Both the position numbers and the translations under genes were made by a program. Below, one piece after another: positions 1-64,000 of a stretch of DNA of 64,000 nt. The stretch is from Clostridia bacterium. GTDB lineage: Bacteria > Bacillota > Clostridia > TANB77 > CAG-508. The stretch is taken from the NCBI GenBank assembly GCA_029258515.1, contig JARHYK010000002.1:19476-83475 (forward strand), written 5' to 3'. The notes beneath the pieces were generated by a model. That model made no database searches, had not been told where the DNA came from, and saw only the letters and a list, made by a program, of their open reading frames with translations. Positions within the stretch are counted from its first letter, which is position 1. Each line of letters starts with the position of its first letter.

Positions 1-161
1 ATGCTAATATAAAAGCTGCAAAAGAAGTTGGAGCTTTAATAGCTAAAAGAGCAAAAGATTCTAAAATTGAAGAAGTAGTATTTGACCGTGGTGGATATCT
101 ATATCACGGAGTAGTTAAAGAATTAGCAGAAGCTGCAAGAGAAGGCGGATTAAAATTCTAA
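1..161 (+). CDS. rplR: 50S ribosomal protein L18, C-terminal fragment (truncated by window start; frame 3)
   Basis: Translation from nt 3 gives ...[30 protein letters not shown], the conserved L18 C-terminus. Stop TAA at 159-161. Immediately upstream of rpsE, as in the spc operon. Confidence 0.8.
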
Positions 162-203
162 TTATATAACCTTAAAAATAAAAGAAGGAGGAAAGAAAAC
201 CAA

Positions 204-689
204 ATGGAAGAAAGAAACGAATTAAAAGAGAAAGTTGTTGCTATTAACAGAGTTGCAAAAGTTGTTAAAGGTGGTAGAACTTTCAGATTTAGTGCAGTTG
301 TAGTTGTTGGTGACGAAAATGGACATGTTGGTGTAGGTAACGGTAAAGCAGCAGAAGTTCCAGATGCAATCAAAAAAGCTATTGATGAAGCTAAGAAAAA
401 TTTAATAACAGTTCCTGTTGTTGATACAACAGTACCACATGAATATGTTGGAACATTCGGAAGTGCGAAAGTTATGTTAAAACCAGCAGCTGTTGGTACT
501 GGAGTTATAGCAGGAGGAAGTGTTAGACCAGTATTAGAATTAGCAGGATATAAAGATATAAGAACAAAAGTTATCGGAACAAATAATCCAAGAAACGTAG
601 TTTATGCTACATTAGAAGGATTAAAAGCTATGCAAACAGTTGAACAAGTAGCTAAAAAAAGAGGTAAAAAAGTAGAAGACATATTGTAG
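204..689 (+). CDS. rpsE: 30S ribosomal protein S5
   Basis: 161-aa ORF with the S5 motifs (VVKGGRxFRFSA..., [10 protein letters not shown]). RBS GGAGG lies upstream. Operon context rplR-rpsE-rplO. Confidence 0.95.
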
Positions 690-725
690 TCTTTAATTCA
701 AATGAAATCAAGGAGGTGCAAGTAA

Positions 726-1160
726 ATGAAATTAGATGAATTAAAACCAAACGTTAAAAGAACAAAAAGAACAAGAGTAGGTCGTGGAATGGGTTCAGGT
801 TTAGGTAAAACATCAGGAAGAGGACATAAAGGTCAAAAAGCAAGATCTGGTGGAGGAGTTAGACGTGGATTTGAAGGTGGTCAAACACCATTATATAGAA
901 GATTACCAAAAAGAGGATTTACAAATATTCATGCTAATACTTATACAGAAGTAACATTAACAATGCTTAATAAATCAAAAGCTACAGATGTTACAGCTGA
1001 AACTTTATTAGAAGAAGGAATAATTGGAAAAATCAATGATGGAATAGTTGTTTTAGCAACAGGTAAATTAGAAAAAAAATTAAACGTAAAAGCCGTTAGA
1101 TTCACAGCAAAAGCTAAAGAAGAAATAGAGGCTTTAGGTGGAAAGGCTGAGGTGATTTAG
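726..1160 (+). CDS. rplO: 50S ribosomal protein L15
   Basis: 144-aa ORF with a Gly/Arg-rich N-terminus ([24 protein letters not shown]) typical of L15. RBS AGGAGG lies upstream. It follows rpsE directly; no L30 gene lies between them. Confidence 0.93.
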
Positions 1161-2480
1161 TTGTTTAAAACGATAAAAAACGCTTTAAAGACACCAGAGG
1201 TTAGAAAAAAATTAATTTATACATTACTATTAATAGTAGTATTTAGATTAGGATGCTTTATAACAGTACCAGGAGTTAATAATATTGCTTTAAATGAAGC
1301 AATGTCATCAGCTAATGGAGTTGCAGGATTAATCAATATGATTTCCGGAGGAGCTTTTTCAAGATTTTCTATATTTGCGATGACAATAACTCCATATATA
1401 ACAGCATCAATTGTTATTCAACTACTTGCTATGATTGTGCCAGCTTTAGAAAGATTAACTAAAGAAGGCGGAGAAGAAGGTAGAAAGAAGATTAACAAAT
1501 ATACAAAGATAATTACAATTATATTAGCTTTAGTAGAAGCGATAGGATTATTTTTATCTTATAAAAATGCTGGAATATTTGTTGATAATACATTTATGAC
1601 AGCAGTAACTGTAATAGTTTCATTAGTTGCAGGTACATCAATTTTGATGTGGCTTGGAGACCAAATAACAAATAAAGGAATTGGAAATGGTATTTCAATT
1701 ATTATATTTGTAGGTATTGTATCAGGTTTACCAGGTTTTGCAACAACATTATGGGGATTAATGTTTACTGAAAGTGGATTTAGTACAACAGGTCTTTTAT
1801 TGATGTTAGGACTTATATTAGGTTCAATAATATTAATTGCAGCAGTTGTATTTGTACAACAAGCTGAAAGAAAAGTACCAGTACAATATTCAAAAAGAGT
1901 AGTTGGAAGAAAAATGATGGGAGCACAAAATACACACATACCATTAAAATTAGCAATGGCAGGTGTTATGCCAATTATTTTTGCTTCATCATTTATGACA
2001 TTCCCAGCAATGATTATACAAATGTTTGTAAAAGACATTGCTACAAAAACAGGATTTTGGGCAGGTGTATATAAATTTTCAATTGCTACATCAACATCAA
2101 ATGTAGGAATTGGATATTCAATAGGAAATGCGATAGTATATTTATTATTAATATTAGGATTTACATTTTTCTATACATATGCAACATTCAATCCAGCAGA
2201 AGTATCAGCTAACATTAAGAAAAATGGTGGATTTATACCAGGAATAAGAGCTGGAAAACCAACAACAGAATATTTATCATCAATAATATCAAAATTAACA
2301 TGGTTTGGAGGATTATTCTTAGCAATAATTGCAATATTGCCAATGTTACTAAGATTTACAAACCTAAATATTGCATTTGGTGGTACATCAATATTAATTT
2401 TAGTTGGAGTTGCATTAGAAACTGTTCAACAATTAGAATCTCAATTAGCAATGAGACATTACAAAGGATTTTTGGAATAG
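1161..2480 (+). CDS. secY: preprotein translocase subunit SecY (TTG start overlapping the rplO stop)
   Basis: 439-aa polytopic membrane protein. The N-terminus MFKTIKNAL...LGCFITVPGV is conserved in SecY. Its position after rplO is canonical. Confidence 0.93.
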   Translation: MFKTIKNALKTPEVRKKLIYTLLLIVVFRLGCFITVPGVNNIALNEAMSSANGVAGLINMISGGAFSRFSIFAMTITPYITASIVIQLLAMIVPALERLTKEGGEEGRKKINKYTKIITIILALVEAIGLFLSYKNAGIFVDNTFMTAVTVIVSLVAGTSILMWLGDQITNKGIGNGISIIIFVGIVSGLPGFATTLWGLMFTESGFSTTGLLLMLGLILGSIILIAAVVFVQQAERKVPVQYSKRVVGRKMMGAQNTHIPLKLAMAGVMPIIFASSFMTFPAMIIQMFVKDIATKTGFWAGVYKFSIATSTSNVGIGYSIGNAIVYLLLILGFTFFYTYATFNPAEVSANIKKNGGFIPGIRAGKPTTEYLSSIISKLTWFGGLFLAIIAILPMLLRFTNLNIAFGGTSILILVGVALETVQQLESQLAMRHYKGFLE

Positions 2481-2496
2481 AATCAAATAAATATAA

Positions 2497-2530
2497 AAAA
2501 TCTGTAGTTTTAAACTATGGATTTTTTTTA
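2497..2530 (+). terminator. Rho-independent terminator after secY (hairpin with two G.U pairs, then a T8 run)
   Basis: aaaatctgtagttt..aaactatggattttttttat: an 11-bp stem followed by a T-run. Confidence 0.45.
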
Positions 2531-2977
2531 TATATTATACATGAGAAAATAAAACTAGTATAAAGACTAATCAAAGATAGATATCTTTTGTGTACCTTGG
2601 TTGAAAAGATCAAAGTAGATAGGTGGGCTTTTTTCTTTGAAAATATTTTAATAAAAGAATAGTAACTTTTAAGGATTTTGAAATAGTTACGTGTAGATTT
2701 TTAAATAAAATATTAGGAAATATATTTGAAGGAGGTAATTGAAAATAATGAATAATAGGGAGAATAAGAAGGTTAGGAGATGAGAATAAAGAGATGTATC
2801 AAAAAATAGAGAGGAAAATTATATGTACTCAAGAAAAAAATAGAAATGATATGTAGATAAACTGTGATAGAAAATTTAAAAGATAAAATGAATTCAAAAT
2901 TTATTCAAAACTTATAAATAAAGATTCCCCTAAAAATTGTTCAATAATAGGCATGCCAATTTTTAATTTTGTTTTTA

Positions 2978-3006
2978 TTGACTTTTATTGTATTAATATA
3001 TATAAT
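2978..3006 (+). promoter_or_regulatory. Consensus sigma-A-type promoter (TTGACT-17 nt-TATAAT) driving the inserted LRR surface-protein gene
   Basis: TTGACT at 2978-2983, a 17-nt spacer, then TATAAT at 3001-3006. This is about 125 nt upstream of the ATG at 3134. Confidence 0.5.
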
Positions 3007-3133
3007 ATCCTTGATATGACATAAGTGTCAGGTTTAAAGTTTAAAAAATTGTGAAAACTACATTATATTTAGCTTCAAAAGATAAAAATATATTTAACTT
3101 TACTATTAGAAAAATTTAAGAGGAGAGTAAAAA

Positions 3134-5056
3134 ATGAATAAGAAATCAAATGGTATTACACTAGTAGCTTTAGTTATTACAATAATTGTACTTTTAATAT
3201 TAGCAGGTGTAACAATTGCAACATTATCGGGAGATAGCGGAATACTAACAAATGCAGCTAAAGCTAAAAAAATGGCATTGTTATCACAGTACAAGGAAGA
3301 ACATGAAATGTTTTTAAATGAGCAATTATTAAAAAATGATAATTTTAAAAAAGTAAGTTTAGTAGCTGGTGAGACAAATTTAATATATAATACACAAGAA
3401 GAAGGAGAGACTGGTAATATTTATGATGTAATACCAAGTTTAAAAAATAACGATTTTAGTACAAAGTTAGAGATAATAAAAGGAGAATTATTATTAAATA
3501 CAAAAGATCCAAAAGAAATAAAAATGGCGCAAAGTATAGGAATTCAAGTAAATCCATATGATATAGTAGATGGAGAACTATTATCATCAAATGGAAATTT
3601 ACTATTAATGGATGAAACAGGAACAGTAACAATACCTGATAATGTAACAAAAATAGGAGAAGGAGCATTTGCAAATCTAAGTGGATTAAAAACAATAATA
3701 ATACCAGGAAGTGTTAAAGTAATAGGAGTAAATGCATTTAGAAACAATCCAACATTAGAAAAGGTTATTATAAAAGATGGACTTGAAAGAATTGAAAACA
3801 ATGCTTTTACTTCTTGTGAAAATCTAATAGATATAATTATGCCAGATAGTATAACTTTAATGGGTCAAGAAATATTTATGTCTTGCTATAAGTTAAAAAA
3901 TGTTAAGTTGAGTGAAAGTTTAATAAGTTTACCAAGATTTACATTTCATGCATGTATCTCTTTAGAAAAAATAAAAATACCAGATAGGGTAGAAAGATTA
4001 GAAGATAGATGTTTATCTTCATGCCCCAAATTAAATAATATAATCATAAATCAAAATATAACATATATTTCTAGTAGTGCTTTTTCAGATTGTGATATAT
4101 TAGAAAATATATATATTAGCAATAATCCAAATTTTGTATATGAAAATGGAATATTAATGCTCAAAAGTAAAACAGAGATATTATTTATATCTAGTAAAAA
4201 ATTGAACGAAAATAATGTATTTAAAATTCCAGAAGGAATTACTACATTTAATATAAGTATTTCAGCTAATAAAAATATAGATACAATTATTATACCGAAA
4301 AGCTTACAAGAAGTAGGAAATAGTCAGAGTGGTATATTTCCGATGAGTGTAAATAATATACAAGTAACTGAAGGAAATATGAATTTTATTGTTAAGAATA
4401 ATACGCTATATTCAAAAGATGAAAAAAAATTAATACTTTGCTTTGAAAAGGGAAGAACAGTAAATATATTACCGACAGTAGAAGATATAGAAATGCAAGG
4501 ATTTGGATTAGCACCTAACTTAGTAGAAATAAATTTACCAGATAGTGTTAAAAATATAAAACAATTTGCAATAATAAAATGTATAAAGTTAGAGACAATG
4601 AGAATTGGTAAAAATGTAACATATATAGATCCATTATTCCAATATAATAATACTACTTTAAATTTAATAATAGATCCTTTAAATCAAAATTATATAGTAG
4701 AAGATTTTGTTTTATATAATAAAGATAAAACAGAATTAATGACAACTTTAAAACCTAATCCTGGAAAATTTTTAGTAAAAGATACTGTTAAAGTTATAGG
4801 CAGTCTAGCGTTTTATAATAAAAGAGAGATAACTGAAATTATTTTACCCGAAGGACTTACTGAAATAAAAAATTCATTTGGTTATTGTTCTTTTAATAAA
4901 ATAGAAATTCCAAGTACAGTTAATACAATAAGTATAGCGGCATTTGCTAATAACCCAAATCTTTCTCAAATAATAATAAATAAACCCCCAAATAGTATAT
5001 CTGGGGCACCATGGGGAGCAGCAAAAGGAAATAGAATAGTAGAATGGAAAAAATAA
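3134..5056 (+). CDS. BspA-type leucine-rich-repeat (LRR) surface protein with an N-terminal pilin-like hydrophobic segment
   Basis: 640-aa ORF with RBS AGGAGAG. The N-terminus MNKKSNGITLVALVITIIVLLILAGVTIATLSG resembles a prepilin/class-III signal segment. The body consists of repeated ~22-aa LRR units (IPDNVTKIGEGAFANLSGLKTIIIP.SVKVIGVNAFRNNPTLEKVII...) typical of the BspA/Treponema-type LRR family. There is no LPXTG motif. Confidence 0.7.
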   Translation: MNKKSNGITLVALVITIIVLLILAGVTIATLSGDSGILTNAAKAKKMALLSQYKEEHEMFLNEQLLKNDNFKKVSLVAGETNLIYNTQEEGETGNIYDVIPSLKNNDFSTKLEIIKGELLLNTKDPKEIKMAQSIGIQVNPYDIVDGELLSSNGNLLLMDETGTVTIPDNVTKIGEGAFANLSGLKTIIIPGSVKVIGVNAFRNNPTLEKVIIKDGLERIENNAFTSCENLIDIIMPDSITLMGQEIFMSCYKLKNVKLSESLISLPRFTFHACISLEKIKIPDRVERLEDRCLSSCPKLNNIIINQNITYISSSAFSDCDILENIYISNNPNFVYENGILMLKSKTEILFISSKKLNENNVFKIPEGITTFNISISANKNIDTIIIPKSLQEVGNSQSGIFPMSVNNIQVTEGNMNFIVKNNTLYSKDEKKLILCFEKGRTVNILPTVEDIEMQGFGLAPNLVEINLPDSVKNIKQFAIIKCIKLETMRIGKNVTYIDPLFQYNNTTLNLIIDPLNQNYIVEDFVLYNKDKTELMTTLKPNPGKFLVKDTVKVIGSLAFYNKREITEIILPEGLTEIKNSFGYCSFNKIEIPSTVNTISIAAFANNPNLSQIIINKPPNSISGAPWGAAKGNRIVEWKK

Positions 5057-5083
5057 TATATAAATAAATGAAAAAATGCATTT

Positions 5084-5118
5084 AAAAGCTAAAATATCTT
5101 GATATTTTAGCTTTTTTG
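5084..5118 (+). terminator. Rho-independent terminator after the LRR gene
   Basis: aaagctaaaatatc-ttg-atattttagcttttttg: a perfect 13-bp stem plus a T-run. Confidence 0.55.
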
Positions 5119-5165
5119 TAGTAGAATAAAAATATGTTTAATATAAAATGTGAGGAGAGATTTTA

Positions 5166-5828
5166 ATGGTTATAGTGATGTTAGGAGCACCAGGAACTGG
5201 TAAGGGAACGGTAGCAAGTTTATTAGAAGAAAAAGTAGGAATTAAACAAGTATCAACAGGAGATATATTTCGTAAAAATATAAAGGAACAAACAGAACTT
5301 GGAAAGATTGCAGAAGAATATATTTCAAAAGGAAATTTAGTACCAGATGATATTACAATAGGAATTGTAAAAAATAGATTAGAAGAAGATGATGTTCAAT
5401 CAGGAATAATATTAGATGGATTTCCAAGAACAGTAAAACAAGCAGAAGAATTAGATAAGATTTTGGATGAAAAAGGTAAAAAGGTTGATATGGTATTAAA
5501 CTTAACGACACCGGAAGAAGAAATAATCGAAAGAATTGTAAATAGAAGAGTATGTTCAAACCAAGAATGTAAAGCGGTATTTAATGTAACAATAAATCCA
5601 TCAAAAGTTGAAGGAATATGTGATAAATGTGGAAGTGAATTAGTACAAAGAAAAGATGATAATGTTGAAACAGTTAAAACAAGAATTCATAATTACATGG
5701 AACAAACAAATCCGTTAGTTAAATATTATGAATCTAAAGGTATACTAAGAACGGAATTAGTTAGTAAGACAACAAATCATTTAGGAGAAGATGTTGCAAA
5801 CGAAGTTGTGGCAGATATAAAAAAATAG
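5166..5828 (+). CDS. adk: adenylate kinase
   Basis: P-loop GAPGTGKGT, an LID domain with the Zn-binding CSNQECK...CDKCGSEL motif, and the conserved position after secY. Confidence 0.9.
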   Translation: MVIVMLGAPGTGKGTVASLLEEKVGIKQVSTGDIFRKNIKEQTELGKIAEEYISKGNLVPDDITIGIVKNRLEEDDVQSGIILDGFPRTVKQAEELDKILDEKGKKVDMVLNLTTPEEEIIERIVNRRVCSNQECKAVFNVTINPSKVEGICDKCGSELVQRKDDNVETVKTRIHNYMEQTNPLVKYYESKGILRTELVSKTTNHLGEDVANEVVADIKK

Positions 5829-5862
5829 CTATTGGAATAGAAGTCAGAAAGGAAGAATAACG

Positions 5863-6633
5863 ATGGTAACAATAAAGTCAAAAAAAGAAATAGAATTGAT
5901 GAAAGAAGTAGGAAAAGTTGTTGCGAAATTATATGAAAAACTAGAGAAAGAAATAAAACCAGGAATGACAACACTAGAATTAGATGAGTTAGCAGAAAGA
6001 ACAATGAAAGAATTAGGAGCTGAGCCAGCACAAAAAGGTTATGATCCAGGAATAAGAGGAGTACCTAAATTTCCATCTTCAATATGTGTATCAATAAATG
6101 ATGAAGTAATTCATGGAATACCATCTAAATATAAAGTTATACAAGAAGGAGATATAGTTAGTGTAGATACTGTTGCATTAAAAAATGGATATAATGGAGA
6201 TGCTGCAAGAACATTTGCAGTGGGCAAGGTATCAAAAGAAGCTCAAAGATTAATTGATGTTACAAAGCAATCATTTTATGAGGGGATTAAATATGCAAAA
6301 CCAGGTTATAGAATAGGAGATATATCACATGCAATAGGAGAATATGTTCATAGTCAAGGATATTCAGTAATAAGAGAATTCCAAGGACATGGAATAGGAA
6401 AAGAAATGCATGAAGATCCAGGAATTCCAAATTATGGAAAAGCAGGTAGAGGATTAAGACTAGAACCAGGTATGACATTAGCGATAGAACCAATGGTAAT
6501 ACAGGGGAAACCAAATATTTTAGAATTGGATGATGGATGGACAATAGTCACAGAAGATGCTAGTTTGGCAGCACATTATGAAAATACTGTATTAATTACA
6601 GAAAATGAGCCAAAAATATTGACAATTATTTAA
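5863..6633 (+). CDS. map: type I methionine aminopeptidase
   Basis: 256-aa protein with the metal-ligand motifs DIVSVDTVA, HGIGKEMHE and LAIEPM. Canonical position after adk. Confidence 0.9.
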   Translation: MVTIKSKKEIELMKEVGKVVAKLYEKLEKEIKPGMTTLELDELAERTMKELGAEPAQKGYDPGIRGVPKFPSSICVSINDEVIHGIPSKYKVIQEGDIVSVDTVALKNGYNGDAARTFAVGKVSKEAQRLIDVTKQSFYEGIKYAKPGYRIGDISHAIGEYVHSQGYSVIREFQGHGIGKEMHEDPGIPNYGKAGRGLRLEPGMTLAIEPMVIQGKPNILELDDGWTIVTEDASLAAHYENTVLITENEPKILTII

Positions 6634-6721
6634 TTATGATGTATACTTAAATAGTTACAATGCAAAATAGGGATATTTTGCATACTGGAACGTTAAAAAA
6701 CTTTGTATAGGAGGTAATAAA

Positions 6722-6940
6722 ATGGCAAAAGAAGATGTCATAGAAGTAGAAGGAACAGTTGTTGAATCACTACCGAATACAAATTTTAAAGTGGAACTAG
6801 AAAATGGGCATCAAATATTAGCACATATTTCTGGAAAACTAAGAATGAACTATATTAAAATATTACCAGGAGATAAAGTAAAAGTAGAACTTTCTCCATA
6901 TGACTTAACAAAAGGTCGTATAACATGGAGAGGAAAATAA
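6722..6940 (+). CDS. infA: translation initiation factor IF-1
   Basis: 72-aa protein [19 protein letters not shown]..., a near-universal IF-1 sequence. RBS AGGAGG. Confidence 0.92.
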
Positions 6941-6994
6941 AATTGTTAAAAATTAACCCAGAATAAATCACTAAAATTTTAAGGAGGTGCCAAA

Positions 6995-7108
6995 ATGAAA
7001 GTAAGACCATCAGTTAAAAAAATGTGTGACAAATGCAAAGTAATAAAAAGAAAAGGTGTTATTAGAGTTATTTGTGAAAACCCTAAACACAAACAAAGAC
7101 AAGGTTAG
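6995..7108 (+). CDS. rpmJ: 50S ribosomal protein L36 (not in the ORF track; <60 aa)
   Basis: [37 protein letters not shown]: a 37-aa zinc-ribbon L36. RBS AAGGAGG lies 7 nt upstream. Canonical position between infA and rpsM. Confidence 0.85.
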
Positions 7109-7286
7109 TCTTTAAATTTAAGTTTATAACACAAATTAGGTAGCGGCTGTGAAACTATAAAATAGGTTTACATATCGGATTTGTGTTTATATATATGTTC
7201 TTAAAATCTTTTTAAACCACTTTTATAGTGCATTTCAATTAAAAGGAAAATAAGAAAAAAATAATAATTTGGAGGTGCAAGAAAAT

Positions 7287-7655
7287 ATGGCTCGTATAGC
7301 AGGAGTAGATTTGCCAAAAGAAAAAAGAGTAGAAATAGGACTTACATATATCTATGGAATAGGATTATCAAGTTCTCAAAAAATTCTAGAAAAAGCTGGT
7401 ATAAATCCAGATACTAGAGTAAAAGATCTAACAGACGAACAAGAAAATGCAATAAGAAAAGTAATTGATGAATCATATAGCGTAGAAGGAGACTTAAGAA
7501 GAGAAGTTGCTCTTAATATTAAAAGACTTACAGAAATTGGATGCTACAGAGGATTAAGACATAGAAGAGGATTACCTGTAAGAGGACAAAGAACAAAAAC
7601 TAATGCTAGAACAAGAAAAGGTCCTAGAAAATTAGTAAGTAAAAGCAAAAAATAG
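7287..7655 (+). CDS. rpsM: 30S ribosomal protein S13 (start at [10 protein letters not shown], downstream of the ORF-track start)
   Basis: The conserved S13 N-terminus [35 protein letters not shown] lies 8 nt upstream of the ATG at 7287. Confidence 0.9.
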
Positions 7656-7728
7656 AAATTAATATAGATATAAAATATATAAGCATTGAAAAATGCAAAC
7701 CTTAAAATTAAAGGAGGGAAATTTTAAA

Positions 7729-8124
7729 ATGGCTAAAAATACAACAAGAAAACCAGTAGCTAGAAGAAATAGAAAAAACATCGAAAAAGGAGCAGCACAT
7801 ATTCATTCTAGTTTTAATAATACAATAGTAACAATTACAGATACACAAGGTAACGCAATATCATGGGGAAGTGCAGGAGAATTAGGATTCAAAGGTTCTA
7901 GAAAAAGCACACCATATGCAGCTGGACAAGTTGCTGAAACAGCAGCAAAAGCAGCAATGGAACATGGATTAAAAAGTGTTGAAGTATATGTAAAAGGACC
8001 AGGTTCTGGTAGAGAAGCTGCAATAAGAGCTTTACAAACAGCAGGTCTTGAATTAAGTAGCATTAAAGATGTTACACCAATACCACACAATGGTTGTAGA
8101 CCACCAAAAAGAAGAAGAGTTTAA
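7729..8124 (+). CDS. rpsK: 30S ribosomal protein S11 (start at MAKNTTRK)
   Basis: Conserved S11 body ([15 protein letters not shown]...[13 protein letters not shown]...). RBS AAGGAGGG lies upstream of the ATG at 7729. Confidence 0.9.
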
Positions 8125-8168
8125 TTAATATTATAATATATAATACATGTCAAGAAAGGAGTAAGAAA

Positions 8169-8795
8169 ATGGCAAGATATAAAGATGAACAATGTCGTAT
8201 TTGTCGTAGAGCAGGACAAAAATTGTTCTTAAAAGGTTCAAGATGTTATTCAGATAAATGTAGTATATCAAGAAGAAATTATGCCCCAGGAGAGCATGGA
8301 CAAAAAAGAGCAAAATTATCTGAATATGGAACACAATTAAGAGAAAAACAAAAAACAAAATCATATTATGGAGTCGGAGAAAAACAATTCAGAAAATATT
8401 TTGAAATGGCTTCAAGCAAAAAAGGAGTAACAGGTGAAAACTTATTACAAATATTAGAAAGTAGATTAGATAATGTTGTATATAGATTAGGATTTGGAAC
8501 ATCTAGAGCACAAGCTAGACAATTTGTAAATCATGCGCAATTTGAAGTAAATGGTGTTACTGTTGATATCCCATCATACTTAGTTAAAGCAGGAGATGTT
8601 ATAACAGTTAGAGAAAGCAAAAAAGATAATGCGACATTAAAAGTAAATGTTGAAGAAGCTAAAAATAGACCAATACCAACATGGTTGGAAAAAGATAACG
8701 AAAAATTAAGTGGTAAAGTAGTAAGATTAGCAGCAAGAGAAGATATAGACTTACCAATAGAAGAACACTTAATAGTAGAGCTTTACTCAAAATAA
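8169..8795 (+). CDS. rpsD: 30S ribosomal protein S4
   Basis: [31 protein letters not shown]... (zinc-finger S4 N-terminus). 208 aa. Confidence 0.92.
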
Positions 8796-8911
8796 TAGAT
8801 GTATTAAAAAATAAGTGTAAAGGTTTAATCAAAACTTTAAAATTTTACTTAAAAAAACCGGGAAAGTTCTTAAAAGAAGTGAGATGGGATTTCTCATATT
8901 AGGAGGTAAAA

Positions 8912-9859
8912 ATGATAGAATTTGAAAAACCAAATATTGAATGTCTAGAATTAGATGAATCATGTAATTATGCAAAATTTGTTTGTGAACCATTAGAAAG
9001 AGGATATGGTGTAACAATAGGAAACTCACTAAGAAGAATATTACTTTCATCACTTCCAGGATGTGCAATAACAAGTGTAAAAATTGACGGTGTAATGCAT
9101 GAATTTTCTACAATAGCAAATGTAGTAGAAGATGTACCAGAAATTATAGTTAACTTGAAAAATGTAAGATTAAAATCTGATGATGTTGAAGAAAAAATAT
9201 TAAGAGTGGATTTTAAAGGAGAAGGAGAAGTTACAGCTGCTGATATCATAACAGATGGTACAGTAGAAGTATTGAATCCAGAATTACATATTGCAACAGT
9301 GTCAGAAGGTGGACATTTAAAGATGGAAATGACAGCAGATAAAGGAAGAGGATATAATTCAGCAGAGAAGAATAAAAAACCAAATCAAGATATCTCTATA
9401 TTACCTATTGATTCAATATATACACCAGTTAAAAAAGTGAATTATCAAGTAGAAAATACTAGAGTTGGACAAATGGTTGATTATGATAAACTTGTAATTG
9501 AAGTATGGACAGATGGAAGCTTAAAAGCACATGAAGCATTAAGTTTAGCTGCAAAAGTAATGACAGGACATTTAGAATTATTTATTGATTTATCAGAAAC
9601 TACAAAAAATACTCAAGTTATGATTGAAAAAGAAGAATCAAAGAAAGAAAAAGTATTAGAAATGTCAATAGAAGAACTTGAATTATCTGTTAGATCTTTT
9701 AACTGTTTAAAAAGAGCAAATATTGCTACAGTTGAAGATTTGATAGCAAAAACTCAATCAGAAATGATGAAAGTTAGAAATTTAGGTAAAAAATCTTTTG
9801 ATGAAGTTACAGCTAAATTACATTCATTAGGTTTAGACTTTGCACAAGAAGATGAATAA
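8912..9859 (+). CDS. rpoA: DNA-directed RNA polymerase alpha subunit
   Basis: 315 aa. The N-terminal dimerisation domain ([18 protein letters not shown]) and the C-terminal alphaCTD ([15 protein letters not shown]) are present. Confidence 0.93.
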
Positions 9860-9891
9860 ATAAAAAGCAATAAAAAAGGAAGGTGAACAAA

Positions 9892-10419
9892 TTGGCAACA
9901 AATAGAAAGCTTGGAAAAGCAACAGATATTAGAATGGCTATGTTAAAAAACTTAACAACTGATTTATTAGTACATGGAAAAGTTGAAACAACATTAGCAA
10001 GAGCTAAAGAAGTAAAAGCTATGGCAGATAGTTTAATTTCATTAGCAATAAAAGAAAAAGATAATTTTGAAGAAGTTGAAGTTATGATCAAAAAAGCAAA
10101 ATTAGATTCAAAAGGAAATAAAGTAACTGAATTAGTAAAAAGTAAAAATGGTAAAGAATATCTTAGAGTTGTAAAAGAAGAAGTTAAAGAAAAAAGACAA
10201 AAAGATATGCCATCAAGATTAAATGCAAGAAGAAAAATGATGAAAACATTAAATAAAGTAAAAGATAGCGAAGGAAATGCTATAGATGTACCAGCAAAAT
10301 TATTTAACGAAATTGCACCAAAATATGCAGGTAAAAATGTAGGTGGATATACAAGAATAGTTAAAGCAGGTCCAAGAAGAGGAGATAGCGCAGAAGTTGC
10401 TATATTACAATTAGTTTAG
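9892..10419 (+). CDS. rplQ: 50S ribosomal protein L17 (probable TTG start at 9892; the ORF-track GTG at 9883 overlaps the RBS)
   Basis: ...NRKLGKATDIRMAMLKNLTTDLLVHGKVETTLARAKEV... matches the L17 core. RBS AAGGAAGGTG ends 6 nt before the TTG. The C-terminal region is longer than in typical L17. Confidence 0.8.
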   Translation: MATNRKLGKATDIRMAMLKNLTTDLLVHGKVETTLARAKEVKAMADSLISLAIKEKDNFEEVEVMIKKAKLDSKGNKVTELVKSKNGKEYLRVVKEEVKEKRQKDMPSRLNARRKMMKTLNKVKDSEGNAIDVPAKLFNEIAPKYAGKNVGGYTRIVKAGPRRGDSAEVAILQLV

Positions 10420-10423
10420 AATA

Positions 10424-10459
10424 AAAAAATAGTTAGAGTAAATTCTAACTATTTTTTTG
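10424..10459 (+). terminator. Rho-independent terminator ending the alpha operon after rplQ
   Basis: aaaaaaatagttagag-taaatt-ctaactatttttttg. Confidence 0.55.
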
Positions 10460-10530
10460 TTTAAAATAACTAGACATATTATGTAATATATAGTAAAATA
10501 TATATAATTTGATGAACAAGGAGTGAAAAA

Positions 10531-18723: not shown

Positions 18724-19374
18724 ATGAAAGAACAAAAAAGTAAGATTGCTATTTTTATAGTTTCACTAATAATTTTAATAGGAATTATTATTATTGCAAC
18801 AGTTGGATTTAGAGTTAGTCTAAAATATCAAGAAAGTAAAAAAATAGAAGTGAATTTAGGTAAAAAATTTGAATTGGAAGATATAAAAAAAATAGCACAG
18901 AAAGAATTAGATAGTAAAGTGCTAATACAAAAGGTTGAAATATATGAAGATGCTGTGAGCATAATTTCAAAAGAAATAAATGAAGAACAAAAAAATGAAA
19001 TAATTAATAAAATAAATGAAAAGTATGAATTAAAAGTAGAAAAAGATAATATTAAAATTGAAGAAGTGCCACATGCACGTCTAGGAGATTTAGTTAGACC
19101 ATATGTTACACCAGTTATAGTAATGACAATAATTATATTAATATATATGATTTCAAGATATTATAAATTAAATTCAGGTGTAGTATTGGCAAAAACAATT
19201 TTAGCAGTAGGAATAGGTCAAGCTTTGTTATTTAGTATATTAGCAATAGTTAGAATAGAAATAGGAAAAATGACAGTACCAATAGCAATAATAGTATATA
19301 TATTATCATTGATATATTGTACTAAAATGTTTGAAGAAGAATTAGAAGAAATAAAAAAACTAGAAGAAAAATAA
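18724..19374 (+). CDS. secF: SecF-like membrane protein (short, divergent)
   Basis: 216 aa with an N-terminal TM helix, a ~100-aa periplasmic segment and 3-4 TM helices. Paired with the upstream secD-like gene. Confidence 0.4.
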   Translation: MKEQKSKIAIFIVSLIILIGIIIIATVGFRVSLKYQESKKIEVNLGKKFELEDIKKIAQKELDSKVLIQKVEIYEDAVSIISKEINEEQKNEIINKINEKYELKVEKDNIKIEEVPHARLGDLVRPYVTPVIVMTIIILIYMISRYYKLNSGVVLAKTILAVGIGQALLFSILAIVRIEIGKMTVPIAIIVYILSLIYCTKMFEEELEEIKKLEEK

Positions 19375-19399
19375 ACGAAATAGTAGTTGGGGGAAACTA

Positions 19400-21496
19400 A
19401 TGGGAAATATAGTATTATTAGATGATTTAACAATAAATAAAATAGCTGCTGGAGAGGTTATTGAAAGACCAGCATCAGTTATTAAAGAGATGGTAGAAAA
19501 CTCAATAGATGCAGGTGCAACTAATATAATAGTTGAAATTAGAAATGGTGGAATTTCATATATTAAAATTTCAGATAATGGTAAAGGAATATCCAAAGAT
19601 GATTTAGAAATAGCTTTTGAAAGGCATGCGACAAGTAAAATACGTTCAGCAGAAGATTTAGATACAGTAAAGTCAATGGGGTTTAGAGGTGAGGCTTTGG
19701 CAAGTATTGCTGCTATAGCAAATGTTGAATTGATTTCTAAAACAAGTGATCAAGATGTTGGATATAAGCTTGTTATAGAAGGTGGAGATATATTAGAAAA
19801 AGAAATAGCACCTTCTTCTCTAGGAACAACTATTACTGTTAGAAATTTATTTTTTAATACTCCTGTTAGATATAAATTTTTAAAGAAGGACTATACAGAA
19901 GCGGGGTATATCGAAGATGTTATTACTAAAATTGCTTTAGTTAATCCACAAATTGCATTTAAATTGATAAATACAGGCAAAACAATAATTCAAACAAGTG
20001 GGAATGGAGATTTGAAAGCAGTAATATATAGTATTTTTGGAAAAAATGTAGCTGAAGAAGTTATGCCTGTATTATATGAATATGAAGATATTAAGATAGA
20101 AGGTATGATAGGAACATCTAAAATAGCAAGATCTAATAGATCAAATCAAATATTTTTTGTTAATAAAAGACATATAAAAGATAAAACACTAATGTCAGCA
20201 ACAGAACAAGCATATAAAGGAATGATACCACTTGGAAAATTTGGATTTGTTATTTTAAATCTAACAATTGATCCATCAAAAGTAGATGTAAATGTTCACC
20301 CAGCCAAATTAGAAGTAAGATTTCAAGAAGAAAGTAAAATATTTCAAGGAGTGTTTCATGCTATAAAAGATACTTTATTGAAGACTGAAGATAAAGATGG
20401 TTTATTTGGATTAAGAAAAACAGACGAAAAGCAAATAGAGAATTATACAAATGAAGAAAGTAAAATTAAAACAAATGTCGTAGAAGATAAAAAAGAGGAA
20501 GTTAAAACTCTATATGAAAATACAGATAAAAAACAATCAATAAATACACTAGGGATATTAGAAAGATTAAAAAGATTAAAGGAAAAAGAAGAAAAACAAT
20601 TAAGTCAAGAGGAAAAAAATATAGAAGAAAAAAATCCACTTGAAGAGATAAAAAAAGAAAAAAATTTACTTGATGAAATAGAAGAAAAAGAAGAAATAGT
20701 TTTAAAAGAAAATAGATTAGAAGAAAATAAAGATCAAAAAGTCGAACAAGAAGAAAATGCACAATATGGAAATGCAATGAATTTTGATGAAATGTATGAA
20801 AAAATGTTTGGAAGAGCACCAGTAAAAAAAGAAAATGAAGAATACAAGAAGGAAACTAATGTAGTAGATATTATAAAAGAAAATGTTTCAGTATTTGAAG
20901 ATATTGAAGAATATAAAAAGCCAGTATATAAATTTATTGGAATAGTTTTTAATACATATATAGTAATAGAAATGAAAAACGAAATGTACATAATAGATCA
21001 GCATGCAGCACATGAAAGAGTTATGTATGAAAAAGTAAAAGAAAATTATTATAGTGATTCTTCAAAAGATTCACAATTGCTTTTATTACCAGATTTAATT
21101 ACATTGACACATAAAGAAATGGATATTGCCAAGGAAAATATGGAAATGTTTTCAAAAGCAGGATTTTGTTTGGAAGAATTTGGAGAAAATACTATAAAAT
21201 TGACAGGTGTTCCAACAATATGCATAGATATAGATAATAAAGAATTATTCTTAGAAACTTTGGATGAAATAAATACAGTAGCAAGAACTGCAAAACAAGA
21301 AAAAGAGGAAAAATTTATAGCTACAGTTGCTTGTAAAGCCGCAGTAAAAGCTAACATGATATTAACTGAAGAAGAGGTATCAAGTTTAATTGATAAACTA
21401 TTAGAATTGCCAAATCCATTTAGCTGCCCTCATGGTAGACCAACAGCTATTAAAATGTCAAAATACGATATAGAAAGAAAATTTGCTAGAAAATAA
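19400..21496 (+). CDS. mutL: DNA mismatch repair protein MutL
   Basis: GHKL ATPase N-terminus (AAGEVIERPASVIKEMVENSIDAGAT...), a long low-complexity K/E linker, and the C-terminal dimerisation domain. Confidence 0.9.
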   Translation: MGNIVLLDDLTINKIAAGEVIERPASVIKEMVENSIDAGATNIIVEIRNGGISYIKISDNGKGISKDDLEIAFERHATSKIRSAEDLDTVKSMGFRGEALASIAAIANVELISKTSDQDVGYKLVIEGGDILEKEIAPSSLGTTITVRNLFFNTPVRYKFLKKDYTEAGYIEDVITKIALVNPQIAFKLINTGKTIIQTSGNGDLKAVIYSIFGKNVAEEVMPVLYEYEDIKIEGMIGTSKIARSNRSNQIFFVNKRHIKDKTLMSATEQAYKGMIPLGKFGFVILNLTIDPSKVDVNVHPAKLEVRFQEESKIFQGVFHAIKDTLLKTEDKDGLFGLRKTDEKQIENYTNEESKIKTNVVEDKKEEVKTLYENTDKKQSINTLGILERLKRLKEKEEKQLSQEEKNIEEKNPLEEIKKEKNLLDEIEEKEEIVLKENRLEENKDQKVEQEENAQYGNAMNFDEMYEKMFGRAPVKKENEEYKKETNVVDIIKENVSVFEDIEEYKKPVYKFIGIVFNTYIVIEMKNEMYIIDQHAAHERVMYEKVKENYYSDSSKDSQLLLLPDLITLTHKEMDIAKENMEMFSKAGFCLEEFGENTIKLTGVPTICIDIDNKELFLETLDEINTVARTAKQEKEEKFIATVACKAAVKANMILTEEEVSSLIDKLLELPNPFSCPHGRPTAIKMSKYDIERKFARK

Positions 21497-21508
21497 AAGG
21501 AGGAATAT

Positions 21509-21937
21509 ATGCCTATTATAGTAATTACGATAATTATGATGTATATAATTTTAATTATTTGGTGTAATCATAATTTGGAAAATATGGAAACATATAAAAA
21601 AATAATTTTCATAGCTACTGGCATATTAGTTATATATGTTTTAACAAATATAACATTTAATATATCTAAAAATGGAATTGGATATCCAAATAATAATATG
21701 GTAGGAAATATTAAGAATATATTAGTTTGGGTATTTACTGGTGTAAATGCGATATTTATATTGCCGTATTTAAGTACAAAACTAAAAGCAGTATATCAAG
21801 AAGAGTTGAAAGTAGAGCAGTTTATAAAAAAAACAGTAATATTAATAATAGTTTTAGTTGTTTTATTAACTTTAGAATGTGGTTATATGAAAGATACTCA
21901 AAAAGTAATATTAGAAATATTCGAACATAAAAAATAA
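21509..21937 (+). CDS. hypothetical integral membrane protein
   Basis: 142 aa with 4 predicted TM helices. RBS AAGGAGG. No recognisable motif. Confidence 0.4.
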   Translation: MPIIVITIIMMYIILIIWCNHNLENMETYKKIIFIATGILVIYVLTNITFNISKNGIGYPNNNMVGNIKNILVWVFTGVNAIFILPYLSTKLKAVYQEELKVEQFIKKTVILIIVLVVLLTLECGYMKDTQKVILEIFEHKK

Positions 21938-21951
21938 TGGGTGGTGAAAAA

Positions 21952-22896
21952 ATGCAAAAAGAAAAAGTTATTGTTATATGTGGACCAACAGCATCTGGAA
22001 AGACAGCACTTTCAATCGAGTTGGCAAAGAAAATAAATGGAGAGATAGTATCTTGTGATTCTATGCAAATATATAAAGATATGGATATAGGGACTGCTAA
22101 ACCAACATTGGAGGAAATGGATGGTATTAAACATTATTTAATAGATTGTATTTCACCAACTAAAAGGTATAGTGTGGCAGAATATAAAAAAGAAGCCAAA
22201 AAGGCGATAAAAGAGATTGTACAAAAAGGAAAAATTCCGATTGTAGTTGGAGGAACAGGTCTATATGTTGATAGTTTAATATATGAAATTGAATATCCAG
22301 AAATAGAGTTTGATGCAGGATTTAGGCAGGAACTAGAAAAAGAAGTAGAAGAATTTGGGTTAGAAAAATTGTATGAAGAAGCTAAAAAAATAGACAATAT
22401 AGCAATAGAAAAGATTAGTAAAACAGATAAAAAAAGAATATTGAGAATATTGGAAATTTATCATGCAACAGGAAAAACTAAGACAGAACAAGAAATTGAA
22501 TCAAGAAAAAATGAACCAGAATTTGATTATTTAGTATATGGTATACTATGGGATAGAGAACTTCTTTATCAAAGAATTAACAAAAGAGTTGATTTAATGA
22601 TTGAAACTGGGTTAATAGAAGAAGTAAAAAAATTATTAGCAAAATATCAAGAATTTCCTACTGCAATGCAAGGACTAGGATATAAGGAAGTTGTAGAATA
22701 TTTGAAAGGTAATTTAACAAAAGAAGAAATGATAGAAAAAATAAAACAAGAAACAAGAAGATATGCTAAAAGACAAATGACGTGGTTTAGAAAAAATAAG
22801 CAGACAATTTGGTTAGATGCAAATGAAAGTAAACAAAATAATATAAATGTTATTTTGGAGGGAATAAATGGAAAAACAACAGTTGGAAATGAATAA
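21952..22896 (+). CDS. miaA: tRNA dimethylallyltransferase (start at the second ATG, MQKEKVIVICGPTASGKT)
   Basis: P-loop GPTASGKT and the conserved MiaA core. RBS GGTGGTGA lies upstream of 21952. Confidence 0.88.
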   Translation: MQKEKVIVICGPTASGKTALSIELAKKINGEIVSCDSMQIYKDMDIGTAKPTLEEMDGIKHYLIDCISPTKRYSVAEYKKEAKKAIKEIVQKGKIPIVVGGTGLYVDSLIYEIEYPEIEFDAGFRQELEKEVEEFGLEKLYEEAKKIDNIAIEKISKTDKKRILRILEIYHATGKTKTEQEIESRKNEPEFDYLVYGILWDRELLYQRINKRVDLMIETGLIEEVKKLLAKYQEFPTAMQGLGYKEVVEYLKGNLTKEEMIEKIKQETRRYAKRQMTWFRKNKQTIWLDANESKQNNINVILEGINGKTTVGNE

Positions 22897-24148
22897 TAAA
22901 GAACAAGCAAATAGAAATAGAAAGAGAGATAATAAAAAGATATTTATTTTTTTATTATTTATACTAATTTTAATTTATTTTATATATGTAATATTTTTGC
23001 TAATAAAAGATCCTACAGACATTTTTACAATAGAAGAAGGAAAACTTTATCAAGAAGAAACAAAAGTGGGATATATCATTAGAGATGAGGTTGTAGTCAA
23101 GGGGAATAATTACAAAAATGGAATGGAGCATATCAAAAATGAGGGAGAGAAAGCAACAAAAGATGGTAATATATTTAGGTATTATAGTAAAAATGAAGAA
23201 TCTTTAAAAAAGCAAATAGAAGAATTAGATAAAGAAATACAAGTTGCTATGAAAAATCAAAAAGATTTGTACTCTTCTGATGTTAAAATAATAGAAAATC
23301 AATTAGATGCAGAAATAGAAAAATTAAATCAATTAACTGATTTGTCTAAAATAGTTGAGTATGAGAAAAAAATAAATAATTTAGTTGCTAAAAAAGCAAA
23401 AATAGTAGGAGAAAAGAGTTCATCTGGTTCACATTTAAAACAATTAAATGATAAAAGGTTAAGTTTAGAAAAAGAATTAAATGAAGGCGCGGAAACTATT
23501 AAAGCACCTAAAAGTGGGATTGTATCATATAAAGTAGATGGATTAGAAGAAATATTGACACCTAATAATTTTTCTGCTCTTTCTAAACAATATTTGGATA
23601 ATTTAAATCTAAAGACAGGAAATTTAATTGCAACAAGTGATGAGTGTGGAAAGGTTATAAATAATTTTGAAGCATATATTGCAACTATATCAAATTCAAA
23701 TAATGCAAAAGAAGCAAAAGTAGGAGATAAGGTAAAAATTAGATTATTAAATAATATAGAAATAAATGCGGAAATTGTATATATATCACAAGAAAATGAA
23801 GATGAAACATTATTGGTATTAAAAACTAATAAAGAAATAGAAGAATTATTGAATTATAGAAAAGTATCATTTGATTTGATTTGGTGGAGTTATAGTGGGT
23901 TAAAAGTTCCGAATCAAGCAATAGCAGAAAAAGATGGTCTACACTATGTTGTTAGAAATAGAGCTGGATATTTAAGTAAAATATTAGTAGAAGTAAAAAA
24001 ACAAAATGACAGATATTCAATTATTACAAATTATACAACAGATGAATTGAAAGAATTAGGATTTTCAAGTAAAGAAATAACTGATATGAAGAATATAAAT
24101 ATATATGATGAAATTATATTAAAACCGGATTTGGAAAAAGTAAAATAA
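22868..24148 (+). CDS. HlyD-family membrane-fusion/periplasmic adaptor-like protein
   Basis: N-terminal TM anchor, long coiled-coil segments and a C-terminal beta-barrel-like region. No cognate transporter lies adjacent. Confidence 0.45.
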   Translation: MEKQQLEMNNKEQANRNRKRDNKKIFIFLLFILILIYFIYVIFLLIKDPTDIFTIEEGKLYQEETKVGYIIRDEVVVKGNNYKNGMEHIKNEGEKATKDGNIFRYYSKNEESLKKQIEELDKEIQVAMKNQKDLYSSDVKIIENQLDAEIEKLNQLTDLSKIVEYEKKINNLVAKKAKIVGEKSSSGSHLKQLNDKRLSLEKELNEGAETIKAPKSGIVSYKVDGLEEILTPNNFSALSKQYLDNLNLKTGNLIATSDECGKVINNFEAYIATISNSNNAKEAKVGDKVKIRLLNNIEINAEIVYISQENEDETLLVLKTNKEIEELLNYRKVSFDLIWWSYSGLKVPNQAIAEKDGLHYVVRNRAGYLSKILVEVKKQNDRYSIITNYTTDELKELGFSSKEITDMKNINIYDEIILKPDLEKVK

Positions 24149-24319
24149 AATAAAAATATTAAAAAGAAAATATGAATTGAAAAATAAATATTTATTTATA
24201 ATAAATATAAAGAGATTAAGCTAGTTGAAAATCTTATAAAAAGAGTTGAAAATTAAAAATTTCAGAGTAAATATATTGCTAAAAAAATGTGAAATAAAAA
24301 AGAAATACTACTTAAATAT

Positions 24320-24348
24320 TTGATATATTAATATTAGAATACTAAAAT
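24320..24348 (+). promoter_or_regulatory. Promoter-like element (TTGATA-17 nt-TAAAAT) for the candidate sRNA
   Basis: TTGATA at 24320-24325, a 17-nt spacer, then TAAAAT at 24343-24348. Confidence 0.3.
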
Positions 24349-24355
24349 ATTAACA

Positions 24356-24427
24356 TTTGGACCTAGGATTGGTAGCCAAATACTAAACGTATGTTAAGTA
24401 TGTTGCCACCTAGGCGTTTTTTTTTTT
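24356..24427 (+). ncRNA. Candidate ~70-nt small RNA: promoter-proximal transcript ending in a strong intrinsic terminator (CCTAGG-stem hairpin plus U11)
   Basis: ggaCCTAGGattggtagcc...gttgccaCCTAGGcg followed by 11 T (24417-24427). It lies about 210 nt downstream of the previous stop and about 140 nt upstream of sepF. Confidence 0.3.
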
Positions 24428-24497
24428 AAAATAAATATAGTAAATATTACAAAAATATTACAAAAATATTAAAATAATATTACATTTGCAAAAAGAC

Positions 24498-24526
24498 TTG
24501 ACATTTGGTAGAAAAAAGTAGATACT
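24498..24526 (+). promoter_or_regulatory. Possible sepF promoter (TTGACA-17 nt-GATACT; weak -10) preceded by AATATTACAAAA direct repeats
   Basis: TTGACA at 24498-24503. Upstream there are tandem AATATTACAAAA / ATATTAAAATAATATTACA repeats at 24440-24486. Confidence 0.3.
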
Positions 24527-24565
24527 TATAGCATATAATATCAAAAAATGATTAGGAGGTTTTTT

Positions 24566-25054
24566 ATGTCAGCGTTAATGAATAAAGTTTGGGACTTATT
24601 TGGGATGGATACTGCTGAACCAGAAGAATATGAGGAGGATAATTTATACGATTATCAAGATGAGCAAGAAGAAGATGTAGTAGAAGATAGAAGAATATTT
24701 GGAAGAAAAAACAATAATAACAATAAAGTAGTAAATATGCCACAACAAGCTGGACAAGCAATTAAGATGGTAATTTCTCAGCCAACTGCATTTGAGCAAT
24801 CAGATGAAATTTGTGCATTTCTAAAAGAAAGAAAATCAGTAATTGTAAATTTAGAATATGTAAATAAAGATGTTGCAAGAAGAATAGTGGACTTCATAAG
24901 TGGAGGAGTTTATGCTTTAGATGGATATATTCAAAAAGTATCAAATTCAATATTTTTAGTAGCACCATCAAATTATGAAATTACAAACGAGATGGCAAGA
25001 GAAGAAATGAAAAGTAAATTATCAGTATCTTGGCTAAAAAATAATAATATATAA
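24566..25054 (+). CDS. sepF: cell division protein SepF (start at MSALMNKVWDLFG)
   Basis: RBS AGGAGG lies 7 nt upstream. The conserved SepF C-domain is present (...VIVNLEYVNKDVARRIVDFISGGVYALDG...). Confidence 0.8.
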   Translation: MSALMNKVWDLFGMDTAEPEEYEEDNLYDYQDEQEEDVVEDRRIFGRKNNNNNKVVNMPQQAGQAIKMVISQPTAFEQSDEICAFLKERKSVIVNLEYVNKDVARRIVDFISGGVYALDGYIQKVSNSIFLVAPSNYEITNEMAREEMKSKLSVSWLKNNNI

Positions 25055-25077
25055 TTTTATCATATGAGGAGGATAAA

Positions 25078-25539
25078 ATGATTACACCATTAGATTTAGA
25101 AAATAAAAAATTTTCAAAGCAAATGATGAATGGATATAGTGTAGAAGAAGTTGACGATTTTTTAGATGAATTAACAATAGATTATGAAAAAAACTATAAA
25201 GAAGCTATTGAACTAAAATCTAAAGTAGATGAGTTAAATAGTAGTTTAACACAATATAAATCAATAGAGTCAACTTTGCAAAATACTTTAGTTATGGCAC
25301 AGTCAACAGCTGAAGAAGTGAAAAATGTGGCAAAACAAAAAGCAGATCAAATAGTTAAAGAAGCAAAAAATGGAGCGCAAAGACAAGTAGATGAACTAAA
25401 TAACCAAATAATAATGAAACAAAAAGAATTAGATGATATAAAAAAACAATTCGATATATATAAAGCAAAAATGGAAGCATTATTAATATCACAATTAGAA
25501 TTATTAAAAGATGTCAATAAAAATGAAGGTAATGTGTAA
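25078..25539 (+). CDS. divIVA: DivIVA-domain cell-division protein
   Basis: MITPLDLENKKFSKQMMNGYSVEEVDDFLDEL... is the canonical DivIVA N-terminus, followed by a coiled coil. RBS GGAGG. Confidence 0.8.
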   Translation: MITPLDLENKKFSKQMMNGYSVEEVDDFLDELTIDYEKNYKEAIELKSKVDELNSSLTQYKSIESTLQNTLVMAQSTAEEVKNVAKQKADQIVKEAKNGAQRQVDELNNQIIMKQKELDDIKKQFDIYKAKMEALLISQLELLKDVNKNEGNV

Positions 25540-25709
25540 TTTATAATTTAATGGAAAAAGATGAAAGTAGTCAAAATTTGAAGTTTTGACTACTTTTAAT
25601 ATATTTATAGCAAAAATATTACAAATATGTTAAGTTTTTGTTACAATTACGTTAATTATATTGACATTATAGAAAAAAAAGATAAAATAATATCATAGGG
25701 GAATTTAAC

Positions 25710-26267
25710 ATGAGAATAATAAGTGGAAAAGCAAGAGGTACAAAATTATATACTTTAGATGGGAATAATACAAGACCAACTTTAGATAGAGTAAAGGAAT
25801 CAATATTTAATATTATACAAAATGAAATATATGATAGTGTTTTTTTAGATTTATTTGCAGGGAGTGGAGCAATCGGGCTAGAGGCAGCAAGTAGAGGTGC
25901 AAGTAAAGTCATAATGTGTGAAAAATCTAGAGAGGCAGTAAATATAATTAAAAAAAATATTGAAAAAACTCATCTTAGCCAGAAAGTAAAATTGTATGAA
26001 TTAGATTATGAAAGATTTTTGTTAAACAGTTTAGAAGAAAAATTAGATATAATATATATTGATCCACCATATAAAACAGATTATGCAATAAGGACAATAA
26101 AGATATTAGTACAAAAACAATTGTTAAAACCTGAAACCTTAATAATTATAGAGACAGATATGGAAAGAGAAATAATTAATAATTTAGAAGAAATTAAAGA
26201 AATAGAAGTAAAAAATATTAAAAAATATGGAAGGGCTACATGTATATTCTTATATCAAAAAGCCTAA
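25710..26267 (+). CDS. rsmD: 16S rRNA (guanine966-N2)-methyltransferase RsmD
   Basis: RIISGKARGTKL...DLFAGSGAIGLEAASRGA...DPPY: the RsmD SAM-MTase motifs. Confidence 0.85.
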   Translation: MRIISGKARGTKLYTLDGNNTRPTLDRVKESIFNIIQNEIYDSVFLDLFAGSGAIGLEAASRGASKVIMCEKSREAVNIIKKNIEKTHLSQKVKLYELDYERFLLNSLEEKLDIIYIDPPYKTDYAIRTIKILVQKQLLKPETLIIIETDMEREIINNLEEIKEIEVKNIKKYGRATCIFLYQKA

Positions 26268-26285
26268 ATAGAAAGGGGTAAAACC

Positions 26286-26789
26286 ATGGAAATATTTACA
26301 TTATTAGATGAATTAGAGGATGTTTTAGAAAGAAGTAGAAATTTACCATTTTCAGCAAAAACAATTGTTGATAAGGATGAAATATTAGATTTGATAAAGG
26401 AAATTAGACTAAAATTACCAGATGAGTTAAAACAAGCGAAGTGGGTTAAAGAAGAAAGACAACGAATATTAGTTGAAGCTCAAAAAGAAGCTGATGGAAT
26501 TGTCAAAGAAGCAGAAAATAGAATAATTGCTATGATAGATGAGCATGAAATAACTAGAAAAGCATATGATCAAAAAGCACAAATTATTGAAACTGCTAAT
26601 GAGATGTCTAGAGAAATATCTAAAGGAACAAAAGAGTATGCTGATAATATATTAGATGGAGCAGAAAGTGTTGTAACAAATACTTTACAGAAATTAGAAA
26701 AAAATATGGAAGATGCTATAAATTTATTACAAATTTCTATGGAAGATACAATTAAGACAATCCAAAATAGTAGAAAGGAATTAAAATAA
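26286..26789 (+). CDS. hypothetical coiled-coil protein (ATP-synthase-b-like helical repeats)
   Basis: 167-aa acidic, predicted helical ORF with RBS-like GGGG. It sits where coaD usually follows rsmD. Confidence 0.4.
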   Translation: MEIFTLLDELEDVLERSRNLPFSAKTIVDKDEILDLIKEIRLKLPDELKQAKWVKEERQRILVEAQKEADGIVKEAENRIIAMIDEHEITRKAYDQKAQIIETANEMSREISKGTKEYADNILDGAESVVTNTLQKLEKNMEDAINLLQISMEDTIKTIQNSRKELK

Positions 26790-26820
26790 TATAGATAATA
26801 ATAGAAAAGTACGAAGGAAA

Positions 26821-26857
26821 GAGGAGATAAATATATATTTTAATCTCCTTTTCTATT
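26821..26857 (+). terminator. Hairpin (GAGGAGAT/ATCTCCTT) plus a T-rich tail after the coiled-coil gene
   Basis: An 8-bp stem with a 14-nt AT loop, followed by TTTCTATT. Confidence 0.4.
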
Positions 26858-26891
26858 GAAAGACATTTTTTATGAAAGGAAAGATACAAAT

Positions 26892-29339
26892 ATGGCAAGA
26901 AAAAAAGTAAATACCAAAACAGGTAAAAAGAAAGATGCAGCAAAGAGAAGAAAAAAACAAGAGTCTAGATTAAATTTTGAAATAGTAATCTTGTTTGTTT
27001 TAAGTATTCTTTCTGCTGTTTTAATTTATACAAAATCAGGAATAATAGGAGTTAAATTAACTGAAATTCTAGGTGGAATAATGGGGATTATTCGCTATGT
27101 TGTACCAATAGGAATTTTTGTGGTTTCTATTAAACTTGCGTGCGAAGATAGAACTGAATTAGGATATAAATTGGCACAATATATTGTATTTTTGATAAGT
27201 ATTGCAACATTAATGTCAACATTTCAAATATCAAGTGGAGAATTAGTTATAACAAAAGAATTAACAGAAGCTATAAAAGATGGCTATAGTATAGGAACAA
27301 CAGGTGTAGGTGGAGGAGCAATAGGTGCAGCATTTGCAGTTCCACTTGTAAACCTATTAGGAACAGTTGGGGCGATTATTATATCAATAGGTTTAGCTGT
27401 TGCTATTATGGTATTTATGTTTGAAATAAAAATGTCTGATATAGTACAAAATGCAGTAGAGAGATCAAAAGAAAGAAAACAAGAAAGATATGAAGCAAGG
27501 CAAGGATATATAGAAGAAAAGGCAAAAAATAGGACAAGTAAAGAAAATAATAATAACATTAATGGTGCTGTTGCTATAAATACTAATGAAAAAAATAAAA
27601 AAGCTGAAGTTTTAGATAATCAAATAAAAATTAATTTTGGAGGAAGAATTGTAGATGAAAATGATGCTAAGGGTTTAAAAAAATATGATCATAGTAAAGA
27701 TGATTTGATGCCATTGACAAAAGATACAAAAGCTATGTTTACAGAAAAAACAAATGAAGATAATGAACCAGATTTTATAGAGTCTAATTTATTTAAGAAA
27801 GAAGAAGAACAAAAGGAAGATAAAACAAAAGAAGTTTTACAACTTGAGCATGCAATGGTTGTAGAAGATGAACATTATGAATATCCACCACTTGAAATTC
27901 TTGCAAAACCAAGAAAAAAAGCATTAAAGGGTGGGGCTAGAGCCTTAACTGATACTGCAACAAAATTACAAAGGACTCTATATAGTTTTGGAGTATCTGC
28001 AAAGGTGGAAAATGTATCAGTAGGACCTGCTATTACTAGATATGAATTGAAACCGGCAGAGGGTGTAAGAGTTAGTAAAATAGCAAATTTAGCAGATGAT
28101 ATAGCACTTAATTTAGCAGCAGAAACAATACGTATAGAGGCTCCGATTCCAGGAAAACAAGCAGTAGGAATTGAAGTACCAAATAAAGAAAAAGAAGCAG
28201 TTCATTTACGTGAAGTATTAGAAAGTGAAGAATTTGCTAATAATAAATCAAAATTGACAGTAGGACTTGGAAAAGATGTTGCAGGAAATGTTAAATTAGC
28301 AGATATTGCTAAAATGCCACATGTATTAATTGCAGGTTCGACAGGTTCAGGAAAGAGTGTTTGTATAAATTCAATTATAACAAGTATTATATATAACAGT
28401 AAACCAAGTGAAGTTAAAATGGTAATGGTGGATCCTAAAGTTGTTGAATTATCAGTGTATAATGGAATACCACATTTATTAATTCCAGTTGTAACAGATC
28501 CTAAAAAGGCAGCAGGAGCACTTGCGTGGGCTGTTCAAGAAATGGATAATAGATATAATTTGTTTGCAAAAAAAGGTGTAAGAGATTTAAAAGGATATAA
28601 TAAAGCAGTAGAAAATGATGAAGAAACAGGAAAATTGCCACAAATAGTAATAATAGTAGATGAGCTTGCAGACTTAATGATGGTAGCGGCAAAGGATGTA
28701 GAAGAGGCAATATGTAGATTAGCTCAAAAGGCAAGAGCGGCAGGAATGCATTTGGTAATTGCAACACAAAGACCATCAGTAGATGTAATAACTGGATTAA
28801 TAAAAGCAAATGTACCATCTAGAATTGCATTTGCGGTATCATCACAAGTGGATTCAAGAACAATATTAGATAGTGTTGGTGCAGAAAAATTATTAGGAAA
28901 AGGTGATATGTTATTTTTCCCAACAGGTGCACCAAAACCTTTGAGAGTTCAAGGGGCTTTTGTATCAGATGAAGAAGTAGAAAAAATAGTTGACTTTGTT
29001 AAACAAAATGGGACAGCTACATATAGTGAAGATATATTAGAGACAATAGAAAATAGCAATAAGGGAGAAGATAAACATACAACAAATACAGATGAGGATG
29101 ATGATACAGATCCATTTTTAATGGATGCAATACAAACAGTTGTAGAAACAAGACAAGCTTCAACATCATTTATCCAAAGAAGATTTAAAGTCGGGTATGC
29201 AAGAGCAGGAAGAATTATAGATCAAATGGAAGAAAGAGGAGTAATATCAGGATATCAGGGAAGTAAACCAAGAGAAGTATTAATGACATTAGAAAAATTA
29301 AATGAGTTAAAAATGACTAAAACACCTGAAGAAGAATAA
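26892..29339 (+). CDS. ftsK: DNA translocase FtsK/SpoIIIE (start at MARKKVNTK; the ORF-track TTG at 26856 is in the same frame)
   Basis: N-terminal TM helices, a linker, the motor domain with Walker A GSTGSGKSV and Walker B VIIVDELADLM, and a C-terminal gamma winged-helix domain. Confidence 0.88.
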   Translation: MARKKVNTKTGKKKDAAKRRKKQESRLNFEIVILFVLSILSAVLIYTKSGIIGVKLTEILGGIMGIIRYVVPIGIFVVSIKLACEDRTELGYKLAQYIVFLISIATLMSTFQISSGELVITKELTEAIKDGYSIGTTGVGGGAIGAAFAVPLVNLLGTVGAIIISIGLAVAIMVFMFEIKMSDIVQNAVERSKERKQERYEARQGYIEEKAKNRTSKENNNNINGAVAINTNEKNKKAEVLDNQIKINFGGRIVDENDAKGLKKYDHSKDDLMPLTKDTKAMFTEKTNEDNEPDFIESNLFKKEEEQKEDKTKEVLQLEHAMVVEDEHYEYPPLEILAKPRKKALKGGARALTDTATKLQRTLYSFGVSAKVENVSVGPAITRYELKPAEGVRVSKIANLADDIALNLAAETIRIEAPIPGKQAVGIEVPNKEKEAVHLREVLESEEFANNKSKLTVGLGKDVAGNVKLADIAKMPHVLIAGSTGSGKSVCINSIITSIIYNSKPSEVKMVMVDPKVVELSVYNGIPHLLIPVVTDPKKAAGALAWAVQEMDNRYNLFAKKGVRDLKGYNKAVENDEETGKLPQIVIIVDELADLMMVAAKDVEEAICRLAQKARAAGMHLVIATQRPSVDVITGLIKANVPSRIAFAVSSQVDSRTILDSVGAEKLLGKGDMLFFPTGAPKPLRVQGAFVSDEEVEKIVDFVKQNGTATYSEDILETIENSNKGEDKHTTNTDEDDDTDPFLMDAIQTVVETRQASTSFIQRRFKVGYARAGRIIDQMEERGVISGYQGSKPREVLMTLEKLNELKMTKTPEEE

Positions 29340-29378
29340 TTTTATGTTTTAAATTTTGTCAAAAGAAAGGAGAATAAT

Positions 29379-30932
29379 GTGCAAAAGAAAAAAGAAAATT
29401 TAATAGATAAGATAGTTAAAAAAGATTTTAATGAAGAATTAGAAAAAGTTTTAGAATTAAAAAGTTTTCCAGAAAATGTACAAAGTATTCTCCTTAGTAT
29501 TTTATATAAAATAGAAGCTGGATATTCTGATTTGAAACTGGTAAAACAAGATATAGAAACAAAAGAAGAATATATAGAAAAGTATATAGTAAATATATAT
29601 GATAATATAAATAGTATAAAATTAATAAAGGTGAATGATAAAGAAAGTGATATTTCTGAAAATGGGACTTTTTATATAAATAAAGAGGAAAAGGAAATTC
29701 AAGTATATCCAATAGAAAGAAAAGTGTTATATGCAATATATAAGATATCTAAAAAAGATAAAATAATAACTAATAAATATTATTTAATAGATGAAGTATT
29801 ATCAGATTTATTAACTGTAGGAAATACAATACAAAAAGTTGAGCCGTTAAGGGATTTTAATGGATATTCATGGTTGATTATGGAAAATGAAATAGAAAGT
29901 GTGAATCATAATTTAATTTATCAAAGTTTAAGAATGTTAATAGGAAATAAATTTCTAGAAAATTGGGTAGATGAAAAAGAACAGATGTTAGATTACTATG
30001 AGGAATTTATAGTATTGTTAGAAGAAAAATATGGTGAAGAGCTTTCAAAAAAACTAAAACATGAATTAATTAAAATAGCTATTTTACTTGAGAGAATATA
30101 TAATAATAACAAATTAATGGAATATGAAAAAGATAATATTAAATTAAAAGTTGAAGTAGATAAAATGAAAGACATGGCTAAATATGTAGCGGAGATATCA
30201 GAAAATAAAATTAATATAGCAGAAAAAATTGGCAAAATAGATGAAATTTTAAACGATAAAGATAAATTGCAAGAGGAATATTTTAGAAGAAATGAGGGTT
30301 TACCATTAGAAAAGAAAATATTTAGCATGAGAATTTTAGGAAATATTTTAAAAGAAGATAAGAGAAAATTATACCAAAAACTTGAAAAATTGAATGATTT
30401 GTCAAATCCTAAAAAATTTCTCAAGCATAAAGAAGAATTGCAAAGTAAAATAGATGTTTTAAGTATTTTAGATGTTAAAAATATTGAAAAGGAATTGAAA
30501 GAAAGTATTAAAAAATTCCAAGAATATTTTTTAGAATGTTTTAAAATAAATATAAAAAAAGCTGAAACTAAACAGCAGATAATTTCACTAATTTATGAAT
30601 ATAGGTATTATAGGTTAATACCAAAAGAAGTTAAAATAAATGATAAAGAGACGATTATCGAATTACTGAAAAAAGCAAATCAATTAAAAGCGATAGTCAA
30701 AATATCAGAAAATATAGAATACCAATATGAAATATTAAAAAATATATTTAATACAAGAGCAATAAAATTGGAAAATTTATCATTAAAAATAACTAAAGAA
30801 AAAGAAAAAATTTTTATGCAGTTATTTGATGAAAAAATGTTTGAAGACAAAGTGGAAGTTTTTAATGGTATTGAAGTTAATAAAAAAGAACTTGAAATTA
30901 AATTAAATAAAAAGATAAAAATATTTGAATAG
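29379..30932 (+). CDS. hypothetical 517-aa K/E-rich helical protein (GTG start)
   Basis: RBS AAAGGAG lies 7 nt upstream of the GTG. No recognisable catalytic motif. Predicted long coiled coils. Confidence 0.5.
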   Translation: MQKKKENLIDKIVKKDFNEELEKVLELKSFPENVQSILLSILYKIEAGYSDLKLVKQDIETKEEYIEKYIVNIYDNINSIKLIKVNDKESDISENGTFYINKEEKEIQVYPIERKVLYAIYKISKKDKIITNKYYLIDEVLSDLLTVGNTIQKVEPLRDFNGYSWLIMENEIESVNHNLIYQSLRMLIGNKFLENWVDEKEQMLDYYEEFIVLLEEKYGEELSKKLKHELIKIAILLERIYNNNKLMEYEKDNIKLKVEVDKMKDMAKYVAEISENKINIAEKIGKIDEILNDKDKLQEEYFRRNEGLPLEKKIFSMRILGNILKEDKRKLYQKLEKLNDLSNPKKFLKHKEELQSKIDVLSILDVKNIEKELKESIKKFQEYFLECFKINIKKAETKQQIISLIYEYRYYRLIPKEVKINDKETIIELLKKANQLKAIVKISENIEYQYEILKNIFNTRAIKLENLSLKITKEKEKIFMQLFDEKMFEDKVEVFNGIEVNKKELEIKLNKKIKIFE

Positions 30933-30943
30933 GAGGAAGAAAT

Positions 30944-32590
30944 ATGAAAATTACATTTTTAGGAGCAACAAGAACTGTTACAGGTTCTAATTACTTAGTG
31001 GAAGCCGCAGGAAAAAAATTTTTAGTAGATTGTGGTATGTGGCAAGGAAAGGCGGATTTAGAAGAGGAAAATTATCAAGATTTTGAATTTAATCCTAAGG
31101 AAATAGATTTTATGCTTTTGACACATGCTCATATTGACCATTCAGGTAGAATACCTAAATTATATAACGAAGGATTTAGAAATAAGATATATGCACATAA
31201 GGCAACATGTGATTTGTGTGCGTTAATGTTACCAGATAGTGGACATATTCAAGAAATGGAAAATGAATGGAAAAATAGAAAAAGAAAACGTAAAGGAGAA
31301 AAAGAATTGGCTCCTTTATACACTGCAGAAGATGCAGCAAGATGTTTGGAAATATTTGAAGAAGTTGAGTATGATAGAATAATAGATATAACAGAAAATA
31401 TTCATGTTAGGTTTAATGATGCAGGACATATGCTAGGTTCAAGTATCATAGAATTATGGGTAGATGAAGATGGAAAAACGACTAAAACAGTATTTACAGG
31501 TGATATAGGAAATAATGATTTACCATTATTAAGTCCACCAACAATGATTGAATCAACAGATTATTTAGTTATGGAATCAACATATGGAAGTAGAATGCAT
31601 ATAAGAAATGATGAAAAAGCTGAATTATTTTTGGATATAGTAGCTGAAACATTAGATAATGAAGGAACTGTAGTAATACCATCGTTTGCAGTAGGAAGAA
31701 CACAAGAAATATTGTATGAAATAAATAAATTAAAAGAAGTTAGAGATGATGAAGAATTTAGGCGTAAATATGAAACTTTAATGAAAGCACCAGTATATGT
31801 TGATAGTCCTTTAGCAATATCTGCAACTGAAGTTTTTAGAGAAAATATGAATTTATTTGATGATGAAACTCAAGAAGCAATGCAAAAAGGAGATAATCCA
31901 TTGGAATTTCCAGGGCTTAAATTTACTATGACAGCAGATGAATCAAAAGCATTAAACGAAGATCCAAGACCAAGTATAATAATATCAGCTAGTGGTATGT
32001 GTGAAGTAGGAAGAATTAAACATCATTTAAAACATAATTTATGGAACCCAAAAAGTACAATTTTATTTGTTGGATATCAAGCACCAGGAACATTAGGATA
32101 TAACATAGTGAATGGGGCAAAAAAGGTAACAATATTTGGAGAAGAAATTGCGGTAAATGCAAGAATTGAATATATAGAAGGGTATTCAGGACATGCAGAC
32201 CAAGAAGGTCTTATGAATTTTGTATATTCATTTATAAATAAACCAAAACATATATTTATAATTCATGGAGAAGAAGAATCACAAGATGTATTAAAAGAAA
32301 AAATAGAAAGTGAAACAGGAATATTAGCTACAATACCAGAATTTGGAGAGACATTTGAATTAAATAATGAAGAAGTTAAATTAACAGGAAAAGTTGATGT
32401 AAAAGTTCCTAAGTCATTAAGAAAAGAAGTATTGGTAAGATTAGAAAAAATAAAAGAAGAAATAAGAGACATGGAAAACTGTGTTACAGATGATATGGAA
32501 GATAGAAAATTAAAAAATGAAGATATTTTTAGAATTAATGAAAAGATAAAAGATTTGGAAAAACAGATATTAAATGTAATAGAGGGATAA
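30944..32590 (+). CDS. MBL-fold beta-CASP family RNA-metabolising metallo-hydrolase (RNase J / CPSF-like) with a C-terminal coiled-coil extension
   Basis: HAHIDHSG metallo-beta-lactamase motif. The beta-CASP region is present (...ESTYGSRMH...). ~140-aa charged C-terminal extension. Confidence 0.7.
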   Translation: MKITFLGATRTVTGSNYLVEAAGKKFLVDCGMWQGKADLEEENYQDFEFNPKEIDFMLLTHAHIDHSGRIPKLYNEGFRNKIYAHKATCDLCALMLPDSGHIQEMENEWKNRKRKRKGEKELAPLYTAEDAARCLEIFEEVEYDRIIDITENIHVRFNDAGHMLGSSIIELWVDEDGKTTKTVFTGDIGNNDLPLLSPPTMIESTDYLVMESTYGSRMHIRNDEKAELFLDIVAETLDNEGTVVIPSFAVGRTQEILYEINKLKEVRDDEEFRRKYETLMKAPVYVDSPLAISATEVFRENMNLFDDETQEAMQKGDNPLEFPGLKFTMTADESKALNEDPRPSIIISASGMCEVGRIKHHLKHNLWNPKSTILFVGYQAPGTLGYNIVNGAKKVTIFGEEIAVNARIEYIEGYSGHADQEGLMNFVYSFINKPKHIFIIHGEEESQDVLKEKIESETGILATIPEFGETFELNNEEVKLTGKVDVKVPKSLRKEVLVRLEKIKEEIRDMENCVTDDMEDRKLKNEDIFRINEKIKDLEKQILNVIEG

Positions 32591-32592
32591 AA

Positions 32593-34536
32593 ATGGAAAA
32601 TAAATATTTGAATGAAGCAATTATTGGAAATAGAGTAATGATAGCTACTTATACAAGAAAAGGAGAATTACAAAGAATATATTTCCCAAGCAAAGATAAT
32701 AGACAATATTTAAATTTTTTTAAAACAGGAGTTAAAGTAAATAATTCAGATTTAATATATTTGGATAATGATATAAATAATAAATATATTCAATACTATG
32801 ATATAGATACAAATATATTAAATACAGAAATTACAAACACATATTTTAATTTAAAAATCTTACAAACTGATTTTATTATAACAAAAGAAAATGTGCTAGT
32901 TAAAAGATATACATTTATGAATGAATCAAAGATTGATTTGGATTTAAGTTTTTATATTCATTCAGAATTGCTTTCAAATCAAAATAATATGGTGAGTAGT
33001 AAAATTGTTGATAATGGAATGATACAATATGCGCATGATTTTATGGTTTCTACATTTGCTAAAGAAAATAAGATATTTAAACATCAAATAAATGGAAGTA
33101 AAGAAAATATTAAAAGAGGGGAAATCTATGATAAAGACTATATAGGAATGTCAAAAGATACAAGCATTGCATATGATTTAGGTATATTAAAACCAGGTGA
33201 GAAGAAAAAAATTGATATTTGTATGTTAATTACTGAAAATATGAATATATCAAAAATCGAAGATGAAATAGATAGAATTACAAAACTAGATTTAAACAAA
33301 GAATATTCTAATTTAAAAACATATTGGCGAAAATATGTAAAGACCCATAATGGCTTAAATATCAAAGAACCTAAAAATAGCTATGAAGAAAAGATTTATG
33401 AAATATATAAACGTAGTATTTTATTATTTCCATTACTTACAAATCCAGAGACAGGTGGTGTAATAGCATCACCGGAAATAGATGAAGAAAGAACACAATG
33501 TGGAAGATATGCTTATTGTTGGCCACGTGATGCAGTATTTATTACAAAAGCTATGGATATTTTAAAGATGAATAAGGAAACAGAAAAGTTTTATAAAAAC
33601 TTTTGTAAAAAAACGCAAAGCAAAAATGGAATGTGGGAGCAACGTTTTTATACAGATGGAAAATTAGCACCTTCATGGGGGTATCAAATAGATGAAACAG
33701 CAAGTGTTGTTTATGGTGTATATGAACATTTTTTGGCAACTAATAATGATAAGTTTTTAAAAGATACATTACCAATGTGTGAAAAAGCAGTAGACTTTTT
33801 GAAGAAGTATGTAAAAGACTGGTTAAATATTGATGGAAAAGATAAAATAGATGTAGTACAAGAAGAGATTGAAAAATCTATGGGAAGTAAAGGTCATAAA
33901 TATCATGTAAGTTATGATTTATGGGAAATGTGCGAAGGAATACATTTATATTCATTAGCTAGTATTTATTCTGCTTTTGAAACTATGTTAAAGATTTATA
34001 GAAAAATATCAAGTTTTGAAAATAATAGATTAAAAGAAGAAAAAGTTCAAAAAAATGAAAAAGAGATTGAAAAAATATTAGCCGAGCTAAAAAAATATAT
34101 TAATAGTAATTTATATGATGAAGATAAAAAATCGTATGTTAGAAATGTCGAAGACAAAAAAATGGATATAAGTATTTTAGGAGCTGTTACTCCATTTAAT
34201 GTCTTTAAACCAAAGGAAAAGAAAATTCAAAACACAGTTGAAAGAATTAATTTATCTTTAAGAACATATACAGGTGGATATCGAAGATTTGAACAGGATA
34301 ATTATAGAAATGGAAACCCATGGCCTATTGCAAATTTATGGATGACATTGTATTATTTAGAAACAGGAGAAAAGAAGAAAGCAAAAGAAACATTTGATTT
34401 TGTTATAAAAACTTGTGGTAAACATTATTTTTTAGGGGAACAAGTGGATAATAACACATTAGAACCTAATTGGGTTATTGGTCTTGGTTGGTCTCATGCT
34501 ATGTTTATTATTGTTTTGGAAAAATTGATGAAATAA
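32593..34536 (+). CDS. glycoside hydrolase family 15 (glucoamylase/glucodextranase-like) protein
   Basis: 647 aa. An N-terminal beta-sandwich is followed by an (alpha/alpha)6 catalytic domain with CWPRDA and GWSHAMFI motifs. Confidence 0.65.
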   Translation: MENKYLNEAIIGNRVMIATYTRKGELQRIYFPSKDNRQYLNFFKTGVKVNNSDLIYLDNDINNKYIQYYDIDTNILNTEITNTYFNLKILQTDFIITKENVLVKRYTFMNESKIDLDLSFYIHSELLSNQNNMVSSKIVDNGMIQYAHDFMVSTFAKENKIFKHQINGSKENIKRGEIYDKDYIGMSKDTSIAYDLGILKPGEKKKIDICMLITENMNISKIEDEIDRITKLDLNKEYSNLKTYWRKYVKTHNGLNIKEPKNSYEEKIYEIYKRSILLFPLLTNPETGGVIASPEIDEERTQCGRYAYCWPRDAVFITKAMDILKMNKETEKFYKNFCKKTQSKNGMWEQRFYTDGKLAPSWGYQIDETASVVYGVYEHFLATNNDKFLKDTLPMCEKAVDFLKKYVKDWLNIDGKDKIDVVQEEIEKSMGSKGHKYHVSYDLWEMCEGIHLYSLASIYSAFETMLKIYRKISSFENNRLKEEKVQKNEKEIEKILAELKKYINSNLYDEDKKSYVRNVEDKKMDISILGAVTPFNVFKPKEKKIQNTVERINLSLRTYTGGYRRFEQDNYRNGNPWPIANLWMTLYYLETGEKKKAKETFDFVIKTCGKHYFLGEQVDNNTLEPNWVIGLGWSHAMFIIVLEKLMK

Positions 34537-34767
34537 AAAATAATTTATTAGAATTTGTGTTGAAAAATAATTATAATATTAATTACGATATTATATATAA
34601 CTATAAAACGTTAGAGGCATTATAAAATAAATATAAAAAATGTAAAAAAAGTAAGAATAGCCTTGCAAACAAAAAAAAATTGATATAGAATGGTATTACC
34701 AATAAAAATTGGTTAATAATATAAATAGAAGATAAGCAAAAGCTTAATCTAGAAGGAGGAATTTTAA

Positions 34768-35772
<1,005 letters not shown>

Positions 35773-35806
35773 ATAATTTTGCAATTATATAAAAAATAGG
35801 AAATAG

Positions 35807-35836
35807 AAGAGTGCTCAAATAAAAGAGCACTTTTCT
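35807..35836 (+). terminator. Rho-independent terminator after gap
   Basis: gaagagtgctc-aaataaa-gagcacttttctt: a 9-10 bp stem plus a T-run. Confidence 0.6.
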
Positions 35837-36479
35837 TATATTTGAGTGTCATGGAGCAATTTTAGTAAAAATATATATTAAAAAAGAAAAGTTTAAATAA
35901 GAATTTAAGTAGATATTAATAGTCAAATTTTTGAATACAAAATATGAAGTTTGCAAGTTAATATTTATTTTGACATGTAGTAGATATTTTAGTTAATAAA
36001 TATTACATTTTTTCTTAATAATTAATATTTAAATTTATTATTTAGATATAATCTCATAATCAAAGGTTTACAATGAAGCAAGAATAAAAAAGTTATTAAA
36101 GTCAATAATATAAAAAGGAAATCAGTATAAAAGTGACGGATTGGTATAAGCAATTAATAAAAACAAAAAATAGTGTAATTGAGTTAGTAAGAATAGTAGA
36201 AAGGAAAGTCAAGATTGATAATATAGAAAGCGAAGTTAAGGATAATAAGATTAAGGTATTTGATAAATTGAATAATTTTAAAAAAGAATATTTGATAAGC
36301 ATTAAATGATGAAATTTGAACAAAAATATCAACATATATTTAATAAAATTTAATGGAAAAGAAGAGGGAAAAATGAACCTAGTTAATAAAGTGAATATTA
36401 AAAAAATACTTGAAATGTATTGGGTTTTGATATAAAATAGAAATGTATAAATTTATGTTATTTTAAGGAGGAAGTTAGA

Positions 36480-37664
36480 ATGGATAAAAAAACAGTTAGA
36501 GATATTGATTTAAAAGGAAAGAAAGTATTTGTAAGATGTGATTTTAATGTACCAATGGACGAAAATCAAAATATTACAGATAATAATAGAATAGTTGCAG
36601 CATTACCTACAATAAAATATTTATTAGAAAATAATTGCAAGATAGTATTAGCATCACATTTAGGTAGACCAAAGGGAGAATTTAAAAAAGAATTTTCTTT
36701 AGAACCAGTTGCAAAGGAATTATCTAAGTTATTAGGTGTAGATGTTATAATGGCAAAAGATGTAATAGGAGAAGATGCAAAGAAAAAAGCAAGTGAATTA
36801 AAAGAAGGAGAAATTTTATTACTTGAAAATGTAAGATTTCATAAAGAAGAAACTGAAAATGATCCTGAATTTTCAAAAGAATTAGCATCGATGGCAGAAA
36901 TATTTGTAAATGATGCATTTGGAACAGCACATAGAGCACATAGTTCTACAACAGGAATAGCTAGCTATTTACCAGCTGTATCAGGATTTTTAATTGAAAA
37001 AGAGTTAAAATTTTTAGGAAATGCAGTAAATAATCCAGAAAGACCATTTGTAGCAATACTTGGAGGAGCAAAGGTTTCTGACAAAATTGGAGTTATAGAT
37101 AGTTTGATTGAAAAAGTAGATACATTAATAATAGGTGGAGGAATGGCATATACATTTTTCAAAGCAATGGGATATGAAGTAGGAAATTCAATTTGTGAAA
37201 TGGATAAATTAGAATTAGCTAAAGATTTAATGAAAAAGGCAAAAGAAAAAGGTGTTAAATTAATGCTTCCAGTAGATACAAAAATAGGTAAAGAATTTAA
37301 AGCAGATACAGAAAGCAAAGTTGTGAAATACAATGAAATTCCAGAAGGTTGGGAAGGATTTGATATAGGAGAAGAAAGTATAAAAGAATTCAAAGAAGAA
37401 TTAGAAAATGCTAAAACAGTAATATGGAATGGACCATTAGGATTATTTGAATTTGAACAATTTGCAAAAGGAACTAATGAAATAGCAGAAAAATTAGCAA
37501 ATATAGATGCAACAACAATAATTGGTGGTGGAGATTCAGCAGCAGCAGTTAAAAAAGCTGGATTGCAAGATAAAATAACTCATGTATCAACAGGAGGAGG
37601 AGCATCATTAGAATTTTTGGAAGGTAAGAAATTACCAGGAATAGAAGCATTAATGGATAAATAA
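36480..37664 (+). CDS. pgk: phosphoglycerate kinase
   Basis: 394 aa. Conserved ...RCDFNVP... N-terminus and ...GGGASLE... C-terminus. RBS AAGGAGG. Confidence 0.93.
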
Positions 37665-37715
37665 TATAGGTGTTTTGAAATAGTTAGAGAAATATTGAAA
37701 AAGGAGAGTTAAAAT

Positions 37716-38468
37716 ATGAGAAAAAAAGTAATAGCTGGAAACTGGAAAATGAATATGCTTCCAAATGAAGCAATTAGTATGATTGAAGAATTATCAACAT
37801 TAGTTAAAGATACTGGAAATGAGGTTGTGTTATGTGTTCCATATACAGATTTATTTTATTCATTATTAACAGCACAAGGAACAAATATTAAAATCGGAGC
37901 ACAAAATATGCATTATGAAGAAAAAGGTGCATATACTGGAGAAGTATCTGGAAGTATGCTTAAGTCAATAGGAGTAGAATATGTAATAATAGGACATTCA
38001 GAAAGAAGAGAGTATTTTAATGAAACAGATAGAACTGTTAATAAAAAAATAAAATCAGCATTTGCAAATAGATTAAAACCAATAGTATGTGTTGGAGAAA
38101 CATTAGAACAAAAAGAACAAGGAAAAACTTATGATGTTATAACAAGACAAATAGAACTTGCTTTAGAAGGACTAACAAACGAACAAATTGAAAATATAAT
38201 TATTGCATATGAGCCAATATGGGCAATTGGAACAGGAAAGACAGCTACAAGCGAAGATGCAAATAATTCAATAAAAGCGATTCGTGACAAAATTTGTCAA
38301 ATCTATGGACAAAATGTTGCAAATGGAGTTATAATATTGTATGGCGGAAGTGTGAAGTCTACTAATTGTAAAGAAATCTTTAATATGTCAGATATAGATG
38401 GTGGATTAATAGGTGGAGCAAGTTTAAAAGCCGATGAATTTGCTAAAATAGTAAATTATGATAAATAA
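37716..38468 (+). CDS. tpiA: triose-phosphate isomerase
   Basis: AGNWKMN..., IGHSERR and AYEPIWAIGTG motifs. Confidence 0.93.
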   Translation: MRKKVIAGNWKMNMLPNEAISMIEELSTLVKDTGNEVVLCVPYTDLFYSLLTAQGTNIKIGAQNMHYEEKGAYTGEVSGSMLKSIGVEYVIIGHSERREYFNETDRTVNKKIKSAFANRLKPIVCVGETLEQKEQGKTYDVITRQIELALEGLTNEQIENIIIAYEPIWAIGTGKTATSEDANNSIKAIRDKICQIYGQNVANGVIILYGGSVKSTNCKEIFNMSDIDGGLIGGASLKADEFAKIVNYDK

Positions 38469-38487
38469 ATAAGAGGGATGGTACGAG

Positions 38488-40023
38488 ATGAAAAATAAAG
38501 TAACAATGCTTATGATATTAGATGGTTTTGGAGATAATAAAAATAAAGATGGAAATGCGATAAAATTAGCTAAAACACCTAATATTGATAAACTAATGAA
38601 AAAATATCCTAGTACAGATATTTATACAAGTGGATTACATGTTGGATTACCAGAAGGACAAATGGGAAATTCAGAAGTAGGACACACAAATATAGGTGCT
38701 GGAAGAATAGTATATCAAGAATTAACAAGAATAACAAAATCAATAGAAGATGGAGATTTTTTTGCTAATCCAGAATTTATAGCGGCAATAGATAATTGTA
38801 AGAAAAATCATTCCAAACTTCATATAATGGGACTTTTATCAGATGGAGGAGTTCATAGCCATAATAGACATTTATATGGATTATTAGAAATGGCAAAAAG
38901 AAGAGATTTTGAAGATGTATATGTACATTGTTTTTTAGATGGTAGAGATACACCACCAGCATCAGGTGAAAATTATTTAATGCAATTAGAAAATAAAATG
39001 AAAGAAAAAGGAATAGGAAAAATAGCAACAATAGCAGGAAGATTTTATGCAATGGATAGAGATAAAAGATGGCAAAGAATAGAAAAAAGCTATAATGCAA
39101 TGGTAAAAGGTGAAGGAATAAAGGAAACTTCTGTAATAAAAGCAATAGAAGATTCATATCAAAAAGAAGTTTTTGATGAATTTGTGGAACCAACAGTTAT
39201 ATGTAATGATGGAGAGCCAGTTGCTAAAATAGAAGATGGTGATTCAGTAATATTTTTCAATTTTAGACCAGATAGAGCAAGAGAAATAACAAGAACACTT
39301 GTAGATAAAGATTTTAATGAATTTGAAACTAAAAAATTAAATTTGCATTTTGTTTGCTTTACAAATTATGATGAAACAATGCCAAATGTTAGAGTTGCAT
39401 TTAATAAAGAAACATTAAAAAATACATTTGGAGAGGTTGTAAGTAATAATAATCTTACACAATTAAGAATAGCTGAAACAGAAAAATATGCTCACGTTAC
39501 ATTTTTCTTCAATGGTGGAGAAGAAAAACAATATAAAGGTGAAGATAGAATATTAGTACAATCACCAAAAGTTGAAACTTATGATATGAAACCAGAAATG
39601 AGTGCAAATGAAGTAACTGAAAAAGTAGTTGAGGCATTAGAAAATGATAAATATGATGTTGTGATTTTAAATTTTGCAAATACTGATATGGTAGGGCATA
39701 CAGGAAGTTTAGAAGCTGCAATTAAAGCAGTTGAAACAGTTGACAAATGTGTAGGAAAAATTGTTAATGTAATAGAAAAGAAAAAAGGTAATTTAATAAT
39801 AACAGCAGATCATGGAAATGCAGAACAGATGATAGATTATAAAACAGGAGAACCACATACAGCACATACAACTAATCCTGTACCTATTATTTTGGTGACA
39901 GATAATAAAGAGATTAAACTAAAAGAAAATGGTAAACTAGCTGATTTAGCACCAACAATGTTAGAGTTAATGGGAATAGAAAAACCAAAAGAAATGACAG
40001 GAGAAAGTTTGATAGAAAAATAA
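38488..40023 (+). CDS. gpmI: 2,3-bisphosphoglycerate-independent phosphoglycerate mutase
   Basis: 511 aa with the ...LMILDGFG... N-terminus and ...ITADHGNAE... Canonical position after tpiA. Confidence 0.9.
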
Positions 40024-40034
40024 AAGAGGTAAAT

Positions 40035-40739
40035 ATGGTAAAACATACTAAAAAAATATCTGAAATATATGAAGAGATTCAAAAGAAATTATTTTATATG
40101 ATACCAGAAAAATGGGAAAGTCTTTATTTATATGCATCTGTAATAGAAGAAAAAAATAGGGAAAAAGGCGAGTTATATTTTTATTATGAGCCTAAAGGAA
40201 TATTTAGAAAAAAAATCGTAAATGTATATGAAATTCCATCAAAATTCAATGTAAATGAACAAGAATATTTAAAATTAGTTCAAGAACTTTATGATGAAAT
40301 TAAAGAACTTAGAAATGAATTTAAGAAATATGAGTTAAAAGAAACTTGGAGCAGTGTAACAATAGTAATTCGTAATTTTAAATTTATGGTGGAGTATCAT
40401 TATGAGGATTTATTAAATAGTCCATTTTCAAGTTATGAAAGACATGTGATATGGAGATGTAAATATCTAGATATAGGGATAGAACAGCTAAATAGAAAAG
40501 AAAAACAAATATTAAAAAAATATGGTTCTGGACCTAAAATATTGGAAAAAATAGAAAAATATGAAGCTGGTATTTATATAAATGGAATACAAAATATCGT
40601 AGATTATGATACTAAAAAAGAAGAAAAAAATATTGAAAAAAGTGAAACAAATGTAGAAGCTGATTATCAAGAAATAAAAAAGAAAAATATTAATCAGATT
40701 TTATCACCTATTCAAAATGATAAAAGTAAAAGTAATTAA
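40035..40739 (+). CDS. YezG/DUF600-family immunity-protein-like protein with a C-terminal extension
   Basis: IPEKWESLYLYASV...ELYFYYEPKG...EIPSKFNV.EQEY..L...LYDE..ELRNEF.K....TWSS.T matches the DUF600/YezG pattern of LXG-toxin immunity proteins. No toxin gene lies adjacent. Confidence 0.5.
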   Translation: MVKHTKKISEIYEEIQKKLFYMIPEKWESLYLYASVIEEKNREKGELYFYYEPKGIFRKKIVNVYEIPSKFNVNEQEYLKLVQELYDEIKELRNEFKKYELKETWSSVTIVIRNFKFMVEYHYEDLLNSPFSSYERHVIWRCKYLDIGIEQLNRKEKQILKKYGSGPKILEKIEKYEAGIYINGIQNIVDYDTKKEEKNIEKSETNVEADYQEIKKKNINQILSPIQNDKSKSN

Positions 40740-40816
40740 ACTTAGGGAGCAATTCCTAGTATATATATAAATAATATAACTTATTCCAGAAGGAAAATAG
40801 AAAGGAGCAAAAAAAG

Positions 40817-41509
40817 ATGATTTATTCAAAAGAATTAGAAGGAATGTGTAAAGTAGCAAAGGGAGTAGACCATGGACCAGCACCAATTCCAGAAGAAGGG
40901 AAATGGGTAAAAGCAAAAGATGTTAAAGATATATCAGGATTAACACATGGTATTGGATGGTGTGCACCACAACAAGGAGCATGTAAATTAACATTAAATG
41001 TAAAAGAAGGTATTATTCAAGAAGCATTAATTGAAACAATAGGATGTTCTGGAATGACACATTCAGCAGCAATGGCAAGTGAAATATTAGTTGGAAAAAC
41101 AATATTAGAAGCATTAAATACAGATTTAGTTTGTGATGCTATAAATACTGCTATGAGAGAGTTATTCTTACAAATAGTATATGGTAGAACACAAACAGCA
41201 TTTTCAGAAGGAGGACTTCCAGTAGGTGCAGGACTAGAGGATTTAGGAAAAGGACATACAAGTCAAGTTGGAACTATTTATTCTAGTAAATTAAAAGGAC
41301 CTAGATATTTGAATTTAACAGAAGGATATATTGTTGAATTAGGTTTAGACAAAGATGACCAAATTATTGGATATAAATATGTACATATTGGAAAAATGAT
41401 GGAAAACATCAAAAAAGGAATTGACCCAATGGAAGCAATAGAAAAAGCTTCTGGTACATATGGAAGATTTGATGAAGCAGTTAAGAAAATAGACCCAAGA
41501 CAAGAATAA
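40817..41509 (+). CDS. NifU/IscU-like Cys-containing protein, partner of the GGGtGRT protein
   Basis: GWCAPQQGACKLTLNVKEGIIQEALIETIGCSGMTH resembles Fe-S scaffold folds. It is paired with the downstream GGGtGRT gene. Confidence 0.45.
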   Translation: MIYSKELEGMCKVAKGVDHGPAPIPEEGKWVKAKDVKDISGLTHGIGWCAPQQGACKLTLNVKEGIIQEALIETIGCSGMTHSAAMASEILVGKTILEALNTDLVCDAINTAMRELFLQIVYGRTQTAFSEGGLPVGAGLEDLGKGHTSQVGTIYSSKLKGPRYLNLTEGYIVELGLDKDDQIIGYKYVHIGKMMENIKKGIDPMEAIEKASGTYGRFDEAVKKIDPRQE

Positions 41510-41549
41510 AATATAATATAAATTCATAAAAATTAAGGAGGAAAATTAA

Positions 41550-42551
41550 ATGGCAGTAACATTTGAAAGTTATGAAAGAAGAATTGATCAAATAAGACCA
41601 GTAATGGAAAAATACGGAATTAAAGATTTTGAAGATGCATTAAAAATATGTACAGATAAAGGATTTAATCCATATGAAATAGTAAAAGGAGTTCAACCAA
41701 TTTGTTTTGAAAATGCATGTTGGGCATATACATTAGGTGCAGCAATAGCAATTAAAAAAGGATGTAAAAAAGCAGCAGATGCAGCTAAAGCAATTGGGGA
41801 AGGGTTACAAGCTTTTTGTATTCCAGGTTCTGTTGCAGATGATAGAAAAGTTGGATTAGGACATGGAAATTTAGCATCAATGCTATTATCAGAAGATACA
41901 AAATGTTTTGCATTCTTAGCAGGACATGAAAGTTTTGCGGCAGCTGAAGGTGCAATTGGTATTGCAAAATCAGCAAATAAAGTAAGAAAAGAGCCATTAA
42001 GAGTAATCTTAGATGGATTAGGAAAAGATGCAGCACAAGTAATATCTAGAATTAATGGATTTACATATGTTAAAACAGAATTTGATTTCTTTACAGGAAA
42101 AGTAAAAGTTGTTGAAGAAATACCATATTCAGATGGGGAAAGAGCTGCAGTTAGATGTTATGGTGCAAATGATGTTAGAGAAGGTGTTGCAATTATGTGG
42201 CTTGAAGATGTTGATGTTTCTATTACAGGAAATTCAACAAACCCAACAAGATTCCAACATCCAGTAGCAGGTACATACAAAAAAGAAAGATTAGCAGAAG
42301 GTAAAAAATATTTCTCAGTAGCATCAGGTGGAGGAACAGGAAGAACACTTCATCCAGATAATATGGCAGCAGGACCTGCTTCATATGGTATGACAGATAC
42401 AATGGGAAGAATGCATTCAGATGCACAATTTGCAGGAAGTTCATCAGTTCCAGCACATGTTGAAATGATGGGATTAATCGGAATGGGAAATAACCCAATG
42501 GTTGGTGCATCAGTAGCAGTTGCAGTTGCAGTTGAAGAAGCTATGAAATAA
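41550..42551 (+). CDS. GGGtGRT-family protein
   Basis: Contains the eponymous SVASGGGTGRTLHPDNM motif. 333 aa, Gly/Ala-rich. Confidence 0.6.
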   Translation: MAVTFESYERRIDQIRPVMEKYGIKDFEDALKICTDKGFNPYEIVKGVQPICFENACWAYTLGAAIAIKKGCKKAADAAKAIGEGLQAFCIPGSVADDRKVGLGHGNLASMLLSEDTKCFAFLAGHESFAAAEGAIGIAKSANKVRKEPLRVILDGLGKDAAQVISRINGFTYVKTEFDFFTGKVKVVEEIPYSDGERAAVRCYGANDVREGVAIMWLEDVDVSITGNSTNPTRFQHPVAGTYKKERLAEGKKYFSVASGGGTGRTLHPDNMAAGPASYGMTDTMGRMHSDAQFAGSSSVPAHVEMMGLIGMGNNPMVGASVAVAVAVEEAMK

Positions 42552-42563
42552 ATATATAAGTTT

Positions 42564-42591
42564 AAAATTGCCATTTAAGTGGCAATTTTTT
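42564..42591 (+). terminator. Rho-independent terminator after the GGGtGRT gene
   Basis: aaaattgcca-tttaag-tggcaatttttt. Confidence 0.6.
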
Positions 42592-42725
42592 AAATATAAA
42601 TACCGAACAAAAATTTGATATTTTTAATAAAAAGTATTGACAAAAGAAAAAATAAAGTATAAAATAAAGATAACAAAAAACGAACAAGAATTCGCAAAAC
42701 AAACATTTTATAAGGAGTGGTAAAT

Positions 42726-43247
42726 ATGAATATAGTAAAAAAGAATGTAATAATAAAAAACATTGAAATAACAGCAATTGAGAGACATCCAGTTCCAATT
42801 TTAGGAGTAGATTACAAAGTGAAAATTGTATATAAAAATGTTAAAATTGCTCAAGTAGATGTTGAAAATACTACTATTAAAATATCACTTCCAAATAAAT
42901 ATAAAAAATGTGATAATAGAGAGATTTTAAATTTAGCTATTGAAAAATTATATGAACAAATTGCAATAGTAGAAATAGAAAATGCAATGGAAAAAATGAG
43001 AGTAATGTTGAAAATGGCACCTGAGGACTATAAAATTAAAAAAATGAAAAATTGTTTTGGAAAATGTGAAAACAGGAAAATAACAATTAATCCAGAAGTG
43101 GTTAAATATAGTAGAAGATTTATTGAATATGTTGTATTGCATGAATATTGCCATTTGAAATATAAAAATCATTGCAAAAGTTTTTATGAGATGATTGAAA
43201 AATATGAGCCAGAATATGAAAGATATGAAGAAATAAAAAAAATATGA
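42726..43247 (+). CDS. YgjP-like (DUF45/SprT-like) zinc metallohydrolase
   Basis: HExxH motif in the VVLHEYCHLKYKNHCKSFYEMIEKY context typical of the DUF45/YgjP family. RBS TAAGGAG lies 8 nt upstream of the ATG at 42726. Confidence 0.6.
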   Translation: MNIVKKNVIIKNIEITAIERHPVPILGVDYKVKIVYKNVKIAQVDVENTTIKISLPNKYKKCDNREILNLAIEKLYEQIAIVEIENAMEKMRVMLKMAPEDYKIKKMKNCFGKCENRKITINPEVVKYSRRFIEYVVLHEYCHLKYKNHCKSFYEMIEKYEPEYERYEEIKKI

Positions 43248-43460
43248 GCTGTGTATAAAAAATACTGGAAGAATTGATATATAACTAGAATAAACATATG
43301 CGGTCCGCCACTTTTAATCCATAACTTTATGATGTGAGAAAGAATGTGGGACATATGGTAAGGTTTATTCAATATAATGTACTTATTATTATTTGGTTTA
43401 GTTACCCGAGACTATTGTTGTATTTTAATTAATTATAATTTAAAGTAAATAGATAAATGA

Positions 43461-43497
43461 AAAACACATCTGAAACTTGATGTTTAGGTGTGTTTTT
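43461..43497. terminator. Bidirectional Rho-independent terminator (for the + YgjP-like gene and the - strand tRNA-Gly)
   Basis: aaacacatctgaa...ttcaggtgtgttt forms a 13-bp stem (2 G.U) flanked by A-run/T-run. Confidence 0.5.
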
Positions 43498-43605
43498 TAT
43501 ATACATATAGGTAGACCAATTTTGTGGCTTCTTCATGTCCTATTTTTTGTATAAATATATTTTTCAAAAATGTCAAATAAAAATTAGTTTAATTCTATAT
43601 AATTT

Positions 43606-43679
<74 letters not shown>

Positions 43680-43733
43680 ATCACAAATATATTATATAAT
43701 GTAATTGCAAATAAATCAATAATTATTTTGAAT

Positions 43734-44606
43734 TTAAAAGGAAAAATTATCTAAAATGAATTCTTTGTTATTTAAATAATCTAAAATTCCACTTTTTGAT
43801 TTGAAGTTGAATTTTAATTTATAGCTGCATAAACATTGCATTTTTTTATTGAATTTTTTATTTATTTCGTTTTTGCCATATTTTCCATCACCAATAATAG
43901 GTAAATTGATATGTGCTAAATGGGCGCGGATTTGATGCGTTTTACCGGTTTCTATTTGAACATCTAAAATGCAAGAATTATCGTTTTTTTCTTTTAGTAC
44001 TTTATAACTTGTAATTATTTTTTGATAACCTTTTAATGGAGTATCAGAAATATATACTTTAGATTTTTTTGAATCCTTGAAAAGATAAGCTATCATTTTT
44101 TTCTTTTTTTCTTTAGGAATGTTATAAACCCAGGCATAGTAGTATTTATCAATTTCATGATGTTTAAATTTATCAAGTAAAATAGATAAAGATTCTTTGT
44201 TTTTGGCAAATAAAACTAATCCTTTAGTATTTCTATCTAATCTATGGCATGGCATAGGTAAAAAAGATGAATTTATATATTTTTTATGAATAATAGAAGT
44301 TAGGGAATTAATGCCAGTAACTTCTATTCCTTGAGGTTTATTTAAAACTAGGATATTTTGATCTTCATATATTGTTTTAATTTCTGTATTATTTTTTTTA
44401 TTTAGTAAGTCATCTGAAATATATAATTCAATAATATCATTTTCATATATTACAATATTTTTATTTGTTCTTTTGCCATTAACTTTAATATCTTTTTTGC
44501 GCAAAGTGTTCATAAAAAGTGAATATGATAGTCCATTTACATTATCTTCTAGGAATATATTTAATTTTTTTTCATTATATTTTTTATTAACTATTAACTT
44601 TTTCAT
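43734..44606 (-). CDS. RluA-family pseudouridine synthase
   Basis: S4-like N-domain and the catalytic HRLDRNTKGLVLFAKN motif. Confidence 0.8.
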   Translation of the reverse strand: MKKLIVNKKYNEKKLNIFLEDNVNGLSYSLFMNTLRKKDIKVNGKRTNKNIVIYENDIIELYISDDLLNKKNNTEIKTIYEDQNILVLNKPQGIEVTGINSLTSIIHKKYINSSFLPMPCHRLDRNTKGLVLFAKNKESLSILLDKFKHHEIDKYYYAWVYNIPKEKKKKMIAYLFKDSKKSKVYISDTPLKGYQKIITSYKVLKEKNDNSCILDVQIETGKTHQIRAHLAHINLPIIGDGKYGKNEINKKFNKKMQCLCSYKLKFNFKSKSGILDYLNNKEFILDNFSF

Positions 44607-44739
44607 AAATATATTATACGAAAAAAATATTAAAAAATCAAATAAAATTAAAATAAATATGAAATGAAAATTAAATTATTGATTTTTTAGGCGAGATAAG
44701 GTATAATTTAGGAGTAAATTAGGGAAGGAATGATAAAAA

Positions 44740-46500
44740 ATGAAAGCAATAGAAATAAGAAATAAATATTTAAACTTTTTTGAAAAACATGGTCATAAGG
44801 TTGTGCCATCTGCACCATTAATACCAGAAAATGATCCATCTGTTTTATTTACAACAGCTGGAATGCAACCACTTGTACCATATTTATTAGGAGAAAAACA
44901 TCCACAAGGGACAAGAATAACAGATTATCAAAAATGTTTAAGAACAGTAGATATTGACGAAGTAGGAGATAATAGGCATTTAACATATTTTGAAATGTTA
45001 GGAAATTGGTCTTTAGGAGATTATTTTAAAGATGAATCTATAAAAATGAGTTTTGAATTTTTAACAAAAGAATTAGGAATACCAGTGGAAAAACTATATG
45101 TAACATGTTTTAAAGGTGATGAAGATTGTGCTAGAGATGAAGAATCAGCTAAAATTTGGAAAGAAGCGGGATTACCAGAAAATCATATATATTATTATGG
45201 AAAAGAAGATAACTGGTGGATAGCAGGAGAAGAAGGACCATGTGGGCCAGATACAGAGATGTTTTATGATACAGGAAAGCCAGCTTGCTCTGAAAATTGT
45301 CAACCATCATGTGATTGTGGTAAATATGTTGAAATATGGAATAATGTTTTTATGGAATTTTATAAACAAAAAGATGGAACATATACAAAATTAAAACAAA
45401 GAAACGTTGATACTGGTTTAGGATTAGAAAGAATGGCAATGTTGCTACAAGGTAAGAAAACACCATATGATACAGAATTATTTGTACCAATTATGAATAA
45501 ATTAGAAGAATTAGAAAAAATAGATGATATTCAAAGTAGAAGAGTAATTGCTGAACACTTACGTTCAAGTATGATGATAATTTCAGATGGGGGAAGACCA
45601 AGTAATATAGATAGAGGATATATTTTAAGAAGATTAATTCGTAGAATGATTAGACATATGAATAAATTAGAAATTGATTTAGGTGAAATATCAACTTTAA
45701 TAGATATAAATGTAGAAAATTTAAAAGAAATGTATCCAGATTTAGAAAAAAATAAAGAAACAATTAAGCATGTTATAATTGAAGAAAAGGACAAATTTGT
45801 GAAAACACTAGTAAAAGGTGAAAGAGAATTTGATAAAGAAATGAAAAAAGCAAAAGAACAAGGAAAAACTGAGATAGATGGAAAAGTAGTATTTAAGTTA
45901 TATGATACATACGGATTTCCACCAGAAGTAACTTCTGAACTTGCTAATGAAAATGAAATGAAAATTGATTTAAAAGGATTTGAAAAATTATTTAAAGAAC
46001 ACCAAGAAAAATCAAGAATGGGAGCAATCCAAAAATTTAAAGGTGGTTTAGCTGATCAAAATGAAAAAACAATAGCATATCATACAGCAACTCATTTATT
46101 ACATAAAGCTTTAAAAATAGTATTAGGAGAACATGTAAAACAAAGTGGTTCAAATATTACAGAAGAAAGATTAAGATTTGACTTTACTCATCCACAAAAA
46201 GTAACAAAGGAAGAACTTCAAAAAGTAGAAGATTTGGTAAATGAGCAAATAAATAAAGATTTAAAAGTTAAATGTGAAGAAATGTCATATGAAGATGCTA
46301 AAAATTCAGGAGCAATAGGATTATTTACTGATAAATATGGAGATAAAGTTAAAGTGTATACAATAGGAGACTTTAGTAAAGAAATTTGTGGAGGACCTCA
46401 TGTGACACATACAGGTGATATGGGAAGATTTAAAATTAAAAAAGAAGAATCAAGTTCATCAGGTGTTCGTAGAATAAAAGCAGTTTTGATAAAAGAATAG
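44740..46500 (+). CDS. alaS: alanine--tRNA ligase-like protein, unusually short (586 aa; catalytic and editing-type motifs present, no C-Ala domain)
   Basis: The class-II AlaRS N-terminus is conserved (FFEKHGHKVVPSAPLIPENDPSVLFTTAGMQ...). Editing-domain HTATHLLHKAL...CGGPHV motifs are present. The protein ends a few residues after GVRRIKAV. Confidence 0.7.
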   Translation: MKAIEIRNKYLNFFEKHGHKVVPSAPLIPENDPSVLFTTAGMQPLVPYLLGEKHPQGTRITDYQKCLRTVDIDEVGDNRHLTYFEMLGNWSLGDYFKDESIKMSFEFLTKELGIPVEKLYVTCFKGDEDCARDEESAKIWKEAGLPENHIYYYGKEDNWWIAGEEGPCGPDTEMFYDTGKPACSENCQPSCDCGKYVEIWNNVFMEFYKQKDGTYTKLKQRNVDTGLGLERMAMLLQGKKTPYDTELFVPIMNKLEELEKIDDIQSRRVIAEHLRSSMMIISDGGRPSNIDRGYILRRLIRRMIRHMNKLEIDLGEISTLIDINVENLKEMYPDLEKNKETIKHVIIEEKDKFVKTLVKGEREFDKEMKKAKEQGKTEIDGKVVFKLYDTYGFPPEVTSELANENEMKIDLKGFEKLFKEHQEKSRMGAIQKFKGGLADQNEKTIAYHTATHLLHKALKIVLGEHVKQSGSNITEERLRFDFTHPQKVTKEELQKVEDLVNEQINKDLKVKCEEMSYEDAKNSGAIGLFTDKYGDKVKVYTIGDFSKEICGGPHVTHTGDMGRFKIKKEESSSSGVRRIKAVLIKE

Positions 46501-46523
46501 AAATTTAGAAAAGAGGAAAAATT

Positions 46524-46868
46524 ATGAAAGATTGTATTTTTTGTAAAATTGTAAAAGGTGAGATTCCATCGAAAAAAGTATATGAGGATGAAGAAATATT
46601 AGCTTTTGAAGATATAAATCCAGTAACACCAGTTCATATATTAGTTATTCCTAAAAAGCATATATGTTCAATAAATGAATTAGAGGCAGAAGATGAAAGA
46701 ATTATTGGAAAAATATTTAGTGTAATTAAAAATATAGCTAAAGAACAAGGAATAAGTGAAGATGGATATAGGGTAGTTTCAAATTGTGGTGAAAATGGAG
46801 GACAAGAGGTTAAACATTTGCATTTCCATATATTAGGTGGTAAGAAATTAGGTACAAAAGTTGCATAG
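46524..46868 (+). CDS. hinT: HIT-family (histidine triad) nucleotide hydrolase
   Basis: HILVIPKKH and the HxHxHxx triad HLHFHILGG. Confidence 0.85.
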   Translation: MKDCIFCKIVKGEIPSKKVYEDEEILAFEDINPVTPVHILVIPKKHICSINELEAEDERIIGKIFSVIKNIAKEQGISEDGYRVVSNCGENGGQEVKHLHFHILGGKKLGTKVA

Positions 46869-46938
46869 ATTTTATTGAAAACTCTATGTTTGTGTGGTAT
46901 AATAAATATAGAGTTTTTTGATTATGGAGGTAATAAAA

Positions 46939-47622
46939 ATGTTTGAAAGTAGATATAGTAAAATTTTAACTGTAATTTTAGTTATAATTATTGTTGCAAT
47001 ATTAGGCTTAATTGGATACTTAGGATATGATCAATATAAAAAACATCAAATTTCGAAAGAAGCATCTGACTTTGTGGATAATTATCAAGGAGATTCAGTA
47101 GAATCTGAAGATGGTGGAGAAGGAAATAAATTTGATGGGAATGTTAATAATAAATTAAATGAAATAACAGATACTCCAACATCAAATAATAGTACAGGAA
47201 AAGGAAATAAAGGAAAATTTAAAAACTTTACGACAGTAGGTACAATGGAAATACCATCAATTAATTTTAATTATCCAATAATAGAAGAAGCTAGCGCGCC
47301 AGCAATAGAAGTTGCAGTGGCTGTGTTATATCCTAATGGTGATAATATAAATCAACCAGGAAATACTGTTGTAATAGGACATAATTATAGAAATGGGGCA
47401 TTATTTTCAAATTTAAAGAGAGTAAAAGTTGGAGCAAAAGTTCATGTAAAAGATTTTAGAGGAACAAAATTAACATATACTATATATAATAAATTTGAAA
47501 CAAGTGCACAAGATACATCTTTTTATCAAAGAGAGACAAATGGAAAGGCAGAATTAACATTATCAACTTGTACTGATGCAAGCAATAATAGAAGACTAAT
47601 AGTTTTAGCAAAACAAGACTAA
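46939..47622 (+). CDS. sortase-family transpeptidase (start at MFESRYSK)
   Basis: N-terminal TM anchor. Catalytic His in VVIGHNYRNG, Cys in TLSTCTD, and a downstream Arg. RBS GGAGGT lies 7 nt upstream of the ATG at 46939. Confidence 0.6.
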   Translation: MFESRYSKILTVILVIIIVAILGLIGYLGYDQYKKHQISKEASDFVDNYQGDSVESEDGGEGNKFDGNVNNKLNEITDTPTSNNSTGKGNKGKFKNFTTVGTMEIPSINFNYPIIEEASAPAIEVAVAVLYPNGDNINQPGNTVVIGHNYRNGALFSNLKRVKVGAKVHVKDFRGTKLTYTIYNKFETSAQDTSFYQRETNGKAELTLSTCTDASNNRRLIVLAKQD

Positions 47623-47691
47623 AATAATATAATTTTTAAATAAAGGGAAATTTTAAAAATCCCTTTATTTTTTTTTGAATATTGTATATAA

Positions 47692-49728
<2,037 letters not shown>

Positions 49729-49737
49729 GAGAAAAAT

Positions 49738-49980
49738 ATGGAAGAAAAATATACATTTGAAATGATGTGGGAAGATTTGAATAATGGATATCAAATATAT
49801 TTTACGTATGTTAGAAATAGGTATTTGTTATTTAAAACAGCACAAAATTGCTATACACAAAAATTATTATCTGATTCTCATAAAAATCCACAGCCTAAAA
49901 TGTCAATGATTACATTAAAAAGAGTTAAAGAAATGTTTCCTTTTATGGAGAATATTGAATTTAAAGTAATAAATGATTGA
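49738..49980 (+). CDS. hypothetical 80-aa protein
   Basis: RBS AGGAGAAAAATATG. No recognisable motif. Confidence 0.4.
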   Translation: MEEKYTFEMMWEDLNNGYQIYFTYVRNRYLLFKTAQNCYTQKLLSDSHKNPQPKMSMITLKRVKEMFPFMENIEFKVIND

Positions 49981-50075
49981 ATTTTATGTAAATATATGAT
50001 ATAATTAAGGTGTAGCAATTAACAAACAGTACAAAGACCTCAAAATAAAATTAAATTGAGGAAGAAAGGAAAAAA

Positions 50076-50243
50076 ATGGATAAAGTATGTGAATTATGTG
50101 GTGGAAAGTGCAGAAGAAAGGACAATTTAGAACAACAACGAGAAGTAAGAAAAATGATTAAAGATAATGGATTATTAAATTATGGAACACCAAATACTTG
50201 CGTTAAGCCTGAAAATGGATCATCAAAATGTCCATTTGACTGA
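50076..50243 (+). CDS. small Cys-rich protein (55 aa; CxxC...C...C-P-F), paralog of the next ORF. Not in the ORF track
   Basis: MDKVCELCGGKCRRKDNLEQQREVRKMIKDNGLLNYGTPNTCVKPENGSSKCPFD*. RBS GAGGAAGAAAGGA lies upstream. A strong terminator follows. Confidence 0.45.
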   Translation: MDKVCELCGGKCRRKDNLEQQREVRKMIKDNGLLNYGTPNTCVKPENGSSKCPFD

Positions 50244-50255
50244 TAATTAATCTTA

Positions 50256-50281
50256 CAGGGTGTAATGTAACACCCTGTTTT
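50256..50281 (+). terminator. Rho-independent terminator
   Basis: cagggtgt-aatgta-acaccctgtttt: a perfect 8-bp GC-rich stem. Confidence 0.6.
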
Positions 50282-50317
50282 CAGTAGTTATTAGGAAAAG
50301 GTGAAAGGGGAATAATA

Positions 50318-50503
50318 ATGACTAAAATTTGTTATTATTGTCGTACTTCAATAACAGATGATCAAGGAAATGTTGATATCAGAAAATACGATAATTTAAA
50401 AGATAAGTTAGATGATCATTTTCAAGCTAGAGGGGAAACTATGGGAGAATGTAATCCTCCGTGTGCTCGTGATAAGATATGTCCATTTAAGCAGAGAATA
50501 TAA
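50318..50503 (+). CDS. small Cys-rich protein (61 aa; CxxC...C..PC...CPF), paralog of the 50076 ORF
   Basis: MTKICYYCRTSITDDQGNVDIRKYDNLKDKLDDHFQARGETMGECNPPCARDKICPFKQRI*. RBS AAAGGTGAAAGGGG. Own terminator. Confidence 0.5.
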   Translation: MTKICYYCRTSITDDQGNVDIRKYDNLKDKLDDHFQARGETMGECNPPCARDKICPFKQRI

Positions 50504-50522
50504 TATGTTCTCTGTTTTTTTT
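50492..50522 (+). terminator. Rho-independent terminator overlapping the stop codon of the second Cys-rich ORF
   Basis: cagagaa-tataatatg-ttctctgtttttttt. Confidence 0.6.
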
Positions 50523-50591
50523 GTAAATACTTGATTTATATATGTGATTTTGTTAAAATTGGTATTGAAAATAAAAAAAGGTGGTATAGAA

Positions 50592-51446
50592 ATGGCAATA
50601 ATTATAAATGGGAAAGATTTGGCTAAAAAAACAAAAGAAAACTTAAAAGTAGAAGTAGATGAATTAAAAGAAAAAGGAATAATTCCTAAATTAGCTGTTA
50701 TTATGGTTGGAGATAATGCAGCATCTAAAATTTATGTGAGAAATAAAAGCAAGGCTTGTGATATGGTAGGAGTTCAGTATGAAGAGTTTTTATTAGGTGA
50801 TAATATTGCACAGGAGGAATTAATTAAATTAATAGAAAAATTAAATGAAGATGATTCAATAAATGGAATTTTACTACAAAGCCCAATTCCAAGAAATTTA
50901 GATATAAATGAGGCTTTTAGAACAATTGATTATAGAAAAGATGTGGATGGTTTTCATCCAATAAATGTTGGAAAATTATCAATAGGTCAAGATACATTTG
51001 TTTCTTGTACTCCATATGGTGTAATGAGAATGTTTGAAGAATATAATATTGACTTGAGTGGAAAAAATGTTGTAATATTAGGTAGAAGTAATATTGTGGG
51101 AAAACCATTACTACAATGTTGCTTAAATAAAAATGCAACAGTTACTATATGCCATTCTAAAACAGTAAATATCAAAGAAATAACTAGAAAAGCAGATGTT
51201 TTAATATCAGCAATAGGAAAACCATGTTTTGTAACAGAGGATATGGTAAAAGATGATGTTGTTGTAATAGATGTAGGGATTAATAGATTAGAAACAGGAA
51301 AAGTTGTGGGGGATGTTGATTTTGAAAATGTTTCTAAAAAAGCAAGCTATATTACACCAGTTCCAGGGGGAGTTGGACCTATGACAATAGCAATGCTTAT
51401 GAATAATCTAGTAAAGGCAACAAAAGAGCAAAAAAAATTAATATAG
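50592..51446 (+). CDS. folD: bifunctional methylenetetrahydrofolate dehydrogenase/cyclohydrolase (start at MAIIINGKD)
   Basis: Conserved FolD N-terminus and the ...PVPGGVGPMT... motif. RBS GGTGGT lies upstream of the ATG at 50592. Confidence 0.9.
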   Translation: MAIIINGKDLAKKTKENLKVEVDELKEKGIIPKLAVIMVGDNAASKIYVRNKSKACDMVGVQYEEFLLGDNIAQEELIKLIEKLNEDDSINGILLQSPIPRNLDINEAFRTIDYRKDVDGFHPINVGKLSIGQDTFVSCTPYGVMRMFEEYNIDLSGKNVVILGRSNIVGKPLLQCCLNKNATVTICHSKTVNIKEITRKADVLISAIGKPCFVTEDMVKDDVVVIDVGINRLETGKVVGDVDFENVSKKASYITPVPGGVGPMTIAMLMNNLVKATKEQKKLI

Positions 51447-51505
51447 TATAAAAAGTAAAGGGACACTTTTTTAAGGTGTCTTTTTTCTTTTGGAAAGAGA
51501 GCAGT

Positions 51506-52375
51506 ATGAAAAGTTTAGAAGAAAATAGATATTGGATTTGGTTAAGTTTGATACCAAATTTAGGAAGTATAAAAAAACAAAGATTGTTAGAAGGATTTGG
51601 TAGTCCGGAAAAAATATATATGGCTAATAGAAGTGAACTAACAAATACTAATATAGTAGGAGAAAAAGTAATAGATTGTATATTGGACAATAAAACAAGA
51701 CAAAAAATAAAGTATCATTTGAAGTACTTAAAGGAAAATGAAATAAAGATTGTAAATTATATAGATGAAGAATATCCATCTTTACTAAGAGAAATTTATG
51801 ATTATCCTATTAGTTTGTATGTTAAAGGAAATATAGATGTTTTAAACAAGAAAGGGATTGCAATAGTAGGGTGTAGAGATTTTAGCGAATATGGTGAAAA
51901 TTGTGCGAAATATTTTGGGTACAATTTGGCTAGAAATGATATTTTAATAATAAGTGGATTAGCAAAAGGAATTGACAGTTTTTCACATATAGGAGCCTTA
52001 GGTGCGAATGGAAAGACAGTAGCTGTGTTAGGAAATGGTTTGGATAGTGTGTATCCAAAGGAAAATGTTGAACTTGCTAAAATGATAGTATCAAAAGGAG
52101 GAGCGATTATTTCAGAATATCCTTTAGGAACCAAACCTTTAAAAATGAATTTTCCTGCAAGAAATAGAATTGTAAGTGGAATGTCAAGAGGGGTATTAGT
52201 TGTTGAAGCAAAAGAAAAAAGTGGAACCTTAATAACAGTTGATTTTGCGTTAGAACAAGGAAGAGATATTTTTGTAATTCCAGGAAATATTAATTCTAAA
52301 AATTCGGTAGGAACAAATAGATTAATAAAAGAAGGGGCTAGATTAGTTACTTGTTATCAAGAATTATTAATATAA
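51506..52375 (+). CDS. dprA: DNA-processing protein DprA (Smf)
   Basis: The Rossmann-like DprA core (IVGCRDFSEYG...SGLAKGIDSFSH...RNRIVSGMS) is conserved. Start assigned to MKSLEEN. Confidence 0.8.
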   Translation: MKSLEENRYWIWLSLIPNLGSIKKQRLLEGFGSPEKIYMANRSELTNTNIVGEKVIDCILDNKTRQKIKYHLKYLKENEIKIVNYIDEEYPSLLREIYDYPISLYVKGNIDVLNKKGIAIVGCRDFSEYGENCAKYFGYNLARNDILIISGLAKGIDSFSHIGALGANGKTVAVLGNGLDSVYPKENVELAKMIVSKGGAIISEYPLGTKPLKMNFPARNRIVSGMSRGVLVVEAKEKSGTLITVDFALEQGRDIFVIPGNINSKNSVGTNRLIKEGARLVTCYQELLI

Positions 52376-52389
52376 AAAAGAAAAGCATT

Positions 52390-52420
52390 TTATTTTTAAT
52401 AAAATGCTTTAAAAAGTATT
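52390..52420. terminator. Palindromic hairpin: terminator for the minus-strand yjcZ-like gene (T-run on the - strand) and possibly for dprA
   Basis: aaagcatttta-tttttaa-taaaatgcttt. Confidence 0.45.
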
Positions 52421-52429
52421 TAATAATGA

Positions 52430-52546
52430 TTAGCAACATCCATTTCTATTACCACCGCAACAGCAACATATTAAAAGGATAAGGATTAATAAACTGCAGC
52501 AATCATCACCAAAACCGAAACAACCACAACCTCTATTTTCTGGCAT
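52430..52546 (-). CDS. YjcZ-like small Cys-rich sporulation peptide (38 aa; not in the ORF track)
   Basis: The minus strand encodes [48 protein letters not shown] lies 9 nt upstream. A terminator lies downstream. The Gly/Cys-rich ends flanking a hydrophobic core resemble the YjcZ family. Confidence 0.5.
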   Translation of the reverse strand: MPENRGCGCFGFGDDCCSLLILILLICCCCGGNRNGCC

Positions 52547-52681
52547 AGTCTAGACCTCCTTTCAAATAAAAACATGTATTGTTTTTTCTTTTTTTCTTTT
52601 CCTTTGTATAGTATATAATATGGAAAAAAAATCATATTGACACAAATTTTTAAAAAAATTTAAAAAATTTTAAAAAAAGTA

Positions 52682-52710
52682 TTGACAATATATCAAATAT
52701 CTTGTATACT
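52682..52710 (+). promoter_or_regulatory. Consensus sigma-A promoter (TTGACA-17 nt-TATACT) for the tRNA cluster
   Basis: TTGACA at 52682-52687, TATACT at 52705-52710, about 20 nt upstream of tRNA-Val. Confidence 0.55.
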
Positions 52711-52729
52711 TAATCTCGTCGGAAGACAT

Positions 52730-52805
52730 GGTCGCTTAGCTCAGCTGGGAGAGCATCTGCCTTACAAGCAGAGGGTCATAGGTTCGAGCCCTATAGCGAC
52801 CACCA
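52730..52805 (+). tRNA. tRNA-Val (anticodon UAC)
   Basis: GGTCGCTTAGCTCAGCTGGGAGAGCATCTGCCTTACAAGCAGAGGGTCATAGGTTCGAGCCCTATAGCGACCACCA: a complete cloverleaf with encoded CCA. Confidence 0.9.
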
Positions 52806-52813
52806 TGTTTTAC

Positions 52814-52890
52814 GGCCCGGTAGTTCAGTTGGTTAGAACGCTAGCCTGTCACGCTAGAGGTCGACGGTTCGAGCCCGTTCCGGGTCGCCA
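52814..52890 (+). tRNA. tRNA-Asp (anticodon GUC)
   Basis: GGCCCGGTAGTTCAGTTGGTTAGAACGCTAGCCTGTCACGCTAGAGGTCGACGGTTCGAGCCCGTCCGGGTCGCCA. Confidence 0.9.
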
Positions 52891-52901
52891 TTTTTATATA
52901 T

Positions 52902-52977
52902 GGCTTCATAGCTCAGTTGGTAGAGCAGGGGACTGAAAATCCCCGTGTCAGTGGTTCGATTCCACTTGAAGCCACCA
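52902..52977 (+). tRNA. tRNA-Phe (anticodon GAA)
   Basis: GGCTTCATAGCTCAGTTGGTAGAGCAGGGGACTGAAAATCCCCGTGTCAGTGGTTCGATTCCACTTGAAGCCACCA. Confidence 0.9.
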
Positions 52978-52985
52978 ATGAGATA

Positions 52986-53022
52986 AAGAGAGTTTTCTAT
53001 TTTTTAGATACTCTCTTTTTTT
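52986..53022 (+). terminator. Rho-independent terminator after the tRNA cluster
   Basis: aagagagt...actctcttttttt: an 8-bp stem plus T7. Confidence 0.55.
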
Positions 53023-53108
53023 AATAGATGTGAGAATATTTTTTGATGTTTTTATATTGACAAAATGTTTTGTTATTGATAATATATGAATATAAAATAT
53101 GATTAGAA

Positions 53109-53630
53109 ATGAGTGATAAAATGAATATATATCCAAGTGGTTATTTTCAAAAAGTTGAAGATATAACAATAGAATATCTTTTGAAAAATAAAATAAAGTT
53201 AATGATTTTAGATGTAGATAATACATTAATAGATTATTATGAGAATTTATCAGAAGATATAGTTAATTGGACTAAAAATTTAAAAGGACAAGGTGTGAAG
53301 TTATATATTTTATCTAATACAAATGATAGAAAAAAGGTTGAAAAAGTAGCAAATAAGTTAGAAATTCCGTATAAATATTTTGCAATGAAACCATTTAAAA
53401 AAGGATTTTTGAAAATACAAAAAGAAATGGATGTTTCTTCTAAAAATATAGCTGTTGTTGGAGATCAAATTTTTACTGATATTTTAGGTGGAAATAGATG
53501 TAATATGCATACTATATTAGTAGCACCAATAAACAAAAAAGATTATTGGTATACAGCTTGGAAGAGACCTATTGAAAATAAAATTAAAAACAAAATTGAA
53601 AAAAAAAATAATAACGAGATATATTATTAA
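53109..53630 (+). CDS. yqeG: YqeG-family HAD-IIIA phosphatase
   Basis: DVDNTL (DxDxT) motif and the HAD-IIIA signature GDQIFTD. A sigma-A-like promoter (TTGACA-17-TAATAT) lies at 53059-53087. Confidence 0.7.
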   Translation: MSDKMNIYPSGYFQKVEDITIEYLLKNKIKLMILDVDNTLIDYYENLSEDIVNWTKNLKGQGVKLYILSNTNDRKKVEKVANKLEIPYKYFAMKPFKKGFLKIQKEMDVSSKNIAVVGDQIFTDILGGNRCNMHTILVAPINKKDYWYTAWKRPIENKIKNKIEKKNNNEIYY

Positions 53631-53656
53631 ATCAAAAGAAAAATGGAGGAAAAAAT

Positions 53657-54409
53657 ATGTATATAAAAGATATTCATATAGGAGTTTATGCAGTTGCGAT
53701 AATAATGTCTATATTTATTGGACAATTTGTTGATTGGGCAAATAAAAGGATGCCTGAATATAAAAAGGTTATCTCAAAAGATATTTTTGTAGAATATAAA
53801 ATGAATTTTAAACCGAATTATTTATTAATGTTTATAATTGCAGTTATAAATGTAATGCTAATATATGTAATAGGGATAAAATCAACTTTAGTAGGAAATT
53901 TGGATCTAATAAAATATTTAATAATAACTCCAATGTTGATATCAGCATTTGTGATAGATTATAAATATCAAATTATTCCTAATAGATTAAATTTAGTCTT
54001 GTTAGAAGTAGGAATTGTGTTTGCATTTTTATATGGATTATCAGATTTTGCAATAACATTAAATTATATATTTGGAATGTTAGTAGGGGGAGGAATATTT
54101 TTATTAATTACAGTAATAGGTGGCATGATTTATGGTAAAGAGGCAATGGGCTTTGGTGATGTTAAAATGATGGGAGCTCTTGGACTATTATTTGGATTAT
54201 CAAATATATTAATAATAACATTAGTTTCATTTTTAATAGGAGCTGTTTTAAGTATAGTCTTATTAGTAGCCAAAATTAAGAAATCGGATGAATATATTCC
54301 ATTTGGACCATTTATAGTACTTGGCACATTTTTAAGTATGTATGTACCATTTGAAGTAATAAAAAATGTATTAATGCAAATATTTACATTAGGGTTATAT
54401 AATAAATAA
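53657..54409 (+). CDS. A24-family type IV prepilin peptidase
   Basis: 8-TM protein with the second catalytic-Asp motif GFGDVKMMGALG. No pilin/assembly genes lie adjacent. Confidence 0.75.
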   Translation: MYIKDIHIGVYAVAIIMSIFIGQFVDWANKRMPEYKKVISKDIFVEYKMNFKPNYLLMFIIAVINVMLIYVIGIKSTLVGNLDLIKYLIITPMLISAFVIDYKYQIIPNRLNLVLLEVGIVFAFLYGLSDFAITLNYIFGMLVGGGIFLLITVIGGMIYGKEAMGFGDVKMMGALGLLFGLSNILIITLVSFLIGAVLSIVLLVAKIKKSDEYIPFGPFIVLGTFLSMYVPFEVIKNVLMQIFTLGLYNK

Positions 54410-54427
54410 AAGTAAAAGGAGCAAAAA

Positions 54428-55486
54428 ATGAATTCAAAATTACAATGGTTAAGAAATAAAATGAATAGTCTTGATTTGCAAGGAATAATTATATCAAATC
54501 CAGTGAATATTAGATATTTAACAAATATTAATGCAGAAGGAACATTATTGATAACAAGAAAAGAAAACATATATATAACAGATGGAAGATATATTGAACA
54601 TGTTCATAGTGTTTTAACTCTATTTGATGAAATTAATGTGTATGACATAAAAGATTTATCAAAAGATGATTATGAAAATTTTTTTATGTTTTGTGAAAAT
54701 GTAGGGTTTGAAGAACATTATGTGACATATGCAAAATATAAAGAGTATATTAGAAAATATAAAATAAATAATTTAGTAGAAACAGAATATATTATTGAAA
54801 AACAGAGAATGATAAAAGATGAAGAGGAAATTCATAATATAAACAAAGCATGTAATATAACAGATGATTGTTTTAAATATATTTTAGGATATATTAAACC
54901 AGGAATGACAGAAAAGCAAATTGCTAAAGAAATTGATGAATATTACAATGAAAGAACAGATGGTTTAGCTTTTGAAACTATAGTGGCATCAGGAGAAAAT
55001 ACATCAAAACCACATGCTGTTCCAACAAATAGAAAAATTCAAGAACAAGATATTATAACAATTGATATGGGATGTAAAGTAAATGGATATTGTTCAGATA
55101 TGACAAGAACGTTTTTTGTTGGAGATGTTATAGAAGAAGTAAAACCAATATATGATTTAGTACTTAAAAATCAATTACAAACTTTAGAGGATTATAAAGA
55201 TGGAGCAAATACTAGAATAGTAAGCAAAATGGTTGAAAATGATTTTAGATTAAATGGATATGATTTTATACATAGTCTAGGTCATGGACTTGGATTAGAA
55301 ATACATGAACCACCATATATAAGTTATAATAATGATACTTTATTAAAAGAAAACATGGTAGTAACAGACGAACCTGGAATATATATACCAGGAAAATTTG
55401 GTGTAAGGATAGAAGATACGGTACAAATTACAAAATTTGGATGTATAAAATTGACTAATTCTGAGAAAAATTATATTATAATCTAG
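54428..55486 (+). CDS. pepP: M24-family Xaa-Pro aminopeptidase
   Basis: Pita-bread fold motifs DMGCKVNGYCSDMTRT, HSLGHGLGLEIHEPP and VTDEPGIY. Confidence 0.8.
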   Translation: MNSKLQWLRNKMNSLDLQGIIISNPVNIRYLTNINAEGTLLITRKENIYITDGRYIEHVHSVLTLFDEINVYDIKDLSKDDYENFFMFCENVGFEEHYVTYAKYKEYIRKYKINNLVETEYIIEKQRMIKDEEEIHNINKACNITDDCFKYILGYIKPGMTEKQIAKEIDEYYNERTDGLAFETIVASGENTSKPHAVPTNRKIQEQDIITIDMGCKVNGYCSDMTRTFFVGDVIEEVKPIYDLVLKNQLQTLEDYKDGANTRIVSKMVENDFRLNGYDFIHSLGHGLGLEIHEPPYISYNNDTLLKENMVVTDEPGIYIPGKFGVRIEDTVQITKFGCIKLTNSEKNYIII

Positions 55487-55561
55487 TCGGAGTATTGATT
55501 TTTAAGCGATTTTGTAGTAAAATATTAAATATTAAATGAATTTTGAAAGGAGAAATAAAAA

Positions 55562-56128
55562 ATGGCAGGAGTATATTCAGCAGGAGATTTTAGAAATGGA
55601 ACAACATTTGAAATGGAAGGAAATGTATTTAGAGTAGTAGAATTCCAACATGTAAAACCAGGAAAGGGGTCAGCTTTTGTTAGAACAAAATTAAAAAATG
55701 TAATATCAGGAGCAACTTTAGAAAAAACATTTAATCCATCAGATAAATTCCCAGGTGCAGAAATAGATAAAAAAATTATGCAATATTTATATAATGATGG
55801 AGATTTATATTATTTTATGGATAATGAAACATATGATCAAATACCATTAAATAAAGAACAATTAGGAGATTGTTTAAAATATTTAAAAGAAAATATGGAA
55901 GTTACAATTCTTTCATTTAAAGGAAATGTGTTTGCGGTAGAACCACCAACATTTGTAGAATTAGAAGTTACATATACAGAACCAGGATTTGCAGGAAATA
56001 CAACAACAACATCTGGAAAGCCAGCAACTTTAGAAACAGGATTAGAGTTACAAGTTCCAATGTTTGTTGATATAGGTGATGTATTAAAAATAGATACAAG
56101 AACATGTGAATATATGGAAAGAGTGTAA
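55562..56128 (+). CDS. efp: elongation factor P
   Basis: ...[41 protein letters not shown]: conserved EF-P including the modified Lys loop. 188 aa. Confidence 0.9.
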
Positions 56129-56146
56129 ATTAGAAAGGTTGATAGT

Positions 56147-56626
56147 ATGGGGATATTGAAAGACAATTATAACAGTTTCTTAAATGACATTGAAGAAAAT
56201 ATGAAAAATAAAGAAGATATTGAATATGTTAAAAAAAGAATGGAACAATTCTTGAATGTTGTATTAGAGAAAATGGATTGTATCATGAATTATAATGAAG
56301 ATGAAGTTAAAAATTTACAACATGCTCAAGAAGAATTAGAAAAAAGAGTTGAAAAAATGAGCCAAATTATCGATAAGATAGAACAAGATATTTATGCTGA
56401 TGAAGGTTTCGATTTTGAAATTATTTGTCCATATTGTGATTATGAATTTATAATCGATGAAGATGAAAATAAAAAAGAGGTAGAATGTCCAAATTGTAAG
56501 AATATTATTGATTTAGAATGGAATGGAGAATTAGATGATAATTATCAAGGATGTTCAGGAAGTTGTTCTATATGTGGTGGATGCGATATAGAAGATGATA
56601 TTGAAGAAAATGAAGATGATATGTAG
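56147..56626 (+). CDS. CD1247 N-terminal-domain-containing zinc-ribbon protein
   Basis: Conserved Clostridia gene downstream of efp. CPYCDYEF...CPNCKN Zn ribbon plus a C-terminal CSGSCSICGGCD segment. Acidic tail. Confidence 0.6.
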   Translation: MGILKDNYNSFLNDIEENMKNKEDIEYVKKRMEQFLNVVLEKMDCIMNYNEDEVKNLQHAQEELEKRVEKMSQIIDKIEQDIYADEGFDFEIICPYCDYEFIIDEDENKKEVECPNCKNIIDLEWNGELDDNYQGCSGSCSICGGCDIEDDIEENEDDM

Positions 56627-56643
56627 AATATATTTTAAAATAA

Positions 56644-56686
56644 AAAACTAACCAATATAAAAATAATTATATTGGTTAGTTTTTTT
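56644..56686. terminator. Bidirectional Rho-independent terminator (convergent genes)
   Basis: aaactaaccaatat-aaaaataattat-atattggttagtttttttt: a 14-bp stem. Confidence 0.6.
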
Positions 56687-56700
56687 GGGTACGTAGTAAT

Positions 56701-57306
56701 CTATAATAAATTTAAAAGTAAATTTTTATTATAGGTTTTGGCGTCAAGAACTTCTTCAACATCTTTTATATAGTTTTTAGGAATTTGCTTGCTAAAGAGT
56801 TTTTTTAGTTCTTTTCTTGCTGAAGGAGAAAAAGCATTTAAGGTAAAAGCATTTTTCGATAGAAGTAAGTAAAGATATTCATTGATAAAGTTTTTCTTAA
56901 TATCATAGCTTTCTATAAAAAGTTGTGTAGAAATTACTTCTAGTTTAGAATTGCAAAGTTTTTCTAGAAAAGCTAGATTATCTTTTAACTCAGATATTTT
57001 TTGTTCGCAATTTTCTATTGATTTTTCCATAGCAAAGTATTGGTCTTGAACTTTTGTAGTTGAATCTTCTAAAGCTTTTTCTAACATAGTAGTATCAAAA
57101 TTAAAGCTAGTTGATATAACAGCAAATTTTTTTGAAAAATTTAAAAATTCTTTAATGTTTGTAAGTTCTTTTACAATAGAAAGTTTTTCAGAATTTGAAA
57201 CTTTAATTTTATGTTCGAGATCTATTCTTTCCCGAGTTTCTTGTAAAATTGAGTTTAAATTATTAAGTGCTAAGTCTTTTTGATGATTTGTTTCTACTGT
57301 TTTCAT
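56701..57306 (-). CDS. hypothetical coiled-coil protein (contains an in-frame CGG codon at 57232-57234)
   Basis: 201-aa helical ORF with RBS AGAGAGG and a terminator downstream. No motif recognised. Confidence 0.5.
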   Translation of the reverse strand: MKTVETNHQKDLALNNLNSILQETRERIDLEHKIKVSNSEKLSIVKELTNIKEFLNFSKKFAVISTSFNFDTTMLEKALEDSTTKVQDQYFAMEKSIENCEQKISELKDNLAFLEKLCNSKLEVISTQLFIESYDIKKNFINEYLYLLLSKNAFTLNAFSPSARKELKKLFSKQIPKNYIKDVEEVLDAKTYNKNLLLNLL

Positions 57307-57481
57307 AATGTACCTCTCTTTTCATAATTTTGTTTTTACGTTACATAATATATTATATCAGGAAGATAATACTTTGTAAAGAGCTGGAAAAAATATTTGC
57401 AGCAACTTGAAAAAATTATGTAAATATGATATTCTATATGTAAATATTTAATAAAATAGAGAATCTTCAATGAACTAAATA

Positions 57482-57802
57482 GTGGAGGAGAAAAATATGG
57501 CTGAGAGATTATCTAATCAAGAATTTTTAAATTATTTGGAACAATTAAAAAATGATATTTTCAGGTATTCAAATTTGGAAAGTTTATCTTTGGATGATTT
57601 AAAAGAAAAAGAATTTTTAGGTAAAAGAATTATTTATATTTTTGATTTTCTTAAAACAGGTGAAATCCGGGTGATAGAAAATTTTACTGAAAAAGAAATA
57701 AATAGACTAGATAAAATAGTAAGTAGATTCCATGGAAACAGTAGGGTAGAAATTAATATTAGTATTGACGAGGAATTTGCATCGTTAAGATTTAGAAGAT
57801 GA
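57482..57802 (+). CDS. hypothetical protein (contains an in-frame CGG codon at 57668-57670)
   Basis: 106-aa ORF with RBS GGAGGAG upstream of 57482. Alternative start MAERLS at 57497. Followed by a strong terminator. Confidence 0.4.
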   Translation: MEEKNMAERLSNQEFLNYLEQLKNDIFRYSNLESLSLDDLKEKEFLGKRIIYIFDFLKTGEIRVIENFTEKEINRLDKIVSRFHGNSRVEINISIDEEFASLRFRR

Positions 57803-57821
57803 GTTAGAGCCATAAAGCATT

Positions 57822-57852
57822 TAACTCCCAACCAAGAAAGTTGGGAGTTATT
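57822..57852. terminator. Rho-independent terminator hairpin between convergent genes
   Basis: taactcccaac-caagaaa-gttgggagttatttt: a perfect 11-bp stem. Confidence 0.6.
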
Positions 57853-57860
57853 TTACGTTT

Positions 57861-58442
57861 CTAAAAAAAATCCATAGGGTTTGCATATTTATTATTAATT
57901 CTAAAACCAATATGCAAATGAGGACCGGTAGTGGCACCGTTTGTAGGCTTGCCATTAGAATCTTTATACATATTTCCTGAAACGCCATATACATTTTTAG
58001 GACCAACAAAAGCTATAACTTCTCCTTGTTTCACTGAAGTTTCAACTGGCAACATAAATTTAGGGTCTATGTGACAATATGATATTTTGAAATTATCAAA
58101 TGAAAGGGTAAGTGTGAAACCTCCAGCACCTAAAAAGTCAGAAAAAGTAATAGTTCCATCATGGACAGCAATTAATTTAGTGCCAGGAGGTGCTGGAATA
58201 TCACAACCGTAGTGGAAACTAGAAGCACCAGCAGTTGGAGAGTTTCTTTTTCCAAACGGTGAACTTATTTTCATATAGCCTGGAATTGGCCAAACAAAAC
58301 CATTTGGATTAGTGGTTATAATTTCGTTTTGGATATGATTAAAATTTGAATTAATATTTTGAAAAATTGGAATAAAAAATATTGATATAAAAATAATAAA
58401 AAGAATAAAGGTGAAGAAAAATTTTGTAATTAATTTTGACAT
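57861..58442 (-). CDS. M23-family metallopeptidase (membrane-anchored)
   Basis: N-terminal TM anchor. HYGCDI (HxxxD) and GPHLHIGF (HxH) LytM-type motifs. Confidence 0.75.
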   Translation of the reverse strand: MSKLITKFFFTFILFIIFISIFFIPIFQNINSNFNHIQNEIITTNPNGFVWPIPGYMKISSPFGKRNSPTAGASSFHYGCDIPAPPGTKLIAVHDGTITFSDFLGAGGFTLTLSFDNFKISYCHIDPKFMLPVETSVKQGEVIAFVGPKNVYGVSGNMYKDSNGKPTNGATTGPHLHIGFRINNKYANPMDFF

Positions 58443-58692
58443 AAAATCACCTCGCGTGTGTATAATTTAACATTTAAATTATGAAAAATCAAGTTTAAAC
58501 ATATAAAACTTATGAAAAAATTCTTAAAAATATAAAAAAAACTAGTAAATGCTTGATTTTTAGAAAAAAATTTGTTAAAATAGATAGCGTAAAAAACACA
58601 TAAAGGTAGTTTGAAGGGAAGTGCTAGAAAATCTAGTCCGGTTCAAGTGTTAAACTTTATGGAAGTAAAAAACAAAAAGGGAGGAATTTAAA

Positions 58693-59466
58693 ATGGCAGT
58701 AGTTGCAATGAAACAATTACTTGAAGCAGGTGTTCACTTTGGACATCAAACAAGAAGATGGGATCCTAAAATGGCTGAATATATATATCAAGCTAGAAAT
58801 GGTATCCATATCATCGATTTACAAAAAACATCAAAGAAAATTGATGAGGCTTATGCATTCTTAAAAGAACAAGCTGAAGAAGGGAAAACAGTATTATTTG
58901 TTGGAACAAAGAAACAAGCACAAGAATGTATGAAAGAAGCTGCATTAAGATGCGGTATGTTCTATATTGATCAAAGATGGTTAGGAGGAATGTTAACTAA
59001 CTTTAAAACAATAAGAACAAGAGTACAAAGATTAAAAGATCTAGAAACTATGCAAGAAGATGGAACTTTTGATGTATTACCTAAAAAAGAAGTAATATTA
59101 TTAAAGAAAGAAATGGAAAAATTAGAGAAAAACTTAGGTGGAATTAAAGAAATGGAAGAAATTCCAGGAGTTATATTCTTAGTTGATCCTAAAAAAGAAA
59201 GATTAGCAATATTAGAAGCTAAAAAATTAAATATACCAGTTATAGGATTAGTTGATACAAACTGTAATCCAGAAGAAGTAGATTATGCAATTCCAGGAAA
59301 TGATGATGCTATTAGAGCAGTTAAATTAATAGCTGATGTTATGGCGAATGCAGTAATCGAAGGTAGACAAGGTGAAAGCTTTGAAACTTCTGAAGAACAA
59401 AATGTTGAAGAAGAAGTAACAGATATGGAACAAGTAGCAGAAGAAACAGAAGAATCTGCTGAATAA
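58693..59466 (+). CDS. rpsB: 30S ribosomal protein S2
   Basis: [27 protein letters not shown]...: a near-universal S2 sequence. Confidence 0.95.
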
Positions 59467-59469
59467 TTT

Positions 59470-59540
59470 AAAAGTTAAAAAAGGGCGAGCATCGCTCGTG
59501 CGAAAAAAAATTCGGACGTAGCGAAGTTCGCTTTTAAATA
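59470..59540 (+). promoter_or_regulatory. GC-rich paired hairpins between rpsB and tsf (candidate attenuator / partial terminator)
   Basis: gggCGAGCatcGCTCGtgcg and tAGCGAagtTCGCTttt are locally GC-rich in an AT-rich genome. Confidence 0.3.
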
Positions 59541-59565
59541 TATAAAATGATTAGGAGGAATAAAA

Positions 59566-60444
59566 ATGGTTACAGCAAGTTTAGTTAAAGAATTAAGAGA
59601 AAAAACAGGTGCAGGAATGATGGACTGCAAAAAAGTTTTAACAGAAACTGATGGAGATATGGAAAAAGCTATTGAACTATTAAGAGAAAGAGGAATAGCA
59701 AAAGCAGCTAAAAAATCTGGAAGAGTTGCAGCAGAAGGTTTAGTTGAAGCATATATTTCAGAAGATGGAAAAACAGGTGCAGTAGTAGAAGTAAACTCAG
59801 AAACAGACTTTGTTGCTAAAAATCAAGAATTTAAAGAATTTGTAGAAAATGTTGCAAAACAAGTATTAGAAACAAATCCAAAAGACGTAGAAGAGTTATT
59901 AGCTCAACCAGCTAACTTTGAAGAAGGAAAAACAATTCAAGAAGCTTTGGTTGAAAAAATAGCAACAATTGGAGAAAATTTAAGTATTAGAAGATTTGCA
60001 AGATTTGAATCAGAAGGATTAGTAGAAAAATATATTCATGGGGATGGGAAAATAGCTGTTTTAGTTAATATGAAAAAAGGTGACAAAGAAGTTGCTAAAG
60101 ATATTTGTATGCAAATTGCAGCTGCTAGACCAGAATATGTAAGAAAAGAAGAAGTACCACAAGAAAGAGTAGACAAAGAAATGGAAATCTTAAAAATTCA
60201 AACAATGAATGAAGGAAAACCAGAAGCTATTGCTGAAAAAATAGTAATGGGAAGAATTGGAAAATTCTATGAAGAAATTTGTTTAGTTAACCAAGTATTT
60301 GTTAAAGATGCTAGTTTAAAAGTTTCTGATGTATTAAGCCAAAAAGATGCAGATGTTGCTGAATTTGTAAGATTTGAAAAAGGTGAAGGAATCGAGAAAA
60401 AAGAAGAAAACTTTGCAGAAGAAGTTATGAAACAAATAAAATAA
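59566..60444 (+). CDS. tsf: elongation factor Ts
   Basis: UBA-like N-terminus VKELREKTGAGMMDCKKVL and a duplicated core. 292 aa. Confidence 0.93.
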   Translation: MVTASLVKELREKTGAGMMDCKKVLTETDGDMEKAIELLRERGIAKAAKKSGRVAAEGLVEAYISEDGKTGAVVEVNSETDFVAKNQEFKEFVENVAKQVLETNPKDVEELLAQPANFEEGKTIQEALVEKIATIGENLSIRRFARFESEGLVEKYIHGDGKIAVLVNMKKGDKEVAKDICMQIAAARPEYVRKEEVPQERVDKEMEILKIQTMNEGKPEAIAEKIVMGRIGKFYEEICLVNQVFVKDASLKVSDVLSQKDADVAEFVRFEKGEGIEKKEENFAEEVMKQIK

Positions 60445-60452
60445 AAAATATA

Positions 60453-60490
60453 AAGTTACTAAGTCATGAAATGATTTAGTAACTTTTTTA
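60453..60490 (+). terminator. Rho-independent terminator after tsf
   Basis: aagttactaa-gtcatgaaatgat-ttagtaacttttttat. Confidence 0.6.
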
Positions 60491-60619
60491 TATATTCATT
60501 AGTACTAATAAATATAGGTTAAAAATCTTAAAAAATCTTGAAAAAAATTCCAAAATTACTGTTTTTTTTCTAAATATATGATACAATAAGCATAATTAAA
60601 AAGGAAAGGAAGAATAGTA

Positions 60620-61327
60620 ATGAGTGAACCAAAATATAAGAGAGTTTTGTTAAAATTAAGTGGAGAAGCATTAGCAGGAGAAGATAAGGTTGGTGTTAAT
60701 GTTGAAACAGTTGGAAAAATTTGTGATAAGATTAGAGAAGTAATTGATATGGGAGTAGAAGTAGCAATAGTTGTTGGTGGTGGAAACTTTTGGAGAGGTA
60801 GAAATGGTCATCAAATGCAAAGAACAACAGCAGATTACATGGGAATGCTTGCGACTGTTATGAATGGATTGGCTCTTCAAGATGCATTAGAAACAAGGGG
60901 AGTATATTCACGAGTACAAACATCAATAGAAATGAGAGAAATAGCAGAACCATTTATACAAAGAAAAGCAGTTAAACATTTAGAAAAAGGAAGAGTTGTT
61001 ATATTTGCTGGTGGTACAGGTCATCCATATTTCACGACAGATACAGCAGCTGTATTAAGAGCAACAGAAATAAATGCAGAGATAATATTACTTGGAAAAG
61101 CAATAGATGCAGTATATTCTGCAGATCCTAAATTGGATCTAAATGCAACAAAATTTGAAGAAATATCATATATGGAAGTATTAGAAAAAGACTTAAAAGT
61201 AATGGATTCAACAGCAACAGCAATGTGCAGAGATAATAACATGCCATTATTAGTATTTGGGATAGCAGATCCAGAAAATATAGTAAGAGCCGTTAAAGGT
61301 GAAAAAATAGGAACAATAGTTAGATAG
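60620..61327 (+). CDS. pyrH: UMP kinase
   Basis: [12 protein letters not shown]..., ...[10 protein letters not shown]... and ...[13 protein letters not shown]... motifs. Confidence 0.93.
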
Positions 61328-61339
61328 GAGAGAATAATT

Positions 61340-64000: not shown

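Follow-up and report, generated by a model that had tools for sequence, protein, structure and literature searches.

A stand-alone BspA-type leucine-rich-repeat gene inserted at the secY-adk boundary of a Clostridia genome encodes a probable surface protein headed by a widespread pilin-like module

The 2.7-kb segment that separates secY from adk in the window (the whole 64,000-nucleotide stretch of Clostridia bacterium DNA analysed here) is best explained as an insertion particular to this lineage, which brought in a solitary gene, apparently transcribed on its own, for a 640-aa surface protein of the BspA leucine-rich-repeat (LRR) type. Comparison with related genomes suggests that the landing site would already have been a transcription-unit boundary, since in this clade a terminator hairpin appears to end secY and adk appears to have its own promoter. 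Because the LRR gene would have brought its own promoter, a 5′ UTR of ~120 nt and a Shine-Dalgarno sequence to this pre-existing boundary, its expression is most likely autonomous, without read-through from the ribosomal operon. Taken as a whole, the explanation of a stand-alone surface-protein gene inserted at a pre-existing boundary, autonomous and with a membrane-anchored product, is considered probable. The N-terminus of this product is a stereotyped pilin-like module that heads a large share of the LRR and other extracellular proteins of uncultured gut Clostridia, and this is a more useful result than the insertion.

Predicted transcription units at the secY-adk junction

The features discussed here are collected in Table 1, and those that a preliminary description of this DNA had placed between the end of secY at 2480 and the start of adk at 5166 were all confirmed at their positions. 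The spacer preceding the LRR gene (2481-3133; 653 nt) has a GC content of 19-25%, compared with 28-33% in the flanking genes. It opens with a hairpin located 6 nt past the secY stop codon, which has a U8 tract and folds at -14.6 kcal/mol (RNAfold), and within 80 nt after secY a hairpin with a U tract, folding at -8 kcal/mol or lower, is present in 64 of 72 relatives. An Rfam search of the spacer gave nothing better than E=0.22, blastn against the fetched loci showed no similarity to any of them, and the only plus-strand ORF of at least 50 aa was an 87-aa ORF (2300-2563) overlapping the end of secY in another frame.

Table 1 Features of the window discussed in the text (positions are those of the window)
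Feature	Position	Strand	Remarks
secY	1161-2480	+	439-aa ORF; upstream flank of the insertion
Hairpin with flanking A and T runs	2486-2536	+	Inverted repeat; likely intrinsic, possibly bidirectional terminator directly after secY
AT-rich, purine-skewed spacer	2537-2977	.	GC 19-25%, GC skew up to 0.6
Predicted promoter of the LRR gene, TTGACT-17-TATAAT	2978-3006	+	Sigma-70-type; -35 at 2978-2983, -10 at 3001-3006
Palindrome TGACATAAGTGTCA	3017-3030	+	Just past the -10 element; candidate 5′-end mRNA hairpin or operator
Shine-Dalgarno sequence GAGGAG	3120-3125	+	Strong; 8 nt ahead of the ATG at 3134
BspA-type LRR surface-protein gene	3134-5056	+	640-aa ORF; PF13306 LRR_5
N-terminal module (residues 1-45)	3134-3268	+	Leader MNKKSNG, hydrophobic helix I8-L31, SGDSGILTNA
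Helical stalk (residues 37-67) and small alpha/beta linker domain (~68-160)	3242-3613	+
LRR solenoid (residues ~160-640)	3611-5053	+	~20 turns of ~23 aa; C-terminal cap
Predicted terminator hairpin of the LRR gene	5084-5115	+	Perfect 15-bp stem, then a T run
Predicted adk promoter, TTGATA-17-TAGAAT	5099-5127	+	10 of 12 consensus matches
adk	5166-5828	+	220-aa ORF, ATG at 5166; downstream flank
A24 (prepilin-type) aspartic peptidase	53657-54409	+	250 aa; PF01478 E=2e-19, sole domain found; candidate processing enzyme

The LRR gene had been credited with a consensus promoter and a terminator of its own, and both were recovered. The promoter matches the consensus at 11 of 12 positions and is the top site of the region; a site of this quality occurred within the 653-nt spacer in ~5% of 300 dinucleotide shuffles, and weaker promoter-like sites (9/12 or better) were at chance level in the region (29 found, 25 expected). 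Among homologues, 11/12 sites lie at a similar distance (-144) in L005a and L006, and a 10/12 site lies at -168 in L002. The palindrome TGACATAAGTGTCA forms the first stem in the predicted fold of the 5′ UTR and is not conserved among homologues. The hairpin following the LRR gene also folds at -14.6 kcal/mol (RNAfold), so that the unit is bracketed by two hairpins of this energy; it was missed by a consensus terminator scan only because its stem has fewer than three G-C pairs. The adk promoter shares its -35 element and spacer with the 3′ arm of this hairpin, the terminator having presumably been built against the old promoter of adk.

The adk promoter is, as far as alignment indicates, ancestral and outside the insert. 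Positions ~5090-5130 of the window align with the sequence immediately upstream of adk in L043, L033 and L036, and the block cTTGAtAttt...TTTGTAGTAgAAT is found 40-75 nt upstream of adk in L007, L009, L018, L033, L036, L043 and L059, with the strict promoter motif confined to 7 of 72 relatives. Neither the post-secY hairpin nor the promoter-like site before adk figured in the preliminary description. Because the window retains both of them, the LRR gene has the look of an insulated, monocistronic unit. Its promoter and the two terminators that bracket it are predictions from sequence, made in AT-rich DNA that yields many promoter-like sites.

The junction in related genomes

The relatives compared are low-GC uncultured gut Clostridia, titled Clostridium sp. 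CAG:343, CAG:440 and 27_14. SecY of the window is 74-88% identical to SecY of 80 of these organisms, and its adk shares 46-79% identity with theirs. In the 72 related species with both genes, the gap between secY and adk has a median of 195 nt and is at most 450 nt in 66 species, and an LRR_5 homologue is located between the two genes in none of them, which bears out the reading of the LRR gene as an insertion relative to related genomes. The closest informative junctions by SecY identity (L008 and L018, both 88%, and L054, 87%) are all empty or hold unrelated cargo. The implied uniqueness of an insert at this position did not hold, as other cargo is present at the junction in ~11 of 77 informative relatives, and because of this the junction is, on sequence comparison, a recurrent site of insertion or rearrangement in the clade. 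In L076, a gene with the same N-terminal module starts 580 nt after secY, just before the contig end, and because of this gene an older insertion may be shared by part of the clade.

As in the S10-spc-alpha ribosomal-protein supercluster, the order rpsE-rplO-secY ... adk-map-infA-rpsM-rpsK-rpsD-rpoA-rplQ is kept in the window; the difference is that in this clade the supercluster is physically split after secY, and probably transcriptionally too. The terminator, the spacer, the LRR promoter and the adk promoter point to a cluster that was already split between secY and adk. In the clade this boundary is probably a break between transcription units at which foreign genes are tolerated, so that the otherwise very conserved secY-adk adjacency is not kept. 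The insertion per se is of little importance, and the presence of the LRR gene at the boundary is explicable without any special coupling of expression.

The preliminary description had proposed such a coupling, in which an adhesin gene inside the ribosomal superoperon is highly co-expressed by read-through from secY. The LRR gene does share its strand with rpsE-rplO-secY and adk-map-infA, and the AU-rich hairpin after secY might leak; the gene is nevertheless set apart from its ribosomal neighbours by two hairpins (2486-2536 and 5084-5115) and two promoters (2978-3006 and 5099-5127), the first hairpin being followed by 440 nt of non-coding spacer and the dedicated 11/12 promoter. A terminator of the same type after secY in 64 of 72 relatives, a median gap of 195 nt, and an adk promoter in the window as well as in the closest relatives also speak against coupling, which we regard as rather improbable. 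An old, vertically inherited arrangement with loss of the gene in relatives is very improbable, as the junction is empty or occupied by unrelated cargo in 66 of 72 relatives, including L008, L018 and L054, and many independent clean deletions would be needed. Such an arrangement would agree with L076, whose module-bearing gene occupies this junction and follows a spacer about as long, and with L080, in which a truncated module-bearing gene is part of the junction cargo, but the L076 spacer shows no alignment with that of the window. The L080 junction is also the site of an integrase-encoding, prophage-like element, L089 has a module-bearing gene next to the integrase at one end of a prophage, and the GC content of the insert is below that of its flanks, all of which would suit an LRR gene carried as cargo by a mobile element (phage, plasmid, IS or ICE). 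However, 2481-5165 contains neither an integrase nor a transposase, and no long terminal repeat or convincing target duplication was seen there; phage (50,697) and plasmid (72,556) records searched with tblastn gave only 23-32% identity over the LRR part and left the N-terminus uncovered, making mobile-element cargo a very improbable source. The favoured reading is that of an autonomous gene inserted at a pre-existing boundary.

The BspA-type LRR protein

Assignment of the 640-aa protein to the BspA type, as first described, is upheld by its match to PF13306 LRR_5 (four stretches; 216.3 bits, cut-off 27.7; E=1.2e-64). The HupY/LrrG LRR adhesin model NF047961 scored 68.6 bits against a cut-off of 1250, and equivalog identity with HupY/LrrG was rejected as only generic LRR similarity. 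There are 3,752 homologues, the best 120 of which are full-length with 41-69% identity. They are scattered as solitary genes in unrelated contexts, the closest ones (69% identity) included: mgtE/ftsY, PDDEXK_2/HTH, a tandem pair, upstream of an M23 peptidase, fmt/asp23, ispF/rpsF and smpB/glk.

The AF2 model (pLDDT 91) is an LRR solenoid, for which Foldseek against the PDB returned 4gt6 (E=1.9e-13), 4cp6 (PcpA; 6.5e-13), 4fs7 and 4h09. The solenoid is supported by regular beta strands in the model and by a 69-nt spacing of the DNA repeats, and its C-terminal cap, GAPWGAxKGxRxVEW, consists of columns conserved among homologues. The protein is a member of a very large paralogous and orthologous family of fixed architecture, in which a short basic leader ending in Gly is followed by a near-invariant hydrophobic helix of 24 residues, the motif GxxGI(L/I)T, a helix of 30 residues, a small alpha/beta domain and a BspA-type solenoid of ~20 turns.

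The same repeat family is found in the BspA-type proteins Tannerella forsythia BspA, pneumococcal PcpA (4cp6) and the LRR cell-surface protein of F. prausnitzii (4gt6), and the predicted solenoid superposes on 4gt6 and 4cp6. The role expected to be shared with these proteins is that of an extracellular binding module of host-associated bacteria. BspA is attached by a C-terminal sorting domain, and PcpA by choline-binding repeats. The window protein has neither device and has instead the N-terminal pilin-like module, the helical stalk and the small linker domain. Its C-terminus reads ...GAPWGAAKGNRIVEWKK; in agreement with the first description, the translation contains neither LPXTG nor a C-terminal hydrophobic tail, and a Pfam search gave no wall-binding domain (sortase, choline-binding or SLH type) at E<=0.1. 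Location at the cell surface and ligand binding are suggested by the N-terminal hydrophobic module and the domain type only.

The N-terminal module

The protein begins MNKKSNG↓ITLVALVITIIVLLILAGV... (the arrow marks the putative cleavage site), which agrees with the pilin-like N-terminus lacking Glu+5 that had been described, Ala being the residue at +5. As in class III signals, the leader is basic and ends in Gly at -1 (MNKKSNG↓I), and the putative cleavage site is followed by the uncharged hydrophobic stretch of ~20 residues that such signals have, here 24 residues long (I8-L31; helix 10-32 in the model). Glu5 is used by canonical pilins in filament assembly. The canonical Glu+5 and Phe/Met+1 are absent from the LRR protein, which has Ile1 and Ala5 instead. 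The PF07963 N_methyl model matched it below threshold (14.8 bits against a cut-off of 21.2, E=0.021), and none of the NCBIfam pilin models, including TIGR02532, was reported for it.

This N-terminus is not peculiar to the LRR gene, as had been implied, but is a module with the consensus (K/N/R)-G↓ITLIALVITIIVLLILAGV(T/S)IAxL(T/S)G(D/E)NGIL(T)xA, near-invariant over the N-terminal 45-60 residues, which heads proteins in 17,214 representative clusters (50% identity; 60-aa query, E<=1e-3). To our knowledge, the conserved GxxGI(L/I)T motif that follows the module is not known from pilins. Among 148 module representatives, -1 is Gly in 146, +1 is Ile in 141 and +5 is Ala in 146; the corresponding figures for 117 members of the LRR family are Gly in 103 (Ala in 14), Ile in 113 and Ala in 112. 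Position -2 is mostly Lys, Asn or Arg, and the leader ahead of the Gly is 3 to 95 residues long in the module representatives. Proteins with unrelated mature parts share more than 90% identity over ~35 residues of the module, and several copies are sometimes present within one stretch of 14-16 kb.

Fusion partners in 77 module representatives of at least 200 aa are all typical of extracellular proteins: LRR_5 (22), Flg_new (7), DUF285 (6) and FGE-sulfatase (3), together with Big_2 and lectin-like domains. Similarity to the N-termini of pilins and pseudopilins is weak but recurs: of 77 other proteins with the module, 8 matched PF07963 at E<0.001, and short members gave sub-threshold matches to TIGR01710 GspG (7 of 10) and occasional matches to PpdD and PilA. 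Neither Pfam nor NCBIfam has a curated model for the module, and no description of the class was found in the literature. The module looks derived from the N-terminus of a type IV prepilin by loss of Phe1 and Glu5, judging from the similarity of KG↓ITLIALVITIIVLLILAGV to KG↓FTLIELLVVIAIIGILAAIA. It is most likely a membrane anchor: the module would insert N-in/C-out in the cytoplasmic membrane and retain the protein on the cell, and the helical stalk would hold the LRR domain outward for binding of host, mucus or microbial ligands.

Modular pilins (S. sanguinis PilB and PilC) and tip pilins (GspK/PilK and S. sanguinis PilA) likewise combine a class-III-like signal, Gly at -1 and at least ~21 hydrophobic residues with a large adhesive module, and filament-capping pilins without Glu5 are known (PMC9934059). 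The window protein differs from these in having no pilus machinery nearby, in a module that occurs in thousands of families with Ile1 and Ala5 invariant instead of an occasional exception, and in the conserved GxxGI(L/I)T that follows. That the LRR protein is a true modular type IV pilin, cleaved by the A24 peptidase and displayed as the tip subunit of a type IV or Com pilus in the manner of the Glu5-less GspK and S. sanguinis PilA or of the modular PilB/PilC, is quite improbable. Motif searches and reading of the ORFs found neither PilB, PilC or PilM genes nor a Glu5 pilin in the 64-kb window, Pfam annotation or ORF reading around family members and the peptidase gave no type IV filament machinery, 17,214 clusters with at times several copies per 14-16 kb far exceed what tip subunits would need, and the pilin-fold test was below significance.

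That the N-terminus is an ordinary Sec signal peptide, removed by signal peptidase I and conserved to an unusual degree, with the LRR protein then released or only loosely associated with the wall, is unlikely but has several points in its favour. Gram-positive signal peptides are long, and both the n and h regions of a Sec signal are present in the LRR protein, with a basic n-region and a hydrophobic core, followed by a Gly before small residues (GV-TIA↓T). The invariant Gly26 (processed numbering) could be the -1 residue, and T-I-A is another possible site in some members. Against this, the uncharged hydrophobic stretch of 24 residues has the length of a transmembrane segment, the T-x-A site is unconserved (57 of 117 family members have Asn at what would be position -1), identity above 90% over ~35 residues across unrelated mature parts is unlike Sec signal peptides, and leaders ahead of the Gly vary from 3 to 95 residues. 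A membrane anchor remains the preferred reading of the module.

The A24 peptidase and candidate processing of the module

A lone A24 prepilin peptidase had been described at 53657, and the PF01478 match confirmed its identity; no pilus genes lie around it. The GFGDVK motif and the upstream Asp are both there, and no N-terminal methyltransferase or Zn-finger domain was detected. Homologues in the clade are 248-251 aa long and 73-88% identical, conserved about as well as SecY. Contigs of the Clostridium sp. 27_14 type show the gene order HAD phosphatase, A24, pepP, efp as well, and pilus genes are absent for 10 kb around.

This conserved, methyltransferase-less peptidase is a candidate for trimming the module after Gly7. 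In archaea, class III signal-peptide surface proteins (e.g. the sugar-binding proteins of Sulfolobus) are processed by PibD or EppA, peptidases without a methyltransferase domain; there, a prepilin-like N-terminus is common to many unrelated extracellular proteins and Glu5 is not needed. The likeness to the window is one of concept, and the organism here is bacterial. By this analogy, the trimmed module might anchor proteins in general for display at the surface, in place of serving as a pilus subunit, a proposal to which we give slightly less than even weight. Alternatively, the A24 peptidase may work solely for a competence pilus whose genes lie elsewhere; the window does contain ComF-like and DprA genes. 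Broader and more doubtful is the suggestion that the module represents a very large bacterial class of non-canonical prepilin-like signals (Ile1, Ala5), processed in reduced-genome gut Clostridia by stand-alone A24 peptidases lacking a methyltransferase domain, in which the hydrophobic stub would be a pilus-independent anchor for LRR, Flg_new, DUF285, FGE-sulfatase-like and Ig-like proteins, as a bacterial counterpart of the archaeal surface proteins with class III signals. If the module is processed by A24 peptidases, the surface proteomes of many gut Firmicutes might be predictable from sequence, and the module would provide a case in which the reuse of a prepilin signal for anchoring, and not for filament assembly, could be tested.

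Insertion at the secY-adk junction

The LRR gene, which encodes a BspA-type leucine-rich repeat protein, lies in a secY-adk interval of 2,685 nt. On re-reading, the coordinates given in the preliminary description were exact, and two signals absent from it, a hairpin directly after secY and a promoter-like site just before adk, are included here. A promoter-like site as good as that of the LRR gene is yielded by approximately 5% of dinucleotide shuffles of the spacer.

Table. Features of the window, with transcription and translation signals as predicted
Feature	Position	Strand	Remarks
secY	1161-2480	+	ORF; rpsE and rplO upstream
Post-secY hairpin	2486-2536		directly 3′ of secY; U8 tract; -14.6 kcal/mol
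Spacer			653 nt, after secY; 19-25% GC
LRR gene promoter, TTGACT-17-TATAAT	2978-3006	+	11/12 matches; best promoter-like site of the region
Palindrome, TGACATAAGTGTCA	3017-3030		perfect 5-4-5; directly 3′ of the LRR promoter -10 element
Shine-Dalgarno, GAGGAG		+	8 nt upstream of ATG 3134
LRR ORF	3134-5056	+	starts ATG; 640 aa
LRR gene terminator hairpin	5084-5115	+	perfect 15-bp stem; T run; -14.6 kcal/mol
adk promoter-like site, TTGATA-17-TAGAAT	5099-5127		just 5′ of adk
adk	5166-5828	+	first of adk-map-infA-rpsM-rpsK-rpsD-rpoA-rplQ, all on the same strand
map	5863-6633	+	ORF downstream of adk
ComF-like phosphoribosyltransferase	13789-14436		double zinc ribbon
DprA	51476-52375
A24 peptidase	53657-54409		ORF; E=2e-19; GFGDVK motif

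A SecY-based scan, with one genome per species, gave 80 loci, all in uncultured gut Clostridia of low GC content (Clostridium sp. CAG:343, CAG:440 and 27_14 are among the titles), with SecY 74-88% identical to that of the window. The LRR gene had been described as an insertion, and this is borne out by these relatives: none of the 72 loci with both secY and adk has an LRR_5 homologue at the junction, and the two genes are a median of 195 nt apart, the gap being ≤450 nt in 66. That the secY-LRR-adk arrangement is old and vertically inherited is highly improbable. At one further junction (L076) a gene with the same N-terminal module starts 580 nt after secY, just before the contig end; the spacers of the window and L076 do not align, and the two genes may conceivably go back to one older event common to part of the clade. 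By blastn against all fetched loci and the remaining window the spacer is unique, and relatives match the downstream flank only in the part just before adk. Together these comparisons strongly support a lineage-specific insertion, that of an LRR_5 gene flanked by signals resembling promoters and terminators.

Carriage of the gene as cargo of a mobile element is scarcely credible, as the insert lacks integrase and transposase genes as well as convincing terminal repeats, and phage and plasmid records hold no close relative of the LRR protein (only distant LRR-domain matches). Only one pair of flanking repeats came into question as a transposition scar: an inverted match of 16 nt, all A or T (2523-2538 / 5053-5068), which was judged a low-complexity chance occurrence. 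A viral-contig scan with the LRR protein N-terminus found one locus, at a prophage edge. Metagenome scanning gave no match with the single LRR protein and 80 loci with the family alignment, including a human-gut species (L100) in which adk-map-infA follows a family member of 43% identity at a distance of 2.9 kb (coordinates 4992-6917 and 9840-11769); the family member sits between smpB and glk/miaB-like genes, with no secY within 5 kb. This arrangement is repeated in L099, L105, L107-L109, L116, L121, L128, L135 and L152, and was rejected as the same insertion because of its smpB/glk context and because the secY-adk linkage is itself broken in that species. The insertion is an ordinary case of accessory-gene gain at an operon boundary.

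The palindrome at 3017-3030 might act as an operator or form a hairpin at the 5′ end of the mRNA; homologues do not have it upstream, and the aligned upstream 200 nt of five family members show no conserved 5′ UTR element. An invertible promoter was ruled out, there being no inverted repeats around the LRR promoter other than this local palindrome. An Rfam search of 2300-5400 found no riboswitch or leader RNA in the spacer, the sole match (HrrF) being at chance level (E=0.22; 24.8 bits, the gathering score being 77).

Transcriptional context of the insert

In the relatives, a GC-richer terminator hairpin directly follows secY, and 64 of the 72 have a hairpin of -8 kcal/mol or stronger with a U tract at this place. 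The closest relatives share a conserved block, cTTGAtAttt...TTTGTAGTAgAAT, 40-75 nt before adk (the strict adk promoter motif is found in 7/72), and window positions 5099-5127 are this same block. The 3′ arm of the LRR terminator hairpin would therefore be the ancestral adk -35 element and spacer, which places the right edge of the insert at approximately 5098. The hairpins and the pre-adk block in relatives indicate that the ribosomal cluster was already divided here, and a split at the secY-adk boundary predating the insertion is thus strongly supported by predicted signals.

It had been proposed that the insertion couples the LRR gene to transcription of the ribosomal superoperon. The prior split, together with a predicted terminator on each side of the gene and a predicted promoter of its own, argues against this, and expression by read-through from secY is unlikely.

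Other cargo or rearrangement is present at approximately 11 of 77 informative secY-adk junctions, which makes the junction an apparent hotspot. Four glycosyltransferase-type genes occupy 4.9 kb in L008, and Hpt and sensor-like genes 4.3 kb in L019. L015 has a PDDEXK_2 gene, L028 a gene for a membrane protein, L086 a unit of two genes spanning 2 kb and L036 a small ORF on the minus strand. In L080 the cargo is a prophage-like element that includes an integrase and a truncated gene bearing the module. L054, L073 and L084 are outright rearranged.

The LRR protein and its family

By both profile and fold, the LRR protein belongs to the BspA-type LRR family. Pfam assigns LRR_5 (E=1.2e-64) and no wall-binding domain, and the C-terminus has neither LPXTG nor a hydrophobic tail. 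In the AlphaFold2 model (37 homologues, pLDDT 91), two helices (residues 10-32 and 37-67) are separated by a four-residue break (SGDS); a small alpha/beta domain, up to approximately residue 160, leads into about 20 LRR turns, which run to the C-terminus. The best PDB matches of the model are gut-bacterial LRR cell-surface proteins (4gt6, 4fs7, 4h09) and pneumococcal PcpA. Homologues of the ORF numbered 3,752, and the best 120 of these are nearly all full-length (~640-680 aa) with 41-69% identity. Family members are solitary genes in unrelated places, such as mgtE/ftsY (L001), PDDEXK_2/HTH (L002), a tandem pair (L005), upstream of an M23 peptidase (L006), fmt/asp23 (L087), ispF/rpsF (L088, decayed into fragments) and smpB/glk (L100). 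Several homologues (P0019-P0029, P0072, P0098 and others) have predicted long N-terminal extensions containing YTHTHTHT, which is a translated (AC)n repeat just upstream of their real start and is absent from the window gene.

A widespread N-terminal module

A search of 1.84 billion representatives with the first 60 residues found 17,214 clusters at E≤1e-3, in which the module (a basic leader ending in Gly, a hydrophobic helix and a GxxGI(L/I)T motif) is almost always N-terminal, in proteins of 64-706 aa. Its conservation is extreme for a membrane segment: numbering from the putative cleavage site after the leader Gly (Gly7 in the window protein), 148 representatives have Gly at -1 (146), Ile at +1 (141), Thr at +2 (148), Ala at +5 (146), Gly26 (148) and Gly29 (146). 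The leader varies from 3 to 95 residues, and the remainder of the proteins is unrelated (mean column identity 9%). Pfam domains in the 77 representatives of ≥200 aa are LRR_5 (22), Flg_new (7), DUF285 (6), FGE-sulfatase (3), Big_2, lectin-like and others, all typical of extracellular proteins. A stereotyped hydrophobic N-terminal module common to thousands of predicted extracellular-type proteins is thus strongly supported.

In comparison with the canonical prepilin N-terminus (KG/FTLIELLVVIAIIGILAAIA against KG/ITLIALVITIIVLLILAGVTIA; slash, cleavage site), the module looks like a derivative that no longer has Phe1 and Glu5. The LRR protein may thus carry a prepilin-type signal of a form not described before. 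Pfam and NCBIfam lack a model for the module, giving only sub-threshold matches to N_methyl, GspG, PpdD, PilA and FliL, and NCBIfam gave only sub-threshold pilin, GspG and FliL-like matches for ten short module-bearing proteins. The module peptide strings had no occurrence in a full-text literature search, and a keyword search returned general type IV pilus work and nothing on the module or on LRR proteins with prepilin-like N-termini. It is this widespread module without a curated model that is worth following up.

In five related species (L013 14162, L030 14587, L052 14824, L065 14068, L079 14439) a module gene with a different, non-LRR C-terminal part starts ~260-510 nt beyond rplQ, where the alpha operon ends, and another (L049 9991) starts ~600 nt after adk. 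These are not taken as enrichment, since 8 matches in the 990 kb sampled show no obvious excess over one per genome-typical interval. Within the L080 cargo, a module gene truncated right after the hydrophobic helix (9886-9999, ...LILAGITNI*) is tail-to-tail with a phage-type integrase (10087-11355, minus strand); in L089, a viral contig, a module gene of full length that also encodes an FGE-sulfatase-like domain (27-1184) is tail-to-tail with a similar integrase (1373-2557, minus strand) at the edge of the prophage. Integration might target the conserved module-coding DNA. Many module-only ORFs of 45-86 aa are in the database (among P0270-P0383), some on contigs >100 kb, and the L087 gene (8001-9592) is split by a frameshift in a poly-A-rich KAKEK-coding stretch just after the module, where the window gene has an in-frame A7 tract (3268-3274). 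The module-only ORFs and the L087 split could be due to homopolymer sequencing error, gene decay or slipped-strand phase variation.

Anchoring and the A24 peptidase

The A24 peptidase is a core gene of the clade, its homologues (248-251 aa) being 73-88% identical and conserved about as well as SecY. Pfam finds no N-terminal methyltransferase, zinc-finger or DiS_P_DiS domain in it, and no NCBIfam family is assigned. Contigs of the Clostridium sp. 27_14 type repeat the order HAD phosphatase, A24, pepP, efp (A24 gene at 10001-10753 in L170/L171) and have no pilus genes within 10 kb of the peptidase, and the 64-kb window has no PilB-like ATPase and no Glu5 pilin. As ComF-like and DprA genes are present in the window, the peptidase may act for a competence pilus whose genes lie elsewhere; the source organism may be naturally competent, and such a Com pilus, if encoded, would supply the peptidase with canonical substrates.

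The LRR protein is not a demonstrable type IV pilin, as Glu5, profile threshold and machinery context all fail, and a true modular pilin located at a pilus tip is an improbable reading. In the fold comparison, similarity to a pilin stayed below significance. A reading of the N-terminus as an ordinary Sec signal peptide, with secretion of the protein, is doubtful: the T-x-A site is unconserved, with Asn at -1 in 57 of 117 family members, whereas cleavage after Gly26 would still be feasible. In function, the N-terminus would come closest to a class III signal or pilin anchor. In concept alone, one of its two closest functional analogies is with archaeal class-III-signal surface proteins. The other is with modular and Glu5-less pilins (PMC9934059). 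As such an anchor, the module would span the membrane N-in/C-out and hold the LRR protein on the cell, the helix and small domain would form a stalk, and the LRR solenoid would bind an external ligand. The link between peptidase and module is hypothetical; removal of the leader by the A24 peptidase after Gly7, leaving a membrane-anchored pseudo-pilin that does not polymerise for want of Glu5, is possible, falling somewhat short of an even chance.

Other features of the window

The recD2 ORF (11556-13583) encodes a RecD2-type helicase that stops inside the conserved ...TIHKSQ/GSEF... motif and resumes in another frame (GSEFDVVILVVPP...TGITRAKK..., window 13555-13600). This looks like a 1-nt insertion near 13572-13576, from either a frameshifted pseudogene or an assembly error. 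A second frameshift-like break lies within 1.5 kb, where a KAP-family P-loop NTPase is apparently split between 14473-14769 (98 aa, Walker A, PF07693 E=4e-8) and an overlapping 568-aa ORF in another frame (14741-16447) without a Pfam match. Between dprA and the HAD phosphatase gene, an 84-aa ORF (52682-52936) translates as …GRLAQLGEHLPYKQRVIGSSPI…RRFEPVPGRH, resembling tRNA genes read as protein and suggesting a putative tRNA cluster.

Follow-up and report, generated by a model that had tools for sequence, protein, structure and literature searches.

Two small cysteine-rich open reading frames between orf80 and folD in a Clostridium-like chromosome: an orphan micro-protein family and a putative diverged duplicate

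Organisation of the locus and its expression signals

Two small open reading frames (ORF1 and ORF2) lie one behind the other in the interval between orf80 and folD, in a window (the whole stretch of DNA that was analysed, 64,000 nt in length) whose GC content is 27%. The wider neighbourhood consists of ligA, folD, dprA, genes for a HAD hydrolase and a prepilin peptidase, pepP, efp and rpsB. The initial annotation of this DNA reported a tandem pair of small Cys-rich proteins of 55 and 61 aa, each with its own ribosome-binding site (RBS), and both statements hold: the two sequences are exactly as quoted there, and a Shine-Dalgarno (SD)-like purine run is found 6-7 nt before each ATG. ORF1, with its 55 aa, is under the 60-aa default of the ORF tool, as had been pointed out at the same time. 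The features of the locus are the following:

47722-49728: ligA
49738-49980: orf80, encoding a conserved hypothetical protein of 80 aa
49977-50005, + strand: cassette promoter of sigma-A type, TTGAAT-17-TGaTATAAT (extended -10)
50038-50061, + strand: 5'UTR hairpin of the form CCTCAA-N12-TTGAGG; the invariant GAGG[AC]AGAAAGG with the ORF1 SD comes after it
50065-50069, + strand: ORF1 SD, AAAGG, a purine run 6-7 nt before the ATG
50076-50243, + strand: ORF1, 55 aa, pI 8.7, basic and hydrophilic, Cys at residues 5, 8, 12, 42 and 52
50255-50278, + strand: inter-ORF hairpin, perfect 9-bp stem ACAGGGTGT/ACACCCTGT with a 6-nt loop; outer stem at 50240-50294
50304-50311, + strand: ORF2 SD, AAAGGGGA, G-rich, 6-7 nt before the ATG
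50318-50503, + strand: ORF2, 61 aa, pI 7.6, hydrophilic, Cys at residues 5, 8, 45, 49 and 55
50489-50517 plus U8, to 50524, + strand: canonical intrinsic terminator after ORF2, 13-pair stem with a 3-nt loop
50531-50559, + strand: folD promoter-like site, TTGATT-17-TGtTAAAAT, also present in the nearest relative (L086)
50592-51446, + strand: folD, on the same strand as the small ORFs and followed by dprA

Cysteine makes up 1.0% of the residues encoded by the 39 long ORFs of the window, and ORF1 and ORF2 have five Cys each. The binomial probability of such a count is 2.5e-4 for ORF1 and 4e-4 for ORF2 at the proteome rate of those 39 ORFs, and 0.016 and 0.025, respectively, when random AT-rich codons are taken as the reference. 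Codon-usage log-likelihoods of +0.46 (ORF1) and +0.21 (ORF2) bits/codon place both above all 32 out-of-frame shadow ORFs (mean -0.64, maximum +0.094), on a scale where the 39 long ORFs have a mean of +0.60 and a minimum of +0.115. Because the GRAVY value is about -1 for both products and neither has a hydrophobic segment, they are most likely soluble proteins of the cytoplasm. No further copy of ORF1, of ORF2 or of the inter-ORF hairpin (50255-50278) was found elsewhere in the window.

The cassette promoter agrees with the sigma-70/sigma-A consensus at 10 of 12 positions, has the additional TG, and begins at the orf80 stop codon. It is also found in L086 and, as TTGACA-17-TATAAT, in another relative (L091), where the genomic context is different. 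The same 5'UTR stem is predicted at all three loci (window, L086 and L091): it reads CCTCAT/ATGAGG in L091, where an A-U pair is swapped to U-A, and CCTTCAT/ATGGAGG in L086, where an insertion is compensated on the other side. Judged from these three sequences, the hairpin is maintained via compensatory change, the predicted stem itself being weak (-5.5 to -7.6 kcal/mol). Promoter, 5'UTR and terminator are alignable across the three loci, and on these alignments the conserved unit is the whole cassette, comprising promoter, 5'UTR hairpin, ORF and terminator.

The hairpin between ORF1 and ORF2 had been described as a perfect GC-rich terminator. The perfect stem is there (-23.7 kcal/mol together with the outer stem, z -5.6), but a terminator function is doubtful, as its U tail counts only 3-4 residues and a consensus-based terminator scan did not call it. 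A promoter scan found no usable promoter between the two ORFs; the sole promoter-like match in this interval, at 50301-50328, overlaps the ORF2 start codon and therefore cannot drive ORF2. Since the hairpin is followed by 3-4 U only and no usable promoter separates the ORFs, co-transcription is the likelier arrangement, that is, ORF1 and ORF2 probably form a single operon rather than two transcription units, and the inter-ORF hairpin probably serves as a leaky terminator or as a stabiliser inside this operon. After ORF2, the canonical terminator covers the ORF2 stop codon (50501-50503), the overlap being as originally claimed, and the final five codons of ORF2 fall into its 5' arm and loop. 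The view that each ORF has its own terminator is thus correct for ORF2 and doubtful for ORF1. Beyond the terminator folD has a separate promoter-like site, so that the cassette is its own unit.

The presence of a riboswitch of the ZTP or THF class ahead of folD was also considered; Rfam gave no signal for one.

The promoter bears on another early proposal, namely that the two proteins are spore components. The lineage is Clostridium-like, and small Cys-rich proteins are known from spore coats and exosporia, both of which would suit spore-associated small proteins. However, the promoter conserved with the cassette is a near match to the housekeeping sigma-A consensus and not of a sporulation-sigma type, and neither ORF matches SASP, coat or other spore-family profiles. 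We consider a spore-associated role very unlikely.

Homologues of ORF1, selection and distribution of the cassette

The query for an exhaustive phmmer scan of 1.84 billion cluster representatives was a concatenation of ORF1 and ORF2. Two of the proteins retrieved are genuine relatives, namely P0020, of 55 aa with E 3e-6, and P0021, of 68 aa with E 8e-4, and each of them is related to ORF1. A repeat of the search with the resulting three-sequence profile brought in a single further member, P0022, which differs from P0020 at one residue, and in a word-indexed search of 5.8 billion clustered proteins ORF1 and ORF2 each matched only themselves. By these searches ORF1 is the founder of a tiny orphan family, known from three lineages and four distinct sequences (ORF1, P0020, P0022 and P0021).

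Several other matches were discarded. The phmmer matches P0018 and P0019 are spurious, being long tandem-repeat proteins, one of them aligned across the artificial ORF1-ORF2 junction of the query. A tblastn search of 85 loci with ORF1 gave recurrent weak matches in Bacillaceae, some 2.5 kb before folD (E down to 0.005), which are due to chance: they correspond to the C-terminus of the biotin carboxyl carrier protein AccB, and no Cys is aligned. A 34% tblastn match (E = 5) in a PAPS-reductase-family protein of 971 enterobacterial plasmids was rejected as well, the Cys again not being aligned.

Five metagenome contigs (L086-L090) carry P0020 in a syntenic position, their gene order being ligA-orf80-P0020-folD-dprA. 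Protein identity between the window and L086 is 87% for LigA, 95% for orf80, 89% for FolD and 74% for DprA, and 47% for ORF1. All five Cys and 12 further residues are invariant in ORF1, P0020 and P0021, and the family, whose members have about 55-68 aa, is described by the pattern C-x2-C-x-G-K-C-x2-K-x-N-[LF]-x-Q-Q-x2-V-R-x3-K ... P-x2-C ... S-x-C. Nei-Gojobori counts give pN/pS values of 0.30/0.58, 0.33/0.70 and 0.31/0.80 for the three pairs, with one-sided Fisher p values for pN < pS of 0.008, 1e-4 and <1e-4, statistics that are thin inasmuch as the family holds only 3-4 distinct sequences. The dN/dS of ORF1 is 0.35, as against 0.04-0.23 for the flanking genes. At the level of sequence comparison, these data show that ORF1 is a genuine protein-coding gene, whose product is a fast-evolving, lineage-restricted micro-protein. 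As estimated from the same alignments, purifying selection on this protein is much weaker than on its neighbours and is concentrated on the Cys and one helix. A search for conservation and purifying selection had been suggested in the initial annotation, and for ORF1, with its three homologues, both are found.

Small, Cys-rich, fast-evolving peptides in tandem would also be compatible with RiPP precursors of the sacti-, ranthi- or lanthipeptide-like kind. Against this speaks the conservation itself, as the most conserved part of the ORF1 family is an N-terminal Cys knuckle followed by a helix, unlike the leader/core split of such precursors. Furthermore, no radical-SAM or other maturase, LanM/LanB, protease or transporter gene is found nearby, the neighbours being housekeeping genes, and neither SCIFF/ranthipeptide nor any other NCBIfam profile is matched. 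That ORF1 and ORF2 encode RiPP precursors thus seems highly improbable to us.

In more distant relatives (L009 and L094-L096) orf80 directly abuts folD and the cassette is missing, and in L007, L002/L004 and L097 orf80 is followed by unrelated insertions or a break of synteny. No extra cassette copies after orf80 were found in other lineages (L094-L100). Since the cassette occupies the site in the window and in L086 and is missing in the farther relatives, its insertion at this position dates to the ancestor shared by the window and L086 lineages. The cassette of L091 is non-syntenic; it lies away from folD and has a tyrosine-recombinase fragment as its neighbour.

This distribution also helps to assess whether the ORFs might be regulatory leader peptides, and the hairpins attenuators, that control folD-dprA. 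An array of ORF, hairpin, ORF and terminator directly upstream of folD and on the same strand could be read in this way, but folD follows orf80 directly in relatives that lack the cassette, and the same cassette is found away from folD in L091. In addition, a conserved promoter belonging to folD itself lies beyond the terminator, purifying selection acts on the amino-acid sequence of ORF1 and not merely on its translation, and known leader peptides are far shorter than 55-61 aa. An Rfam scan of positions 49600-50700 gave no match, and the features expected of a leader-peptide attenuator are not found at the locus. In our opinion there is hardly any room for attenuation of folD-dprA by the cassette.

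Coding status of ORF2 and its relation to ORF1

No homologue of ORF2 was found among the 5.8 billion clustered proteins, the 1.84 billion representatives, JGI metagenome contigs, IMG/VR, phage records or plasmids; the conservation that ORF1 displays is therefore not seen for ORF2 in any collection searched. ORF2 is also missing in L086, the nearest relative, which has one small gene at the site. The case for its coding status comes from codon usage and the RBS, which leave ORF2 unproven as a gene.

According to one alternative, only ORF1 is a gene, and ORF2 is a reading frame that arose by chance or very recently, and that may not be translated, in DNA inserted before the terminator of ORF1. 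This would agree with the lack of homologues in all collections, with the single small gene of the nearest relative, with the way in which the 3' end of ORF2 runs into a pre-existing terminator, and with a codon log-likelihood (+0.21) at the low end of real genes. On the other hand, an open frame of 61 codons is rare at 27% GC, where base-composition arithmetic indicates that about 0.5% of inter-stop segments are at least that long; the ATG is preceded by a well-spaced, G-rich SD; the log-likelihood exceeds those of all 32 shadow ORFs; and ORF2 encodes five Cys, with the terminal ones laid out as in ORF1. Weighing these points, we consider it unlikely, although by no means negligible, that ORF2 is not a gene.

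Several features are common to the two proteins, namely M-x-K-[VI]-C-x2-C at residues 1-8, C-x9-C-P-F at the C-terminus, and a D-N-L motif ahead of the predicted helix. Comparing ORF1 with ORF2 by BLASTP gives an E value of 2.6, and hhalign aligns the ORF1-family profile with ORF2 at E = 0.021 over 17 C-terminal columns. The ORF1-family HMM assigns 1.5 bits to ORF2, a score reached by 13% of composition-preserving shuffles (p 0.13). In a global protein alignment, the score of ORF2 with ORF1 is matched by 27 of 3000 shuffles, and the scores of ORF2 with P0020 or P0021 are not significant. At the DNA level, where one unit was aligned with the other, 2 of 1000 dinucleotide shuffles and 65 of 2000 codon shuffles equal the observed score. 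Overall, the alignment-shuffle tests between ORF1 and ORF2 give p values of ~0.002-0.03. ORF2 does not follow the ORF1-family pattern, in that it is without the GKC, QQ and VR elements. Of the initial description of the proteins as paralogous, the shared Cys layout is confirmed, but BLASTP and the HMM do not establish the relationship. Paralogy by diverged tandem duplication is the most economical origin of the pair; it is not demonstrated, and on these sequence comparisons its chances appear to us to be roughly even.

The terminator after ORF2 is the counterpart of the one that, in L086 and L091, lies directly 3' of the one small gene of the cassette, and ORF2 together with the inter-ORF hairpin therefore sits between ORF1 and the ancestral terminator. 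Such a position fits either a gain of ORF2 in the window lineage or its loss in L086.

A more dynamic scenario would regard the cassette as a mobile, highly expressed 'conflict' gene, with ORF2 born in the window lineage, either de novo or through a duplication followed by runaway divergence. A Cys-clamped micro-protein would then target a fast-changing partner, for instance an enzyme of a competitor or a protein encoded by a phage or mobile element; such a partner would explain an evolution several times faster than that of the neighbouring genes, and ORF2 would have been caught while borrowing the promoter and terminator of its neighbour. We regard this scenario as improbable.

A possible pair of metal-binding micro-proteins and its likeness to known systems

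Searches of Pfam and NCBIfam gave nothing above noise for ORF1, ORF2, P0020 or P0021. ORF1 and ORF2 had no match in PHROGs, PADLOC, phage records, IMG/VR or JGI metagenome contigs, and the best E value of either in a sequence search of the PDB was 0.34. AlphaFold2 models are of low confidence, both for ORF1 (four-sequence alignment, mean pLDDT 52, helix at residues 18-31) and for ORF2 alone (pLDDT 63, helix at 21-36 and two tiny strands); they show a helix in the middle of the chain and hardly any beta structure, with neither a ribbon nor the geometry of a metal site, and at this confidence they carry no weight for or against a zinc ribbon or any other fold. A Foldseek comparison of the low-confidence ORF2 model with the PDB found nothing at E <= 0.001. 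Note that AlphaFold2 predictions of metal sites in Cys micro-proteins are known to be unreliable in their geometry, and that about a third of the predicted Cys4 cases among archaeal Cys-motif micro-proteins proved to be zinc-free (PMC11241148).

Assignment to the zinc ribbons, which had been put forward as a possible family, is not upheld. The two CxxC knuckles of a zinc ribbon are not found: ORF1 has a CxxCxxxC arrangement and ORF2 one CxxC plus a CxxxC, and the other Cys pair is spaced as C-x9/10-C. No curated zinc-ribbon or zinc-finger profile matches ORF1, ORF2, P0020 or P0021.

The overall reading that we favour would start from an autonomous transcription unit inserted between orf80 and folD in the 27%-GC chromosome of a gut Clostridium-like bacterium. 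Its near-consensus sigma-A promoter would give rise to an mRNA bearing the short, conserved hairpin in its 5'UTR and a strong SD, on which ORF1 would be followed, probably by read-through of the U-poor hairpin, by ORF2, and which would end at the one canonical terminator. The invariant Cys of ORF1 (C5-x2-C8-x3-C12, with C42 and C52 in the C-terminal tail) would most likely chelate a metal, Zn(II) being the default. The metal site would clamp both chain ends around a central basic helix (about residues 16-31), a conserved face of which (K15, N17, Q20, Q21, V24, R25 and K29) would bind a protein or nucleic-acid partner. ORF2 would most likely be a lineage-specific, diverged tandem duplicate that has kept C5, C8, C45 and C55-P-F and differs in the middle; the Cys layout shared with ORF1 and the similar position of the predicted helix (18-31 in ORF1, 21-36 in ORF2) support a second copy. 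Taken as a whole, this picture of a pair of Cys metal-binding micro-proteins from one operon, with ORF2 as the diverged duplicate, is held tentatively, and we would place it slightly on the doubtful side of an even call.

Metal binding by ORF1 and ORF2, deduced purely from the Cys pattern, is the best guess, with Zn as the default metal and Fe or an Fe-S cluster as possible alternatives. ORF1 and ORF2 could be thought of as iron-sulfur or redox-active thiol proteins, similar to rubredoxin or small ferredoxins, rather than proteins with a structural zinc. The host is probably an anaerobe, since its closest relatives are uncultured Clostridium/Clostridia known from host-associated MAGs (human gut, Hadza, rabbit), and this would suit such proteins, as would the resemblance to rubredoxin in size (55-61 aa) and in the N-terminal CxxC at residues 5-8. 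The C-x2-C-x3-C of ORF1 and its Cys-Pro recall the CP motifs of ferredoxins, and the five invariant Cys exceed by one the number required for a Zn site. However, no Pfam match to rubredoxin or Fer4 is obtained even at E <= 10, the spacing resembles neither CxxCxxCxxxCP nor CxxCG...CPxCG, ORF2 is without C12, and the CP is not kept at the last Cys of P0021. An iron-sulfur or redox-active role is for these reasons rather unlikely.

If confirmed, ORF1 would represent a new family of bacterial Cys-rich micro-proteins in a few uncultured gut Clostridium lineages. The novelty is that of a sequence family, as judged from the searches; its kind, the Cys-rich micro-protein, is already familiar and does not constitute a new category. 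Relatives with zero, one or two copies at the same chromosomal site provide a natural experiment, and this series therefore makes the locus a tidy case for the origin, duplication and divergence of a small gene. The proteins would also be useful for testing metal binding by Cys patterns other than paired CxxC. The locus has no bearing on any long-standing open question, and its practical value is limited because the organism is uncultured.

Among known systems, the cassette resembles morons, independent units of promoter, gene and terminator that are found inserted between conserved genes. It too is an autonomous unit of promoter, UTR, ORF and terminator, which some relatives have and others lack between identical conserved neighbours, and one copy lies beside a tyrosine-recombinase fragment. 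Unlike morons, it lies in a chromosomal housekeeping context and not in a prophage, and PHROGs, phage records and IMG/VR are without matches. At the protein level, ORF1 and ORF2 are comparable to rubredoxin (PF00301) in length, in the first CxxC around residues 5-9 and in a Cys-Pro further along the chain, as well as in a host inferred to be an anaerobe. Differently from rubredoxin, the second CPxCG knuckle is missing, there is no Pfam match at E <= 10, and the middle of ORF1 and ORF2 is helical rather than beta-sheet in the low-confidence predictions.

The anti-sigma factors CsfB/Gin (PF10764) and Fin are examples of small Cys4 zinc regulators of Firmicutes, proteins of about 50-80 aa that bind a larger partner; such regulators contain two pairs of CxxC and are expressed from sporulation promoters. 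ORF1 and ORF2 are likewise small Cys proteins, and the conserved helix face of ORF1 suggests partner binding, but the cassette promoter is of sigma-A type, and neither the Gin/CsfB profile nor two CxxC pairs are found.

The closest kind are the prokaryotic zinc-finger micro-proteins, exemplified by the C(P)XCG proteins HVO_2753 and HVO_0758 of Haloferax volcanii (PMC6562870, PMC10716476, PMC11241148). The H. volcanii proteins contain two C(P)XCG knuckles, whereas ORF1 and ORF2 have a single CxxC and two distant Cys at a spacing of 10; the sequences of the two groups are not similar, the present host is bacterial and AT-rich, and metal binding is here a prediction. Like zinc-finger micro-proteins in general, ORF1 and ORF2 have fewer than 70 aa, are predicted to be cytoplasmic and hydrophilic, and have Cys (at least four) as their only obvious feature. 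Zinc-finger micro-proteins are often lineage-restricted, with functions that are determined case by case, and the same applies to the pair described here.

orf80 and the junction downstream of it

The gene that follows ligA and the junction beyond it behave as follows in the window and in the loci of relatives (L-numbers).

Window 49738-49980, + strand: orf80, encoding an 80-aa protein, directly 3′ of ligA
Window 49980-50592: rearrangement-prone junction after orf80, the same junction being compared in L002, L004, L007, L009, L094 and L097

The orf80 product found no match in a Pfam search, its identity ranges from 72 to 95% across all relatives examined, in which the order ligA to orf80 is also constant, and its dN/dS is 0.04. 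orf80 encodes a strongly constrained protein of no Pfam family, for which a functional link with DNA ligase is possible.

In L009 and L094 the gene immediately downstream of orf80 is folD. L007 carries an insertion of two genes here, one adhE-like (872 aa) and one of 262 aa, and synteny is broken in L002 and L004, where a His_Phos_1 gene comes next, and in L097, where argS does. The junction 3′ of orf80 is, on these comparisons, a rearrangement hot spot. Separately, ligA of L097 (298-2297) is called as two ORFs of 374 and 263 aa, reflecting either a frameshift or pseudogene, or else an assembly error.

Hairpin and possible mobility of the cassette

Window 50038-50061 (L086, about 2353-2376; L091, about 752-774): short 5′UTR hairpin of the ORF1 cassette, its 3′ arm being an SD-like GAGG
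L091 3-599, − strand: fragment of the tyrosine recombinase/phage-integrase family, adjoining P0021

The hairpin is maintained via compensatory substitutions in all three cassette copies (window, L086 and L091), although these are three sequences only and the energies are weak; it may serve in mRNA stabilisation or in the tuning of translation. P0021, encoded in L091, is the sole non-syntenic member of the ORF1 family. Its place beside the recombinase fragment, on a contig of only 1.2 kb, is a hint that mobile DNA may carry the cassette along.

A Cys-rich ORF convergent with dprA

Window 52430-52546, − strand: 38-aa ORF with 10 Cys, a hydrophobic core and a perfect SD (GAAAGGAGGT), convergent with dprA

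Searches of Pfam and NCBIfam gave no match for this ORF. Its positional counterparts in L086, L087 and L007 are 84-87% identical to it, a conservation far above that of ORF1, and it is probably a real, unannotated gene for a membrane-associated Cys-rich peptide.
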